Assembly (NCBI GenBank): GCA_905178155.1
Contig: CAJINV010000018.1
Span: 68,479 to 132,478 of the forward strand
Source: Amoebophrya sp. A120
Taxonomy: Eukaryota > Protista > Dinoflagellata
Direction of reading: 5' to 3'
Length of the DNA: 64,000 bases
A program made the translations under genes and the position numbers. Below the pieces are notes generated by a model. It saw nothing but the letters and a program-made list of their open reading frames with translations, was not told the DNA's origin and ran no database searches. Positions 1 to 64,000 of this stretch are shown here, piece by piece. Within the stretch, counting starts at the first letter, position 1. Every line of letters starts with the position of its first letter.

Positions 1-1300
1 GGGGAAAACATATCGAGACCATCGTCTTCATCGTCGCACCCACCATTGTCAAAACATCGCCAGGGTCGTGGAGAAACATGCTCAAAAAATCCAAGCTTTT
101 CTAGTTCTTTGTGAAAGTGTAACTGTGAGAATGTAATTGTGAAAGTAGAGGACACGCTACGCCACGTGGCACTACTCATAACCATTAGCGCGGTGTGCTG
201 TATTCTAGCGCGGTTCCTGCTCCGTTCATTTCTCGGAAAAAAATGTTTCTCGAAAACCAGCCGTGTTGTGCTTTAATTGCTAGGAACGACAAAAATGGCC
301 CTTGAATTCTGGTTCCCGTGGTCCTGTGTCCGGGCAAGGCTCTAAAGGCGATCTATTTGTTCTTCGCTTTTCTTGTCGATGTCCTCTTTATTCTGCATTT
401 CAAGATCTAACCTTGCAGATCTGGTCAAAGCAGGTTGCTCACCTTCTATGCTTTCATCATTCGAATAATACTATACTAACACTTGTTTACGAAAATGCTT
501 TTATTCTGGATGATCTGTAGCCTAGTTATGATACCTCTACCGAGGCTAACTTCTTCTGCAGACGATCTGAAGTCGTTGTAGATCACAATATTTGTGCGAG
601 AATTAGCACCGCTGAGGCAACCCACGTCACACACGACGAAAAGCACTGCCGAGGCGACACTCGTACGTTGTATGATTTTCACCGTTCCCTCTCCATCGAA
701 GACCTCAGCGCTTCCTTCATGGTTGTCGTTGGGTCGACACAGGGAGGACTCCGGTGGATGTTACACACTGCTTTCTTGTTTCAAAGTGGGACTCTGCAGT
801 GGCAGACTGACGTGCCTGTACGAGCGCACTCGTTGTCGGATACAGCTTTTTGAAAGGAGCGCCTGCTTTGTGTTTTTCGAACAGACCGTCTCGAGCAGGA
901 GGCGGCATGATGGGTCTGTGCTGTTGTCTTTGGTTCTTCTCGTTCAAGAAAATGGGTAAAGCCGCGTCAACAGTCGACACTTGCTCTCCATATTTCATTT
1001 TACATTCTCGATCAAGAGGTAGGGGTTTGTAAATCAAAGGGATAAATCAAAGGCAAACGCAAAATAAAAAAGGTACTTGCCGATACATAAGACGTAGTGA
1101 GTTCTACTCCATTTTTGTGAACAGGAAAAGAAGTTCCGAACAACTTTTGATTATCTCCTTGTAGAAAAAAAAGTGCCTCGATCTCTTTGCCGAAATATCG
1201 AAATGTGACCGGCATTCGAGTGTTGTGAGTCTAGGAAAAAATAGATGTTTTGTGAGTGGCAGCACATTGCGTTCGACAAAGTCACGTAGTTTTGAATGCC

Positions 1301-2392
1301 TCAAAAGATTTCCTGCACGCCGTCCTGAAAGCCGACGCGATCACTCTGAAGATTTTGAGCATCTTCCGGCTTCAGCATGTTTAGCGCAAGAACTTCATCT
1401 GGCGAAAAACCCGTTTCAATGATTGCGCGGAAAACTTTAGGCCATCCGAGCTCCACTATTCGGTAGAACCTATCCGCGGCTTGCAAACGCGCGCGAAGTT
1501 CCGCTTGCTGTTCCTCGTCGTCGAAGGGAGCCTCTGCTTCTGCAGCCGCCAGGGTTCGCTGAGAAATCCAGACTTTTATCGGTCGGTCCGTGACAAACTT
1601 TTCCGCGCGGTCGTCTTTCAGCCTGCCGGTGTTAAAGTACTGATCACAATGCAGATACTCTAGTCCAGTTCCGTAATTCTCGGCTCTGCGGACTCCCGCG
1701 AACACGCCGTGTTTGGTCTCGTGGGCATGTCCTGGACGAAGCTGCAGCGTCCGGTCGTCAAGAAGCGCTTTAAGCATCTCATCGTTCCACAAGTCGCCGG
1801 TCAGCAAATCCAGATCGCGAGTATCGACCTCGCCCTCCCCCGGAAAAACCAATTTGAAGTCGTAGTTACGAATGGGGATGACGAGAAAGCCGCCCTTCCC
1901 ACCGGCCGCGATTCTGTTGTCACACAGAGAGCTACTCGCGCCAGAGTGGTGGCTAACGCTACCGTCCAGTTTTTCCCGAAGAACATCGGCGGGAACGGGT
2001 TTTTCCTCATTATCCAAGGCGACGTCATGGCAACATTCTTCTCCTGTGATCTCGTCGTCTGCCAGCGCAAGCGGCATGCCTAGAACAAGTTGCTGCGGGT
2101 AGAACTGCAAACACAGATATCCACCCGGCGAGGTGCCGTCCACGTAGTGGCTCATCTGCTGCATGCGAACGTCATATATCGCACATGGTGTTCCCTCGTG
2201 GTCCTTGTCAGCGCAAAACCGCCGGCTTCGCAGGCGATCACATAATGCATGCTCACTGATGTCACGTCCTGTCTCAGGGCAGTAGGCCCGAAGGCGACAC
2301 GACGACAGCACTTGATCGTCGACTTCTTCCGTGCTCTTTTCGCAAACTAGATCTACCTCCACTGTTTCCGCTCCGCCGGAAGCGACGGCCAT
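1301..2392 (-). CDS. hypothetical protein (363-aa ORF, may have an upstream exon)
   Basis: Long open frame with protein-like composition. A possible acceptor (ttgcacag on minus) lies just upstream at ~2410. No domain recognised. Confidence 0.65.
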   Translation of the reverse strand: MAVASGGAETVEVDLVCEKSTEEVDDQVLSSCRLRAYCPETGRDISEHALCDRLRSRRFCADKDHEGTPCAIYDVRMQQMSHYVDGTSPGGYLCLQFYPQQLVLGMPLALADDEITGEECCHDVALDNEEKPVPADVLREKLDGSVSHHSGASSSLCDNRIAAGGKGGFLVIPIRNYDFKLVFPGEGEVDTRDLDLLTGDLWNDEMLKALLDDRTLQLRPGHAHETKHGVFAGVRRAENYGTGLEYLHCDQYFNTGRLKDDRAEKFVTDRPIKVWISQRTLAAAEAEAPFDDEEQQAELRARLQAADRFYRIVELGWPKVFRAIIETGFSPDEVLALNMLKPEDAQNLQSDRVGFQDGVQEIF

Positions 2393-3871
2393 AGCGGTAT
2401 CGGCGTCACCTGTGCAAAGTTGATTATGCTAATTCTCATATCTTGCTTGAGCAGAAATCTTCGTTGCTGTTTTGAATCTGCTGCAAAAAAAATCAACCTG
2501 AATCAAGAATTCCTTTTCTGATAGAGTACCTAGCTCTTCATTCAAAAGTAGGCGGAAAATATTGTAAGTTAGTACCCTCATTTGCATGCGCTGTGGCGTC
2601 ATGCCTGCCAAGAAACTGTTGAGGCCGGGGCGCTTGCTCCGTGCTCCCTTCCTCGGTGGTCCGCAGAACAGGGAGCTTGCACCGCATGGACACCCAATGG
2701 GTCGTCATCGGCGTTCCCGTAATGGCACTGGGAACCGCGGCTGGTTGCGCAGCGCGACAGAGAGATTGCGAAAGACATACAGGCGTACTTTGCGGCAAAT
2801 ATCCAAGTGTTCACCATAGTGGACTAGTCTTCCCCACTGTGGTAGCCATTACTCATACGGGGAATTTAGATTTTCTGAAACAAACTCACTCAAAACAAAT
2901 TCCCGTGCTTTTTTGTGAAGTGTTTCGAGGGGTATGGAAATAATCGGAAAAATTATATTTGTTGGCTTTCATCAAACAAAAGGTTGAAAAATATGAGGAG
3001 CACTCTGTTCTTGTACCTACTCACAGTTGCTTGCCTGTTGAGGAGTGTGAATCGGGGATCTTGATATATCCGAAAACGAAAAGCCGTAGGGCATTTGAAC
3101 TGGAAATCAGAACGAAAATTCAATCGTGGTTTATCTTCGGTCAGAGCCAGCTTCGCAGCTCGCACTGCTTAGCTACACTTGCAGGCACCAATCACGAAAA
3201 AATTTACGTTCTGCATTTTTTATTCGTCTTCTTGCAACAACATAGACCTAGTATGAGTGAAAGATCATGTCGCAATGCTATTCCAGTCCATTATTATCAC
3301 GGGAGAAAAGCGTCAGTGGCACGGAGCATCTGCGCATTGGTGGATCATTTTCATTTATCTGTTCATGCAATGCTTGGTGGAACACTGTCTGGACAGCCGG
3401 AATTCCTGTCCGGGCGTAGGTGGTGATACAAACGCATGAAGTTGTCCAATGTTCGGAAACGAAATTCCACCTCTACTTGTCCAGCATGCGATTCATTTTT
3501 TCCTTGCTTCTCAGACGGGCTGAAACTTACAGCTATCGTCTTTGTTTTCTCTTTATCCTGGTTTGTTGCCAACACTAGCAAATGTCTTGCAGTGGCATTG
3601 GGGAAAAAGTGAAACACCAGGTATCAGCAAGTTCGTAGAGCTGCTTGAAAGTAGTAGCAAGTGCCAGCACTTCGCAACAGGTGCGAAGTGTGCGTGTCGG
3701 GCAAACATACAAATCTCTCTATGGCCATCCGTCACCAACCATAATGGACACGATGAGACTCGGGAAAGGGCTCACACTCCGTCTGCTCCACGAACCGGCA
3801 CTATGGAACAAAAGAAATTTGCACCGCCATCAGTTTCTCTTATGCTTTTTCCATATTCATTTCAGTCATCA

Positions 3872-5889
3872 TCATGAGATCATCATCAACATAATACTCG
3901 GAACTGATACATGAATTCCAGCCGCAAGCCCGTGCAGGAGGAGGAGCCAAGCATCGTTATATAAGCTTTCCTTTTTGCCAGAAAAAATGTTTGTATAGGT
4001 GTGGCTGATCATGCAAAGGCGAGCTGATCGAGGTTGATTTCTTGCGTTTTTTAACTGCGCGAGGATCGGATCTACCTGAGCCAGGTACTGCCGTTTGTAG
4101 TCCTCATCGTCCTGCAGGTCAAGTCGAAAAGGTAGATCTGCATGCTCGCGAAAGAATTCGACGAAGGGCTCAAGTGTTTTGTACGTATCCAACCAGTCAG
4201 TTTGAAGTTTGTTTAATTCGTCATCCGCCGGAAAGGAAAACCGCACGACGCCGAGTTTCTGTAGGAGCGGGATGTTCCTTTCGGTAAAAAATGCGTGCAT
4301 CAATTCCACGTACAGTACGAGGTTCTGGTCGACCATGAACCAGAGGTCGATTCCCTGGGCATCGGGTTTATTCAACAGAATGAACTTCAAATCTTCGACG
4401 GCCTGCTGAAAAACATCAACGTCATGGACACCCCAGATGCGGAACCGCTGGATAGGGGCCGTGGACTCCGCAATACCATCGCGCATTCTGGCCAGGACCG
4501 CCGGAGTGAGCGTGAGGGTGCTCAAAGCTCTGCTGCTGTCGGTTTTCAGATATTCACGTATTTCGTCGAGCCCCTCATCGATCAATGGTTGCGCGTCTGC
4601 GTCTGGTGACTTGCTAGCCAATCCGTCGATCTGGACTCCCCAGCGAGGTGCCCGGAGAGTTTCCTTAGACTCAGCGTCGACCACGACAAGGTCCTGCAAG
4701 GCTCGAAGCTTCACCAAAGCACCACCAATGCCCCGTAAATTTCCGCCGACGACAAAGAGCTTCTTTAGCGTGGCTGCAGCGTGGTCGTTCTGGGCTAACG
4801 GCTGCCACAATGACGCTTCGAGGGTCTGCCCCGTCTTTCCATTCCAATAAATTTCGAGCTCCTCCAGCTGCGGAGCATGCCGAAAGAATTCTCCCAAGCC
4901 GTTCTGGATTGCGTCCTCATTAAAGTGCTCGTGGGCATCGGCACCGTCCTCGAAGGCGTGGAGGAAGATTGCAAAACGCTTTACCGCGGTAAAAAGCAGC
5001 GCGCAGGGGTTCGGGCGTTTGGAGTTGGCCGCCAGGAAGCCGAAGAACTTCTTTTGCCTTTCTGCTGGCCATTTGTCAGTCCATTGCCCTTTTGCATAGT
5101 TGTTCATGAAAGTGCCACGGCATTCCAGTTTTAGGTTTTCGATTTCGCCCAAGCTCAGGCAATCCTGAAAATACGACGGTGCTCCAGACAGCATGTATTG
5201 CGCAAGGGGTTTCGTCTCCCATGGTTCTTTTAGCGCGGGGCTATTGCTGGGCCCAGAAATGGTATCGCTAAATTCGAATTGCAACCGCCCGGAGCCATGC
5301 CGAGATCCTTCACCCCCATCGACATCCATTGCATCCTGACATTTGAATGTTTTGTCTCGTCGTGCCTTTCCGAGTAGATTTTGCTGTGTTATAAATTGAC
5401 GCACGAATCCAAGGTGATAATTTCGTTGGGGCAACACGAGACCATTTTTGTTTGCATCATCAAGGTGATCGTTCGACGCCTCGCCCAACATATCTGCACT
5501 TCGAGCAGTGTACAATAACAAGGTAATGGCATCATGTGGGTGGAGATTTACTGACGAATCATTTTTACCGAGATATCGGGGGCTTCTACCGCCGGGATCA
5601 ACTCCCGAAATTTGATCGTCAGCGGATTGCTTTCCAGTACTGCGTCTTCTCCCTCTGCAGAACTCACGACTCTGTCCAGGTTGACACAAGACCAGTGCCA
5701 CGGTGCAGACGTTGCGTCCTCTTGCTTCAGCTGATCGTGGATCACTTTTCGCAGGTGCGGCACGTAAACTTCATCGGTGCCAGGACGGAGGGGAATGTCG
5801 TCTTTTCCCAACAGAACCTCTCGCACTCCCCCCGACCTCTTTAAGAGGGAAATCGGAACGGGAGTCGTGGCAGCAGTGGCGGCGCGCAT
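3872..5889 (-). CDS. protein with an N-terminal ubiquitin-like-looking domain and degenerate LRR/RNI-like repeats; two exons joined by a GT-AG intron at 5494-5555
   Basis: Exon 1 (ATG 5889, PVPISLLKRSGGVREV...VPHLRKVI) joins the 609-aa ORF in frame across gtcagt...gtgcag, giving KMIHMLGEASND. LRR-like segments include APQLEELEIYW, TLKKLFVVG and LRALQDLVVVD. Domain names are inferred from motif appearance. Confidence 0.6.
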
Positions 5890-6367
5890 CCTTGTTGCTG
5901 CAATTACAACTGGACAAATGGCGGCCACAGCGGCGATGCGGGGAAGCCGCAACTTCACAGAAGTCAAACGCCTTTTCGACCCGTGCGTTCTCCAAGCTGC
6001 GCTCGCGGTTTTCAAAGTATTCCAATTCAACGTCAGATTGATTAGGAAGGGAGAAGGCACGGTCATGATTTTCAGTTCATTCTACCACTACGTGGTGGGA
6101 CAATAGTTCTTTCGGATTCGGAGGTATGGTGAAGTCACTACGCTAAGAATGAGATACATAAAACCGAAAACACAATATGTAGACTTTTTCTCGTACCTAT
6201 AAACTACACGATCGCTTTTTTTCTGCCACTATTGCGAGAAAACCAATCTCGTTCGAACAGTGATACACTTTCTTTCTTTCTTTCTTTCTTTCCATGCCTG
6301 GGCATGGCGTCAATTGTTCGAACAATGATACACTTTTTTTGCGATGATCAATGAAAATTCACCTCTT

Positions 6368-9270
6368 TTAGGGGTTGAAAGAATTAAGTTTTTGGTCAAG
6401 GTTTTGATTTGCGATTTTTCATTTTTTTTCTCCTCGCTCTGAATGGAAAAGGAAAGCGCAGACCATCCAGCCGAAAAAGCTCGCTGCGCCGATATCAACA
6501 TCTCGGCCGGTATCCAGACCAGCAGAAGCCGGGCAAAATGGAGGCCGCGCGCTTGCTGCTTCCAACCTCTCCCCCGGGTGAATACGATGAAGCCGCGGCG
6601 GCATTTTTCTCGGCTTCTGCTGACCTGGACTGCTGGCCAAGATATTAGCCTCGGCACCTCCCCAGAAGAACCCCAGACGCATTCCATCCGCCGCGAGGTA
6701 TTTGGGGCGCCGGGCTGCTGGCCCGGCTTCTCCGCCCCCAGATCTCATCCTGCGGTGGCGCGTATCGGGGTCCGGGGGAAGAGGCTGAGCAGCTGCGGGC
6801 TTGCCCGGCTGGAGGTTTGGCCGGGTCCCGGTTGCCGCCAAGGCGGCAAGTTCTCGGGTGGGCCTTTTCATGACAAAAGCGCACCAAAATGGAAGCAGGT
6901 TCTGATTTTTTCCGGGAGCTTTCCCCGGACTAACGCTTACGCCTTTGCCCCTGCCCTGGCCCCCCCCTTTCGGCCGAACTTGGTGGCCAAAACTGGGCCG
7001 ACGCGGGCGCCCATATCTTGGCCTGGCGGCCTGCCTTTTCCTGCGAGTTCCCTGGAGCAAATGGCAGGGCGCCCGGCTTCTCTGGCCCCGCATCCCGTTC
7101 CGCAATCTTGCGGGACGCCGTCCGGAGGCAAAGGTAGAGCACCTTCCTGGCCAACCACAGAGATGCTTGTCCCTGTAGTGGCTGCCGCCAAAGCGGCAAG
7201 AGGTTGGCCAGGGTTTTGCTCAGAAGAGGCTCACGGACATGGACGCAAAGACTTACTTTTCCCGGGAGCTTCCCCCGACCTGGAAAAGTACGCTTTTGCT
7301 TTCGCTTTGTGCTTCATCTTGGGGCCGAAAGTGCGGAGCCGAGCTGCGCCGATATGCTTGCCCATATCGTGTCGGGGCGGCCTGCTTCGTCGTGCAAGCC
7401 ACCTGGAGCAACTGGCAGGGCGCCCGGCTTCTCTGCCCCCGGATCTCGTTCCACAATCTTGCGGGACGACGGGAGGAGGCAGAGGTAGAGCACCTTAACG
7501 GCCAACGACGGATATGCCTGTCCCTGTGATGGCTGCCGCCAAAGCGGCAGGGTTTTGGTCAGGGTTTTGCTCCGAAAAGGCTCACCGCAATCGAAACAAA
7601 AACTTACTTTTTTCGGGAGCTTCCCCCGAGCTAATAAAATAAGTTTTTGCTTTCGCTTTGCCCTCCTTTTTGTGGCTGAAAGTGTGGAGCTGTTCTGGGC
7701 CGGTATGTTCGCCCACATCGTGCCCAGACAACCTACCTGGCCCTGCAAGTTACTTGGAGCATATGGCAGGGCGCCCGCCTTTTCTGCCTCCGGATCTCGC
7801 TCCGCAATCTTGCGCGGCGACGTGCGGAGGCAGAGGTAGATCACCTTCCTGGCCAGCCACAGAGATGCTTGGCTCTGAGGTGTCCGCCGTCGACCTCATC
7901 TTCAAGCCAAAACCTTATTTTATTAGGTCGCGTTTCGGACAAAAAAAAACTAAGGTTTAGGTTTGGAGATGAGGTCGACAACCCAACCGCAAAGATCGCC
8001 CTCTCTTTTTGCGGTCCACTTCCTGCTGGGCCACTCGCAGTGGCTGGAGGCTGGCCATGGCCGGCCCGTAGGAACTTGACCTCAAAAAGAGAGGCCGACT
8101 TTTGTCGGCTGGGTATAACGAGCTCATTTCAAATCAAAAACTTAGTTTTTTTTTTTCCGAAACACGAGCTAAAAAAATAAGTTTTTGCTTTCGACACGAG
8201 CTCCGAAAGCAGCCCCGGAAAGCAGACCTCTTGTTGTGGCCGGGATTTTGCCCAGTCAATCTCCGGCGGCGGATGTTGGCCATGCCTAGACCCGCACACC
8301 CGGGTGGCCGATTTGACGACAAAGACATACCGTACTAGCTCGGGGGAAGCCCCGGGAAAACCGGGCTTCCGACCTCATCTCCAAGCCAAAACCTTAATTA
8401 TTCTTTCTCCGCAACGCCACCTAATGTAATAAAATAAGGCTTTGGTTTGCAGATGAGGTCGGCGGCGGACGCCTCAGAAACAGGCGTCCCTTTGGTTGGC
8501 CAGGAGGGTGGTCTACCTCTGCCTCCGAACATTGTCCCGCAAGATTGCGGAGCGAGATCCTGAGGCAGAGCAACCGGGCACCCTGTCACTTGCCCCAAGT
8601 AACTTGCAGGGCCAGGTAGGTTGTCTGGGCACGATGTGGGCGAACATACCGGCCCAGAACAGCTCCACACTTTCAGCCACAAAAAGGAGGGCAAAGCGAA
8701 AGCAAAAACTTATTTTATTAGCTCGGGGGAAGCTCCCGAAAAAAGTAAGTTTTTGCTTCGATTGCGGTGAGCCTTTTCGGAGCAAAACCCTGACCAAAAC
8801 CCTGCCGCTTTGGCGGCAGCCATCACAGGGGCAAGCATCTCTTTGGCTGGCCAGGATGGTGATCTACCTCTGCCTCCGAACGTTGTCCCGCAAGATTGCG
8901 GAACGAGATCCGGAGGCAGAAAAGCCGGGCAGCCTGCTCCGCGTACCAAGTAACGCGCGAGGCGAGGCGGCTTGCCTGGCGTAGATGCCAGCCTAGATCT
9001 CGAGGGAAATGCTGACCCCCAAATCAGCCAGCGCGCGCTCGTCAGAATTGTGGCGACACCTCGCACAAAATCTGGATCGGCATCAAGGTAGAAGGGCCTT
9101 CAGCTCTGAAGGCCCGGCGGCTTTGGTTTTGCCAGCCAGACGAAATACGAACCAAGGCACCACCTGGACAACTGCCGGGCGGTGCGAAGAGGGACAAAGG
9201 CGGGGGCTGCGAAATCTATGAAACCACGAACCAAAACCCTGATGTAAACCTTAACTTTTTCAACCCTTAA
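6368..9270. mobile_element. ~2.9-kb non-autonomous foldback/TIR element
   Basis: Left end ttaggggttgaaagaattaagttttt matches the reverse complement of the right end (ttaagggttgaaaaaagttaaggttt). Flanks are cctctt/cgtctt (5/6). It contains ~350-bp tandem units and a long inverted duplication (ORFs 7555-7839+ and 8513-8797- are near-identical). Confidence 0.8.
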
Positions 9271-10992
9271 CGTCTTGTGTCGAAACTCAAGAGAGGTTCT
9301 AAATCTTATCGTGCGAGAAATCTAATGTAATGATGAAAAGCTAGGTGTGGTAAGGAAACGCTCAAGACACTCTAGATTTGTTTTTCTCTGTCCGATTGGA
9401 GGTCGAGACAATATTAATCACATCGATCCCTTGAATGCAACCGTGGAGCTGAGTACTCTAAGCAACAAAATTTGGATCCTAGAAGCTTTCTGATTGAGAT
9501 CCCTCCAAACTGGTACGAGCATCGATTACTTGCGGATCTCCGGATTCAGCAAATCAAGTCAGAGTTCCCTGCGTCTTCTCCCTGCGGATATTCAGTTGAG
9601 CTTGCAGAAATATCTTTCTTGAAATTAGATCTGCGAGGACCGCGGAGTCGGCAAGTCTGGGGATTTACGAAAGCCACGGGGGCCGCGGCTGAACAAAGGC
9701 CATATATGACGGTATACCATCTTTGACTGGCGTGCACAAGCAACATGAAGACTCCATCTCCACAATTCTTTTTCTTGCTACCTTCAGAACGGCCTAAAAG
9801 TAGGCAATGAAATTTTTCAACGAGCATCGTCCACGGCAAGCTAAAGCCAGCTTTTTCGAGTCCCTATTGCGCAGGGCTGGCGAAGCTAGCTTTTCTCAGG
9901 ATTCTGGTTCAGAAAATACAGTGGTCGTGAATCAGGTAAAACTCAAATCTAGAAAGCAGAGTCTTTGGCCAATTTGCCAAGAGCTATTGCCAGTGGCAAC
10001 TTTATCTTTCAAAAATCAAATCGACGTAGTGTATGTCTCCATGCTTTTATTCTTCTTTTGCGGCCGATTCTGATTCTTACGGCTCTCAAAGAAGAAAACA
10101 AGCTACAGGTCGAATCGAACAAAAAAGCTGGAAGCGAAGACTGATTTACATTTCTTTTATACGAGTATCGTATTTCGGACGATATTGAACTATGTACTGT
10201 CCTCGCAGGTCAGCGTCGAACAGTTCTTGTGGCGTGGCACGCTCATCATGAAAAACTTGTCACGTCAACATCGCCTTCTGATGCTTCCCCTGAGGCAGCT
10301 ACCGGTCTTGATATCAAAATAATGTTTAAAGTATTCACAAAAAAAGTAAGCCGATAAATAATTGTCTGTAAAATCTAAAAAAGTCGTAAGAGCCTGAATC
10401 TATATTCTCAAATCTAAAAAATAGCGCCACGCCACTCACTATGATTGCATGTTGATTCATCATATCTTGCAAGATAGTAAAGGCTGAAAACTTCCACCAC
10501 TGCCACTGCCTTTCTTACACGTAGCGACGAAACTGACGTCGTGGCAATATTTTTCTACTGAAAAACAATGAATGACGAGTGGCATCGGGGACGCATTCTC
10601 AGCCCGGAGGAAATTTCGTCCAAGCACATTTTTCGTCTGCCCTGCATCCACTACTGCGAAGCGGTATCGACTTCCGAGAATAACGGCATACGCGCGAATT
10701 TGGTGTTGATGCGAACCGGGTCGGTCCCTTGGTATCTTCGAATCATCAAGCTTCAAAGCGGCTCCTTGATGTCGGAAATGCAAGAAAGGCGTGAGCGCCA
10801 CACAGCAGAAAGTGGTTTCCGACAGAAAACGGAAGTTGTTTTGTTACAGCTACTCATGACCCCACTACGATGTGCCAACCTTCCGTGTAGATCAGCGAAA
10901 ATTTGTAGTTGTGTGCATGAAGATTCGATGAAGCACGGTTATTCATGAGATATATCGCGGTGGGGGTAATGCATATCGGCTGTGTTCATTCT

Positions 10993-11409
10993 CTACCTTG
11001 CATCATCCTTTACACGTACCTTCCTTTCAGATTTCCGCAAAGAGATTCTTGTCAATTCGATAGGCGTCGGTAAGTTTTTCCGCTGAATTCCTATCCGGTG
11101 CTGCAAGAGCTGAGGTGCTGCAGCGCGGTAGCTATGATTGCTATGAAAACTGTGTAGCATTTGCGGGCCGCGCGCCACTTCGTTCCGTAGGGCGTATCCT
11201 GCTTCACCTTCCTTCGCTTTGGCCTGCGGACTTTCCATTTTGAAGCCGTTTTCGTCCAAGGGGTCGAAGGGCATTATGTCAGCGCCATTTTGCCCTGCGT
11301 TCTGTATCACCAGGGCTTCTCGCATGTACATCTGGAGTCCTGTGATGGCCGGGTCAGTTCTATCTACCTTCATTTGCGCCGCAAGCGTATTGCGCTCCTT
11401 GTGCACCAA
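10993..11409 (-). CDS. hypothetical protein / exon
   Basis: 138-aa ORF with protein-like composition on the same strand as all other genes. Confidence 0.4.
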   Translation of the reverse strand: MVHKERNTLAAQMKVDRTDPAITGLQMYMREALVIQNAGQNGADIMPFDPLDENGFKMESPQAKAKEGEAGYALRNEVARGPQMLHSFHSNHSYRAAAPQLLQHRIGIQRKNLPTPIELTRISLRKSERKVRVKDDAR

Positions 11410-13101
11410 TGACGGTTGGCATCATAGTTAAAAAAGCGCCCTGCCAAATAATTCAAAGTGGTTTGGTTGCGTTGCGAAGTCAACTACCACTTTCATCGCC
11501 ACTTATGTCAAAGCGATAGACCTCCAGCACCGGGTGCCCGCAGTGTGGAACTCGTATTACACGACTTCTTCCGAAATTTTGCAACGGAAATATCAAGTGT
11601 GCCTAGGATTAGAAATACACTTGGGTATCGTAATAATGCAAATAGAGTTGTACGTATGCTTGTTCGCATTTGGACAGGGAACAATTTTGATTCACATAGA
11701 TCGTGCGGTGGGTGGATGGACAGGAGTCGCCTGCGGCAAATCTCGTCGTATCAACATGCAAACGCGTCCCGTCGAATAGAAAAGCTGCGGCTTGTTTCTA
11801 CTTGGAATCGCAACGATTGCTGGACTTCGTATGCGGCAGAAAGAAGGTTGCTACTACGAAGCAACACAGCTACGAGGCCTTCACTAAGTCCATCATACGA
11901 AAAGTTCTGTAGCTGGCCAAAATCAAGCTAGGTCTTTGGTGCCGAACTATTTCTCATGTCGAGATTTCGCCCGTAGAGCAATGCAAGCTGCGCTTTTGTC
12001 TTTGCACTGACATAAGAGACATGAAGGCTAGGAGCCAGGACAAGAGTCAAGTGCCGTTCTTTTCTGCGTGACGGAAAAAATTTTGCAAATCTGTTAAATC
12101 GCTGCACTCGTTCTCCTTCTCTAGAAACTCATACAGGGGCCGGGCTCGAGCTTGCGAGAGGGACTAGGGCATCCTGATGAAAACACGCCCCACGACACAA
12201 TAAATGGCACAACAGTGGTGTTTCGCACCCAGCAAAACAAGTTACCAGAAGTCACATTCGACCTGCCACTGAATCAATTTCTTTCCACCTGTTCAAAATA
12301 CTCAAGGGTCTCGCGGTTTCTGCTTTTCCACACGCGTCGCGACCATGTCATCTTTTTTTGGCGTGGGACGGGTTTTCAGTTCGGTAGGCTCTCCCTCAGG
12401 GGTGACTTTATGCAAGGAGTAGTCGTGCGGTCCAAATTATGGAGGTGAAAGAACAAGACCATGTCCTCGCTTCTACGTCGTGTCACTTAGGCACATGCAT
12501 GAAGTAAGTAGAGGCACTGAGTGCAGGTAGCGTAGGTCTCGCCACGTCTTGCTTCGGGAAAAGGACATAAGTAAGTACACATCTTTATTTCCTATGAAGT
12601 CGAAGAAAGCGTTTGCAGAAAATTTGTATAAAGATTGAGCAACCGACCAGGACCAAGTGCAAAATAAACGACCAGGCCAGCGGGTCTTTTTCATTGTTGG
12701 ATACCTTCTTTCCACTCTGTACCGCGTCCCACAGCTGTGTGTGCTTCTTTATTTGGTTTGGGGGCATATCCGGCAGGAGAAGCTCGCCCTTATCGTCTCT
12801 TTGTACCTCGTTGTCGTAGTATCAATGTGGCCAGAACACTCAAGTTCTTTAATGGGACATATTGCTCATCTCAATTCTGCATAACAAACTCTTTCTGGAA
12901 AGACAGCACTGTGGCTGTAAAGGAGAATGACGTGCAAAGAGGAACAACTTTCTGTGCACCTCCCGGGCCAGAGGATTGCAAACCGAAAAGTTCCGAAAAA
13001 TCGCCATGATCCGCATAAGAAATCAAGCCGGCGCTTCATCCTATGCATGATTCATTCTCTCGCAATATGTTCTCCAAGGTCATATAGTGTCGTTTGCACT
13101 T

Positions 13102-13990
13102 TCATAAATCGCCATGATCGCCCGGCTGGTGGTCCTTGTTGTAACAGCTCGGACCCATCGGGTGCGAGTTGGGGGCCAGTTGCACCTTTCCGTCTGCGTC
13201 GGCCTCCATTGGCAGGCCACTGATGGCACAGATGTGGGCATACCGAGGGTTACTACAACCGTCGCTGAGCGCGCACTTGTCCAGGCATTTGTCGACCTGC
13301 TCTGCTATTGTGCCTGCATATTTTTGATCTGGTTCTTTCAGGTCGCCTCCCTCAACTTTGCTGGGCAATTTGGTGCTCATTTGGTACGCAGCACTAGGCT
13401 GCCACCCATGGGGATACCCGCCGTTCGTTCGCTGGTTTTCGTAGTGCAGCTTCTTCTGGAACTCCTCGCGCGCCTCCTTGGGAAAGTCGACAAAAACGTC
13501 GTGCTGTGGGCGCACTTGGTTTTCTTTGTCCTCCACGATGACTCTATTATTCAACTCAATCTTGCCACTGTCGTGGTACATGTCTTCTCGCTTAATGTGG
13601 GGGTTGGTCTGCAATTCTGGCGGGGGCCCTTTCGGGGGAAAAGTTTTGTGGGGCCCGTAATATGTGTTCATAACTTTGGTTACCTCTTCTGCGTTATGGT
13701 TCACCCCTCGATCAAACTCATTCACGTAACTCCCCAGCAGCACATGGGACGCACCGTACGTTTGGCCGTCCACCTCGACGTGGGCCTTTTGGGAGTCTCT
13801 GTAATCCTTGACGCCGTGCTTTTCCTTTTTTTCTTTGTCCTTTTTCGCGATTCCCTGGATCTTCTTATTCACATGCGCGTCCCAGCTCTTATTTGACCCT
13901 TCCCAAGTGTTTTCGTAGGTAGGCTGCGAGGCATCTGGTTCCGCGCCCGGATTGACCTTCAAGCCGGGAACAAGGACTTCGCCCTGACCT
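13102..13990 (-). CDS. hypothetical protein, terminal exon with Cys-rich C-terminus
   Basis: 286-aa ORF with a ctgcag acceptor at ~13990. The C-terminus reads DKCLDKCALSDGCSNPRYAHIC...SCY. Confidence 0.6.
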
Positions 13991-15943
13991 GCAGTTGGGT
14001 CATAATACCCGTTTTCGTCCGCGTTTGCGTATGCAGATGAAGTCCGAGCCTTCTTTTGTGCGTACCTGGTTGTTATGCGCGAATGGTTGTAGCAACTGCA
14101 GCAAAAATAAGAGTGCTGCGTTTCTACTCACACTGCATCATATAAAGCGCTGCGGTTCTTCGCCCCTGCGGAAAATCATTGATCAATAATTTCCAATTAT
14201 ATGATGGAGACGCAAGTCCGCGTAGCCTCTTCTGGGGCGGAAATTTGTGAGGTGCTGGCGCTGCTAGCGACATGGCATGTGATGCCTCTGGCTGTATACA
14301 AGACAAATCTCAGTATCGACTTGCGAGCTCACTTCATCGTCATACCGCTCGCAACCACTCCTCAATAGTGACAAACTCCTCCCCATCATCAAGATCATCC
14401 GCCCCCGTATTTTCACCTGGATTATTTTCTTTTTTCAAAAAAATGGAAGCACCAACACCAACTTTGGTTGCTTCACTGACATCTCGTCAGCTGCAACATC
14501 AATAGATTCCGGCATCGATATGTTGCTGTTTGTCTACAAGATTTTGCTCAGATAACGCCATGGATCGCATGTGGAAATGATCAGACCTCACTGATCTTGT
14601 TCTGTAAATTATAACAGGAACAACATAACTGCAACCACAAAACTCGAAACTAGTAAAACGTTACAACAACACAACCGACTACTCTACATGACTTAATTAG
14701 CGGCCCAAACATAAGGTTCGGGTCAAATGACGTTTTCACCTCGTGGACGTGCGACTCGTATCTCTATCTCTCGAATCCCTCTCAACAAATCTTTCCTGGA
14801 AAGTCTGAACACCTCTCGCAGCGAAATTCTAGGACCCGCTGCCGGCCCTCGCAATTATCAATCATAGTCGTGATTATTTGCTGTTGCCACTACCTAGCAC
14901 CTACCAGATCAGAGTTCAAAGTCACAGTAACGATAAGACGCACGATACACAACGCACCCGCACGATCTACGAAATGCTGATACAACTATGATGAGCGAAC
15001 TCTTGAAATTAGAACTACTAGTGAACGAAAGCGATGCAATGGTAATACAGACGCACGACAAACCGCACACAAATAGGAATGGAACGAAAGTTTCTTGCTG
15101 GCCTTCATTTGAAGAGGAAAAAAGCAAACACGACGGGACTGCGCTCTTTAAGATAGGAGCGCGCATCCCCGCTCCTTCATGTCCGTGGAGCTGCGGACGA
15201 TGCTACTTAGCTGCGCATCGTGTGCTACACGGGTTGTCTGTGCCTTGCGGTTGAAAAATACGTGCTGAATTTTGTAAAAAAAGTTGCGTGGTTTTCGATT
15301 CGCTGTCTACGAGAAAACGCGATCTGTAGGCTCTTCAAGAGAGGCATAAACACAGTCATTGTTCATTAATCAGCGTCTGTCGTACGGGTTCTCTGTCGAA
15401 CTCGAAAGTAGGGACTTCTTCTCCACAAAGCGAGTACTAGTGCGACCGGGTTCGATCGAAATCGCAGTGCGAAGCTTATATAAAAGTCAACTCTTAGTGT
15501 CTTTCTTGAGGTGGAGGAAAGTCGCGTCGTAGGTTGGCAGTACACTCAAATTTGAACTGCGCATTTTAAAAATTAAGAACAAGAAGTCGACAGTTGCATT
15601 AGTACTTAGCAGCGCTTCTGCTAAGTATCTCTTCAGAAAAAAACTAAGTAACTCTACTCCAGAGAGGTAAGTTCCCCACGTGAGTCTTTGCTTACTCACC
15701 ATTGCCCTTAGCAGCGTCCGGCTTAAAAACCATGTGGGGTGGCAGCACCTTCGAAGAGCTCGCACCAGAGGACGACGCAGCGGCGCCTGCGTTAACATTG
15801 TCGTATGCATTGCAAAAAAATTGCACTCGTAGGAACTACAGTATGTACATGACAAGTCTTCCACTTCAGGGAAGATAGCATTTACAAATTCCGTCTCATT
15901 CTCATGGTGAGGAAGTTTGCAATTCTAGTGCCCCTAGTTGCTA

Positions 15944-18900
15944 CTAGTGCGATGATTTTGCAACGCATATGTCGATGTGGTCGTCGAGTTCATCAAGGCT
16001 AATCACCTCGCTTACACCGAGCTTGTCGTCCTTTTTCGCCGATTTTTTCTTCATCGCCTGCGTTTTCTTATCCGCGTCCTGAGATCCCTTTGCTGCTCTC
16101 TTCATCGGAGTTTTTTTCTTCTTCGGTGTTCCCTTGTCCGCATCCTGAGATCCTTTCTCCCTCTTCATCGGAGTTCTTCTCTTCATCGGCGGTTTCGGCT
16201 TCCCCTCTTCTCCCTTCGGCTTCTTTGACGCAGGCAAGGTGCTATTAGTGTTTCCGGGGCTGGAACGCTTGCTGTTACTCGCCTCGGGGGTGTTGAAGGT
16301 GCTGATGCTGGGGATGACGTTGAAAAACGTTGGAAAAATATGAACGACAAAAATGCTGGGCAGAGCCACACTGCGTTTTTATATTTCTCATGCATGTATC
16401 CACATGGAGGCCGAGACGGTATCAAAAGGCATTCCATCATGCAAAATGTCAGAAGTAGCGTATATGTCATGCTAAATGTGATACGTAACCCTGCGCAAGA
16501 AGTATAAAAATCGGCTTGGCTCTGCCCTCTCTACCAACATAGTGCCCCAGAACCGACTGCTGCCCGACCGGGGGATACTCCTTCTTCATAAAATGAACCT
16601 GAGAGTGAGCAGTTGCTTTAGAAGAGGCTCCACCGAACTGGGTCACGCTAAGGTAACTAAGCCGCACTTCTACATCAGCAGAGCCGAACTTGTCATGCGC
16701 TTTTTCTATCAACTTTATGAGAAAGGCCTTCCAAACATCGACCGAAATTTAGAAACTAGAAAAGTACCTTGTTCAGGTAGTTCTGAATCTCGATGTCGTC
16801 CCTCACTTTGTACACGTCCATGATGTACTGGCGCTTGTACTCCATGACATCACTGGACCCCCCGCGAATTTCGTCGTCTTTGCTCTTGGTCCGCACATAA
16901 AGCTCGTGGGTCTTGAACTCGGTCAGAAAAGCCTGCAGGACGTCCTCGCAGGTGAACAAACCTTGTCCAGAAATTTTAATTTTATAGATACATACACACA
17001 CAACAAGCACACGATCTTCAAAAATTTCTTGAGGCTTCACGAATAGAAAAATGCAAGGAATCTACAGCAGTCGTTCATGGGAAAACGAAAAAATCAATCC
17101 TGTGACACCACGTAAACAAAAATGAACAAAGCGGCTTACCTACGTACTTCATCCCCCGGAACCGACTGCAAACCAGCCGGACCGGATGGGGCATGTAGTC
17201 GACCAATATGCTCACTCCACCCTTGCCAAAGCTGGCAATGACGTCATCCCAAAATGCGTAGGTCTTGTGCCGCCGGTACAACGTGCGTTTCGGTAGGTCT
17301 TGCACCACCGGCACCTCTTTTTCCTTTCCTTCGGGCTCCTTGTCCTTGTTCGGCTGCTGCACCCCCAGCGGGGCCTTGTCCAGGAGCTGAGTCTCATCAT
17401 CGGAGGCGGGGCCCTGCTCGTCTTCGTCGGAGTCACTCACGTCCAGGTCGCCGCCGCCCTTCTCGCAGGTTCTGTATTCTGTGCAAAAGTATCGCACTCG
17501 TACTAAGTAAGTAATCGCATTCATGCATTACAAATTCCTTTCTCAGGTTAAATCCGCATTACAAATTTTCTTTCTCATGCTGAGGAAATTTCAATTTGTC
17601 ATGCGATTTATCAGTACTAGTACGAAGCGATACTTTTGCAATGCGTATTCTGGTGTATCCCGCAATAACATCCTCGGATTCCTCCAGTTCCTGGTGCCTT
17701 GCCGCGTCAATTTTGTAGAAGCTGCTGCGGGTCCTGATGTGTGCGAAGATTGTGACTTCATATCTTCATGGCGCTTTGCAAACTTACTCAGCTCTACCTC
17801 CTTACCCACAAAAGCCCTGTAGATTGCGTCTACTGCACACAGTGCGTCTACTTGAAAAGTAACAAAAATTATAAGTACTCGAAGCGAGTGTTGTTCTCAT
17901 AGTCGTAGTATTTGTCGATCGGAAACTCCGGGGCGGTCGTCATATAGCCCTCGCGGAGGGTGGCCCGCTTGGACATATTCGCCGGCTGCTTCTGCGGCAG
18001 CAGGTTGCCGGACTTCACCTTACCGGAGATCTTGCGGAGCTCCGCCCCTGTTACGTAGAAAGAGTTTTATCATGCCAGACTTTATTTCGGGAAAGAACGT
18101 CAAAAACTCACTCGGAAACAATTACCGCGCCAATACTTATTTGGAAAGAAATCTATCAACTTTGAGGCAGCGCGGGGAAGTGAAAAACTAAACGCCGCGG
18201 CGCTATGACGATGGTGCTGGTGGCGCACAAGCACAACGAAAGCAAAGCAAGCAAGTACGCGCGAGGTTGCTGCAGGATTTCGAAGCGCCGTCCAGAAAAA
18301 AAACCGCCGGGCGGGATTCGCTCTGCACCACATGTTTTAAATTTTGACACATGTCGATATCCCACAGAAAAAAGCTGGCAGGGCATGTTTGTAATGCAAA
18401 AACAAATAGAACACGCAAAAAAATCTGCCATGGGCGCCCTCATAGCATGCCACTTTCTTAGGCTACACAATACAAGCTTTTTCGCCAGTTTATATTTTTT
18501 TTGCCTGCAGCGCCAGATTTTACTTCCTCCTGCATTACAAATATGACCTGCCAGCTTTTTCGGCAGGGTAATCGACCTTGACGCGTTCGTTGGCGAGAAC
18601 CTTAAAAGGCCACCGGGCGTCTTTGACACCCATCACGGCGGCGGTGTTCACGTCGAAGACATGGAGGATTTTCTGCTTTTTGTCCTTGCTGATCCACTTT
18701 TTGTAGGGCGGGTTGTGGGTGTTGATGATTTTTCCAGTGACGAACACGCAAGCACTATCCTGTGCAAAAATATCGCATTCGCAAGTATAAAACTCCTGCA
18801 TTACAAAAATTGCTCTTCAAGTAAACCAGCATGACAAATTTTCTTGAGTTTTCTGCTATCGATTTTTCTGAAAATAACTAAGCCAGCATGACAAATCTTC

Positions 18901-21900
18901 ATCACCCTAAGTATATATTGCAACGCGACATCAAAAATGCTCACTCACTTTCTTCATTTCTGCATTACAAATTTGATTTTTTCCAAAAAGGCACGACCCG
19001 GCAACATTGGCACGAGTGCGATGCTTTTGCAGTTTATAATCATCTTCGGAAACTCCGCACTTTTTGCGCCGGAACCAGGTGTCCGGGTCCTCCAGGGTGT
19101 CCGCTGCCACCGCGGGCGGCTTCGACGCCTCGTCCTCCATCGCCCACAATTCGTCATCAGAATTATTTTCCTGCGCCTGCTGCTCTGGCTCTGCGTCCGC
19201 AATCACCGGCTCCGTCGGGATCTCTTCCGCCACCATCTCCTGCAGTCGCGCGGCATTCTGTTTGTAAAGTTTTAGTGTGGGTTAGAGAATGGGAAGCCTT
19301 TGCTTCGAGTGAAAGTCTAGGAACGAACCGGCCCGAGCAAAACAACTCTTCAGGCGCATCAGCAGGCGCGTCAACACTAGTGACAGTGAGCGGCAAGCAC
19401 TTACCTCGTGGTCTGCCAACTGGTCCTCCCGCGCCTGCTCCTCCGCAGCAGCCTGCATCTGCACCAACTCCTCCCGCACGGGCTTCGTGAACCACTCCTC
19501 GTACCCCTCGTCCACATTGTCCTGCAGAAACATCTTGGCATCCGCGGAGTTGTATTTTCCTCCGAGGGTGTCGGCCTTGTCCTTCAGCATCGGATTGTAA
19601 TCACCCCGCTCCAACTTGTTCACAGCTATTCTCGGCAAAAGTATCGCGCTGATATACTAAATCGGCATCTTCATCATCGTCGTGATCCAGCATGACAATT
19701 TTTCATATCGATCCAAATCACCACGAGGCCCTACCTACGTATCTCAATCAGCACGGCCACAAATCCCCTGCGCCGTGGTATTTTCATGACCAAGCAGCGT
19801 GAGAGTCTCTTCGTGAAATTTGAACTCGAGATGCGATTTATACTGCTCAGCGCGATACAATTTCAATGCATAAGGGCAAAGAGCCAGCGAAAATACGGCT
19901 CGTGGACCTTGCGCTCCTCTTCGTCCAAATCCGGAAAGCAAAACGCCTGGGCACTTTGCGACTTATAGCTCATCGCGTCTGCGAATTTCTTCTTGTGTTC
20001 GCTGTAGTCGGCGTACTCGGGGTCGGTAACAAACCAGGCGGTGAGCATCGTACCGCGGAGCGTGTTGTACAACATGCACAGGAAGCAGTCGGTCATAGCC
20101 GCGTCCTTATCCATGTCAATAATCGTGTTGTCCTGCGTCTCCCAACCCTCTTCCGTTTGCTTGTCCAACTGCTCCTGCTTCCAATGCTCGAACTTGTGCT
20201 CAAAAGGGAAGATGGAAATCCAATCCTTCACCGCCGTCGTACTCTTCACCTTAGTAAGTAGCGTGTCGATGAAGGTCGGGTTCTGCAGGATGGAGGTGCT
20301 GGGGTTCAAAATGTCCATTCCTCCTTTCGAGAAGCAGTCCTCGGAGTCGAGCACGATCTGGTAGATTCTCCCAAAAGTGTCGCCGTTTTTCTCATTGATT
20401 CGCAACCTGGAGTGAAAATTTCGGATGGGCGGTAATGAGTAAACTCAGAACTCTTTGTCTCGAAACGATCCACCCCATGTTGGCGTCTAGCATGCAAGCA
20501 AGCACTTCCTCAATATTGAGAACAAAAAACAGGAGGCTCTAGTGAGGACCGACAGAAACACAGTCTACGTAAGTACCCCGTGGTCGATTTCCACTGAATC
20601 TTTTCCCCACAGAGCTTTCCGATCTTCTTCGCATTGAGAGAACCTGTAGAGATTTAATACTTAAGAGTTAAAAACAAGCTTCGGCCCGTTCTCACGCATT
20701 GACTTTCAATCATCATCATCATCTATAAAAAATCCCTCAAAGAAAGAAATAAGTACGTCGCTCGATCCCTCAAAGAAAGAAGTAAATAAGTCTTCAAGAC
20801 TTCTACAAAAAATCCCTCAAAGAAAGAAATAAGTACGTCGCTCGACAGAAGTAGTTTGTAATGCGTAAAGTAGTTTGTAATGCGTAAATACTAAATACCC
20901 AGCAGAAGTAGTCTGTAATGCGTAAACGCTAATACCCAGCTCAACTCGACCGGGGCCGGGTGCGCGTAAATATTTATACTGCAATCAAAAAACAGACTTG
21001 AAGTTGTCGCTGTAAGTGAGTACGTATATAGGTCTAAGTCAGTACGTCGCGCCTTTTTCTCCTGCTTCAGGATGTACTTGTACAGCTTGCAGTAGGTGAC
21101 GATCCCGGGCTGCTCATACAAGTACGTCTGCCGATCCTGCTGCAGCCCGAAGGTTGCAACGATGTTTTTGACCGTTTTGACCATCATCGGATAAGCACCA
21201 GCTGCCCGCCACCCTCTGCGAATTCCATTGCTGTCATCCGGGTCCTCTTTGGATCCTTCCATGATGCCCCAGAAGAAAGCAAGATACTCGAGCATCGGGG
21301 ACCAGCGCTTTTCCTCCTCCTGGTAAATGGCCGTGAAGTCTTCGAAGAAGTACGGGGCAAACGCGTAGGTGTTGGGCGCCTTGTTTTTCGTCATCGCCCA
21401 GAACTCCACTCTATGACTTGCAAAAGTAAGTACTTAGCATCACAATCGCACCTGTGGGTGCCAACCACCGCCATGCATTTCAAATCGCGATCTTCAAGCT
21501 CAGGAAAATCGGCATTACAGCTTTTGCTTTCTCATGCTGAAGAAGTTTGTCACGCGATGGAGATGCTTTTACTTCCTTTTGCAATTCATACATCACGCGC
21601 TGCACCGTCGGGAGCCCCTGCGGGGCTTCGTAGTTATTCAGAATGTCCTCGGGCTTGTAAAACATGTTGATCTGGTTTTTTTTTTGTGGATTATGACGCG
21701 CGTTCTAGTTGCATTGGATCTGCCCACCCACTCAGTGCGGCAGTGCTGATCTCTGGCACGTAGTGTCAAATGTCTTGAGCGTATTGCTATCAACAATGGT
21801 CGAAATTTGTGCCGCCATGCTGTTACGTCAGCGTCATGAGTGCTGCGCTAGCTCACTAGCCAGACCGAAGTCAAGTGAGGCGCGGCACGCAATGCTGCGG

Positions 21901-22267
21901 CGTTATTTGGTGTAGCCAAAAGGAGCGCGCCCCTCCACGCACTAAAATGTCAACGGGAGGGCGGAGAGCTGATGGCTATTTAGAAATCTAAAAATCAAGT
22001 TCGAACCGGCCTCCTACTGTCACTGCAAAAACAAAAACGGCAAGTAAGTACTGCCAGCTTGGACCCATCGTTCACGTCGTTAAGGTCATCGTGGGGAGTA
22101 AGATTCGCATTGTCCGGGTCCGGGAAGACTTTGCGGCAAGCCTGGGTGACAAACTCCAACCAGAACTTCTTCATCCCAGCTTCGAAGCCGTAAATCTTGA
22201 CGAAATCCTTCTGCTCCTCAATGAGGGCGAATCCTCGCTCAGCGACAAGCTCGCTAAGTGCAGCCAT
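15944..22267 (-). CDS. multi-exon gene with a putative beta-class DNA amino-(N6A/N4C)-methyltransferase-like C-terminal half
   Basis: ATG at 22267 (MAALSELV). Exons are split by GT-type introns and 4 introners. Spliced segments read KIINTHNPPY (NPPY at 18703-18714), DMCQNLKHVVQ..AVFFLDG, YEVTIFAHIR and YRRHKTYAFWDDVIASFGKGGVSILVDY...RGMKY, in beta-class order. The FxGxG motif is degenerate. Exon chain and 3' end are only partly resolved. Confidence 0.45.
17475..17647. mobile_element. introner, family E (173 bp)
   Basis: TIR tattctgtgcaaaagtatcgc / gcgatacttttgcaatgcgta; perfect DR TTCTG; removal gives DVIAGYTRTCEKGG. Confidence 0.9.
18358..18570. mobile_element. introner, family D (213 bp)
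   Basis: TIR tatcccacagaaaaaagctggcagg / cctgccagctttttcggcagggta; DR gtcga/atcga; removal gives ERVKVDMCQNLK. Homologous to 51768-51937. Confidence 0.9.
18756..19038. mobile_element. introner, family E-like (283 bp)
   Basis: TIR tatcctgtgcaaaaatatcgc / gcgatgcttttgcagtttata; DR agcac/atcat (3/5); removal plus 5 nt gives VSEDDCVFVTGK. Confidence 0.8.
19627..19872. mobile_element. introner, family E-like (246 bp)
   Basis: TIR tattctcggcaaaagtatcgcgctga / tcagcgcgatacaatttcaatgcata; DR acagc/agggc; removal gives WLFALNKLERGD. Confidence 0.8.
20745..20925. repeat. short intronic direct repeats
   Basis: aaaaaatccctcaaagaaagaaataagtacgtcgctcga twice plus a partial copy, followed by agtagtttgtaatgcgtaa 2-3 times. 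Confidence 0.75.
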
Positions 22268-23539
22268 CTTCCGTGATTGTTTGGGGAAAAAAGACGAAGG
22301 TGAGTACTTAGGTGATTTGCAAACAGAGTGTGCTTGTAAATGGCGCCAATCGTAAGACGTGACGTTGAAGAGTAGCTTATATTGCAATGCGAAATCTATC
22401 AAAATAGAAGTTTAGGCAAAAGCACAGTAGAAGCGTTTAAGTAAGTTGAAGAGTTTATAAACTCGATTGCGAAAGCAAGTTACTCAGTAGTAAATCGGGC
22501 AAGCCGAATCCCTGTAAGAGGTTTTTGTAGTAAGTAAGTAAGTAAGTCTCAAAACCTAGCACCAGGCTGATGGAGGGGATGCGACTGAAAGTGCTCGCGG
22601 CGCTTATTGCGCAGGCCGCAATTATGAAAAGCCTACATACAAACACGACCGACGCCCCGACCGATAAGCAACGAAGTACACCCGTCGCGCGAGTGATGCT
22701 TTTGCTTTTTGCGATTGCCTATCTTCGTAAGTACTGGCTAAAGCCCAGCGAGCAGTCTGGGTCTTGCTTGGCCGATTCCATATCCGGAAAGGCCTAGGGC
22801 TGCAGATCTCTGAAATAGCCATTATAACGGATCTTGTTGCAATCGCTGCGGATTGATCTCTTCTCTCTGGGTCGCTTCATGCTGAGTCTCGATCTTTCGA
22901 CGGGTACTGCCTGATCAGGATTGGTCACACAAGATGGAGCACTTCGCTATCTACAACCTACTTACAGAAGGCTTGCGCCCTGCGTCTCGCTGTAGAGTGG
23001 ATCTCTGCGCAGTCTAGTACTCGACTCTTGCTACACGAGCGATTCCGCAACTCATGCCTGCTCGCATTTCAGAATCTTGCTGCAGTAGCTGTTCTACCAA
23101 ACATATTTAGCGGCGCAGACATAGGCGTCGTGTCCACAAATTCAAGAGCATATACTAAGTTGCGCCTAAGTACGCAAAGCCAGGAGGCAGGAGCACTTGA
23201 GGGGCGGAGTACTTATTCCATAATTTACACATCGCATCCAAGTACTGAGCCGCGCAAGCCCTGGCGCAGCCCAGCGTGGACATGCTGCGGGCCGGGGACT
23301 CGGGCGGGGTAGGGTTCGATGGCGTGCCAAGCCCCGCCGAGGACACACAAGGCGCCCCGCTTGACATCCAAAAGCCGCTCCTTCCACAGCGGAAGCCAAT
23401 GCTTTGTGCTGCAGGGTTGCCGCTCCGGAAAGCGGGGACTTTTCTTTTGTAAAAAGTGGCGGAAAAGCGGCCGGGCAGCCCAAAATTTCAGGAGGCTAGC
23501 CTTGCATAAGGAGCTTCGGGCGCAGCCCGAAAACTTTCG

Positions 23540-24428
23540 CCCCGGCCCAGATTTTAGGAGCCTATCCGAGGTTTTGGCCTTCAGAACCTCGCATAGCCCT
23601 CCACGATCCAGAAAAGAACTCTTCGTGGCGCTGTTGCGCCACCCAAGTTTCGAGGTGGCTATGCGAGGTTGTGGCTTTCAGAACCTCGGATAGCCATCCG
23701 CGAACCAAAAAAAAATTCTTCGCGGCGCTGCCGCGCCGCCCAGATTTCGGAGGGGCTATACGAGGTTTTGAAAATAAAAAGCCCGGGTAGGAAGTATACT
23801 CCTCGCGGCACTGCAACGCCGACCAGATTTCGGAGGGGCTATACGAGGTTTTGAAAATAAAGAGCCCGGGTAGGAAGTATACTCATCGCGGCGCTGCTAC
23901 GCCGGCCAGATTTCGGAGGGGCTATACGAGGTTTTGAAAATAAAAAGCCCGGGTAGGAAATATAATCTTCGCGGCGCTGCCGCGCCGACCAAATTTTGAG
24001 AGGGCTATGCGAGGTTCTGGCTTTCAAAACCTCACATAGCCCTCCGCGATCCAAAAAAAAATTCTTCGCGGCGCTGCCGCGCCGCCGAAATTTTGAGAGG
24101 GCTATACGAGGTTCTGGCTTTCGAAACCTCGCATAGCTCTCCGCGATGCAAAAAAAAAAATTTTCGCGGCGCTGCCGCGCCGCCCAGATTTCGGAGGGGC
24201 TATACGAGGTTCTGAAAAAAAAAAGCCCGGGTAGGAAATATGAGTTTTGCGTTTTTTCCTACCCGGGGTTTTTATTTTCAAAACCCCGGGTAGGAAATAT
24301 TTATCCGCTGCTCTGCTCGTCTGTAAGGGTGGCAACAGCTGATAAATATTTCCTACCCGGGGTTTTGAAAATAAAAACCCCGGGTAGGAAAAAACGCAAA
24401 ATGCATTTTTCCTACCCGGGCTTTTTTT
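23540..24428. repeat. tandem array of 83/98-bp units ending in a ~210-bp palindrome (probable non-autonomous element)
   Basis: Units beginning cgcggcgctgccgcg start at ~23623, 23721, 23804, 23887, 23970, 24067 and 24165. A hairpin at ~24219-24428 has ~85-bp arms built from cccgggtaggaa/ttcctacccggg. Confidence 0.85.
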
Positions 24429-24610
24429 ATTTTGCTGTCTGTTCCCATAGACCCCACGAGCCCCCGCGCATTGCAAGCTGTCTACACTGCTTTCCCACGT
24501 ATTTTCTACGTCTAAGTACGCGCGCACTGCTTTGGTGCGTGTCAGATGGCTAAGTACGTACGTAGTACTTACTCGAAGTTCAATCATGCTCCAGCGCTTA
24601 CATCCCGCAC

Positions 24611-27600
24611 CTACTCTTCGCGTGATCGCTTCCGCTTGTTCGTGTTGCCGAACACGCCAGTGAAGAGTGCCTGCGCTGCTTCTGACCGCGGTTGTCGTAA
24701 ACGCTCCGTGGTCGATCCCGACGACGAAGAGGCGCCGCTGCTGCTGGTTGACGAAGAAGAGGAGGCGGCCCGACTACTACTTGACGAGGAGGAAGAAGTG
24801 GCGCTCCTACTACTGGACGAGGGGGCAGCGGCACTATTACTGGCCCGAGAACTCGGCCCAGGTTCTACTGCAGATGCTTTTCCAGCAGTGCTTGCGGGCA
24901 TGTGTCGTGCCTTTGCGTTTGCGCCCACAATTGCTGCCCCAAAAATACCTCCTGGCTTTGCTGCTGCTGCTGCAGTTGTTTTGGAGGATGTAGGCAACGA
25001 CGCAGAGGCCGGGTTATTCGGGCCCGCAGATGTTGTTGCTGAACTAACTCGCGGCACTGTAGAAGCCGCGGACTTCGGATGATGATTCGGATTGCTGGCT
25101 GCAGCGTTGAGAGACGACGGCAAAGCTGGCAGATTGTATGCAGCTGCTTCCGCCGCGTTCCGCCACTCGATTCGCCGGCTCCTGATTCTCGAGTAGTAGT
25201 CGTTCTTCGCCGTGACGTAAGCAATGATTTCATCTCGCACCTTTTGCGCCTCCTCTTCTCGCCCTTTTTCCGTGAAATCCAGCATGACCTCCTGCCCCTC
25301 CATCACGATCGACAGGAAGTACTTGTTTTTTTTTTGCTTCTCGCTGTCCGATAACCGTCGCCCCAACAGGTTGCAGTCCTGATCCACCACGGCCACCGCT
25401 GCAGATATGGAGAGGTCGAAGCTTTTTCTCTTCCTGCAGACAATACGTTTTCTCTTCTGCAGACAGTATAAAGCTACCTACGCTTCCCGTGCTCCTTCCC
25501 GCTAATTATGTGCTCTCGCTCCTTCCCGCTAATTATGTGCTCTCGTGCTATCCCGCTAATTATGTGCTCTCGTGCTATCCCGCTAATTATGTGCTCTCGT
25601 GCTATCCCGCTAATTATGTGCTGCATATCTCGTGCTATCCTGATAGTTATGCGCTGTATTTAAAGCTGCTTATTTAGTGCTTCCTTATCCTGCTTAGTAA
25701 GTATCCTGCAGAACGAGAAAGCGGGTAGCCTGGGTCGGTGGCCCCTCCATAGCGTGGTGATTTCCCGATTTTGCATCCGCCCAGTTGCTGGTCCCGTACG
25801 CATATGCCACGCGAAAGCTTCTGACTAGTGAGTAGAAATGACAGTAAGCACACATCTCCGCAGCATGAGGCACTCAAGTGCTGTTATTTGTCATGCATGG
25901 CAGTGAAGTCTTATCAAAAAATCAATTCCACGGCGCTACTACACAATTTGGGGGGTTAATAGATCACCCGTGGTTATGCAAAAGTAGGTCGAAAAGATAC
26001 AACTTTCTTGTACTCAAGATCAATTTTCGACATCTCATTTGTCAGCCAGCATCTTATTTGTCACGCATTACAGTCTGTGATTGCTACTCACGAGCCCGAT
26101 ACTTTGTTTTTCACAGGATAGCGAAAACACCGCTTCGGCCTGTTCGTCGTTGAACTTGAAGACGTGCTTCAGCGCATTCTTCACCTGCCGTGGCAAAACT
26201 AGGCCCGACTCGTGAAAGAGGACCCAGTCGCTCTTCTTGTCCGGGCCAGCCTTCCTCGCTTCAATAAGCTCGCTTTTCTGTTTGGCAAGTATTCTCGCTG
26301 CTTGACGGTTATTCACCACTGCAAAAGTGTCGCACTTGTGGCCCAGGAATCGCAACGACGCATGGCACCAACATCACAAATAGTATGGCAATTCTGCATG
26401 ACAGGGCTCCTATCGCCCTAATTAGCCATGACAAGTCTTAACAGCCTCTCTGAGTTCGCGATGCGATTTCTAGCCAGAAGTGCAACAGTTTTGCATTGCG
26501 TAGTGTTGTTCCCGCAAGTTCTCTGCCTCGGTAGCAATTGCGTCTCCGAGAATGTTATGAACTGCAAAAGCATCGTACCAGTACAAATTGCGTGACAAAT
26601 TAAGTAGCCCAGCATTACAAATCACATTACAAATCAAATTTGTAATGCTGATTGACATTGAGAAAAAGATTTGTAATGCATATTTGCAATTAGTACGAGT
26701 ACGATACTTTTGCACAAGATACATGTATGGCGCACCAAAGGCCCTGATCACGCATCCTCCCTCGGGGCGAAGGAACAGAGAACCAGACTCCCCCTGCGTG
26801 TTTGGTAGTACTGAGGAAGACTAAGTACTTAAACGTACTTAGTTGAAGTGCCACGCGGGTCTGTAAGTGGGGCACACTTACCTAGGTCGAGAGCTTCAGC
26901 GCGACCACTCACAACGAGGAGAGGTAGTACTGCTGAAGCCCTTCCAGCACGCAATTTAACTAAGTAAGCACCCTCGGCCAGGTGTCTGAAGTGATCAGGG
27001 CCGCGTCTTAGCTCGCGGGAGTTGTGAAGCCGTATCCACGCTGAGTTGCTTGGGCCTGTGGCTCGTGCTTTCTTTTTTGCAAAACTTTACCAGCACTACT
27101 TACACCTCCGTCCACCCAGCTGTGCTGCCTGGCCGCTTGAATTTGCAAAGGATAAGTAAGCACGGGCGCATGCAAAAACGGTGTGTACAGTTTCCCTACC
27201 GAGCTACTTTCCCTCATGCCAAGCCTTTTCTTATCATCTTCGAATCGTAGCGCCCGATCATACTAGAGCTCATAGTCGAGTAAGCGTCTGCAAAAGAAAC
27301 ACCCGCACAGGCGCCGTGGGTTCTCGAAATCATACGACGCTCCGTCAGCTTGTATCCAAAGAAAAACACTTGCCGTCGCCTTCTTTTGTGGCCGCAGCGC
27401 GCATCTGCACACGGGCTTCGCTCTACTTGCATCCGCTGTTTTCAAAAACCTGACAAAGAGTAGTCCGGATCTGCAAATGATGCATTTGCAGTAGAGGATG
27501 TAGTAAGTAATTCAAATTTGCCTTCTTGTGCGTGGGAGTCCGAAAGTGCGCACTGACGAGTACAAATACTGCGAGGCGGTGTGCATTTTGAGGAGGATAA

Positions 27601-28393
27601 GCGCTCGAACGTGTTGGGCTTGGGGTCCTCTTGCACGAGGTTCCCGCTCTCGTCGAGCTTTCCCGAGCCCGCTTTATGCATTGAAAGATAGGGGGCGAAA
27701 CATAGACCCCCGAAGATGTATTTATAGCCAAGCAACGTGCTCGCTCCTGCGTTTTGTTCTTACTTACTGACTACGTATTCTTGCCCGGCTGCTGCCACTG
27801 TTCTGGCACCCAAGCGCTATAAGCACATCGACGAACAGGAATAGGCGCTGATAACTGTCACTGACCTATCTTTCCAGTGTTCGGATTTTCCGAAGAGCCA
27901 TATCCCGCATCCCCGTGTCGCCTGCTTTTTTGGCGGCTTCTAGCACGTCTTTATACGCGTCGACGTGCTCCTTCGAGCCAGCGAGGGGAGGCTGATCCTT
28001 GATCATGATCTCCTGCCGCACAGCCGATATCGCGGATTTCTGGTGGCTATTCAGTTCGAAAATGTCGCGACTACTTACTTGCCCACCAGAATTCGTCTCC
28101 ATACAGCATGATAAGTAAGTCTTGCCTCCTGCTGCAGGAGCCAACATGACCAGTTGCCTCCTGCATGACAAATGAAGTGCCTGGTCTTGCCTCCTGCATG
28201 ACAAATTTTGCATGACAAATTGAACTTCGCCTATAAATCCGCATTACAGCATCGAACTGAAGCTGTCCTTCTGGTGGTTTTTGCAGTCTGGGTGGCTGTT
28301 TTTATTTCTCCCTCTGTAGCTTCTACCAGTAAGCAATGGCGCGACAGTTCGTGGTGCATACGTCTGCTTCGTCGGCTGTTCCCCACCATCATC
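24611..28393 (-). CDS. multi-exon coding region of unknown function with a Ser/Ala-rich terminal exon; possibly a C-terminal extension of the transposase gene
   Basis: Protein-like ORF pieces at 28244-28393, 27866-28070, 27442-27735, 26068-26751 (split by 2 introners) and 24611-25396. Exon linkage is only partly resolved. Confidence 0.5.
25497..25655. repeat. 27-bp minisatellite (~5.5 copies)
   Basis: tcccgctaattatgtgctctcgtgcta repeated head to tail with no unique spacers. Confidence 0.9.
26313..26502. mobile_element. introner, family F (190 bp, degenerate left end)
   Basis: TIR tgcaaaagtgtcgcacttgtggc / gccagaagtgcaacagttttgca; DR 3/5; removal plus 5 nt gives LREQHRQAARIL. Confidence 0.7.
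26556..26721. mobile_element. introner, family E, inverted orientation (166 bp)
   Basis: TIR tatgaactgcaaaagcatcgtac / gtacgatacttttgcacaagata; DR aatgt/catgt; removal gives GAPYMLGDAIA. Confidence 0.85.
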
Positions 28394-28782
28394 TATGACA
28401 ATGCAGAACTCCCCCTCGTCCACCTCATTTGTAATGCAGAATACCAAATGCACAGCCACGGCGGCACTCTTGGCGTGCGAAATTTCAGAGAGAATTTATC
28501 TCAAGCTGTAAGCACAACACCCCGTGTGCAGATTTGTCATGCGGGCGCCACATCTCTGCCATTGCTTGTGTTCCTGTTAATGCTATCCTGTGCAAAAGTA
28601 TCGCGCTCGTAATAATTGCAGTCATGCATTACAAATTTTTTTCTGAAAGTGAAGCTACATCCGCATTACAAATTTTATCTCTCACGCTGAGGAAATTTGT
28701 AATGCATTTATACGAGTACGATACTTTTGCAATGCATAAATGCAATACAAATGAGGCGGAGGGGGAGTTGTGCAATCTCATA
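28394..28782. mobile_element. introner (389 bp) containing a nested introner
   Basis: TIR tatgacaatgcagaactccccctc / gagggggagttgtgcaatctcata; DR tcatc/tcaac; removal gives SDDDVDGGEQPTK. Confidence 0.85.
28584..28738. mobile_element. introner, family E (155 bp), nested in 28394-28782
   Basis: TIR tatcctgtgcaaaagtatcg / cgatacttttgcaatgcata; perfect DR AATGC; aligns with 17475-17647. Confidence 0.9.
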
Positions 28783-31700
28783 TCAACATCGTCGTCCGAG
28801 CTACTATCTCCGCCAGCGTCTTCCTCGCCCTCATCGTCTTCAACTAGCTCCGGCGTTTCCCAATACCCGAAGAAGTCCTCCTGAGAGTGGTGAGCTCCTA
28901 CTTATTCATACTCTGAAGCGACATTTCTTGTTTTTGGTGGTGTTCTATCATCGACGAGGGGAGGGGTAAATAAGTACTTAGAGAGAATTCGGGCGGGTAG
29001 AGAGATTTGTCATGCGCAACGGAACGTCTGGGCGGTAATCGCGGTCAACGTCTCAGCATCACAGATTTTGTTTTCGTCTATGAAGTTTGTTCTTCAGCTC
29101 CGTCCATATAAATTTAAACAGCATGACAGATTTAGTAAGTACCTCTAGGCGCTCGATGTCACTGCCCGGGGCGCCAAGTTTTTCAATTGTCGGCAGTACG
29201 CGTCTATGCAGTGCAAAAGGGGCGACGGTGCTTTCTATCCGAGAACGGGCTGCACTCTGCCACCCCACACATGGCCCAATATGTAAGTATCTCTCTATGT
29301 GCGCGACGCAGAGATGCGGCCCGCTTATGAAAACTGCCCGTCGCCCACTTTTGCAGGGGGATACCAGCCTTCCACCAAGCGCCGCACGCCTTCCGGTGTG
29401 GGGACGCGATCTAGACCAGCCGCACGCAACTCCGCTACGACTTCCTCCGCCCGCTTCTTCGCGGCAGGCAGAAACGCAGCGATGGCCCGTGCGTAGTCAT
29501 CTCGGATTGCCCGCGCGACGTGCTGCGGGTTCGTGACACGAGGGTCAAAGCCCAGCTTTTGAAAGGACTCAGAGCCGTAGCTGTCGTGGTCCAAGTCCTC
29601 CCAGGCTTGTAGGACCCGCCTGACGGCGTCCTCCCGGGAGGAGATCGTGAGCCGGAACTTGCTGCGCTTGTCCGCCATCTGCGCCAACAACTGCGCCGCC
29701 GCTTGGGTGATCTCTATGTCCTTAAGCCGCTTCGAGAAGGCGTAGTGGGCGTACAGGTCGCACGGCTGCACGAGGTCGGTACACCCGGCGCCTGCGGTTT
29801 GTAGTTTTTCAAGTTTCGCACTCATCTGTCGCGCGTCTGCTGCGGGCCAGCGTAGTGATCTATACATAGTAAGCAGAAGCACCTACTTACTGGAGCACCT
29901 AAAAAACAAACCCGCTTTGGGTCCACATACTCGCGTGGCCCACCCTGGTCACCCCCACCACCAGCGATTTGCAAGCAAGCAGCGTGGAAAATGCCAACGC
30001 TCGGAGCCAAGAAACGTAAAGAAGCTCATGGCACCTGTAATGCGGGGCGCGCCGCTTTCCCGGGATTTTATTCAAATCGCCGGCGAAAAGTCGCAAGGCC
30101 CATAGAAAGAGGGCGGCACGCACGCGACGTGGGGGCCCGGGACAAACAGCAGAATGGCAGCAGCGGAAGCGCACTGCTGCCGGAGTTCTCAGCGGTGAGG
30201 GGCGGCTGAATCGCCGCAACCGGGGCAAAGCGAGTATGTACTTACTTAAAAGAGAGAGGGAATTCCAAAAACAGCATGTGATCAGAGTAGTGCTACTATT
30301 GGACAAACTGCGCACTTGTGCGATGCGTGCGCTCTGTCCTGGGTTTTCCAGTCGTTTTTTGGAAGCCTGGCAACAGAAGTAAAGCTACGTACTAAGTACC
30401 GACGAACAACAATATTAGGAGAAGCTCAGCCCAATCGTCCGGGCGCTCGTGGCCCGAGAAATGGTCAACATACACCACGGTCACTATTCCCTTCCGAGAG
30501 TTTTCCTCGACCAAGTCGCGCAGCGCATCCGTGAATATTGCTCTGTTGTAACTGCCCCTCGGCCCTGTTCGTAAGACACACCACTCCGGGACGCCGCCTG
30601 CTATGGCGTGCTCAGGTGCTGAGTACAGATTCAGTACTTGGCTAAGTAACCACTGTCATTGGGGTCGAGCGCTGCAATTTGCTTAGGTATTCCCTTTGCC
30701 ATGCTGTTCGTGCAGGACAGAGCGTAAACAACTCAGCCCGCCCGCTAAGTATAAGTACATGCAAGAACCACTGAAGCTGTAGGCCCCACCTGAACGGCCC
30801 ATATGCACCCTGTTCAGCTTCGCCTGGACGCCATTCTTGCCCCGGAAGAGGATCTCGATACTTGGCGGCCCTTCCCTGTCCACCGCGTCGGTGACTTGCG
30901 TTAGTACCGTAAAGCGCGATCTGTGGCGCAGTTTTCATTGTGGGTGAGGTCCGTTCTTGTACTAACTTCCGCCCAAGGTCCAGGAGGCACCACTAACACA
31001 CCACGAAACGCGTAAAAGTACTACTTAAGCTAGCAAAAGCGTGCGCAGTTTATCGGGCACACGAAAGGCGAGACGGAAAAAAACATACTTAGAGGAGGTC
31101 TGTACCTTGACTGGCCGTGGTTGTCGTTAATTGCCACCTTGTCCTCCCCTGAGAATGTGACTACTTTGCCGGCTGATGTGCCGTTCATGAAGACAGGCTT
31201 TTCGTCGAAATTTTTGGAGGCCTTATCCACTGCAAAAGTGCGACGACCTAACTCTTGCATTTCCCATACAGAGACCCACAATCTTGCATGACAGATTTTC
31301 TCTGGTTCCTGATCTCAGAAATGCGCCTGCGCTGCAGATCTAGATGCCAAATGATTTGCATGACAGATTTGAGAAAATTTGTCATGCAGACGTGCCCACG
31401 AATCGCAGGGGATATTTGGAGTCCCGGCGGCACTTTTGCAGGGGATATTTGAAGTCCCACCCTAGTAATTCCAGCGCGTGACGCACCGACCAGCTTGGCT
31501 CCCACGTTCCACAGAGGCGGAAATACTGCAGCGCGGGGTCAAGTTTCGGCCGTGTATTTGGCATCCGTAACACCAAATCGTTCGCCCGCATCCAGTATCA
31601 AATGCAAATATGTCTGGGTCTGGAAGATTTGGGGAGTTTGTCATGCACATTTTGCATGAGCCATGACGTCTGTGATGCATGCCGTAGCATCACAGATTTT

Positions 31701-32428
31701 TATTTTTTGAGGCCTTTTTGATGCAATGCAAATTTTTGGGATTCCAAACGCAGCATCACAAGTTACATTCTTCCAGACAAAGACACTTTTGCACTTGATA
31801 TCCAGTCCCTGATGTACCTATGACTAGCTTGCGAGACGGTCTTTGGGTCTATATGCGGGCTGTCGTCCAGATAAATTTTTCGCTGGGCCGCGTATGCCAG
31901 CCGAAGAAGAGGCACCGTAATTTTAGTTTTCCGCCATCGTAGCTCGCAGAAAAGAAGGAAAAGGTCCTCCCGCAGCTGCGGGTTTGGCGGAGGGCGGCCG
32001 GCGCCCTTGTCTCGCAGCCGACGCAGTTCGGCCGCACTGTAGTATTGCCGAAGCCAGGCCTGCACGTCGGCAAGATGATTGAAGGCCTCGCTAGTAATGA
32101 CCTCCCAAGTCCAAGTCTCCTTGACCATCTCCTTCGCCCGGCCGAGCATCTTTAGAAGCGAGTTGCGCTGACTCCTTGTCTGTAAGAGTTTGGGATTGTT
32201 GTTTAGACACCGGAGCTGCTTCATGTTCGTGTCATATTGTCCGCTTTCCAAGGATTCTAGCCGAAGTGCGAGAATTCCCGTCGTCAAACGGTCCCCAAGC
32301 CTGTAGCTGTCGTGCGTGCGCTTGTTCTTCCACGCCTCCGGGACGGCATTCAGGACCGCGGCGACAACCGCGTCGTCATCTTCATCGCCCCTGGCAGACG
32401 GTTCCGAGTCTGCGTCAAGCTGCGCCAT
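28783..32428 (-). CDS. pogo/Tigger-family (CENP-B HTH + DDE_1) transposase, intron-split
   Basis: Spliced motifs: CENP-B-like HTH end ASHRYIRDWMRANDLVLR; NFDEKP (D at 31204-31206); SRFTVLTQV...PPSIEILFRGK; VYVDHFSGH (D at 30464-30466); TDLVQPCDLYAHYAF (D at 29757-29759). These match the pogo N.DET / D.F.GH / QPLD triad. Confidence 0.88.
31224..31447. mobile_element. introner, family F (224 bp), in the transposase gene
   Basis: TIR tatccactgcaaaagtgc / gcacttttgcaggggata. No matching DR, but removal plus 5 nt gives LGWDFKSKNFDEKP. Confidence 0.8.
31596..31800. mobile_element. introner, family A (205 bp), in the transposase gene
   Basis: TIR tatcaaatgcaaatatgtctgggtctggaag / cttccagacaaagacacttttgcacttgata; perfect DR TCCAG; removal gives YIRDWMRANDL. 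Confidence 0.93.
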
Positions 32429-35079
32429 GCTTCTTTGTCGGGATTTCTTGCGTGTCTAGCTCTAGGTCGAGGATTACTATAAAAAAGTAGTAAGAACTTA
32501 CTTATTGCAAAACGCTACTTATCGACTACAAATACTTGCGAAATGGAAGAGCTAGGTACAGGAAGCGGGCCGCGCTAGTCGCGTCTTCTAGTGGTGCTTA
32601 ACTAGTAAGTACTGCATTTCCACGACACCATGAGGCGCGATAAGTGCTTACACCTTCCACCCCAAGCACCCAAACAAACACACCCACGACAAGGAACGAA
32701 AAGCCCAACGAAAAAACAACTTTCGAGGCGAAACGAAGCGGGCCCATGCATCAATCTTCACCAACTTATTTGCGTCTCAATCTTCAACCGCAGCCATTCT
32801 ACTTACACATCGCACAAGTGGAGCGAGGACCAAGCTCAGAGTTTCACAATCGTCATCATCTATGCTGCGCAGGGTGGTGTGCACAGGGTTCAGAAGGGGC
32901 CTGCCCTCGTGTTCAAGTTTTGATCACTTAAGCTCGTTGTCTGTTTCTGGTTGCCATTGCAGTTGCAGATTTATTCACGCGAACGCTCACGGAAACACTT
33001 CGCGAATTTCGTCCGTTCTCATGGAATTGTCAGCATTTTTCTGTGTCAGCACTCAGCAGCTGGCATTCGAAAGCGAAAGGTGTAAGTAGTCGCCAATAGG
33101 TATCATTTCAAAACGAATCCACCAACAATGGCTCTGGTTCGCTGTTTGCCTCCACACTGCTCTGTCCGGCCGTACTACCACAAGACCCCATGGCCAACGA
33201 TCTGCATACCCGTTACCATCCAGGCGAAACCCCGCCGGCGCCCTCGCGGCCCATTCAAGCAGACCTGATGTCGTGTTTCGTCGAGGCTCAAGTAAGTAAG
33301 TTGTAGCTCTAGTTCTTAAGTAGTGCAGAAAAAGCATTCCATGCGTTCTTCTTGGGAGCAGACGATCACACATGACAGACTTTCCTCTGAAGCAATGTAT
33401 GGGTCCTTACCTTCTTGCCACAGAAACCCGTACTGCTATTGCGTCTTCAAGTACTTTTCAACGCCCCACACTGTGGGGCGGTTCGCTTCCGCCAACGACC
33501 GTTGCGATGAGGTTGTGTTGTTCCGGTTGTGTTGTTCCGCGCGATGAGGTTTTGTTGTTCCGCGCGCCAAAAGGTGAAATGGTATTGGACTTATGAATGG
33601 GCCGCTAATTATGTATTTTGGAGTAGTGCCAATCAGAACCGAAAGGGAAACCCTCACAACTCCCGTGCAACATTAAATAGATGGACGCAAAACCGAAAGC
33701 TGACTTTAAATAGATGGACGCAGACTTTAAGAAGAGCCACCACATCATTGGCCTTTTTATACAAAATGCTGTCGGTCAGGATGTGCAAGAACGCACCGGG
33801 AAACAGCCATCATCCTCGCCAATCCAGCCCTGCCCGGCCGCCGAGTCACCGTTGAAGCAGCAGTGGCCGATGCAAAATTACTTATGCCATATGCAACTGT
33901 GAAGGTCAGCCCGTGTTTGTCGCCCCCGCCATGCTAGGTCGGTCATCAGAAAGGTGGGCAGGCCAGCAAGTCTCGTCTCGCAGTAGTACTTACTACGTCG
34001 GCATCAGACTGAGAAGCTCCTTCCTCATGGGAAAGCTGCGATGCCTTTTCCACTTTTTTGCAGAACGCGTGACGAGTCGTGCGAACTTGACTTGGCCTTC
34101 ATTTTTCGGGGTGTAAAGGCTGCCTGTTCTATCCGGGTCCGTTTGATTGATGGTCGGCCGTGGCTCTGGACTCTCTGTGACCAAAAGACACACACCTCAT
34201 GCTGTTCATCTTGTCTCAATTGAAAGGACAACAGCTTTGAAAATGTACAATAGCGAAAGTGTCTTGAGTTCTGGAAAAACGGAAATCAAATAGGCACTGC
34301 AAGATCAAAAGGGCGTTGGTCTGGATGGATAAATTTACGGGCAAGTAATGACAATGGGGAAAAAGGTGAGCTCTTGTCCGACGACCCTCAAACGCTGAAA
34401 ATTTGTTCAGTGCTTTTACAAGAATTGAAATCATAGCGAAAAAATTTCTCTCATGAAAAAAATTCCGTAGAAGCTAGGTAGTTTGGAAGATCGCTGTGGC
34501 AAGCACGTGAAGGACCGTCCTTCAACACCTACCACAATATATAAGATCGGAGTTTCGGATCGCTGCGCTTTCAGGTACTGACGTGCCTATACAAGCTATG
34601 ATGAGATCTCGTGTCCTGGATAACAGCGCGCTATTACATACTTAGTTCGTCAGCTAGATGCTATTGTGCACCATCGACATTGAGGCGCGAGGCGAGCTGC
34701 AAGGCTTGCGATTAAAGCAAGGACTCTCGATATACGATGAAATAATCTTCTTCCACACCCGCCGACTTCGGTCGGCCGTGACAGCTGCTCCGAAAGACAA
34801 AGAAATCACGCACCAAGGGATCAACATGAACTTCTCTCCGAGGATCAGGCACGAAATAGCGATATGCAGCCACTTTCAGTGTCACAAATTGCCCACACGG
34901 TGCATGACGAGAGATCTTCTGGGAAAGAACCGAAATGCTTCTTTTGCCGGTACTCGTTGCAGATCACGGTTTTTCATCGTCATCATCATCATTATCATCT
35001 TCCTCATTGATCCTGCACGGCGTGCGGAGGGCTTGGGGTTCGTGTTTGCTCCCTGCCAGGAATCGGGTTGGGCGAGTTC

Positions 35080-35851
35080 ATCGAAGAATGGGTTCCCTGC
35101 CAGCCAATGCAGCCGGAGGAGCCGAATGGTATGTCTCCACTTCTGGTAGGGGAACACTGTCTGGAAACCCGGGATTTCTGTCCGGGTCACCATACAAACG
35201 CATGAATTACTGCAAATTCTCCAATGTTCGGAAACGAAATTCCACCACTGCTTGTCCAGCAGGTGACTCATTTTCTCCTTGCTTCTGAGACGGGCTGAAA
35301 CCTACAGCTATCGTCATTGCTTTTGAAGATTAATCTGCTTTCGTGGCTTTCTTTTATCGTCGGCTTGATGTCGCCGACATAGGCTCTGTAGTGTGATTGT
35401 TGTTGTTCAAAGATTTGAATTGCTTGCTAGATGCCACCTCTTCAGATGAGTTCGATCTGCAGGAGTTCGAAAAACAACTACGTGAAACTGTGTTGCGTAA
35501 ATCATCTTCCCATCTTCAGCCCTAATTGGCTACTGCGCATTCAAAGAAAAAAGCGCACGAGTGTGTATGTACCGCAAACAAGGTAGTAGGGGCGGAATCG
35601 GGATCCAACGCTGCCACATTCACACGAAGCGGATTGTCCCCCGCAGTCGTCCTGGCGGAAATGCAAGACCAGTGCGGCGGCGCCTCTTCCCGGAGCTTTT
35701 CGTAAACCAGTTTCCGTAAGTGTGGGACATACACGTCGTCCGTGCCTGAAATCGTTCCGATCTCATCTCTTGGGAGGGCGACCTGTCGGACACCGCCAGA
35801 CCTCTTGACCAGCGAGATCGACACCGGGGCATCTGCTGCAGGGGCACTCAT
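35080..35851 (-). pseudogene. truncated paralog of the 3.4-5.9 kb locus
   Basis: MSAPAADAPVSISLVKRSGGVRQV...VPHLRKLV matches 5700-5889, and 35150-35315 matches 3378-3540. The second block has in-frame TAA/TGA stops and the intervening LRR region is missing. Confidence 0.6.
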
Positions 35852-37466
35852 TTTTGTGACCGCATGCACAAAGGGGCAAACGGTGGAGACCGCTGTATAA
35901 CTATATGAAGAACGTGCAGCGTTCTTAGCACTATTGCGTAAGAAAATCAGCAAGCAGGAGTCGGGGAGGCAAAAGAAAAAAACGTGGTTGTTCCACCTAC
36001 CAGCAATGCGATATCGACGGCACGGGGACTAGGGTTGTACTTCGGGTTGCGGGAAATATTTTTTACCAAACAACGTAATTATCCAAAGATTTCCTGCAGG
36101 TAAATTGGTCCACGACCTTGTTACGGACGATCGTTTCTCTACTTACTTAGCTACATTAATATCGGGTCCGGATCATCTGCAAACTACGAAAACCTCCATC
36201 TAGCACTGGATCCTTTTCCGTTTGATTTGTAGAAGTTGGTATACGACATATCCCTTTCCACCGATACTCTGTAGAAGTAGTGAGCAGGCCACGAGTCGCG
36301 AATTTCATAGCGAAGTTTTTTGCTGATGGTGTGTGTCGAGGTAGAGACAGAGTAATGCCGCACCGGTGCCACTGATCTTTTCTTCCGAGGGCAACAGGTG
36401 GAGCTTCTGCTTGGTCTTGCAAAGAAAGGCGTTGTCGACATCACGTTGTGTCAACATGATTGCTCTTTGGACACACAATTCAGCTGGAGTTCTGGTCCTA
36501 GAAACGTAGGCCGAGGTTGTACATACTACGGGGCCGCGAAGCAGATGGGACTGACAGATCGAGAAGTTTCTTGGTTTCCACGACCACTTCAAGTTCTACT
36601 TTCTACTGAGCACACAACTCATCACATTTCGAGCCTAGTTGATGTAGCGTGTCTTGCAACAGAACACAAAAGAACGTGTTCCAGTGCTTGTGATCGCCGT
36701 CTTCGATCCGAAACAAAGTGGCGCGGAAAGCAACGCCAATGATTTAGAGATCGTGTGCTCCACCACACTACATCAGTCACTTTCTTTTCACAAATCGCCT
36801 GTTTAGCGAGGTCACCTGACGACGCATGTAACAGACGAGCACGTCGCGCAACGTTGTTCTGCTTCGATAGCAAAAATTCTACAAGAGTTCTACGCCGGTA
36901 AAGGACAGCAGCTCAGTTGGGGCGATTGTATCTATTCTAAAACGTGACTCGCGACAACAATGTGACAAAGTTATGAAGCTTTTATTATAGCATCTTTTCG
37001 GCGGTGGTACAGCTGCCAAAATATTTCGGCCATCTCGGTTTGCGTCCCCAAAATCCAAAATTTTCGATCCGCCACTGTATTATTCGTCATCGTCCGACGC
37101 CGGGTCAATTGGATCTTCGTCTTCCATAACATGCGGTAGGACGTACGTGATCTTCGAATCAGGGTCTCTGGGATCCATAGGCTGTCGGCCACGCGAGCGT
37201 GTTTCAAGATGTATCGAGTGCAATCATGTCTAGGTCACGAAAAGCGCAGCTGTCTTCTGGTCAGAGTACACAGTTTCCGGCATCGGAATCATACATAACT
37301 AACGCGATTGTGGCTTTTTGCTTCCGGGCGAGTGTCAAGATGAACTACGCGCCGACGATAGTGGATGCTTCGAGACAAAGAAACACTGCAAGAAGTCATG
37401 CAAATCACTAGTTATTTTGCTGTACTAGGCAACGGGCACAGTACAAGTTTCGCATCTTTTCTCGAC

Positions 37467-40402
37467 TCAGACATTAGTGCAATCCATAAACTCATCAAAC
37501 GGGCAAACATGGCGTAGGGTTGAGATTTCCCGCAAATACGCTTCCAAGGTCTCGTCGCTAGCGGCCTCGTTCCCGTACAGCGAGAGATTCTTCAGGCTGA
37601 ATCGTTTCCCCTTGTCACCGTATGCAAAGGAAAAAAAAGCTGTGGACTGGGCCAAGCGAAGCGATCTCGTTTTGGGTCCTTCGTCGAAGACAAAGAGTGT
37701 GGCACTAAATAATCAAGCTCATTCTTACCGTACAAAGAAAGTTGCGCACTTGCAAAAACTAGAGGAGTGAAAAAAGACTGGCAGTTTGCTCGATAAGGAA
37801 TCTGGCATGCAAGTAAGTGGCCAAAATCGCCACAGTCTCCACAGTTGCGGGCTGTTTTTTGTTCTTGATAAGGAGGCAATCGCATCGAGCAGAGCCATGG
37901 TAGTCGTTTCTGGAAGTTCGTTTTCCGTCAAATGCAGAGACTCCAGCTTTGGCAGCCTAGTCGAACGTCCAAACGTTTCACAAGCCATCCTGAGCGCGTC
38001 GGATATTTCGCCTTTTGGAAAGCTACCACTATTCCGCACGGCCTTGTTCAAATTCAAGTATTTCAAGGTCGACGACAGCTCTGCCTCTATATTACTGATC
38101 CCCACCAGCAGACGGGCAAATTCGACAGGCGAAAACCACTCAACCTTACCTGTAGTTGTTTTCGTGTGTTTTTCATGTTTAAAAGCGCCCACACGTAGCC
38201 AGCTTTTTCTCATGCGACTGCGAAGATCATTGTACCCAATACAGAAATCTGCCAACATCATGCTCTTTGCTATGACTTTTCTAGGCAACACAAGCTGCAT
38301 TTACTCGTTCGAAAGATCCGCAAGTGTGCGCGCTGGTCTGACGTGAGGAAACGGATCATCGCGGTTGTGGCAGCCGCAAGACCGCCCTCCTCCTTCTCAT
38401 CTTCGATCCAATCTTGCTCGAGATCCTGGTGGATATTCACCACTTCCAACAATTATGCGAGGGAAAAAATGCGGCGCTAGAGCAGTCCTGCAAAGATAAA
38501 AACAGCCTCTATACACGCAGCTTTGAATTCTATCGGCCGTCAGCACTACGGCTGCAGTAGTGCTGACCAAGCGGCGAAACTTTTTTTGTGGTCCTCTCAC
38601 GCTCCTGGATCGCTGTCATCTTCAAGATTCAATTACCAGTAATCAGAAATAATTTTTCCAACGGCTCGCGATGCTGCTTCGAATTCCATGCAAGTACAGC
38701 TGCAGGGGTGTAAGTGCAATATACAAATTTCAGTATCGAGCCCAGCAATCGCATCCCGTGGATACTTTGGCGCCTCCAGCCAAAGTGTTCCCGAAGAGTG
38801 TCGTAATCACCGTGGGCGACCACCCGTCCAGGCCACAGTCTTCGAGTTCGAACCGCATCAGGTTGGAGTTTTCGTGGAGCTTCCAGGATTGGAAAAACAG
38901 TTTCCACAGGCTGGTGGGCATTACAACTTCTTGCAGTCTGACTTCCAGTAATGAGTCCGCCGCTGTCAAGGCTTGTGCGAAATTTCCGAGTGTCTTTGCG
39001 AGGGAGGCGTGTGTACCGTCCGATTCAGTCATATCCTGAGAAAAAGCATCTTGCTTCAGATCTGTGTATACAGAGTACTTCTTGGCCATGTCTCATGATG
39101 GTTGATTGCAGTACGAGATACGCATATTACCGGCACCAAACTGTGATGCAAAACTGTGACATGATGCTTTTTCACCAGGATAAGAATCGGGCAAACGCAG
39201 GTCGTCGCCAAGGTTGATATGAAGCTTCAGGTATGAGAAGGAAAAATCCTACCCACAGCGGGGTCGGAAGACTTCACTGGAAAGCGGAGTTTTTCACGAA
39301 CAGAAAATACTTGCGTTGCAGAAAGGTGACATTCGTCCTGTGGTGCAAGAATAAGGTTCTAGACCGTGGCCGCACAACATGCTTACAACACTGTAGATTT
39401 GGTCATGCCAATCAGAACGGGATTCGTCCCTTCACACATGCCATCACCCGCTCGGTGAATCATGCGTACTGCAGGTAAGCTTTGGGTAAGTTTTTTCCCG
39501 ACATACGGACAGCTTGTTTTCTTGCAGCATTAGTGTGGCGACTTGTATTCGTTGTTCGAAGCAGGCAAGTGGATCCTCCTGTACTGTTTGCTGTAGCTTC
39601 AGCACCGCTGGAAGCCTCGCGGTGCTACCGTCCCGGGCTTGCTCGAACGCGTCAGTTTTGAATTCGCGGTCCACCTTCAAGACCACGTTGGAGTCCAGGG
39701 CGTGCACGTAGGCCTGCCATTGCTCCACCGTCCCTTCGAGGCCGGGAGGGCTGGTGAGGTCCTCTGTGCTTGCCGCAGTCACCGCACCCGTAGCGACGGC
39801 ACCTGATATTAAGCAGGATTTGCATGATTGTGGAACTTGCACTCTCGGACGGAGATCATACAAAAAAATGGAGATGCCCAATGAGGCACTGCAATTCTCA
39901 GCTTTGCCGTGCTTCAGTACAATTGGTGTCCTGAATTCAATTTCCCGTCTTTACAACTACCCAAATGCTGTTCATCTGGTTCCTGGCCTCATGACAGCAA
40001 AAAAAATGTACCCGGAGTTGGCATCGCCACAGAGCCTTGCGAACAGGCTGGACACACTGCTGCTGCCAAATATCCGCCCCCGAAAACAACGGAAAGCAAA
40101 TAGAGGTTATCAAATGCAAAAATGTCTGGGTCTGGAAGAATGCAAGTTTGTCATGCTTGTCTGGCATGACTCGAGAGTCTGTGTTGCACGGCACGAAAAG
40201 GCCCTCTTACCTGTCATGCAAAAACGCAGTTTGCCATGCGAAATACGTAAGACATGGGAGCCAAAAAATATGTCATGCATAGCTGCGCATTGCAGTGCGT
40301 CTACCATTCACTTTTAGCATTACAAGTGTCCAGACCCAGACATATTTCCAATCCATACAGTTCGAAGATCAGCGATTTCGCAGTGCCGAGAAACGTCGAC
40401 AT
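37467..40402 (-). CDS. multi-exon LRR (RNI-like) protein with a possible signal peptide
   Basis: After introner removal exon 1 reads MSTFLGTAKSLIFELYLLSVVFGGGYLAAAV (hydrophobic). Later exons carry LRR-like segments LLEVRLQEV, NLMRFELEDCGL, LPKLESLHLTENEL and SLKNLSLYGN. Exon chain is not fully resolved. Confidence 0.55.
40108..40357. mobile_element. introner, family A (250 bp)
   Basis: TIR tatcaaatgcaaaaatgtctgggtctgga / tccagacccagacatatttccaatccata; DR gaggt/cagtt (3/5). Confidence 0.85.
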
Positions 40403-41840
40403 TTTCTCAGGCGAGGGGCATTTCGCAATAGATTTCGCGATGTTGGACTTTCGATTCGTATACAGAAAAAAAGTAAAAGTCCAACCGTGGAGGTAGGGTG
40501 TAGGAAACGGAGAAGTAGGTAGTGTGGCGTTGCTGGAAATAAATTGTTAGTGTCTACTAGTACTACGAGAAGAGAAATTTAAAAATCAAAATTACGGTGA
40601 GGCTTGTGGAAGTGTGAAGAAGGGTTGTTTCTCCTGAATAAAATATATTACTGGTCGACACAGAAACATTCTTGAATGATCAGAAATACATACGAATGGC
40701 TTTACCACCGGAGGAACGCTTGCTCGTGATCTTAACCATTCCTTGAAAATTTTGCTTGTTGAGAATTGCGGTAGATCCTGCTGCTCCTCTCTTTGTCCTC
40801 CGGTATAAATTTGTAATGGACACAGGGCAGGAGCACAACACACACTTCTTGGAAGCAGTCTGAGAGAGAGCGGATCTTTCCATGGGGTGGAGGGATCCTG
40901 TTTTCCCCCAGCCAGAAGACCAGATGCAACAGCTTTCAGCCTGGGACCTAAAGTTCAACATTCTCATTTAATGATCAAAGTTTCGTAGCATCTACCGTCT
41001 AGGTGGAGATCCGGTTTGAACAGAAGTATTTGCCTACTCAAAGTGACACGCACTTGGAAACATAACACTTGTCCGCTTCAATAACTTAGTTCATTGCAGC
41101 CCATCGCTGTGTTATTGTCACGTCTTTCATCTCAATCTCTGTGCTTGATAAAAACAGCCAAAATTTGCGTCCGGTGGACATCCACACGGGACAGAGGTAC
41201 ACATTACGATATGAGATTTTGTCTTGAAATGGAAACGCTTATCTTCCTACGTGCCGTCACAGGTAGAAGATGTTTCTGTGAGTTGTGCCGTTGTACATAA
41301 ACAATTTGATATTGATAGTTTTCTGTCGTACATAGAAAAACACAGATTGAAATTAGGTCATTAGATGTTCGATGAAATAACGCAGTCAAATATTCTTGAA
41401 CGTCAGCAAAGAACAGGTTCCGCAGAGCAAACTTTGTTCTGTCGGAGTAACGTTAATTTGCTGGAGCGACCGCAGGCGGGAAAAGTAGAAAAAAGTCTAC
41501 TTTGGGTCGGGCTTTGCGCTGTGAGTCCCGCGCTTCGCTTGTTCAGCGATGCGGCCAAAGAACAACAAAAAATGCTTGTCGATACAGAAGTTCGACGCCA
41601 TTTTCCGCCATCCTAAAAAGTAGCTGTGGCAAATGAAAAAGTAAACACTCAGTCAGTGCTCTCCACGAGGAGATCGGAGCAGGAGTGTGTGGGTTCATCA
41701 GTACGCGGCACTGAAGCGTAAGGTTTTCGCTCTTCTGGTTCTGGTACTGCATCATTTTCGCGACATGAAACAGCCTCGTTCCTAGAAAGCGAACTGCTTG
41801 TAACTGTCAATTACGGACAAATACTTGCATTGCGGTCTAC

Positions 41841-42341
41841 TCACGTGTTGCGCTTCTTTCCAAATTCTACAAACGTCTCCGTCGTGCCCTTGTTCTGGCG
41901 TTGTTGCAGGGGGTACCTATTATGGGGCGTGTACGTTTCCGGTACGCCTGTGATTAGGGTTTCCCTTCCGCCGCTAGGATTGGAAAATTTATTCCATTGA
42001 TTCATACTATCCCAGATGATTCCCATAGCCTGCGTTTGCCGATTGCGCGCCCTCTCCGCTGGGGTAATCGGGTTAGCATCTGTGGGCTGGCGACGGTGGC
42101 CCCACAGGTGGTTCACATTCAATATGTTGCTCCGGACCTTGCCGATTTCGCCGGTTTGCAAGGCGGCCATACGGCGGTTGTCTAGCGTGATCATTCGGCC
42201 CTCGTTCCTGTCGGGGAGGCCTGCTTGGGTAGCGTGCTGTGCGTAATTTCTCAGCTTCTTCTTGCCTGACTTTGAAGTCATCGGTGAAAATACCGTTTGC
42301 TGGTGCGTATGACAGGAAAGCCTGGCACCCACCTCCCGCAC
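41841..42341 (-). CDS. orphan ORF / exon
   Basis: Open frame with protein-like composition; no domain recognised. Confidence 0.45.
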   Translation of the reverse strand: MREVGARLSCHTHQQTVFSPMTSKSGKKKLRNYAQHATQAGLPDRNEGRMITLDNRRMAALQTGEIGKVRSNILNVNHLWGHRRQPTDANPITPAERARNRQTQAMGIIWDSMNQWNKFSNPSGGRETLITGVPETYTPHNRYPLQQRQNKGTTETFVEFGKKRNT

Positions 42342-42413
42342 TGCTGCATTTGCTATGCAAATTTTGTTCGGCTTTTGTTTTCTGGTATGCGTGCTTGCGT
42401 GGGCTTGTAAATA

Positions 42414-42956
42414 TCAACGACCTCTAGTACACATGCGTTCGCACTGACTTACGAAAGTGAATCTATATCTTCCAACTACATGCCCAGAACACTTCCTTGC
42501 ATACTTAATAGCTGGCGCGCCTCCCATGACACAGTTATCCATTTCAACCAGGGCGGGAAGTGAGTGGAAATAATGATCCTCGGGATAATTTCCCATGTTG
42601 ATGTTCGCCGGCTGTGCTCCAGAAGTTTGTAAAACGCCTCGCTCGAACAACGACGGCGCATTAGCTGGATCGCTGTCCGCGTCGGTCAAGCCGTAGGCGT
42701 TCCAAGTCGGATTCGCAACCTGGGTTCCGTCTTCTGTTGTCAACGTCGAAGCGAGCGGGGCTCCACCCGAGGTCGTCGGTGTGTATTGCACGTGTGGGAT
42801 CGTGTCGATGTGCATTAGCTCATTGACTTTATTATCGTCCGCCGCAAACTCCACGGCACTGCTTTGGACCGCTATTCTTTTAGAAAACTTCCCCGGCTCA
42901 TGTCCGACATCCGTTGCGTGGCTGACGCTGACCTGGGGCGCGCAGGCGCCTCTCAT
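42414..42956 (-). CDS. orphan ORF / exon
   Basis: 180-aa open frame with protein-like composition. Confidence 0.5.
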   Translation of the reverse strand: MRGACAPQVSVSHATDVGHEPGKFSKRIAVQSSAVEFAADDNKVNELMHIDTIPHVQYTPTTSGGAPLASTLTTEDGTQVANPTWNAYGLTDADSDPANAPSLFERGVLQTSGAQPANINMGNYPEDHYFHSLPALVEMDNCVMGGAPAIKYARKCSGHVVGRYRFTFVSQCERMCTRGR

Positions 42957-43595
42957 ATATCGACATGTCTCCTCACGACAGGGGGCTTCGAATAAATAAT
43001 ATTTGTGAGTGCGTATTTTTCAGGACTGCGAAATGTTTGGGAGGATGCGCGGGCTCGCAAGACCATGAGCCACGTGTCCACGTAAGTATACGGTGACGGC
43101 CTCAGGTTTCTTATGGCAAATCAACACCCGCTGTGGACTTGCAAAAGATAAAGACATGCTCAATTATAAAGCCCTTGTCCTATATATGGCAGGAAGTTTT
43201 CACACAAGTTAGCCGTGTTCACTTGGTCACTAAATACGAACGCCGCGGTGTTTTGAGAAACGCGAACGCCTTGCACAGGGATTTTGGTAGGGTTGAAGAC
43301 GCAGCCATCATATGCCGGGGCGGTGTAGTCCAGTTTATCGTTTCCGCGAAGACTTCCGAAATACTATGCTGTGCTAAGAGATACCCGCCCCATGATCACA
43401 AAGTAGATAACCTGCATCACAAATGATACTTCAAAGCGGCACAAAGGAACGAAGGTGCTCAGGGCGGTGGAGGGTTTCTTCAGGCGCTTGGAAGGCGATC
43501 CTTTTGTTTCACGCGTGAGTAAATACAACATCAACCGTTCTTGTGCCTTACGACAAAAATGATTTCTGATATAAAAGCGATGTACTATTTTGTGT

Positions 43596-43928
43596 CTAAT
43601 TAATATACTGGAACGGGGACGGGCATGGTGCTTTTCCACAGGATACGTAGTCGCCCTTGGCGCGCCTCTGCTCCCGCAGCAGTTTTGTCGCCATGTCTAC
43701 AGCCGCTTTACCCTCTTCGGTTTGTTGCTGCGTTTCGATATAATTGCGCGCCCTTTGTTGGCTCTCCTTCGGCCCAGGCTTGAGGTTCTCGTCCTTTTCG
43801 TGAATATCGTACCATATGTCAACTTCTTTCTCGAGTTCGTCCCGGTCCACGCCGGCCCTCTGCGCCAAATCGTTCAACTCCGCGTCGTAGTGCTGGATCC
43901 GCTGTTCCCGCTCTTGGTCCGAGACCAT
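43596..43928 (-). CDS. orphan helical ORF / exon
   Basis: 110-aa charged, helical-looking ORF. Confidence 0.5.
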   Translation of the reverse strand: MVSDQEREQRIQHYDAELNDLAQRAGVDRDELEKEVDIWYDIHEKDENLKPGPKESQQRARNYIETQQQTEEGKAAVDMATKLLREQRRAKGDYVSCGKAPCPSPFQYIN

Positions 43929-44522
43929 CCACGCGCATGCAGAAAAGAATTTTCCTGCCGATGGCAGTGTCGCGTGGTGCTGTGACTCTTCTCATCCTTT
44001 ATTCAGCAGTGCCAGTACTATGGCGCTCACATGCATGGATATATAATCACATCGCAACTTTAGTGGTCATCAACAGACGCGAGCAGGTCGGTGTTTTCTG
44101 GCACGGAAAAGAGCTTCACCTACGTTTCTCTAGCTGTCAAATTTCATGCATCCTAGCAACCTTTCGCGGACGGCTCATCGAAGTATTGATTTCACGTGGT
44201 GATAACATGCTGCGTTGATCCGTTGTTTCTTCGGATTCAACCCACTTTGCACTTTCAGACGCGGTCCCTTCTTGCACCCGATCGTACCGGAAGTTGCCCT
44301 TAGGCTTTGCACTTTTATGAAAGGAAAAAAAATCATTTGCGTCAAGTGGTTTTATTTATGCAATTTTCAGAAAATTTCACGGAATAGCTTAAGTAGCTAG
44401 TTCGCGTAAGTCGAGCTACGTGTGACATCTTCCAACAAAATTGTCAGACATCCAGGTACGCAATCAATTGCAATGATCATTATATCCCCTGCGGTTGCGT
44501 GTGACGGACTTCACTTGACCCA

Positions 44523-45033
44523 TCATTGACTTTGCATAATTTTCGGGGTAATTCTGGATTTTTTGTTCCTTGAACAATTTTTCCAGTTGGTTCTTGTTTT
44601 CTTCGAAACCGAAACCCTTGCTGGCGGAGCTGTCGTCCCATTCTGGCTCGCGTTATGGAGTTGAAAAATCAAAGTGCATGCCGACTTGTCATATGTGCTA
44701 CTTATTGTAGGTCTGATTAAGATCTGCAGGAACAATCGAATACAGATGCAAGAAAAACATAGCGCCAGCTGCACATTTGGCTTTTTCACTGCATAAAGGC
44801 TTGCCGTTGGCGCGCGCTTCGTCTTTCAGTTTTTCTCTGTCCGCTAGTTGCTTTTGTTCACGTGCCGTCCTGGCTTTCTCGGCTTCGATCGGGAGATTTT
44901 CCGCTCGCGTTTGGGCTTTTGATTTCGAGTTATTATACGTTTCGGATTCTTCAGTCGGACCGTAGTTTTCCCGCAAACTATTGTCGCGGCCAGTTTCGTC
45001 TCGGAGTTCGGCCCCAGGATCACCATCATGATC
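44523..45033 (-). CDS. orphan coding segment (frame shift or small intron near 44700-44770)
   Basis: Charged ORF at 44698-44976 extends upstream to a ctcacag acceptor at ~45035. Confidence 0.4.
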
Positions 45034-46311
45034 ATCTGTGAGGAGATGTTTGGGACAGGAATTGTCTGGCTTTTCTCAGGTTAAATTTCTTTGAGTATTG
45101 ATTGCTTTGTATTCAGTCGCCAGTACCTACGTCAGTAACTGCAGAAACGAAACAACCAGCGGCTTTTGGAAAAACAAGCCCTTCGTTCACAACATGCATT
45201 GCCGAGGAAACAGCGATCTTTTATTTGTCCGATTGAATAAACTTTCCGCAGGGAGCGGAAACCACTACGCTATTCTCAATCTACAAAACCGATCTCTTTC
45301 CCTGCATCATTGTGTGTCCTGAAAAAAGCCAGACTTTTCAGCATCCGCACTGAAGGCCGTAGTGGTAGGTCGGGATCGCAGAAGCGCCTTTTACCCCTCC
45401 TTACATGTTGTACTTCGGACGACGGATCTTGAATGTTGACACGCGGCCGGCAAGTGTAATTTGGTTCATGCCAGCGCCCGAAAGCAAAATCTTTCGAATT
45501 CGTCACGTCTCCGATGTGGGATGCAAGAGGAACGTGAAGGCCTCACCAGGTAAAAAACTGATGCGGTCAGGCATGTTCGGGTTTCAGGTCTGGGTGGTCA
45601 GAGAATTCTGCAGGTACCCTCCGACGCTACCGGGCCGGTACGAGTTGCGGAAAAGTCCGGGCAGTGGAACACAATTTCGCAGAGTGTTTTTCACAATCCT
45701 CATAGACTGATTTCAGTGCGCACGACGAGGAAAGAAGCGACCGAGACTTTTTGTATATCGTGGAGACGCGACTAACACACTAGAAGAGGAAGAAACGCGA
45801 CGAACCACGAGACGAGGGACGAGAAAAAAATGACGACTCACCGAGGAAATATGACTGGTCTCAAATCAGGCTTCGATGGGACAAAGACAAATTAGAAATA
45901 GAAAGGCATTGTAGCAACTAGGTATAATAATGATGTTTCCTGGTGGAAAATGGAGGAATGTGTTTGCGCTTTGTCTTTGATAAGTAAAGGTAAAGAGGAT
46001 CTTCCAATTTCATCAAAATAAATACCAGCTGTGGCTGCCAATGTTGCTGCGGTGTCTGTCGTCTCGCCATCTTCTGCCGAGCCGACGGCCGTCGCTGGTC
46101 GTATGAAGGCAAAAATTTTAGTCAACGAAGATGTTGGTGTTTGGCATTTTCTTTTTCTTGATTCAGCATCACGACTTTTTCTTTTTGCTCTCCACGGCAT
46201 GACCACCTTCGTGCCTGACGACTGGGGGCAGTCGGAGGCACGGGTTGTGCTTCGCACTACAGCTGAAAACGTGCTGGTGGAACTGCTTGAATTTGTTGTA
46301 AAGATACACAC

Positions 46312-46584
46312 GAGGAAAAGTGTAGAACCTAGTACACTGTGATGCTGAATATGCACGACTACACGCCATAATTATAATTCGACAACTTGAAGACGGTCAT
46401 TGCGTCACATACATGGCTCGACATGCGTCGCTGCTGTGCTTGAAGTGCTTGGATCTCCTGTTACAACTCCTCCCGTGGCAGTTAAATCGGGTACAATCGT
46501 AGAATCCCCTACGCCCGGCACTCCCGTGCCCGCACCGCCAGGGGCTGACCCCAGCAACCTCGTCCCGCAGCAGTTGCAGGTCGC
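46312..46584 (-). repeat. diverged duplicate of the last codons and 3' flank of the giant gene (47437-47680)
   Basis: Encodes ATCNCCGTRLLG...HVEPCM* versus ATCNCCGTRLLG...LQPCM*. The downstream DNA (gaggaaaagtgtagaacct...gacaacttgaagacgg) is also shared. Confidence 0.85.
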
Positions 46585-47515
46585 CCGGAGACCATTCCAT
46601 ACTTCATCGGCCCGGAGACCATTCCATCGGTATCTCCTGCCCCGTGCTTCGCTTTGCGACTTTCCAGATGTACAAAGGTTACCCGAGGTCCTGGTGCAAG
46701 TACCACCTCTGCCAGCAAAAACAGCATTGCGTGACGGAGCCGGGGATTGCAGACGACCCGGATAATATTCGACAGTTCCCGGTAGGGTTTCTTACAGATC
46801 AGGTCCGTCACGCGAAGACCGCAGCACCCAGAGTCAGCTTTTGTTGAAAACATCCTTCAACGCAAACAGGCGTTAATGCGCCGCAACAGCAGCTCCACGT
46901 GGATGCTAAAGTAACACTGACTTCGATATAGGTACTTAATTTCCATCACCTTTTGAATGATGAAAGCACGCGGACCGAGCTCATCAATGAAGGGCACAAG
47001 CAAGATATCTTACCGACGTTTCAAAAACGGCTAAAACCAGCACGCAAAGAAAGAAAGCAAATTTACGCGAAGAAAGAATGCAAGCAAAGTTGATCTCAGA
47101 TCAGTTGATCTGCTACAGAGTTGGATTTTGATTGCTGCACGGCACTTCCGCGTGTACTTTTCTTCTGCAAGAGTAAGTTTGATTCAATTTGCAACTATAT
47201 CGAAATAGTCAAAATACCTGAAGCTCCTCCCGTTGCTGCGGTTGCTAAGGCTGCTGCAGTGTCCTCGTCTGACTTGGTCTCGTTCTCGTCTGTTTCTGAC
47301 GCTGATAGTATGCTGGCAAAATATAATCCAGTCTTCAACGAAGTCCACTGCTTTTATCCGAAAGACATCTTTGCTCCACAGATTTTCGCCCTATTGCAAA
47401 TCACTATTGCAAATCACAATTGCAAATCACAATGCAGAGGAAAAGTGTAGAACCTGTACGGTGATGCTGAATATGCACTACATGCCAATTCGACAACTTG
47501 AAGACGGACATTGCG

Positions 47516-50500
47516 TCACATACATGGTTGCAATGTTGGCGTCTGTGTGCCTGATGCGCTGGAGCCTCCCGTTAGAGCTCCTTCCGCAACCGGATTCTTA
47601 TTCTCGGCGGCCAACTCTCCTAAAGTCGCATCGGCCTTGGTTGCTCCCAACAACCTCGTCCCGCAGCAGTTGCAGGTCGCGCACTGGCTTGTGTACCTTT
47701 GTTTGAAGTCCGGGTTATTTCGGATGGAGTTCGCCACGTATTGGTTGAAATCGCCGGCGTTGTCGAGCTTGATTCCGCCCATGTTCTGCGCAAACTTCGG
47801 GTCCTTTTCCATCATTTGCTTCACGCACTGCAACGAGCTGTCGGCGTTGCATTGGCCCGGGGTGGCGCAGTGCAGGCCCGAGTCGTCCCGCTCCCAAATG
47901 GGATTGCCCTGTGCGTCCTCCCCGCGCTGGTTCACCTTGATCGCGTGGCCGTCCGGGTAGCCCGTGTTGGCGTCGCCGTCCATGACAAGCTCCGAGCCAT
48001 ACTCGGGGACGCCCGGCAGGTACCTTCTCCTCGCCGCGGGGATCACGTTCCCGGCTTCATCGCGCATCAAGTTTCCGCTCGCGTCGTACTGCGGCTTGGG
48101 GTCTGACCCGTACGGGTATCAACTGCAAATATGTCTGGGTCTGGAAGGGTGCAAACTTGTCACGCAGGTTTTCCATGACCCATGAGGTTTGGAATGCGGG
48201 ACCTATCATGACAGACTCTATGAGGTCTCTGTGATGCCTATCCTGCATGAGAAATCCCCTCCCAACTTGGTCGAAAGTGGACGGCTTTTGGCACTCATGC
48301 AACACAGATTTTTGCATGATTCCCATTTAGCATGACAAGTTGCAACTTTCCAGACCCAGACATATTTGCATTTGATAACGGGGGGTCGTACGCGAAATCT
48401 CGGTACGGAATCCCTTTGGTCTTGCACACCGCGGTCGCCACCGCGCCGTCGCGCTGCGGACCGCCGGTGGCCTTGCCCTGCGCGTACTTCTGGGCGTAGT
48501 TGTTGGCGTCATTATCCGGGAGAAACGCCCAGCCGCCCTTGTCGCTCTGCTGGACCACCTCGCCGGACATGTGCGCCTCCGCAGCGCCCAGTTTGGCGGT
48601 GCTGCCGTTTGGCATTTTGACATCCGTGTTCTTATCCAGGTCTTCCGGGTGCGTGTTGCGGACCTTCTCTTCGTTCTTCTGCTCTTCCTTTTCCGCCTCC
48701 TGCACGGCGTCCTTGTACGTCGACACAGTGTCGGAATCCGTCCGCTTCAGCGGCGGGGCGTCGTCGTCGGAAGTCGAACCGCTATTCGCAGCTCCCGCAG
48801 CGGCGGCTGCCGCTGCCGGCGCTTGTCCACTAGATGCAGCTCCTGTTGCCGGCTGTCCTACGGGTTGTTGAGCAGGAGCCGCTCCGCCTCCCGCCTGCTG
48901 CTGCAGGTCGTGGGCGCCACCTGCGGCTTGGCCGATCTGGTCCTGGCCGGAAACGTTGCTCGTGTCCATACCATCCAGCTGCATGTTGATCTGCGGCTCA
49001 CTGGTGTTCGCCTGGCCGGCCTGGTCTCCACCAGAGCTACTACTGCTACTGTCACCACCATTCGTATTAAGGCCCAACTGCTTTCCGACGCTGTCCAACT
49101 TCCTCGCCATGGCGACCGACGCCTGGCCGGCGGCCGACATATGGGCGATTTGCGGGCCGCTCATCCCGGTTGTCTGCAAAGCGCCACCTCCCCCGCCGCC
49201 CGCAGCGGCCTGGTCGATTTCGGCTTTTTGCATCGCCTCCATGTTTTTGTAGACCTGCTGCAAGTGGTTCTTCAGATTCTCCGTCGCGGACCGGTACCAG
49301 GCGTCCAGCGCTTTCTCGATGGTGGCTCGGGCCAAATGCTTGGTAATCGACTGCACCGCCGCGGACACGAACTCTTTCTCCATCATTTCTTTCAAAAAGT
49401 TCATAATTTCGTTGTCCAGCAGCTCCAACAACTCGTCCATTTTCGTGTCAATGACCTGCTTCCCGAGCCGCCCGTTCGGCTGTTCCAAAACGTTCAGAGG
49501 CTTCCCGTGGTACAGTTCCGACGCCCCGTGCTGGGTGATGATCTTTTCCAGCGCGAGCAAGCCGAGCAGTTTCTCCGAAAACGCCTTGCCGACCTTGCCC
49601 ATCTTGTCCCACTCGTGCATCATCGACAAAATTCGCAGCGGCGCCAGCTGCGCCCAACGCTCCATGTTTTGGCTGTTGAACACCGACTGCCGGTTGGTGC
49701 CGAGGTTGGATCCAAACATGTTCACGTCCGCCTTCTGCTGGGCGTTGGCGCCCGCCTGCATGGTCTGCTGGACCTGCATCTCCCGGATTTTCTTCGCGAA
49801 GTTGATGAAATCCGACATGGAGTCGTCCTCGTCGTAGCATTTGCGGATTTCCCCGATCTTCTCGCGGATCACCTCCTCGGATCGCATGTTGTCGGAGTAG
49901 TACTGGTATTGTGAGGAAAAATCCCCCCTCCCCATATCGAAAACGATATTTGTGTTCCTGTATTTGTGTACACTGTATTGCTAGAAGGCCAAGAGACGCA
50001 GTAGTTTCCCCCTGGTTTGCAGGCAATTTGTCATGCTGTTTCCCGTTTCCAGTTGCTTCCTGGCATGCTGAAGACGCAAGGCTTTCCTAGTACGCCAGCC
50101 AGCACTACAATCCGCATCTCTTCCCTTCTAGCATGACAACGTGATTTGTGATCACAAATCATGCTACACAAATCTCCCTTTGAGTATGGGGAGGGGGGAT
50201 TCTTTATTTTGATAACTGGAAGATCCGCATCATGGAATTCCGCAAACGCAGTTTGTTCTTTTGGTAGTCCCGGGACTTCAGGATCTTCTCGTGCAGCTTG
50301 GTCAGAATCTTTTTCATGATCGTCGACTCCATCAAGGTCTTGGTCAATTTCTCCTGGACGTTCTGCTTCACGCCCTGCGCCACGCCCATCAACAACTTTG
50401 ACGTGAACCGCTGCACCTGCGCCCCCACCTTCGCCGCAACCATTCCCGCCGGGCCACCGGCCGCACCCGCGGCTGCGCCCCCACCCGCTGCTGCACCACC

Positions 50501-53500
50501 GGCGCCCGCCGCGCCGGCGCCGCCGCCACCAGCGATGCCTGCGAAGCCGTTCATCCCCGGCAGTCCCTCCAGGGGCTTGTCGGCGTTAAACGCGCCCCAC
50601 CCGCCGCCATTGTCGCTGTCCTGCACCCTACCAGTCAAGCCCAGCTGGAACACGGTTTGGCAAACAGACGGCAGCTTCGTGTTCTTGAACCATCGCTTGA
50701 TGTGGGGACAATCCCCCTTCATGAAGGCGTCAATCGCGAACGCGATGTCATTCACTCCCTCTTCCCGCAAAATCTCCGATATCGGCGCCAAATACGGGAT
50801 GAAACTGATCGCCAACTGCACCACACCGAAGATCGCGATCAGCATTGCGTGCAAGATGTACCGGGGGGATTTGAGGTGGAATATGCGCTTCAGCCCCATC
50901 TCCTTTTCCAAGAATTTGATCAAAGTCTTCTTGTGCTCCTTCCCCTCGTCATCCTGGTCCAAACCCGCCTCTTTCGCCTTTTCCTCCATCGCGTTGCGGA
51001 CGGATTTTGTGTCGTCAATCTTCAAATACGGCTCCAGCTTCAGCTGCCCGATGTCCCCTTTCACCTTCTGCAGCACGTGCCCGTATCCCGTGCAAAAACG
51101 TCCCCACCCCAGAGTCAAGATCATCGGGATTCTGCAACACAAACCTTGAAGTTTTGGGGGTCACGCATGACAAGTTGCATGCTGTACTGTAGTGCAGCTT
51201 AGCAAGCGAAGCCGCATAACAAATCCATCTACTCATCCTGTTTGCAGCATTACAAGTTCCGAAACACGATATGAAATGCCTCTCATGGGGATGCGCATTA
51301 CAAATGCTCCTGTGCTTGCAAATCTGCATGACAACTCTGGGGTGGGGATGTTTTTCCATAGGATAGCTCGATCATTTTGTCCAAGTCCATGTCAGTTTGA
51401 TCGCTGGCCCACACGTCTTTTACCACCGGGAGCAGCGTATCCTGAGTAAATACGTCCCCACTTCATAGTCAAGATAGGAAACCTCTCCCATTTTAGGGAG
51501 TTGCGCATGACAAGTTTGCCTCTGCAGTTTAGCGCTGGTTAGCAAGGCAAGCCGCATGAGAAAGCCATTTTCTCATCCTGTTTACAGCATTACAAATTCC
51601 AAAACACGATTGGAAATGCCTCTCAACATGGAGCTTCGGATCGCAAATGTTCCTGTCATTGCGCATTTGCATGACAACTATGGGGTGGGGACGTTTTTAC
51701 ATAGGATACAGCGTTTTCAAGATGTACTTTACCCACTTCGGGAACTTCCGCTTCAAGCTTGGATCCATATCCCACAGAAAAAAGCAGGCAGGTCATATTT
51801 GTAATGCAAAAATAAATACACAGGAAAATCTGTCATGGGCGAGGCCATAGCATGCTGTTTAGGGCATGCAATACGAGTTTTTTTGTCTATTTATTTTTGC
51901 ATTACAAATATGACCTGCCGGTCTTTTCTAGGGGATAATCCACTGTCGTGATCGCGTCCTCCACTTTGTCCCGCATCGCTTCAATGCGGTCCTCCGCGTC
52001 CTCCCAGAACGAACTGTAGTGGTAGTCCATGGTGAATTTCGCTCGCAGTGGGAGCAACGCCCCCACCTCATGCAGCCGGCCGTACATGTCCTGGGCCTGG
52101 GCGTGTCTCAGACTGTTCAGCGAGCGTTCTATCACCGTTTCTGCGTTCCTCGGGCCGGAAAACCGGTCGTTCTCCACAATGTTCATGTCGGGGGAGTCCA
52201 GCGCTTGCAGTCTCTCCAGCAATATCATGAGGAAAAACGTCTCCACCCCATAGCCAAGATGAGAAATCTGCTAGACAAATCTACAAGTTTTGGCTGTTCC
52301 GCATGACAAGCTTGGCCTCGTAGTGTAATCCTGTTTAGCTAGTTCAGCAGCATCACAGATCTAATATATAATGCTGACTGGAGCATCAGAAATTACGAAA
52401 CACGACTAGAAAGTGCATCTCTTGGGGCTTCGCATGAGAAACATTTTCAGCATGCAGATTTGCATTACAACTATGGGGTGGGGACGTTTTTAGATAGGAT
52501 AAGTAACGCGTCATCCTTTTCCGACATGGAGGTGGTCCTTTGCTGCGGCTGTTTCTTATCATTATTTTAAAGGTGCAAAAAACTCAGCTCCCGAAACAGC
52601 TCCCAAATTTCTTAATTGAACGCTTCCGGGACCGTCCGAGGGCAGCTTTGCACTTCCGAAAGCGCAAAACCTTTCGACCACACTACGCGCGCCTCTTGAA
52701 GCAGTCTCATTGGTCTTGTCATGGCTCACGATGATCAGACCCCGCGGCGCCTACTGTTTTAAAATATCCAGAAAGGCGGCCGAGATGCTTACTCGTGCGA
52801 CCAGGCGAAGTATCTGCGTAGTTCTTGGCCATTTGCGCGCGGCGGCGTCCCATCTGTGCTCTTTTGGGTCATTTGTGCAGAATAACGCGCCATCTGTGCA
52901 CGATGACGCTTTATCTGGCCGAGAGTGGCCATCGGAGACCGTTTTGCGCGACCAAGTCCGAATGCTATAAAAAACACTATGCCGAATGCTATAAAAAACA
53001 TTATGACGAATGCCATAAAAAAGTGCACCCGAACATGATAAAAAACAACACGCCGAAAAGACAGCGTTAGGTGCGGGTAAGCAACTCAGGAGCAGCCCTA
53101 CCTTTTGACCCCGCAAAACAAAGCTTTTTGTGATGTGCCGGAAGCCGCATCTTTTGCCACTTTTTCTGTGAAAAAGTTGCGAAGGTTCCGCATTCCAGAC
53201 GTCCATTCTTCCAGTTTTCGGCTTGCACGTCACAGATTCCATTCCCCATGGAATTTGTGACGCTTGGGCAATTTGGAGTACATGACGAGGAGAGTTCGCA
53301 AATGCGAAGGCTCCGCACGACGAAACTCCATCCCTCAGCTTTTGGCTTGCGCATTACAAATTTCATTCTTCATGGAATTTGTAATGCGTGAGGAACATGG
53401 AATCGCGAGGCGTGGAGTTTTTATCTGCGCTACCCAGGCGCCTACTTCGTTTCAAAGGAAGCGGACGCCTTGCTTGCTGAGCCCCAGAGGCTGCAAGCTT

Positions 53501-56500
53501 TTGAAGCAAAAAAAAAAAGCCCCTTCAAGAAGACCGAAGAAATACCCTTTTTGGAAACAGCAAAAAGCACATGAAAAAAAACCACACTTTTTACAACAAA
53601 AAAGTGACTTTTTTGACTCGTTTTGACTGGGTCACCAACATGGGTCAGAAAACGGGTCCGAAAACCCTATAAAGAAATCACAGCGTTAGGTGGGGATAAG
53701 CGAGAGCGACTCTGTCTTTTCGGTATAGGTGTTTTTGAGAGTCTTCTTTGTCGCAGTCGGACTGCGACAAAGAACACTATAGAAAACACCATGCCGAACA
53801 CTATAAAAAACACCATGCCGAACACTATAAAAAACACTATGCCGAATGCTATCAAAAAGTGCACCCGAACACGATAAAAAACACTACGCCGAAAAGACAG
53901 CGTTAGGTGCGGATAAGCACTTCAAGAAGCGCCACTTTTTGCACCTCGAAATTGCCAAAAAGAACAACTTGAGACGAAGGCGCAAGTTGTCCGCAAAGGT
54001 AGTGCTGCCGCGTCTCCGCGGAGACGACGGCGCACGACGTTGGCGCCCACTTTTTTGTTCCTCTCAAATACGAGAGCTGGAACTTCCTCGACTTTCAAGT
54101 CGGTAAAGTTCCAGCTCCCGTTCCGATGGCTTTCATTTCTTGAGCGCTCCAGTTCGTGTTGTCCTGGAGCGTCCTCTCTTTGAAAATTCAAGCCCGAGTC
54201 CTGCAATTGAGCGCTGCAGTTACTCTGAGCTGGAAAGTTCATGAAGGGAAGGCTACAGCAGCGGGAACTGGAACTTTGCCGACTTGAGAGTCGGGAAAGT
54301 TCCATTTCCCGCTCCCGAAAGGAAGAAAAGCCCGCTCCTTTTTTTTGATCGCAGAAACGCGGCTTTTTGAACGCAAAAAAGTGGTGATCTTTGGAAGTGC
54401 TTATCCGCACCTAACGCTGTCTTTTCTTTATGTTGTTTTTTATAGTGTTCTTTATAGTGTTCTTTGACTCGTTTTGTGTGGTGTTCTTTGTGTAGTTTTT
54501 TGACGTGTTCGGGAACCCATTCACCAACTCATGCTGTGTGCAGTTCGTCATGTCATGACGAACTGCGCGCAGAATCCTGGCAACGGCACCAAGAACATAA
54601 GCAGAACATCGCAAACGACGCGAAATAGACGCTTTGCAGCGCGAAAAGTCGCTTTCGCACGATTTGCGACCTTCCGCGCGCGAAATCGGGCTCGAAGTGA
54701 GCTAGCGGCGCCACTATATGTTGGCGCCGGCTCTGAAAGTCCCTGCCACTAAAATAAAAACCCACAGGCCGAATTTTCAAAGCTGTTCTCAGAGCTGAAT
54801 TTTTTACACCCTTAATTATTGCTCCCCGTGCCGCCGATGACCAAATGGCGGTGCAAATCCTGGGCGTCGATCCCGTGGCTCAGCGTCGCGTAGAAATGCG
54901 TGCAGGTCTGCCGCCGCAACTCGTGCAGCGCGGTGTGGATAAAAGCTTTCTTGTGCTGCGGCAAATGCTCGTAGCCGGCGACGTTGGAGTTCTCGTAGCG
55001 GAGTTTGAACAGCTTCAGCATGAACCGCTGCGAGGAGTAACTTTTGGCGGCGAGTGGCAGGCGCGAACCGGGTGGCAGTTCTAGCGGTTGAATCAAATCT
55101 TGGCAGAACTTGTGCTCGGCGGAATCGGCATCACTGCTCGTGTCCATCTCATCTATGCTCTTCGTCAAAGCGGACGCAAGGGTGAACTCCTGCAACAGCG
55201 CAGCGGGAATTTGCGGTTCGTTTTGCTGCTGCTGTTGGCCACTACCTGCAGCTTGTTTCTTGTCAAAGGCAAACGCCATCGCCGGGTCGACGTCGACAAT
55301 TGGGACGATTTCCTGACGCAGCAATCGCACCGTCTTCTGTTGTACCTCGGGTGTTCCATTACTGTCGTCGTACCAGCTCACATCGTATAAAGTCGGCAAA
55401 TCGAGTTTCTCCTTTTCAAACATCTCTTGGAGAAAGCTCTCGGCGCGGGGGGAGTTCAAACTAGTCTTCAAGTTCTTCAACAACCCAGCCGGCATTGCGT
55501 CTTTCAACGCGCCGCCTTTTGTGAGAAATCAAATGCAAAAGTGTCTGGGTCTGGAAGAATGCAGACTTGTCATGCATATTTTCCATGCCTTATGAGGTCT
55601 GAAATGCAGGACCTAGCATGACAGATTCTGCGAAGTCTCTATCATGCCGATCTTGCATGAGAAACTCCCCTCCATGTTAGAAGTCAAAAAAGGAGAACTT
55701 TTGGCGATCACGCAAGACAGATTTATTTTGTGTGACCCACGGGACGCATCACAAGTTCCATCCTCCCAGACCCAGACATGTTTACATTTGATATGAACGA
55801 AGATTTCACGATTTTCTCCACCACTCCGACTTTCCCGTCCTGCGCCCGCAAAACCAAAGAATTCGGTTTGATCAATGCGTCTCGGCTGATCAGCAGCTTC
55901 TGGTCGTCCAGTTTCACTTCCGACGATTTTTGCTTGCGCGCCTTCACGATGACGGGGACCCGACGGTCAGCACCACTGTTCCTCGAGTCCATCTCCTGCA
56001 GAGCCACGCCATCGACGTAGGCCTCCTCCAGCCGGTACTTGGCCCGCAGCTGGTCCAGGGTTTTCGCAAACTCACCGTGGTAGTCCTTCCCCGTGGTTGT
56101 TTCGGTCGATACGGAGACGTCGTACTTCCAGAATTCGTTTAGCTCCCGGACCGTCACGCCCGCGCCGTCCCGCGTCGCGATCAAATCGGAGTCCAGGACG
56201 ATCGTGCAGGGGTTCTCCTCGGAGCACGTTTTAGATAACAGCTGCAGTTCCTGCTGATCTTTGCTGTTGCTGCTTCCCTTCATCTTCAGGAAAGAGCCTG
56301 CCGGCGCGTTTAGGAACCGTTCGTTCAACTTCTCGAGATTTTTATTGTGCGTCAGCTGCATGAACTTGGCCTCCGTCTGGGTCATCCGCATGCGGTCGAA
56401 GTGGTCCCCGTAGGCCTGCAGCATGGACAAGACCCATTTCTCCTGCAAATCCTTGTTTTCGTCCTTCTTCCCGGCGTACAGCATGGACTGCGCGCGGAAC

Positions 56501-59500
56501 TGCTGGTTGCTGGTTTCGTCCAGGGACTTGTACCAGATTTCGTCCGAAAACACGATCGTGGACAAAAACGCCGCCTTCCCGACCCGCCGCTTGAAGTTGG
56601 ACAACAGAGTTTCTTTTTTGTCCTCTTTGTTCCTGTCCAAAATCATACCCATGTCCGTCGCTGCCGTCACCGCGGAGTCGTCGATCATAGAGAGGTGGGT
56701 GGATTGCAGCGCTCGCTCGATCCGAGTTGACAAATCTCTCTTCTTCTTGTTCCGATAGGCGCCGTTGTGCTTGTCGAATTTACCGGTTATTTTGTCCATC
56801 GCGCGTTGGAAAAAATCCTTTTCCAAAAACCGCGACAAGATGAACACCTGCCCAATCTGCACGGAAGTGAACGCGGTCAAAAGAGCCTTGAAAAATTGCT
56901 GCTGCAGCAAGCGGATGCGGTAGCTCTTCCAGGCGGATTGCACGGCGAAGAACCCGCGGCCGTTTAGCTCCGCTTTGTCCAACATTTGCTGCACTTTCAA
57001 CTCCGTTGTTTGCTTGTTTGCCTCTTTCAACTCTTCGTCCTTTTCTTCCGGGTCGAACAAATCGTCCTCGAAATCCTGGGCAAAAACGTCCCCACACCGG
57101 AGCCAAGATGGGAAAGCTGCTAGACAAATCTACAAGTTTTGGCTGTTTTGCACGACAAATTTGGACTCGTAGTGTAGTGCTTTTTGAGGTACTTAAGCAG
57201 CATCACAGATCTGGCACATCATGCTGATTCTAGCATCACAAATTCCAAAACACGACCATGGAGCTCCGCATGAGAAACTTTTTTGGCATGCGGATTTGCC
57301 TGACAACTCCGTGGTGGGGACGTTTTTACTCAGAATACTCGAAATCGGTCAACAGCCGCGGGACGTCGGCCGCCGTGCTTGCGCGGTACAAATTCGAGAC
57401 CCTCGACGGGAAAAATTCTCCGGCTTCCGGTCGGAATAACTCCTCCAATTCGATTCGCACGACAACTTCCGGATTTTCCTTTTTGTTGTAGAAAAGTCTT
57501 TCCAATTTCGCGAGGATCCTCGCCGGTTCCACGGTCTGGAGGAACTCCTTGATGACGCTCTGCTCGTCCTCCTTGTTCGGCCGGTACTGACAAGCGGCAG
57601 TGTCCTCTGCGTCGTCGAAGTTGTCGTCGTCGAGGGAGCTGTTCATTTTGTCACTCAAATCTTTGCAGCCGCAGAACTCCCCCGGTTGGTCGTCATTCGT
57701 GCCATCAGCAGTACTAGAACTGCTAGTGCCTCCCGTCTGCAGGGCGCCGGAAGTAAAACTTCCGTCGAAGCTCGTTTGGTCAAAGTTGTTGTTGGTCAAA
57801 CCACCAGCCGCTCCTCCACTCACGTTCGCTAGAGCGTTGGAGCCGAAAACGCCCTTCGCAGAAACCTTCTGCTCCACGAAAAAAGCGGTTTGCGCTTCGG
57901 CTTTCAGAACGCTGTTCGCAGCGGAGTCTTGGCCGAATTGCTTCAGCGCGTCCTGCACCCCGGGCGTGTTCCGCGCCATCTCTTCCAAATGCGCCCGGTC
58001 CTGCAGTTTGTTCTTGTTGCAGCTGCAGCTGTTTTCCAGGCGTGCGGCGAACCGTTCTAGTTGCTGGCTCACGCGCGAACGAATGTCCGAGGTGCGCAGC
58101 TTGTCAATGTCGTGCACCGTCATGGCCACCCGCTCCGTGAACGTGGCGCGCAGCTCCCGCAGGATCAGTAGTCGGGTTTCGAATGTTTCTGGGGTGTGCT
58201 CCCCACCATTCCAATTCGCGCTTTGGTGCTTGAGTCCGAGCTTAATGCTATCACGCGCATCTGCGGGCGAACCGAAGAGCTTCTTCCAGGTACCTGCTGG
58301 AACATCTTGGTTGCAGTCCTTGGTGAGAAAATTGGCAAGCTCTCCAAACTTCGAAATAAGCCTGTCGAAGGGGAACTGGATGCGATTCTGCGTCTTCACC
58401 CACTGCAGCCGGCTGCGGGCAGTCAGCGAGTTGGCATCTGCGTTGGTGGGCGGGGGAACAGAATTGCGGTCGCTGTTGGATTTCGAAGTTTTTTGCTCTT
58501 CCTTCTTCGCCGCCAGCTCGGTTGGCGTCAGGCCGAACTGACCAGCGGTGTTGTCCTTGTTTGCCTCGTTTTGGAGATTGGCATCCGCGTCGATCTCCAG
58601 CGAGGTGGTGATTAGTTTGCTGTGAATTATGTCGTGTTTGCCGGATAATATGATATCGATATGCAGCTCTTATTTCGCAAACGTTTCATCTCAAAAATCT
58701 TTGGTTTTGATGTCGCTCCTGCGGGCATAAACACACACTTTCTCATGCAAAGTGAAAGAAAAGAAAAAGATGAATGTAAGTACTTTTCGTTTTCTCCGCC
58801 CGCACCCTTGCAGACTTCCTTGCTAAAGACCGCCACCGCACTCATTTCCGTCGCTTTGGACAAGCGAAACGGGTTTGCGGCGAAACAAATATCGAGGAAG
58901 CATTCCTCCAGTCCGTACTCGCTATGCATTGCAAATTAGCCTGGGTGGTCTGGCAAATGCAAGATTTGTCACCTTTGTCTGGCATGACTCCTAAGAAGTA
59001 TTTCAAACAAATCACCCAGATAAAGCCCCATCTTTGTGCCGGAGTAGAAATGCGGTTCGCAGTGGTGAATTGGCAAGAACATCTAGCAACTCAAAAACTT
59101 CTTGTCATGCTTAGCCGGCAAATAATATGGCGTCGACGTGATTATCCCTCCGGATGAGTCACAAGTTTCCAGACCCAGATCAAAAATATTTGCAATTTGA
59201 TACTCGCTGCCCTTCTGCCACTTGATCTCCCGCACTAGGTACTGTCCCAGTCTGCGGTTCAGCTTCTGGATGTCCTGCAGGTCGACCATGACTTCTTTCT
59301 TCTGCTCTAGATACGCGAACACCCGGCGAACGATCTTCTCCCACTGCCCCACGGTGAACAGACTGTGCAGCTGCTCTTTGTTCACACCTATCGTCACGTC
59401 CTCGTTGCGGTTCTGACCTGCGTTGTGGGTAAGCAACTTCATCATCAGCCGTTGCTCGTGGTTCGGAATGACGATGTCGCTGGGCAGTTTCTGGTCCACG

Positions 59501-62500
59501 TTCGCACCAGTTCGGTAGGATTCCGACCTTGTAAGCCGGTTCTGGAGTTTTTTCTGAAAACCCTCCCGCGTCCCCGCGTGGCCCCGGTGCTCAATCAAGA
59601 AGGATTTGGTCACGTTGGCGAACATCCTCAAAATGCGCTCCGACAGCGCGGCGGCAAAGTGAGAGAGCGATGCGGACTGTTGTTGCTCGGCGCCGGATAT
59701 CAAATGCAAAAATGTCTGGGTCTGGAAGAATGCAGACTTGTCATGCATATTTTGTATGATGATTGATGCCTCTAATGCATGATCTAGCAACGCAGATTTT
59801 TAGCGGGCTTCCTAATGCTTATTCCGCATGAGAAATGCCCTCTCCGCGTAACACAAAATAGAGTCCTGTTGCTGGTCATTCAATACAGATTTTTTTGGAA
59901 TCCAAAGATAGCACTACAATCCAGATCCAGACATTTTTGCAATCCATACCGGACGAACCCCCGGCGCCGTTTCCGTCCAAGTCCTCGCGCTGCCGCCGTT
60001 CGTTCTCCGCCTTGCGCTCCGCGAGTGCCTTTGACAGATTGGAACAGGTCTCGGTCAGCAAGTTCGCGGCGGTTCTCTGCTGGCCCAAAATTTGCTGTTT
60101 CGCCACCACCTGGCGCAACTCGTTCCTCTTTTCGCCCAGTTCAATCGTTTTCGGCCCGATTTCTGCGTGGTTGGCGAACTGGCCGGAGATCTGGGGACGT
60201 CCGCCGTCGACGTCCATTGCGGCACCTTCCTCGTCGACGTCCATTGCGGTACTGCTGGCTCTTCTCGCTGTTGTCGCCCGCCGATTCCCTTGCCGCTTGA
60301 CCTCCGACATGCGGGCTTCCACAGTTTCTATCAAAGTGGCAATCTGCCATTTCCGGTTTTTGAAGTCGCGGACCTCCTCTTCGACCGTGTTTTTCTGCTC
60401 ATCAAAGCCGCTCTTTTCCCTATCTATCTTCTCCCGGACTTGCGGGATCAGCTGCGCAATAAGTTGCCGAAGACTGTCCAGTCTCTCCCGCGCGACCTGC
60501 CGGCCATTTTCGTATGCTGCATCGATCAGGTTGTAGTCCTGCAAAGCAGCCTGCACCTCTTGTGTGGTGAAACCGGTTTGGGCTCCGCGAATGTCTTCGG
60601 TCAAATAATTTGCGATGACTTCCGCAGCACTTTCCAATTTTAGCAATCCTGGCAGTACCTTCGTGAGCTTTTCCATCCTTTTCACTTGATCTTCCTCTTT
60701 TGCGAGGGCCTCGGCACTCAGTTGCGGCGTCACGACCCCGTCGAGAAAAGTTTTGTATGCCAGGACCTTGCTTGCAATAGTCCCGAACTCCGTCTTCCTC
60801 GAATTGACCTTCTGCTCCAGCACACTTTTCAGCTCCGCAGCTCTGCCTTCCCGAGTTTTCTGCTCATTCTGCGCGTTGGGCTTCTTGTAGAGGAGCATGT
60901 AGACGGTGCTGTCCCTCTGCGTGCTTTGGTCTTTCAAATACTGGTCAAAACCGCTGTTGTATCGCAAGAAAAAAGTGTTACAGTTACACATTGTCACGCA
61001 AGACTGGCAAAAGAGACAACCTTTCCCATGCAGGAAATGCTTCGGAGCCTCGTTTCCTTCCTGTTTTTCCTTATGATCTTCGTATTACAAGTCTTCTCTG
61101 CCACACAGAGAAAATTTGTGACGCAGAAACTCCAGCAAGTGTGTAACTGTAACACTTTTTTCTCGTGATATGTTGGGGACGGCCCTCACGCTCTTGTCGT
61201 CGTCGAAGTGTCGCCACTGCGGATCTCTCTGAGTGCCGACGTTCACCACGGCTGTGTAATGGCCGGAATTCGCGGTGTGGCCGTGGTGCAAAATCACCGC
61301 ATGGAGTTCGTACGCCTGCGACACAGGGTCCATGCCCCGTCCCTGAGTTTGCCTTGCCCACTCAGTGTATTTGTGTGTGTCCTCTTGGCTTTCCGGATTG
61401 CGCAAGCGCGCACGTTCAAACTCCGTGTGGACGCCACTTGGACCATTCCGTCTCGCTTCCCCGTCGATGTAGAAAAGCCTAGGAACATCTAGATAATGCT
61501 TCTTTTTCCTGATGCTTCCGTCCATCTCGTATGCAAAGCGTTTCACTTCGAGCCGCAAAATTTCCGGCAGTCTCCGGAGGTGGGCTTTGCGATGGAGGCC
61601 ATACATGATCTTCCGAATCGTTCGCGTTCGTCCGTGGCTATCTGTGATTGTCCGAACTTCCGCCGGTACCTGCTTCGTCCGCATTTCCATACCCTCCAAC
61701 CAGGCCGGCCGAGGGTCGTGGGGTTCCATTGCACTATCGGGGCAAAATTGAGAATCAAGCAGCAACTATATTGATTGGGTCAACACGACTTGTTCTTGCG
61801 CAGTCAATGGCCATGCAGTCGGGGGCAGGAGCGGGAGCCCCCGCTGGAAGAGCAGTTGAGAGCACATTTACGACGTATGTCTGAGCTCTGTATGCAAACT
61901 TTGTCGCCTGCTTGATTCCAATGTTTGCTTCAATTTGATAGTCGTGGGAGTATATGCTGCTATCTCCCTTATCAGGGTCGAAGTGGGCGTTTCGCAGAGC
62001 TCCGAGAATGTCAGTGTGTTTTTGCTCGTTGTACTCAAACATCAATTGGGAGTGAGGCCACCACGCATTGCCGGCGTCGTCTTTCTTTTCCTTGCTCTGG
62101 CCCGGAATCGGGTTCTCTTGCTGGTCAATCGCGAAGAATTCCTCCTTGATTTCGACTTTGAAGAGGTTTTGGAAATGCTCAGGTAGCACATAATCGACCA
62201 GTTTGTTCATCCCCTCCGTCGGGTCCTGTTGGTTCCAATCATGCCTGCCCCTAAGTTCGTGCCAATTCGCCTTCCGCATGACATAATATAGAAGCGCTTC
62301 TACTCCTTGCTGTCGGTTGTAAATTGACAAATTGTTGTTGCTCTGTCCTCGACCGCCCGACCCAGCGACGGCACGGAAAAAGGGGCACCATTGTCTGAGT
62401 TTCTCGTTATCTTCCGGGGTACGTTGCTGAAAATTACTACCGGAACTCGCGCTCAGTCCTCGCAGCTCCTGCTCTCGCTGCGCGCACTCCGCCTCGGCCA

Positions 62501-64000: not shown

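Follow-up and report, generated by a model that had tools for sequence, protein, structure and literature searches.

A 2249-bp non-coding element bounded by terminal inverted repeats (TIRs) interrupts a minus-strand gene of Amoebophrya sp. A120 and is very probably removed from that gene's transcript at the RNA level, together with one copy of the 5-bp direct repeat (DR) found at its two flanks. The window analysed is the whole 64,000-nt stretch taken from contig CAJINV010000018.1. The element, referred to here as the giant, agrees with the non-canonical introner elements known from Amoebophrya and probably represents an unusually long one; at this site, removal is not hindered by a size of as much as 2.25 kb. 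Its parts and surroundings are as follows, in positions of the window.

48290-58669, minus strand: host gene segment, a 2080-codon open frame once eight elements are removed, with no Pfam family
54816-55521, minus strand: upstream host exon, the unspliced frame of which ends at the element's first TAA
54816-54820, no strand: right copy of the DR TTATT, upstream on the transcript
52567-54815, no strand: non-coding TIR element, 2249 bp, the minus-strand transcript losing it and one DR copy (2254 nt)
54771-54815, no strand: right TIR, 5' arm of the predicted stem; other genomic copies also stop at 54815
54376-54510, minus strand: block A copied in inverse orientation, with tandem units of 12 bp, holding one arm of the 33-bp inner inverted repeat
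54053-54329, no strand: palindromic core, with 103-nt arms that are 73% complementary
53772-53951, plus strand: block A2, a 24-bp tandem array and a copy of A1 (85%)
53178-53401, no strand: a pair of related hairpin units spaced by 124 nt, their arms bearing an 11-nt motif known from the interiors of the small neighbours
52958-53116, plus strand: block A1, 24-bp tandem repeats and a ~40-bp motif
52574-52581, plus strand: box at TIR positions 8-15, common to the small TAT-type elements in register; mirror copy at 54801-54808
52567-52611, no strand: left TIR, 3' arm of the predicted pre-mRNA stem, ~45 nt, imperfect
52562-52566, no strand: left copy of the DR TTATT, likely a target-site duplication
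52502-52561, minus strand: downstream host exon of 59-60 nt, bounded by the giant and by a small introner

Removal of the element and the reading frame of its host gene

Contigs from two of the three RNA-type runs compared at this site (X2 and X3) join position 52560 to 54815, skipping 2254 letters, the length of the element plus one DR copy, and the short side of this joint spans 59 letters in the contigs of both runs. The initial annotation had named RNA reads spanning the element's edges as its check; the contigs bridge those edges, with partial agreement from the third RNA-type run (X4), where a contig stops at 52566 and is followed by eight loose letters equal to 54821-54828. The RNA-type runs represent one sample from one study, their RNA status is presumed, none being recorded as RNA, and the sequences compared are cDNA contigs rather than reads. 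The DNA-type run X6 has no such joint and includes contigs that traverse the element and its right edge. Record 2 of X1 and record 5 of X2 leave exactly 59 and 121 letters, as predicted for small exons, and the mean depth over 52811-54616 is 0 in X1 and X2 at 92%. No contig of the RNA-type sample carries the giant copy unspliced, hence its presence in the DNA of that sample is presumed. A further run of raw RNA reads under the same species label (X8) gave one match in 3.3 million reads, the sequence being absent from it.

The 2080-codon frame opens on removal of eight elements, each with one DR copy, and the giant obeys the same excision rule as its seven small neighbours in the host gene, as was originally proposed. 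This is seen in the contigs and in P0001, an independent protein record (NCBI, 3991-nt contig), which is identical at 450 of 459 positions and runs through the giant's junction and three neighbouring junctions. Where the DR copies are mismatched, in three of the neighbours, it is the upstream copy that is retained in every case, two of these calls being read directly from contig pieces and one from the letter count and P0001. The predicted in-frame fusion of GTGSN to NDKKQ holds on removal of 2254 letters; excision of 52567-54815 alone (2249) shifts the frame. The unspliced frame does end at the TAA at 54812-54814, as it would if an upstream gene stopped there and a separate gene followed, a reading that had been named as the refutation of a single gene. 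Single contigs that bridge both sides in two runs and the read-through of P0001 refute it, leaving two genes a negligible probability.

Architecture, relatives and copies

The TIR arms (52567-52611 and 54771-54815) are identical at 21 of 24, 28 of 35 and 34 of 45 positions and start TTAAAGGTG (left) and TTAAGGGTG (right), in keeping with the annotated TIR of ~35 bp and its TTAA start, here TTAAA and TTAAG. The perfect TTATT repeat was likewise correctly called at 52562-52566 and 54816-54820; one extra shared A makes the join ambiguous over six letters. Pairs with a TIR of at least 19 of 22 matches and a perfect 5-bp DR, 100-4000 nt apart, occur eight times in the real window and not once in any of 10 third-order Markov simulations. 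Within the element, all of the interior features first described were located, namely the 24-bp tandem arrays (52958-53022 and 53772-53893), the duplicated block (52958-53116 and 53794-53951, 85%) and the small hairpins. The perfect inner inverted repeat is present too (53891-53923 and 54394-54426), measuring 33 bp and not the 32 bp first given. Similarly, the giant is much longer than its neighbours as stated, by a factor of ~8-9 that falls short of tenfold. The small elements span 155-308 nt with a median of 256 (n = 16 from a scan of the window, the scans of small elements omitting hits in the 23400-24500 repeat cluster and inside either large element).

When set in register with the small TAT elements, a comparison that adds one element found by hand (51768-51937), the giant agrees with them exactly at base 1 (T) and at positions 8-15 (TGYAAAAA), a register match to TGYAAAAA having a background fraction of 1-2 in 10,000. 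At each end, the giant's A-run begins at position 11 and counts six A, and the inner hairpin motif of the small elements is also carried by the giant. The box in exact register and this motif mark the giant as a relative of the small elements' system and not an arbitrary element. The suggestion that almost any TIR element can be removed regardless of its terminal bases is therefore not upheld, base 1 and positions 8-15 being common to the giant and its small neighbours, and a shared end motif offers no proof that any transposon can be spliced out. The 34 ends of the small elements fit the published TAT-n7-AAA consensus, with A at position 2 and T at position 3 in 34 of 34; their lengths fit as well, and the GC content (51%) and co-oriented genes likewise accord with an Amoebophrya host. 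The giant starts TTA and so lacks the A120-type TAT start, its TTAAA and TTAAG being TTA and two purines, as in the text of the A25-type consensus. The end type is thus different, as annotated, in its TTA versus TAT start, and yet already published as the A25-type TTA-R-R start. A second large element of the window starts TTAG at one end. There are hence two end types in one genome, in which end positions 2-7 vary while 1 and 8-15 stay. The mismatches of the giant's TIR display a G-U strand bias of 7:1 (p = 0.035, post hoc), which is absent from the 16 small elements (16:20); given a bias that is weak in the one and absent in the others, no support for selection on RNA pairing is drawn from it.

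The longest stop-to-stop frame within the element is 200 aa, and a Pfam scan of 14 of its 27 frames of at least 60 aa gave no match at the curated cut-off and detected no transposase, in line with the annotated lack of a recognisable ORF. Since the giant has no transposase, it says nothing direct about autonomous elements. Pfam searches of 14 element, 5 host exon, 5 second-large-element and 25 other frames produced a single match at the cut-off, which was to a ubiquitin hydrolase in another part of the window, and an Rfam search of the element gave none at E 0.1. Neither the TIR nor the inner motif gave a match (0 and 0) in pattern scans of metagenome contigs. The sole pattern match in a viral contig was rejected as chance, the sequence being AT-rich coding-like DNA in which similarity stops past the pattern.

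Diverged copies exist, and the giant belongs to a low-copy family. Diverged contigs match both element ends at ~86-88% with homology stopping at 54815; 12 of the 29 X6 contigs that match the element are <99% alike, two X6 contigs and one X2 contig depart exactly past 54815, and the summed contig depth in X6 is 1-5 times single copy. One X2 contig bears the end of a diverged copy still attached to its flank, so that removal is not universal for every copy (or the contig derives from unspliced or untranslated RNA).

Proposed excision and competing explanations

On balance, the likely identity of the giant is a foldback-like, non-autonomous DNA transposon belonging to the Amoebophrya introners, one that is likely cut from the pre-mRNA by a stem-reading machine. 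A cut-and-paste or integrase-type transposase acting in trans would have inserted it, making the 5-bp duplication, and probably also mobilises the small TAT elements. Pairing of the TIRs across 2.2 kb of pre-mRNA would set both DR copies side by side; a whole-intron fold prediction joins the arms in 25 contiguous pairs from the first base, with a predicted probability near 1 over the first 25 bases. The 5' cut would fall at or a few bases from the base of the stem and the 3' cut after the second DR copy, their exact placement being limited to six ambiguous letters. Such cuts would leave the upstream DR copy in place and thereby restore the original coding sequence. The cutter would most likely be a divergent U2-type spliceosome, with the stem standing in for U1/GT recognition and a U-run, supplied by the shared box, serving as a 3' tract. 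That removal is stem-guided is probable, and, granted a stem, a spliceosome is moderately favoured over another enzyme. IR and DR introners, an undetected U1 snRNA and the presence of other spliceosome parts are all described in Farhat 2021 (PMC7789003).

The same element and stem rule could instead serve a spliceosome-independent endonuclease/ligase of the kind proposed for euglenid nonconventional introns, which we consider less likely, though a serious contender. None of the seven registers at the minus-strand ends pairs a GT, GC or GA donor with an AG acceptor, and no register yields a donor, an acceptor or a fixed dinucleotide across the eight introns. The strong predicted terminal stem would equally suit such an enzyme, similarly built euglenid introns are described as reaching several thousand nt and leaving as circles (PMC11282704), and U1 was reported as not detected in Amoebophrya (PMC7789003). 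Nearly all spliceosome proteins and U2, U4 and U6 are, however, reported there for Amoebophrya, and the box gives a U-run at a set distance from the 3' end that a U2AF-like factor could read. It is improbable that the skip reflects no splicing at all, but a polymorphic insertion for which the culture behind the RNA-type runs has an empty allele. The perfect DR and the want of an unspliced junction in the RNA sample would agree with this, as would the left ~870 nt of the element, which in X5 and X6 contigs stand at ~2 times single-copy depth with no other letters and hint at a recent duplication. Set against it are the RNA-type exons, with 0 substitutions relative to the window over a 3631-nt contig, and TIR arms that differ at 11 of 45 sites. 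One diverged copy also has identical substitutions in X2 and X6, and the element family is thus common to both samples, while the DNA-type run holds no empty form (contigs drop rare variants).

A stem combined with a direct repeat is the setting for template jumps by reverse transcriptase, and the giant has both, with evidence that comes wholly from cDNA. A 'falsitron', the product of such a switch at short direct repeats around a hairpin, as described in PMC8240250, is nevertheless very unlikely here: the skipped form is the sole form seen, and every one of the gene's eight elements is skipped, the long open frame arising in no other way. Moreover, DR copies that differ at the middle base keep the upstream base, so that a jump would have no more than 2 nt to work with. 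Kolobok and piggyBac transposons duplicate a TTAA target that lies outside the TIR, and the giant has TTAA at both ends with purines next inward. That its boundaries are misread, TTAA being the target duplication and TTATT a product of chance, is more doubtful again. One TTATT is missing from the RNA-type contigs along with both TTAA, the giant's TIR falls into register with the small elements when numbered from its first T, the second large element starts TTAG at one end, and TTA-R-R is the published A25 IR start (PMC7789003).

Beyond the preferred reading of a stem-guided foldback-like introner lies a bolder proposal, which we regard as rather unlikely. The TGYAAAAA box (positions 8-15, in RNA a U-run near the 3' cut) and the terminal stem would make up the whole non-GT-AG splicing signal and double as the site that one hidden transposase binds, with no constraint on the first triplet or on an interior of up to kilobases. 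A single superfamily with its own U1-independent code might then lodge its full-length members, autonomous ones included, in exons at no cost.

Comparison with known transposons and introners

MITEs and foldback-type elements combine a TIR and a target-site duplication (TSD) with no coding capacity and modular tandem and inverted subterminal repeats, MITEs being short (under ~800 bp) and high copy. The giant resembles these non-autonomous transposons in its TIR, TSD, non-coding sequence and modular repeats, but is too long (2249 bp) and too low-copy for a MITE, and its mirror symmetry is internal whereas classical foldback elements have long mirror-image outer arms. Unlike either, it is removed from RNA.

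Amoebophrya excises tens of thousands of non-GT-AG introns by a mechanism that is described, like the source of their mobility, as unsolved (PMC7789003), and a limited literature search for work after Farhat 2021 found no mechanistic paper. Like the introner elements (IEs) of A25 and A120 in Farhat 2021 (PMC7789003), the giant has non-GT-AG ends, a terminal inverted repeat and a direct repeat at its boundary (3-5 nt in the IEs), has no transposase and is repeated in the genome. It differs in its size of 2249 nt against an IE average of 120-240 nt, in a longer TIR (~45 nt) and in a complex foldback-like interior. The small elements of the window match what is given for A120, a consensus of TAT, seven bases and AAA, and the start of the giant fits that of A25, given as TTA, two purines and a final G (PMC7789003); the giant thus presents an A25-type start in an A120-type genome, with the A120 A-run kept in register. 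The introns analysed in Farhat 2021 were of 40-1000 bp only (PMC7789003), and exact removal is seen here at more than twice that upper limit. The notion that exons are safe landing sites fares less well, as fewer introners are reported in core genes (PMC7789003) and exons are therefore not uniformly safe.

Autonomous and non-autonomous introners, including an ORF-bearing TIR family in A120, are described in Gozashti 2025 (PMC12130899), where the general idea behind the earlier inference about autonomous elements is already published. All 58 A120 rows of its supplement sd07 were compared, and its kb-scale TIR introners of A120 have, like the giant, mostly non-canonical ends. The A120 families drawn on for the comparison are listed below (PMC12130899).

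fam86: 1619 bp, simple repeats, 4 copies
fam103: ~1.2 kb, 27 copies
fam200: unclassified, alignment coordinates to ~2.5 kb, 4 copies
fam38: 5-bp TSD, TA termini, Ginger-like
fam65: 8-9-bp TSD, GG/CC termini

With such kb-scale families catalogued, the known size range is little extended by the giant. Unlike the Ginger-like fam38, it has no integrase-like ORF; fam200 could be its family. Three short motifs of the giant were sought in 12 of the 14 files of Gozashti 2025, apparently tables rather than consensus sequences, and none was found. Euglenid nonconventional introns (PMC11282704) share with the giant a TIR stem that joins the ends, TSD-like repeats, non-canonical junctions and lengths of several thousand nt; they belong to an unrelated lineage with another end consensus, and circles have been shown in euglenids. 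The giant is useful as a long substrate for the unsolved splicing mechanism, and its TIR as a probe for the missing transposase.

Ends and interior of the giant element

The giant element measures 2249 bp and is bounded by imperfect terminal inverted repeats (TIRs) starting TTAAAGGTG and TTAAGGGTG, with identities of 21/24, 28/35 and 34/45 over increasing lengths. A perfect TTATT direct repeat (DR) lies on both sides, in agreement with the initial annotation. Comparable TIRs with a perfect 5-bp repeat number 8 in the real window versus 0 in 10 simulated windows. The right end is independently fixed, since two contigs of the DNA-type run X6 and one of X2 depart from the window exactly behind 54815. 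The mapped features are as follows (forward-strand coordinates).

52567 to 54815, giant TIR element
52958 to 53116, block duplicated at 53794 to 53951 (85%)
53178 to 53401, region containing hairpins
54053 to 54329, palindromic core

The interior also holds 24-bp tandem arrays and a perfect inner inverted repeat of 33 bp; all inner features previously described are present, the inverted repeat being one base longer than the 32 bp reported. The element is far longer than its small TAT-type neighbours, by about 8-9 times rather than the tenfold first estimated. No recognisable ORF had been noticed, and the longest internal frame is 200 codons, with no Pfam match at cut-off among the 14 of 27 listed frames scanned and no Rfam match.

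Probable removal from transcripts of the host gene

Ten sequencing runs were listed, none recorded as RNA; X1-X4 derive from one sample and are RNA-type by guess. In X2 and X3, contigs connect 52560 directly with 54815 (a skip of 2254, with 59 letters on the short side and 6 letters ambiguous), the transcript-type join that had been sought. An X4 contig breaks off at 52566, and its 8 loose letters agree with 54821-54828. Depth is 0 across 52811-54616 in X1 and X2, and long contigs of these runs carry gaps of 59 and 121 letters, the sizes of small exons predicted under exact removal. The join is absent from X6, whose contigs span the element interior and right edge.

Taking out all eight elements of the segment 48290-58669, with one DR copy each, leaves a minus-strand open frame of 2080 codons. 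In-frame removal, as claimed initially, holds for 2254 nt, the element plus one DR copy, whereas removal of 2249 nt alone shifts the frame. A longer-protein search of 1707 candidates returned a sole match, P0001. This NCBI record, encoded on a contig of 3991 nt, is identical to the spliced host frame at 450/459 positions and continuous across the giant junction and three neighbouring ones. It would represent another allele or strain and probably derives from a transcript. Its C-terminal end diverges beyond the 459 aligned columns and then terminates, probably owing to a frameshift in the record. The reading as two separate genes is rejected because contigs join both sides and P0001 crosses the junction.

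RNA-type contigs lack each of the seven small TAT-type introners of the same gene (49902-57337) together with one copy of its 5-bp DR, and the giant follows the excision rule of these neighbours, as proposed. Three of them have non-identical DR copies, and all three retain the upstream one. No register offers GT/GC-AG at the giant ends. The giant is real and precisely removed, a long, low-copy member of an already described class. A run of T at 56613 is one T longer in an RNA-type contig of X2 than in X1 and X5, probably through an assembly error.

End types, copies and published relatives

Amoebophrya introner elements have inverted repeats and 3-5-nt DRs, with ends TAT-n7-AAA in strain A120 and TTA-R-R in strain A25, in an analysis confined to introns of 40-1000 bp (Farhat et al. 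2021; PMC7789003). The small elements of the window fit the A120 consensus, whereas the giant matches the start of the A25 consensus; these fits point to Amoebophrya as the probable host. Among 34 ends of 17 small elements, T1 occurs in 32, A2 and T3 in all, G9 in 30 and A11-A13 in 33-34. The giant does depart from these at positions 2-7, as its description as a different end type implied, but less than appears: positions 8-15 (the TGYAAAAA box) reach the top score on a matrix derived from the ends of the small elements, a score attained by 1-2 in 10,000 background 8-mers. An 11-nt motif of its inner hairpin also recurs in several small elements. A second large element (6368-9270, 2903 bp) likewise starts with TTA-R-GGG, and its version of the box is weaker. 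The box, the hairpin motif and the second element speak for a single system in which the ends come in two variants. In the second element the TIR is 50 nt long and 76% complementary; the interior has three to four copies of a 351-bp unit and inverted arms of 511 nt (90%). Its flank repeat is imperfect (5/6 over 6 bp) in flanks that look non-coding, and a Pfam scan of five frames gave no match.

Diverged X6 contigs match both giant ends at ~86-88% and, with the departures behind 54815, therefore define a low-copy family. Pattern scans of metagenome and viral contigs found no copy. In both DNA-type runs, contigs over 52594-53460 have ~2x the depth of flanking single-copy contigs and no differing letters, and the remainder lies in single-depth contigs; depth being a weak measure, this suggests that only the left part has a near-identical twin, through mosaic copies or a collapsed duplication. 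One RNA-type contig still joins the end of a diverged copy to its flank, and some copy is therefore retained, unspliced or untranslated.

The 58 rows for A120 in supplement sd07 of Gozashti et al. (2025; PMC12130899) include families of 1619 bp and ~1.2 kb, and another of 4 copies with alignment coordinates up to ~2.5 kb. A further family has GG/CC termini and an 8-9-bp target site duplication (TSD), and a Ginger-like one with a 5-bp TSD bears an ORF. The authors also state that in other species introns can arise from autonomous elements. The initial generalisation that almost any TIR element can be removed is thus in part already published and in part contradicted, the box common to giant and small elements speaking against removal regardless of terminal bases.

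Possible mechanism of removal

Folding of the whole pre-mRNA region predicts that the two TIRs pair with each other, starting at the first base and continuing for 25 unbroken pairs (probability 0.8-1.0). On the transcribed strand, most of the DNA mismatches turn into G-U pairs. This bias (7:1, p=0.035, post hoc), against 16:20 in the small elements, has no value as evidence of selection because the latter lack it. The stem would draw the two DR copies together, and a cut at its base would leave the upstream copy in place. The cutter would most likely be a divergent spliceosome; in Amoebophrya U1 was not detected and most other spliceosome parts are present (PMC7789003). Spliceosome-independent removal is the main rival, by analogy with euglenids, whose hairpin introns reach several thousand nt (PMC11282704, a review). 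A literature search, with most subscription papers outside its reach, found no paper solving the Amoebophrya mechanism. That box and stem together constitute a transposon-borne splicing code is a tentative and rather doubtful proposal.

With RNA-type contigs from one sample, two other accounts of the skip retain a low probability: an empty allele in that sample, which is very improbable, and a reverse-transcriptase jump (PMC8240250), which is somewhat more improbable still. Elsewhere in the window, the one Pfam match among long frames is to UCH (E 8e-17) at 61088-61765, a fragment of a ubiquitin carboxyl-terminal hydrolase, and 23400-24430 holds a repeat cluster of 83- and 97-bp units, both direct and inverted.
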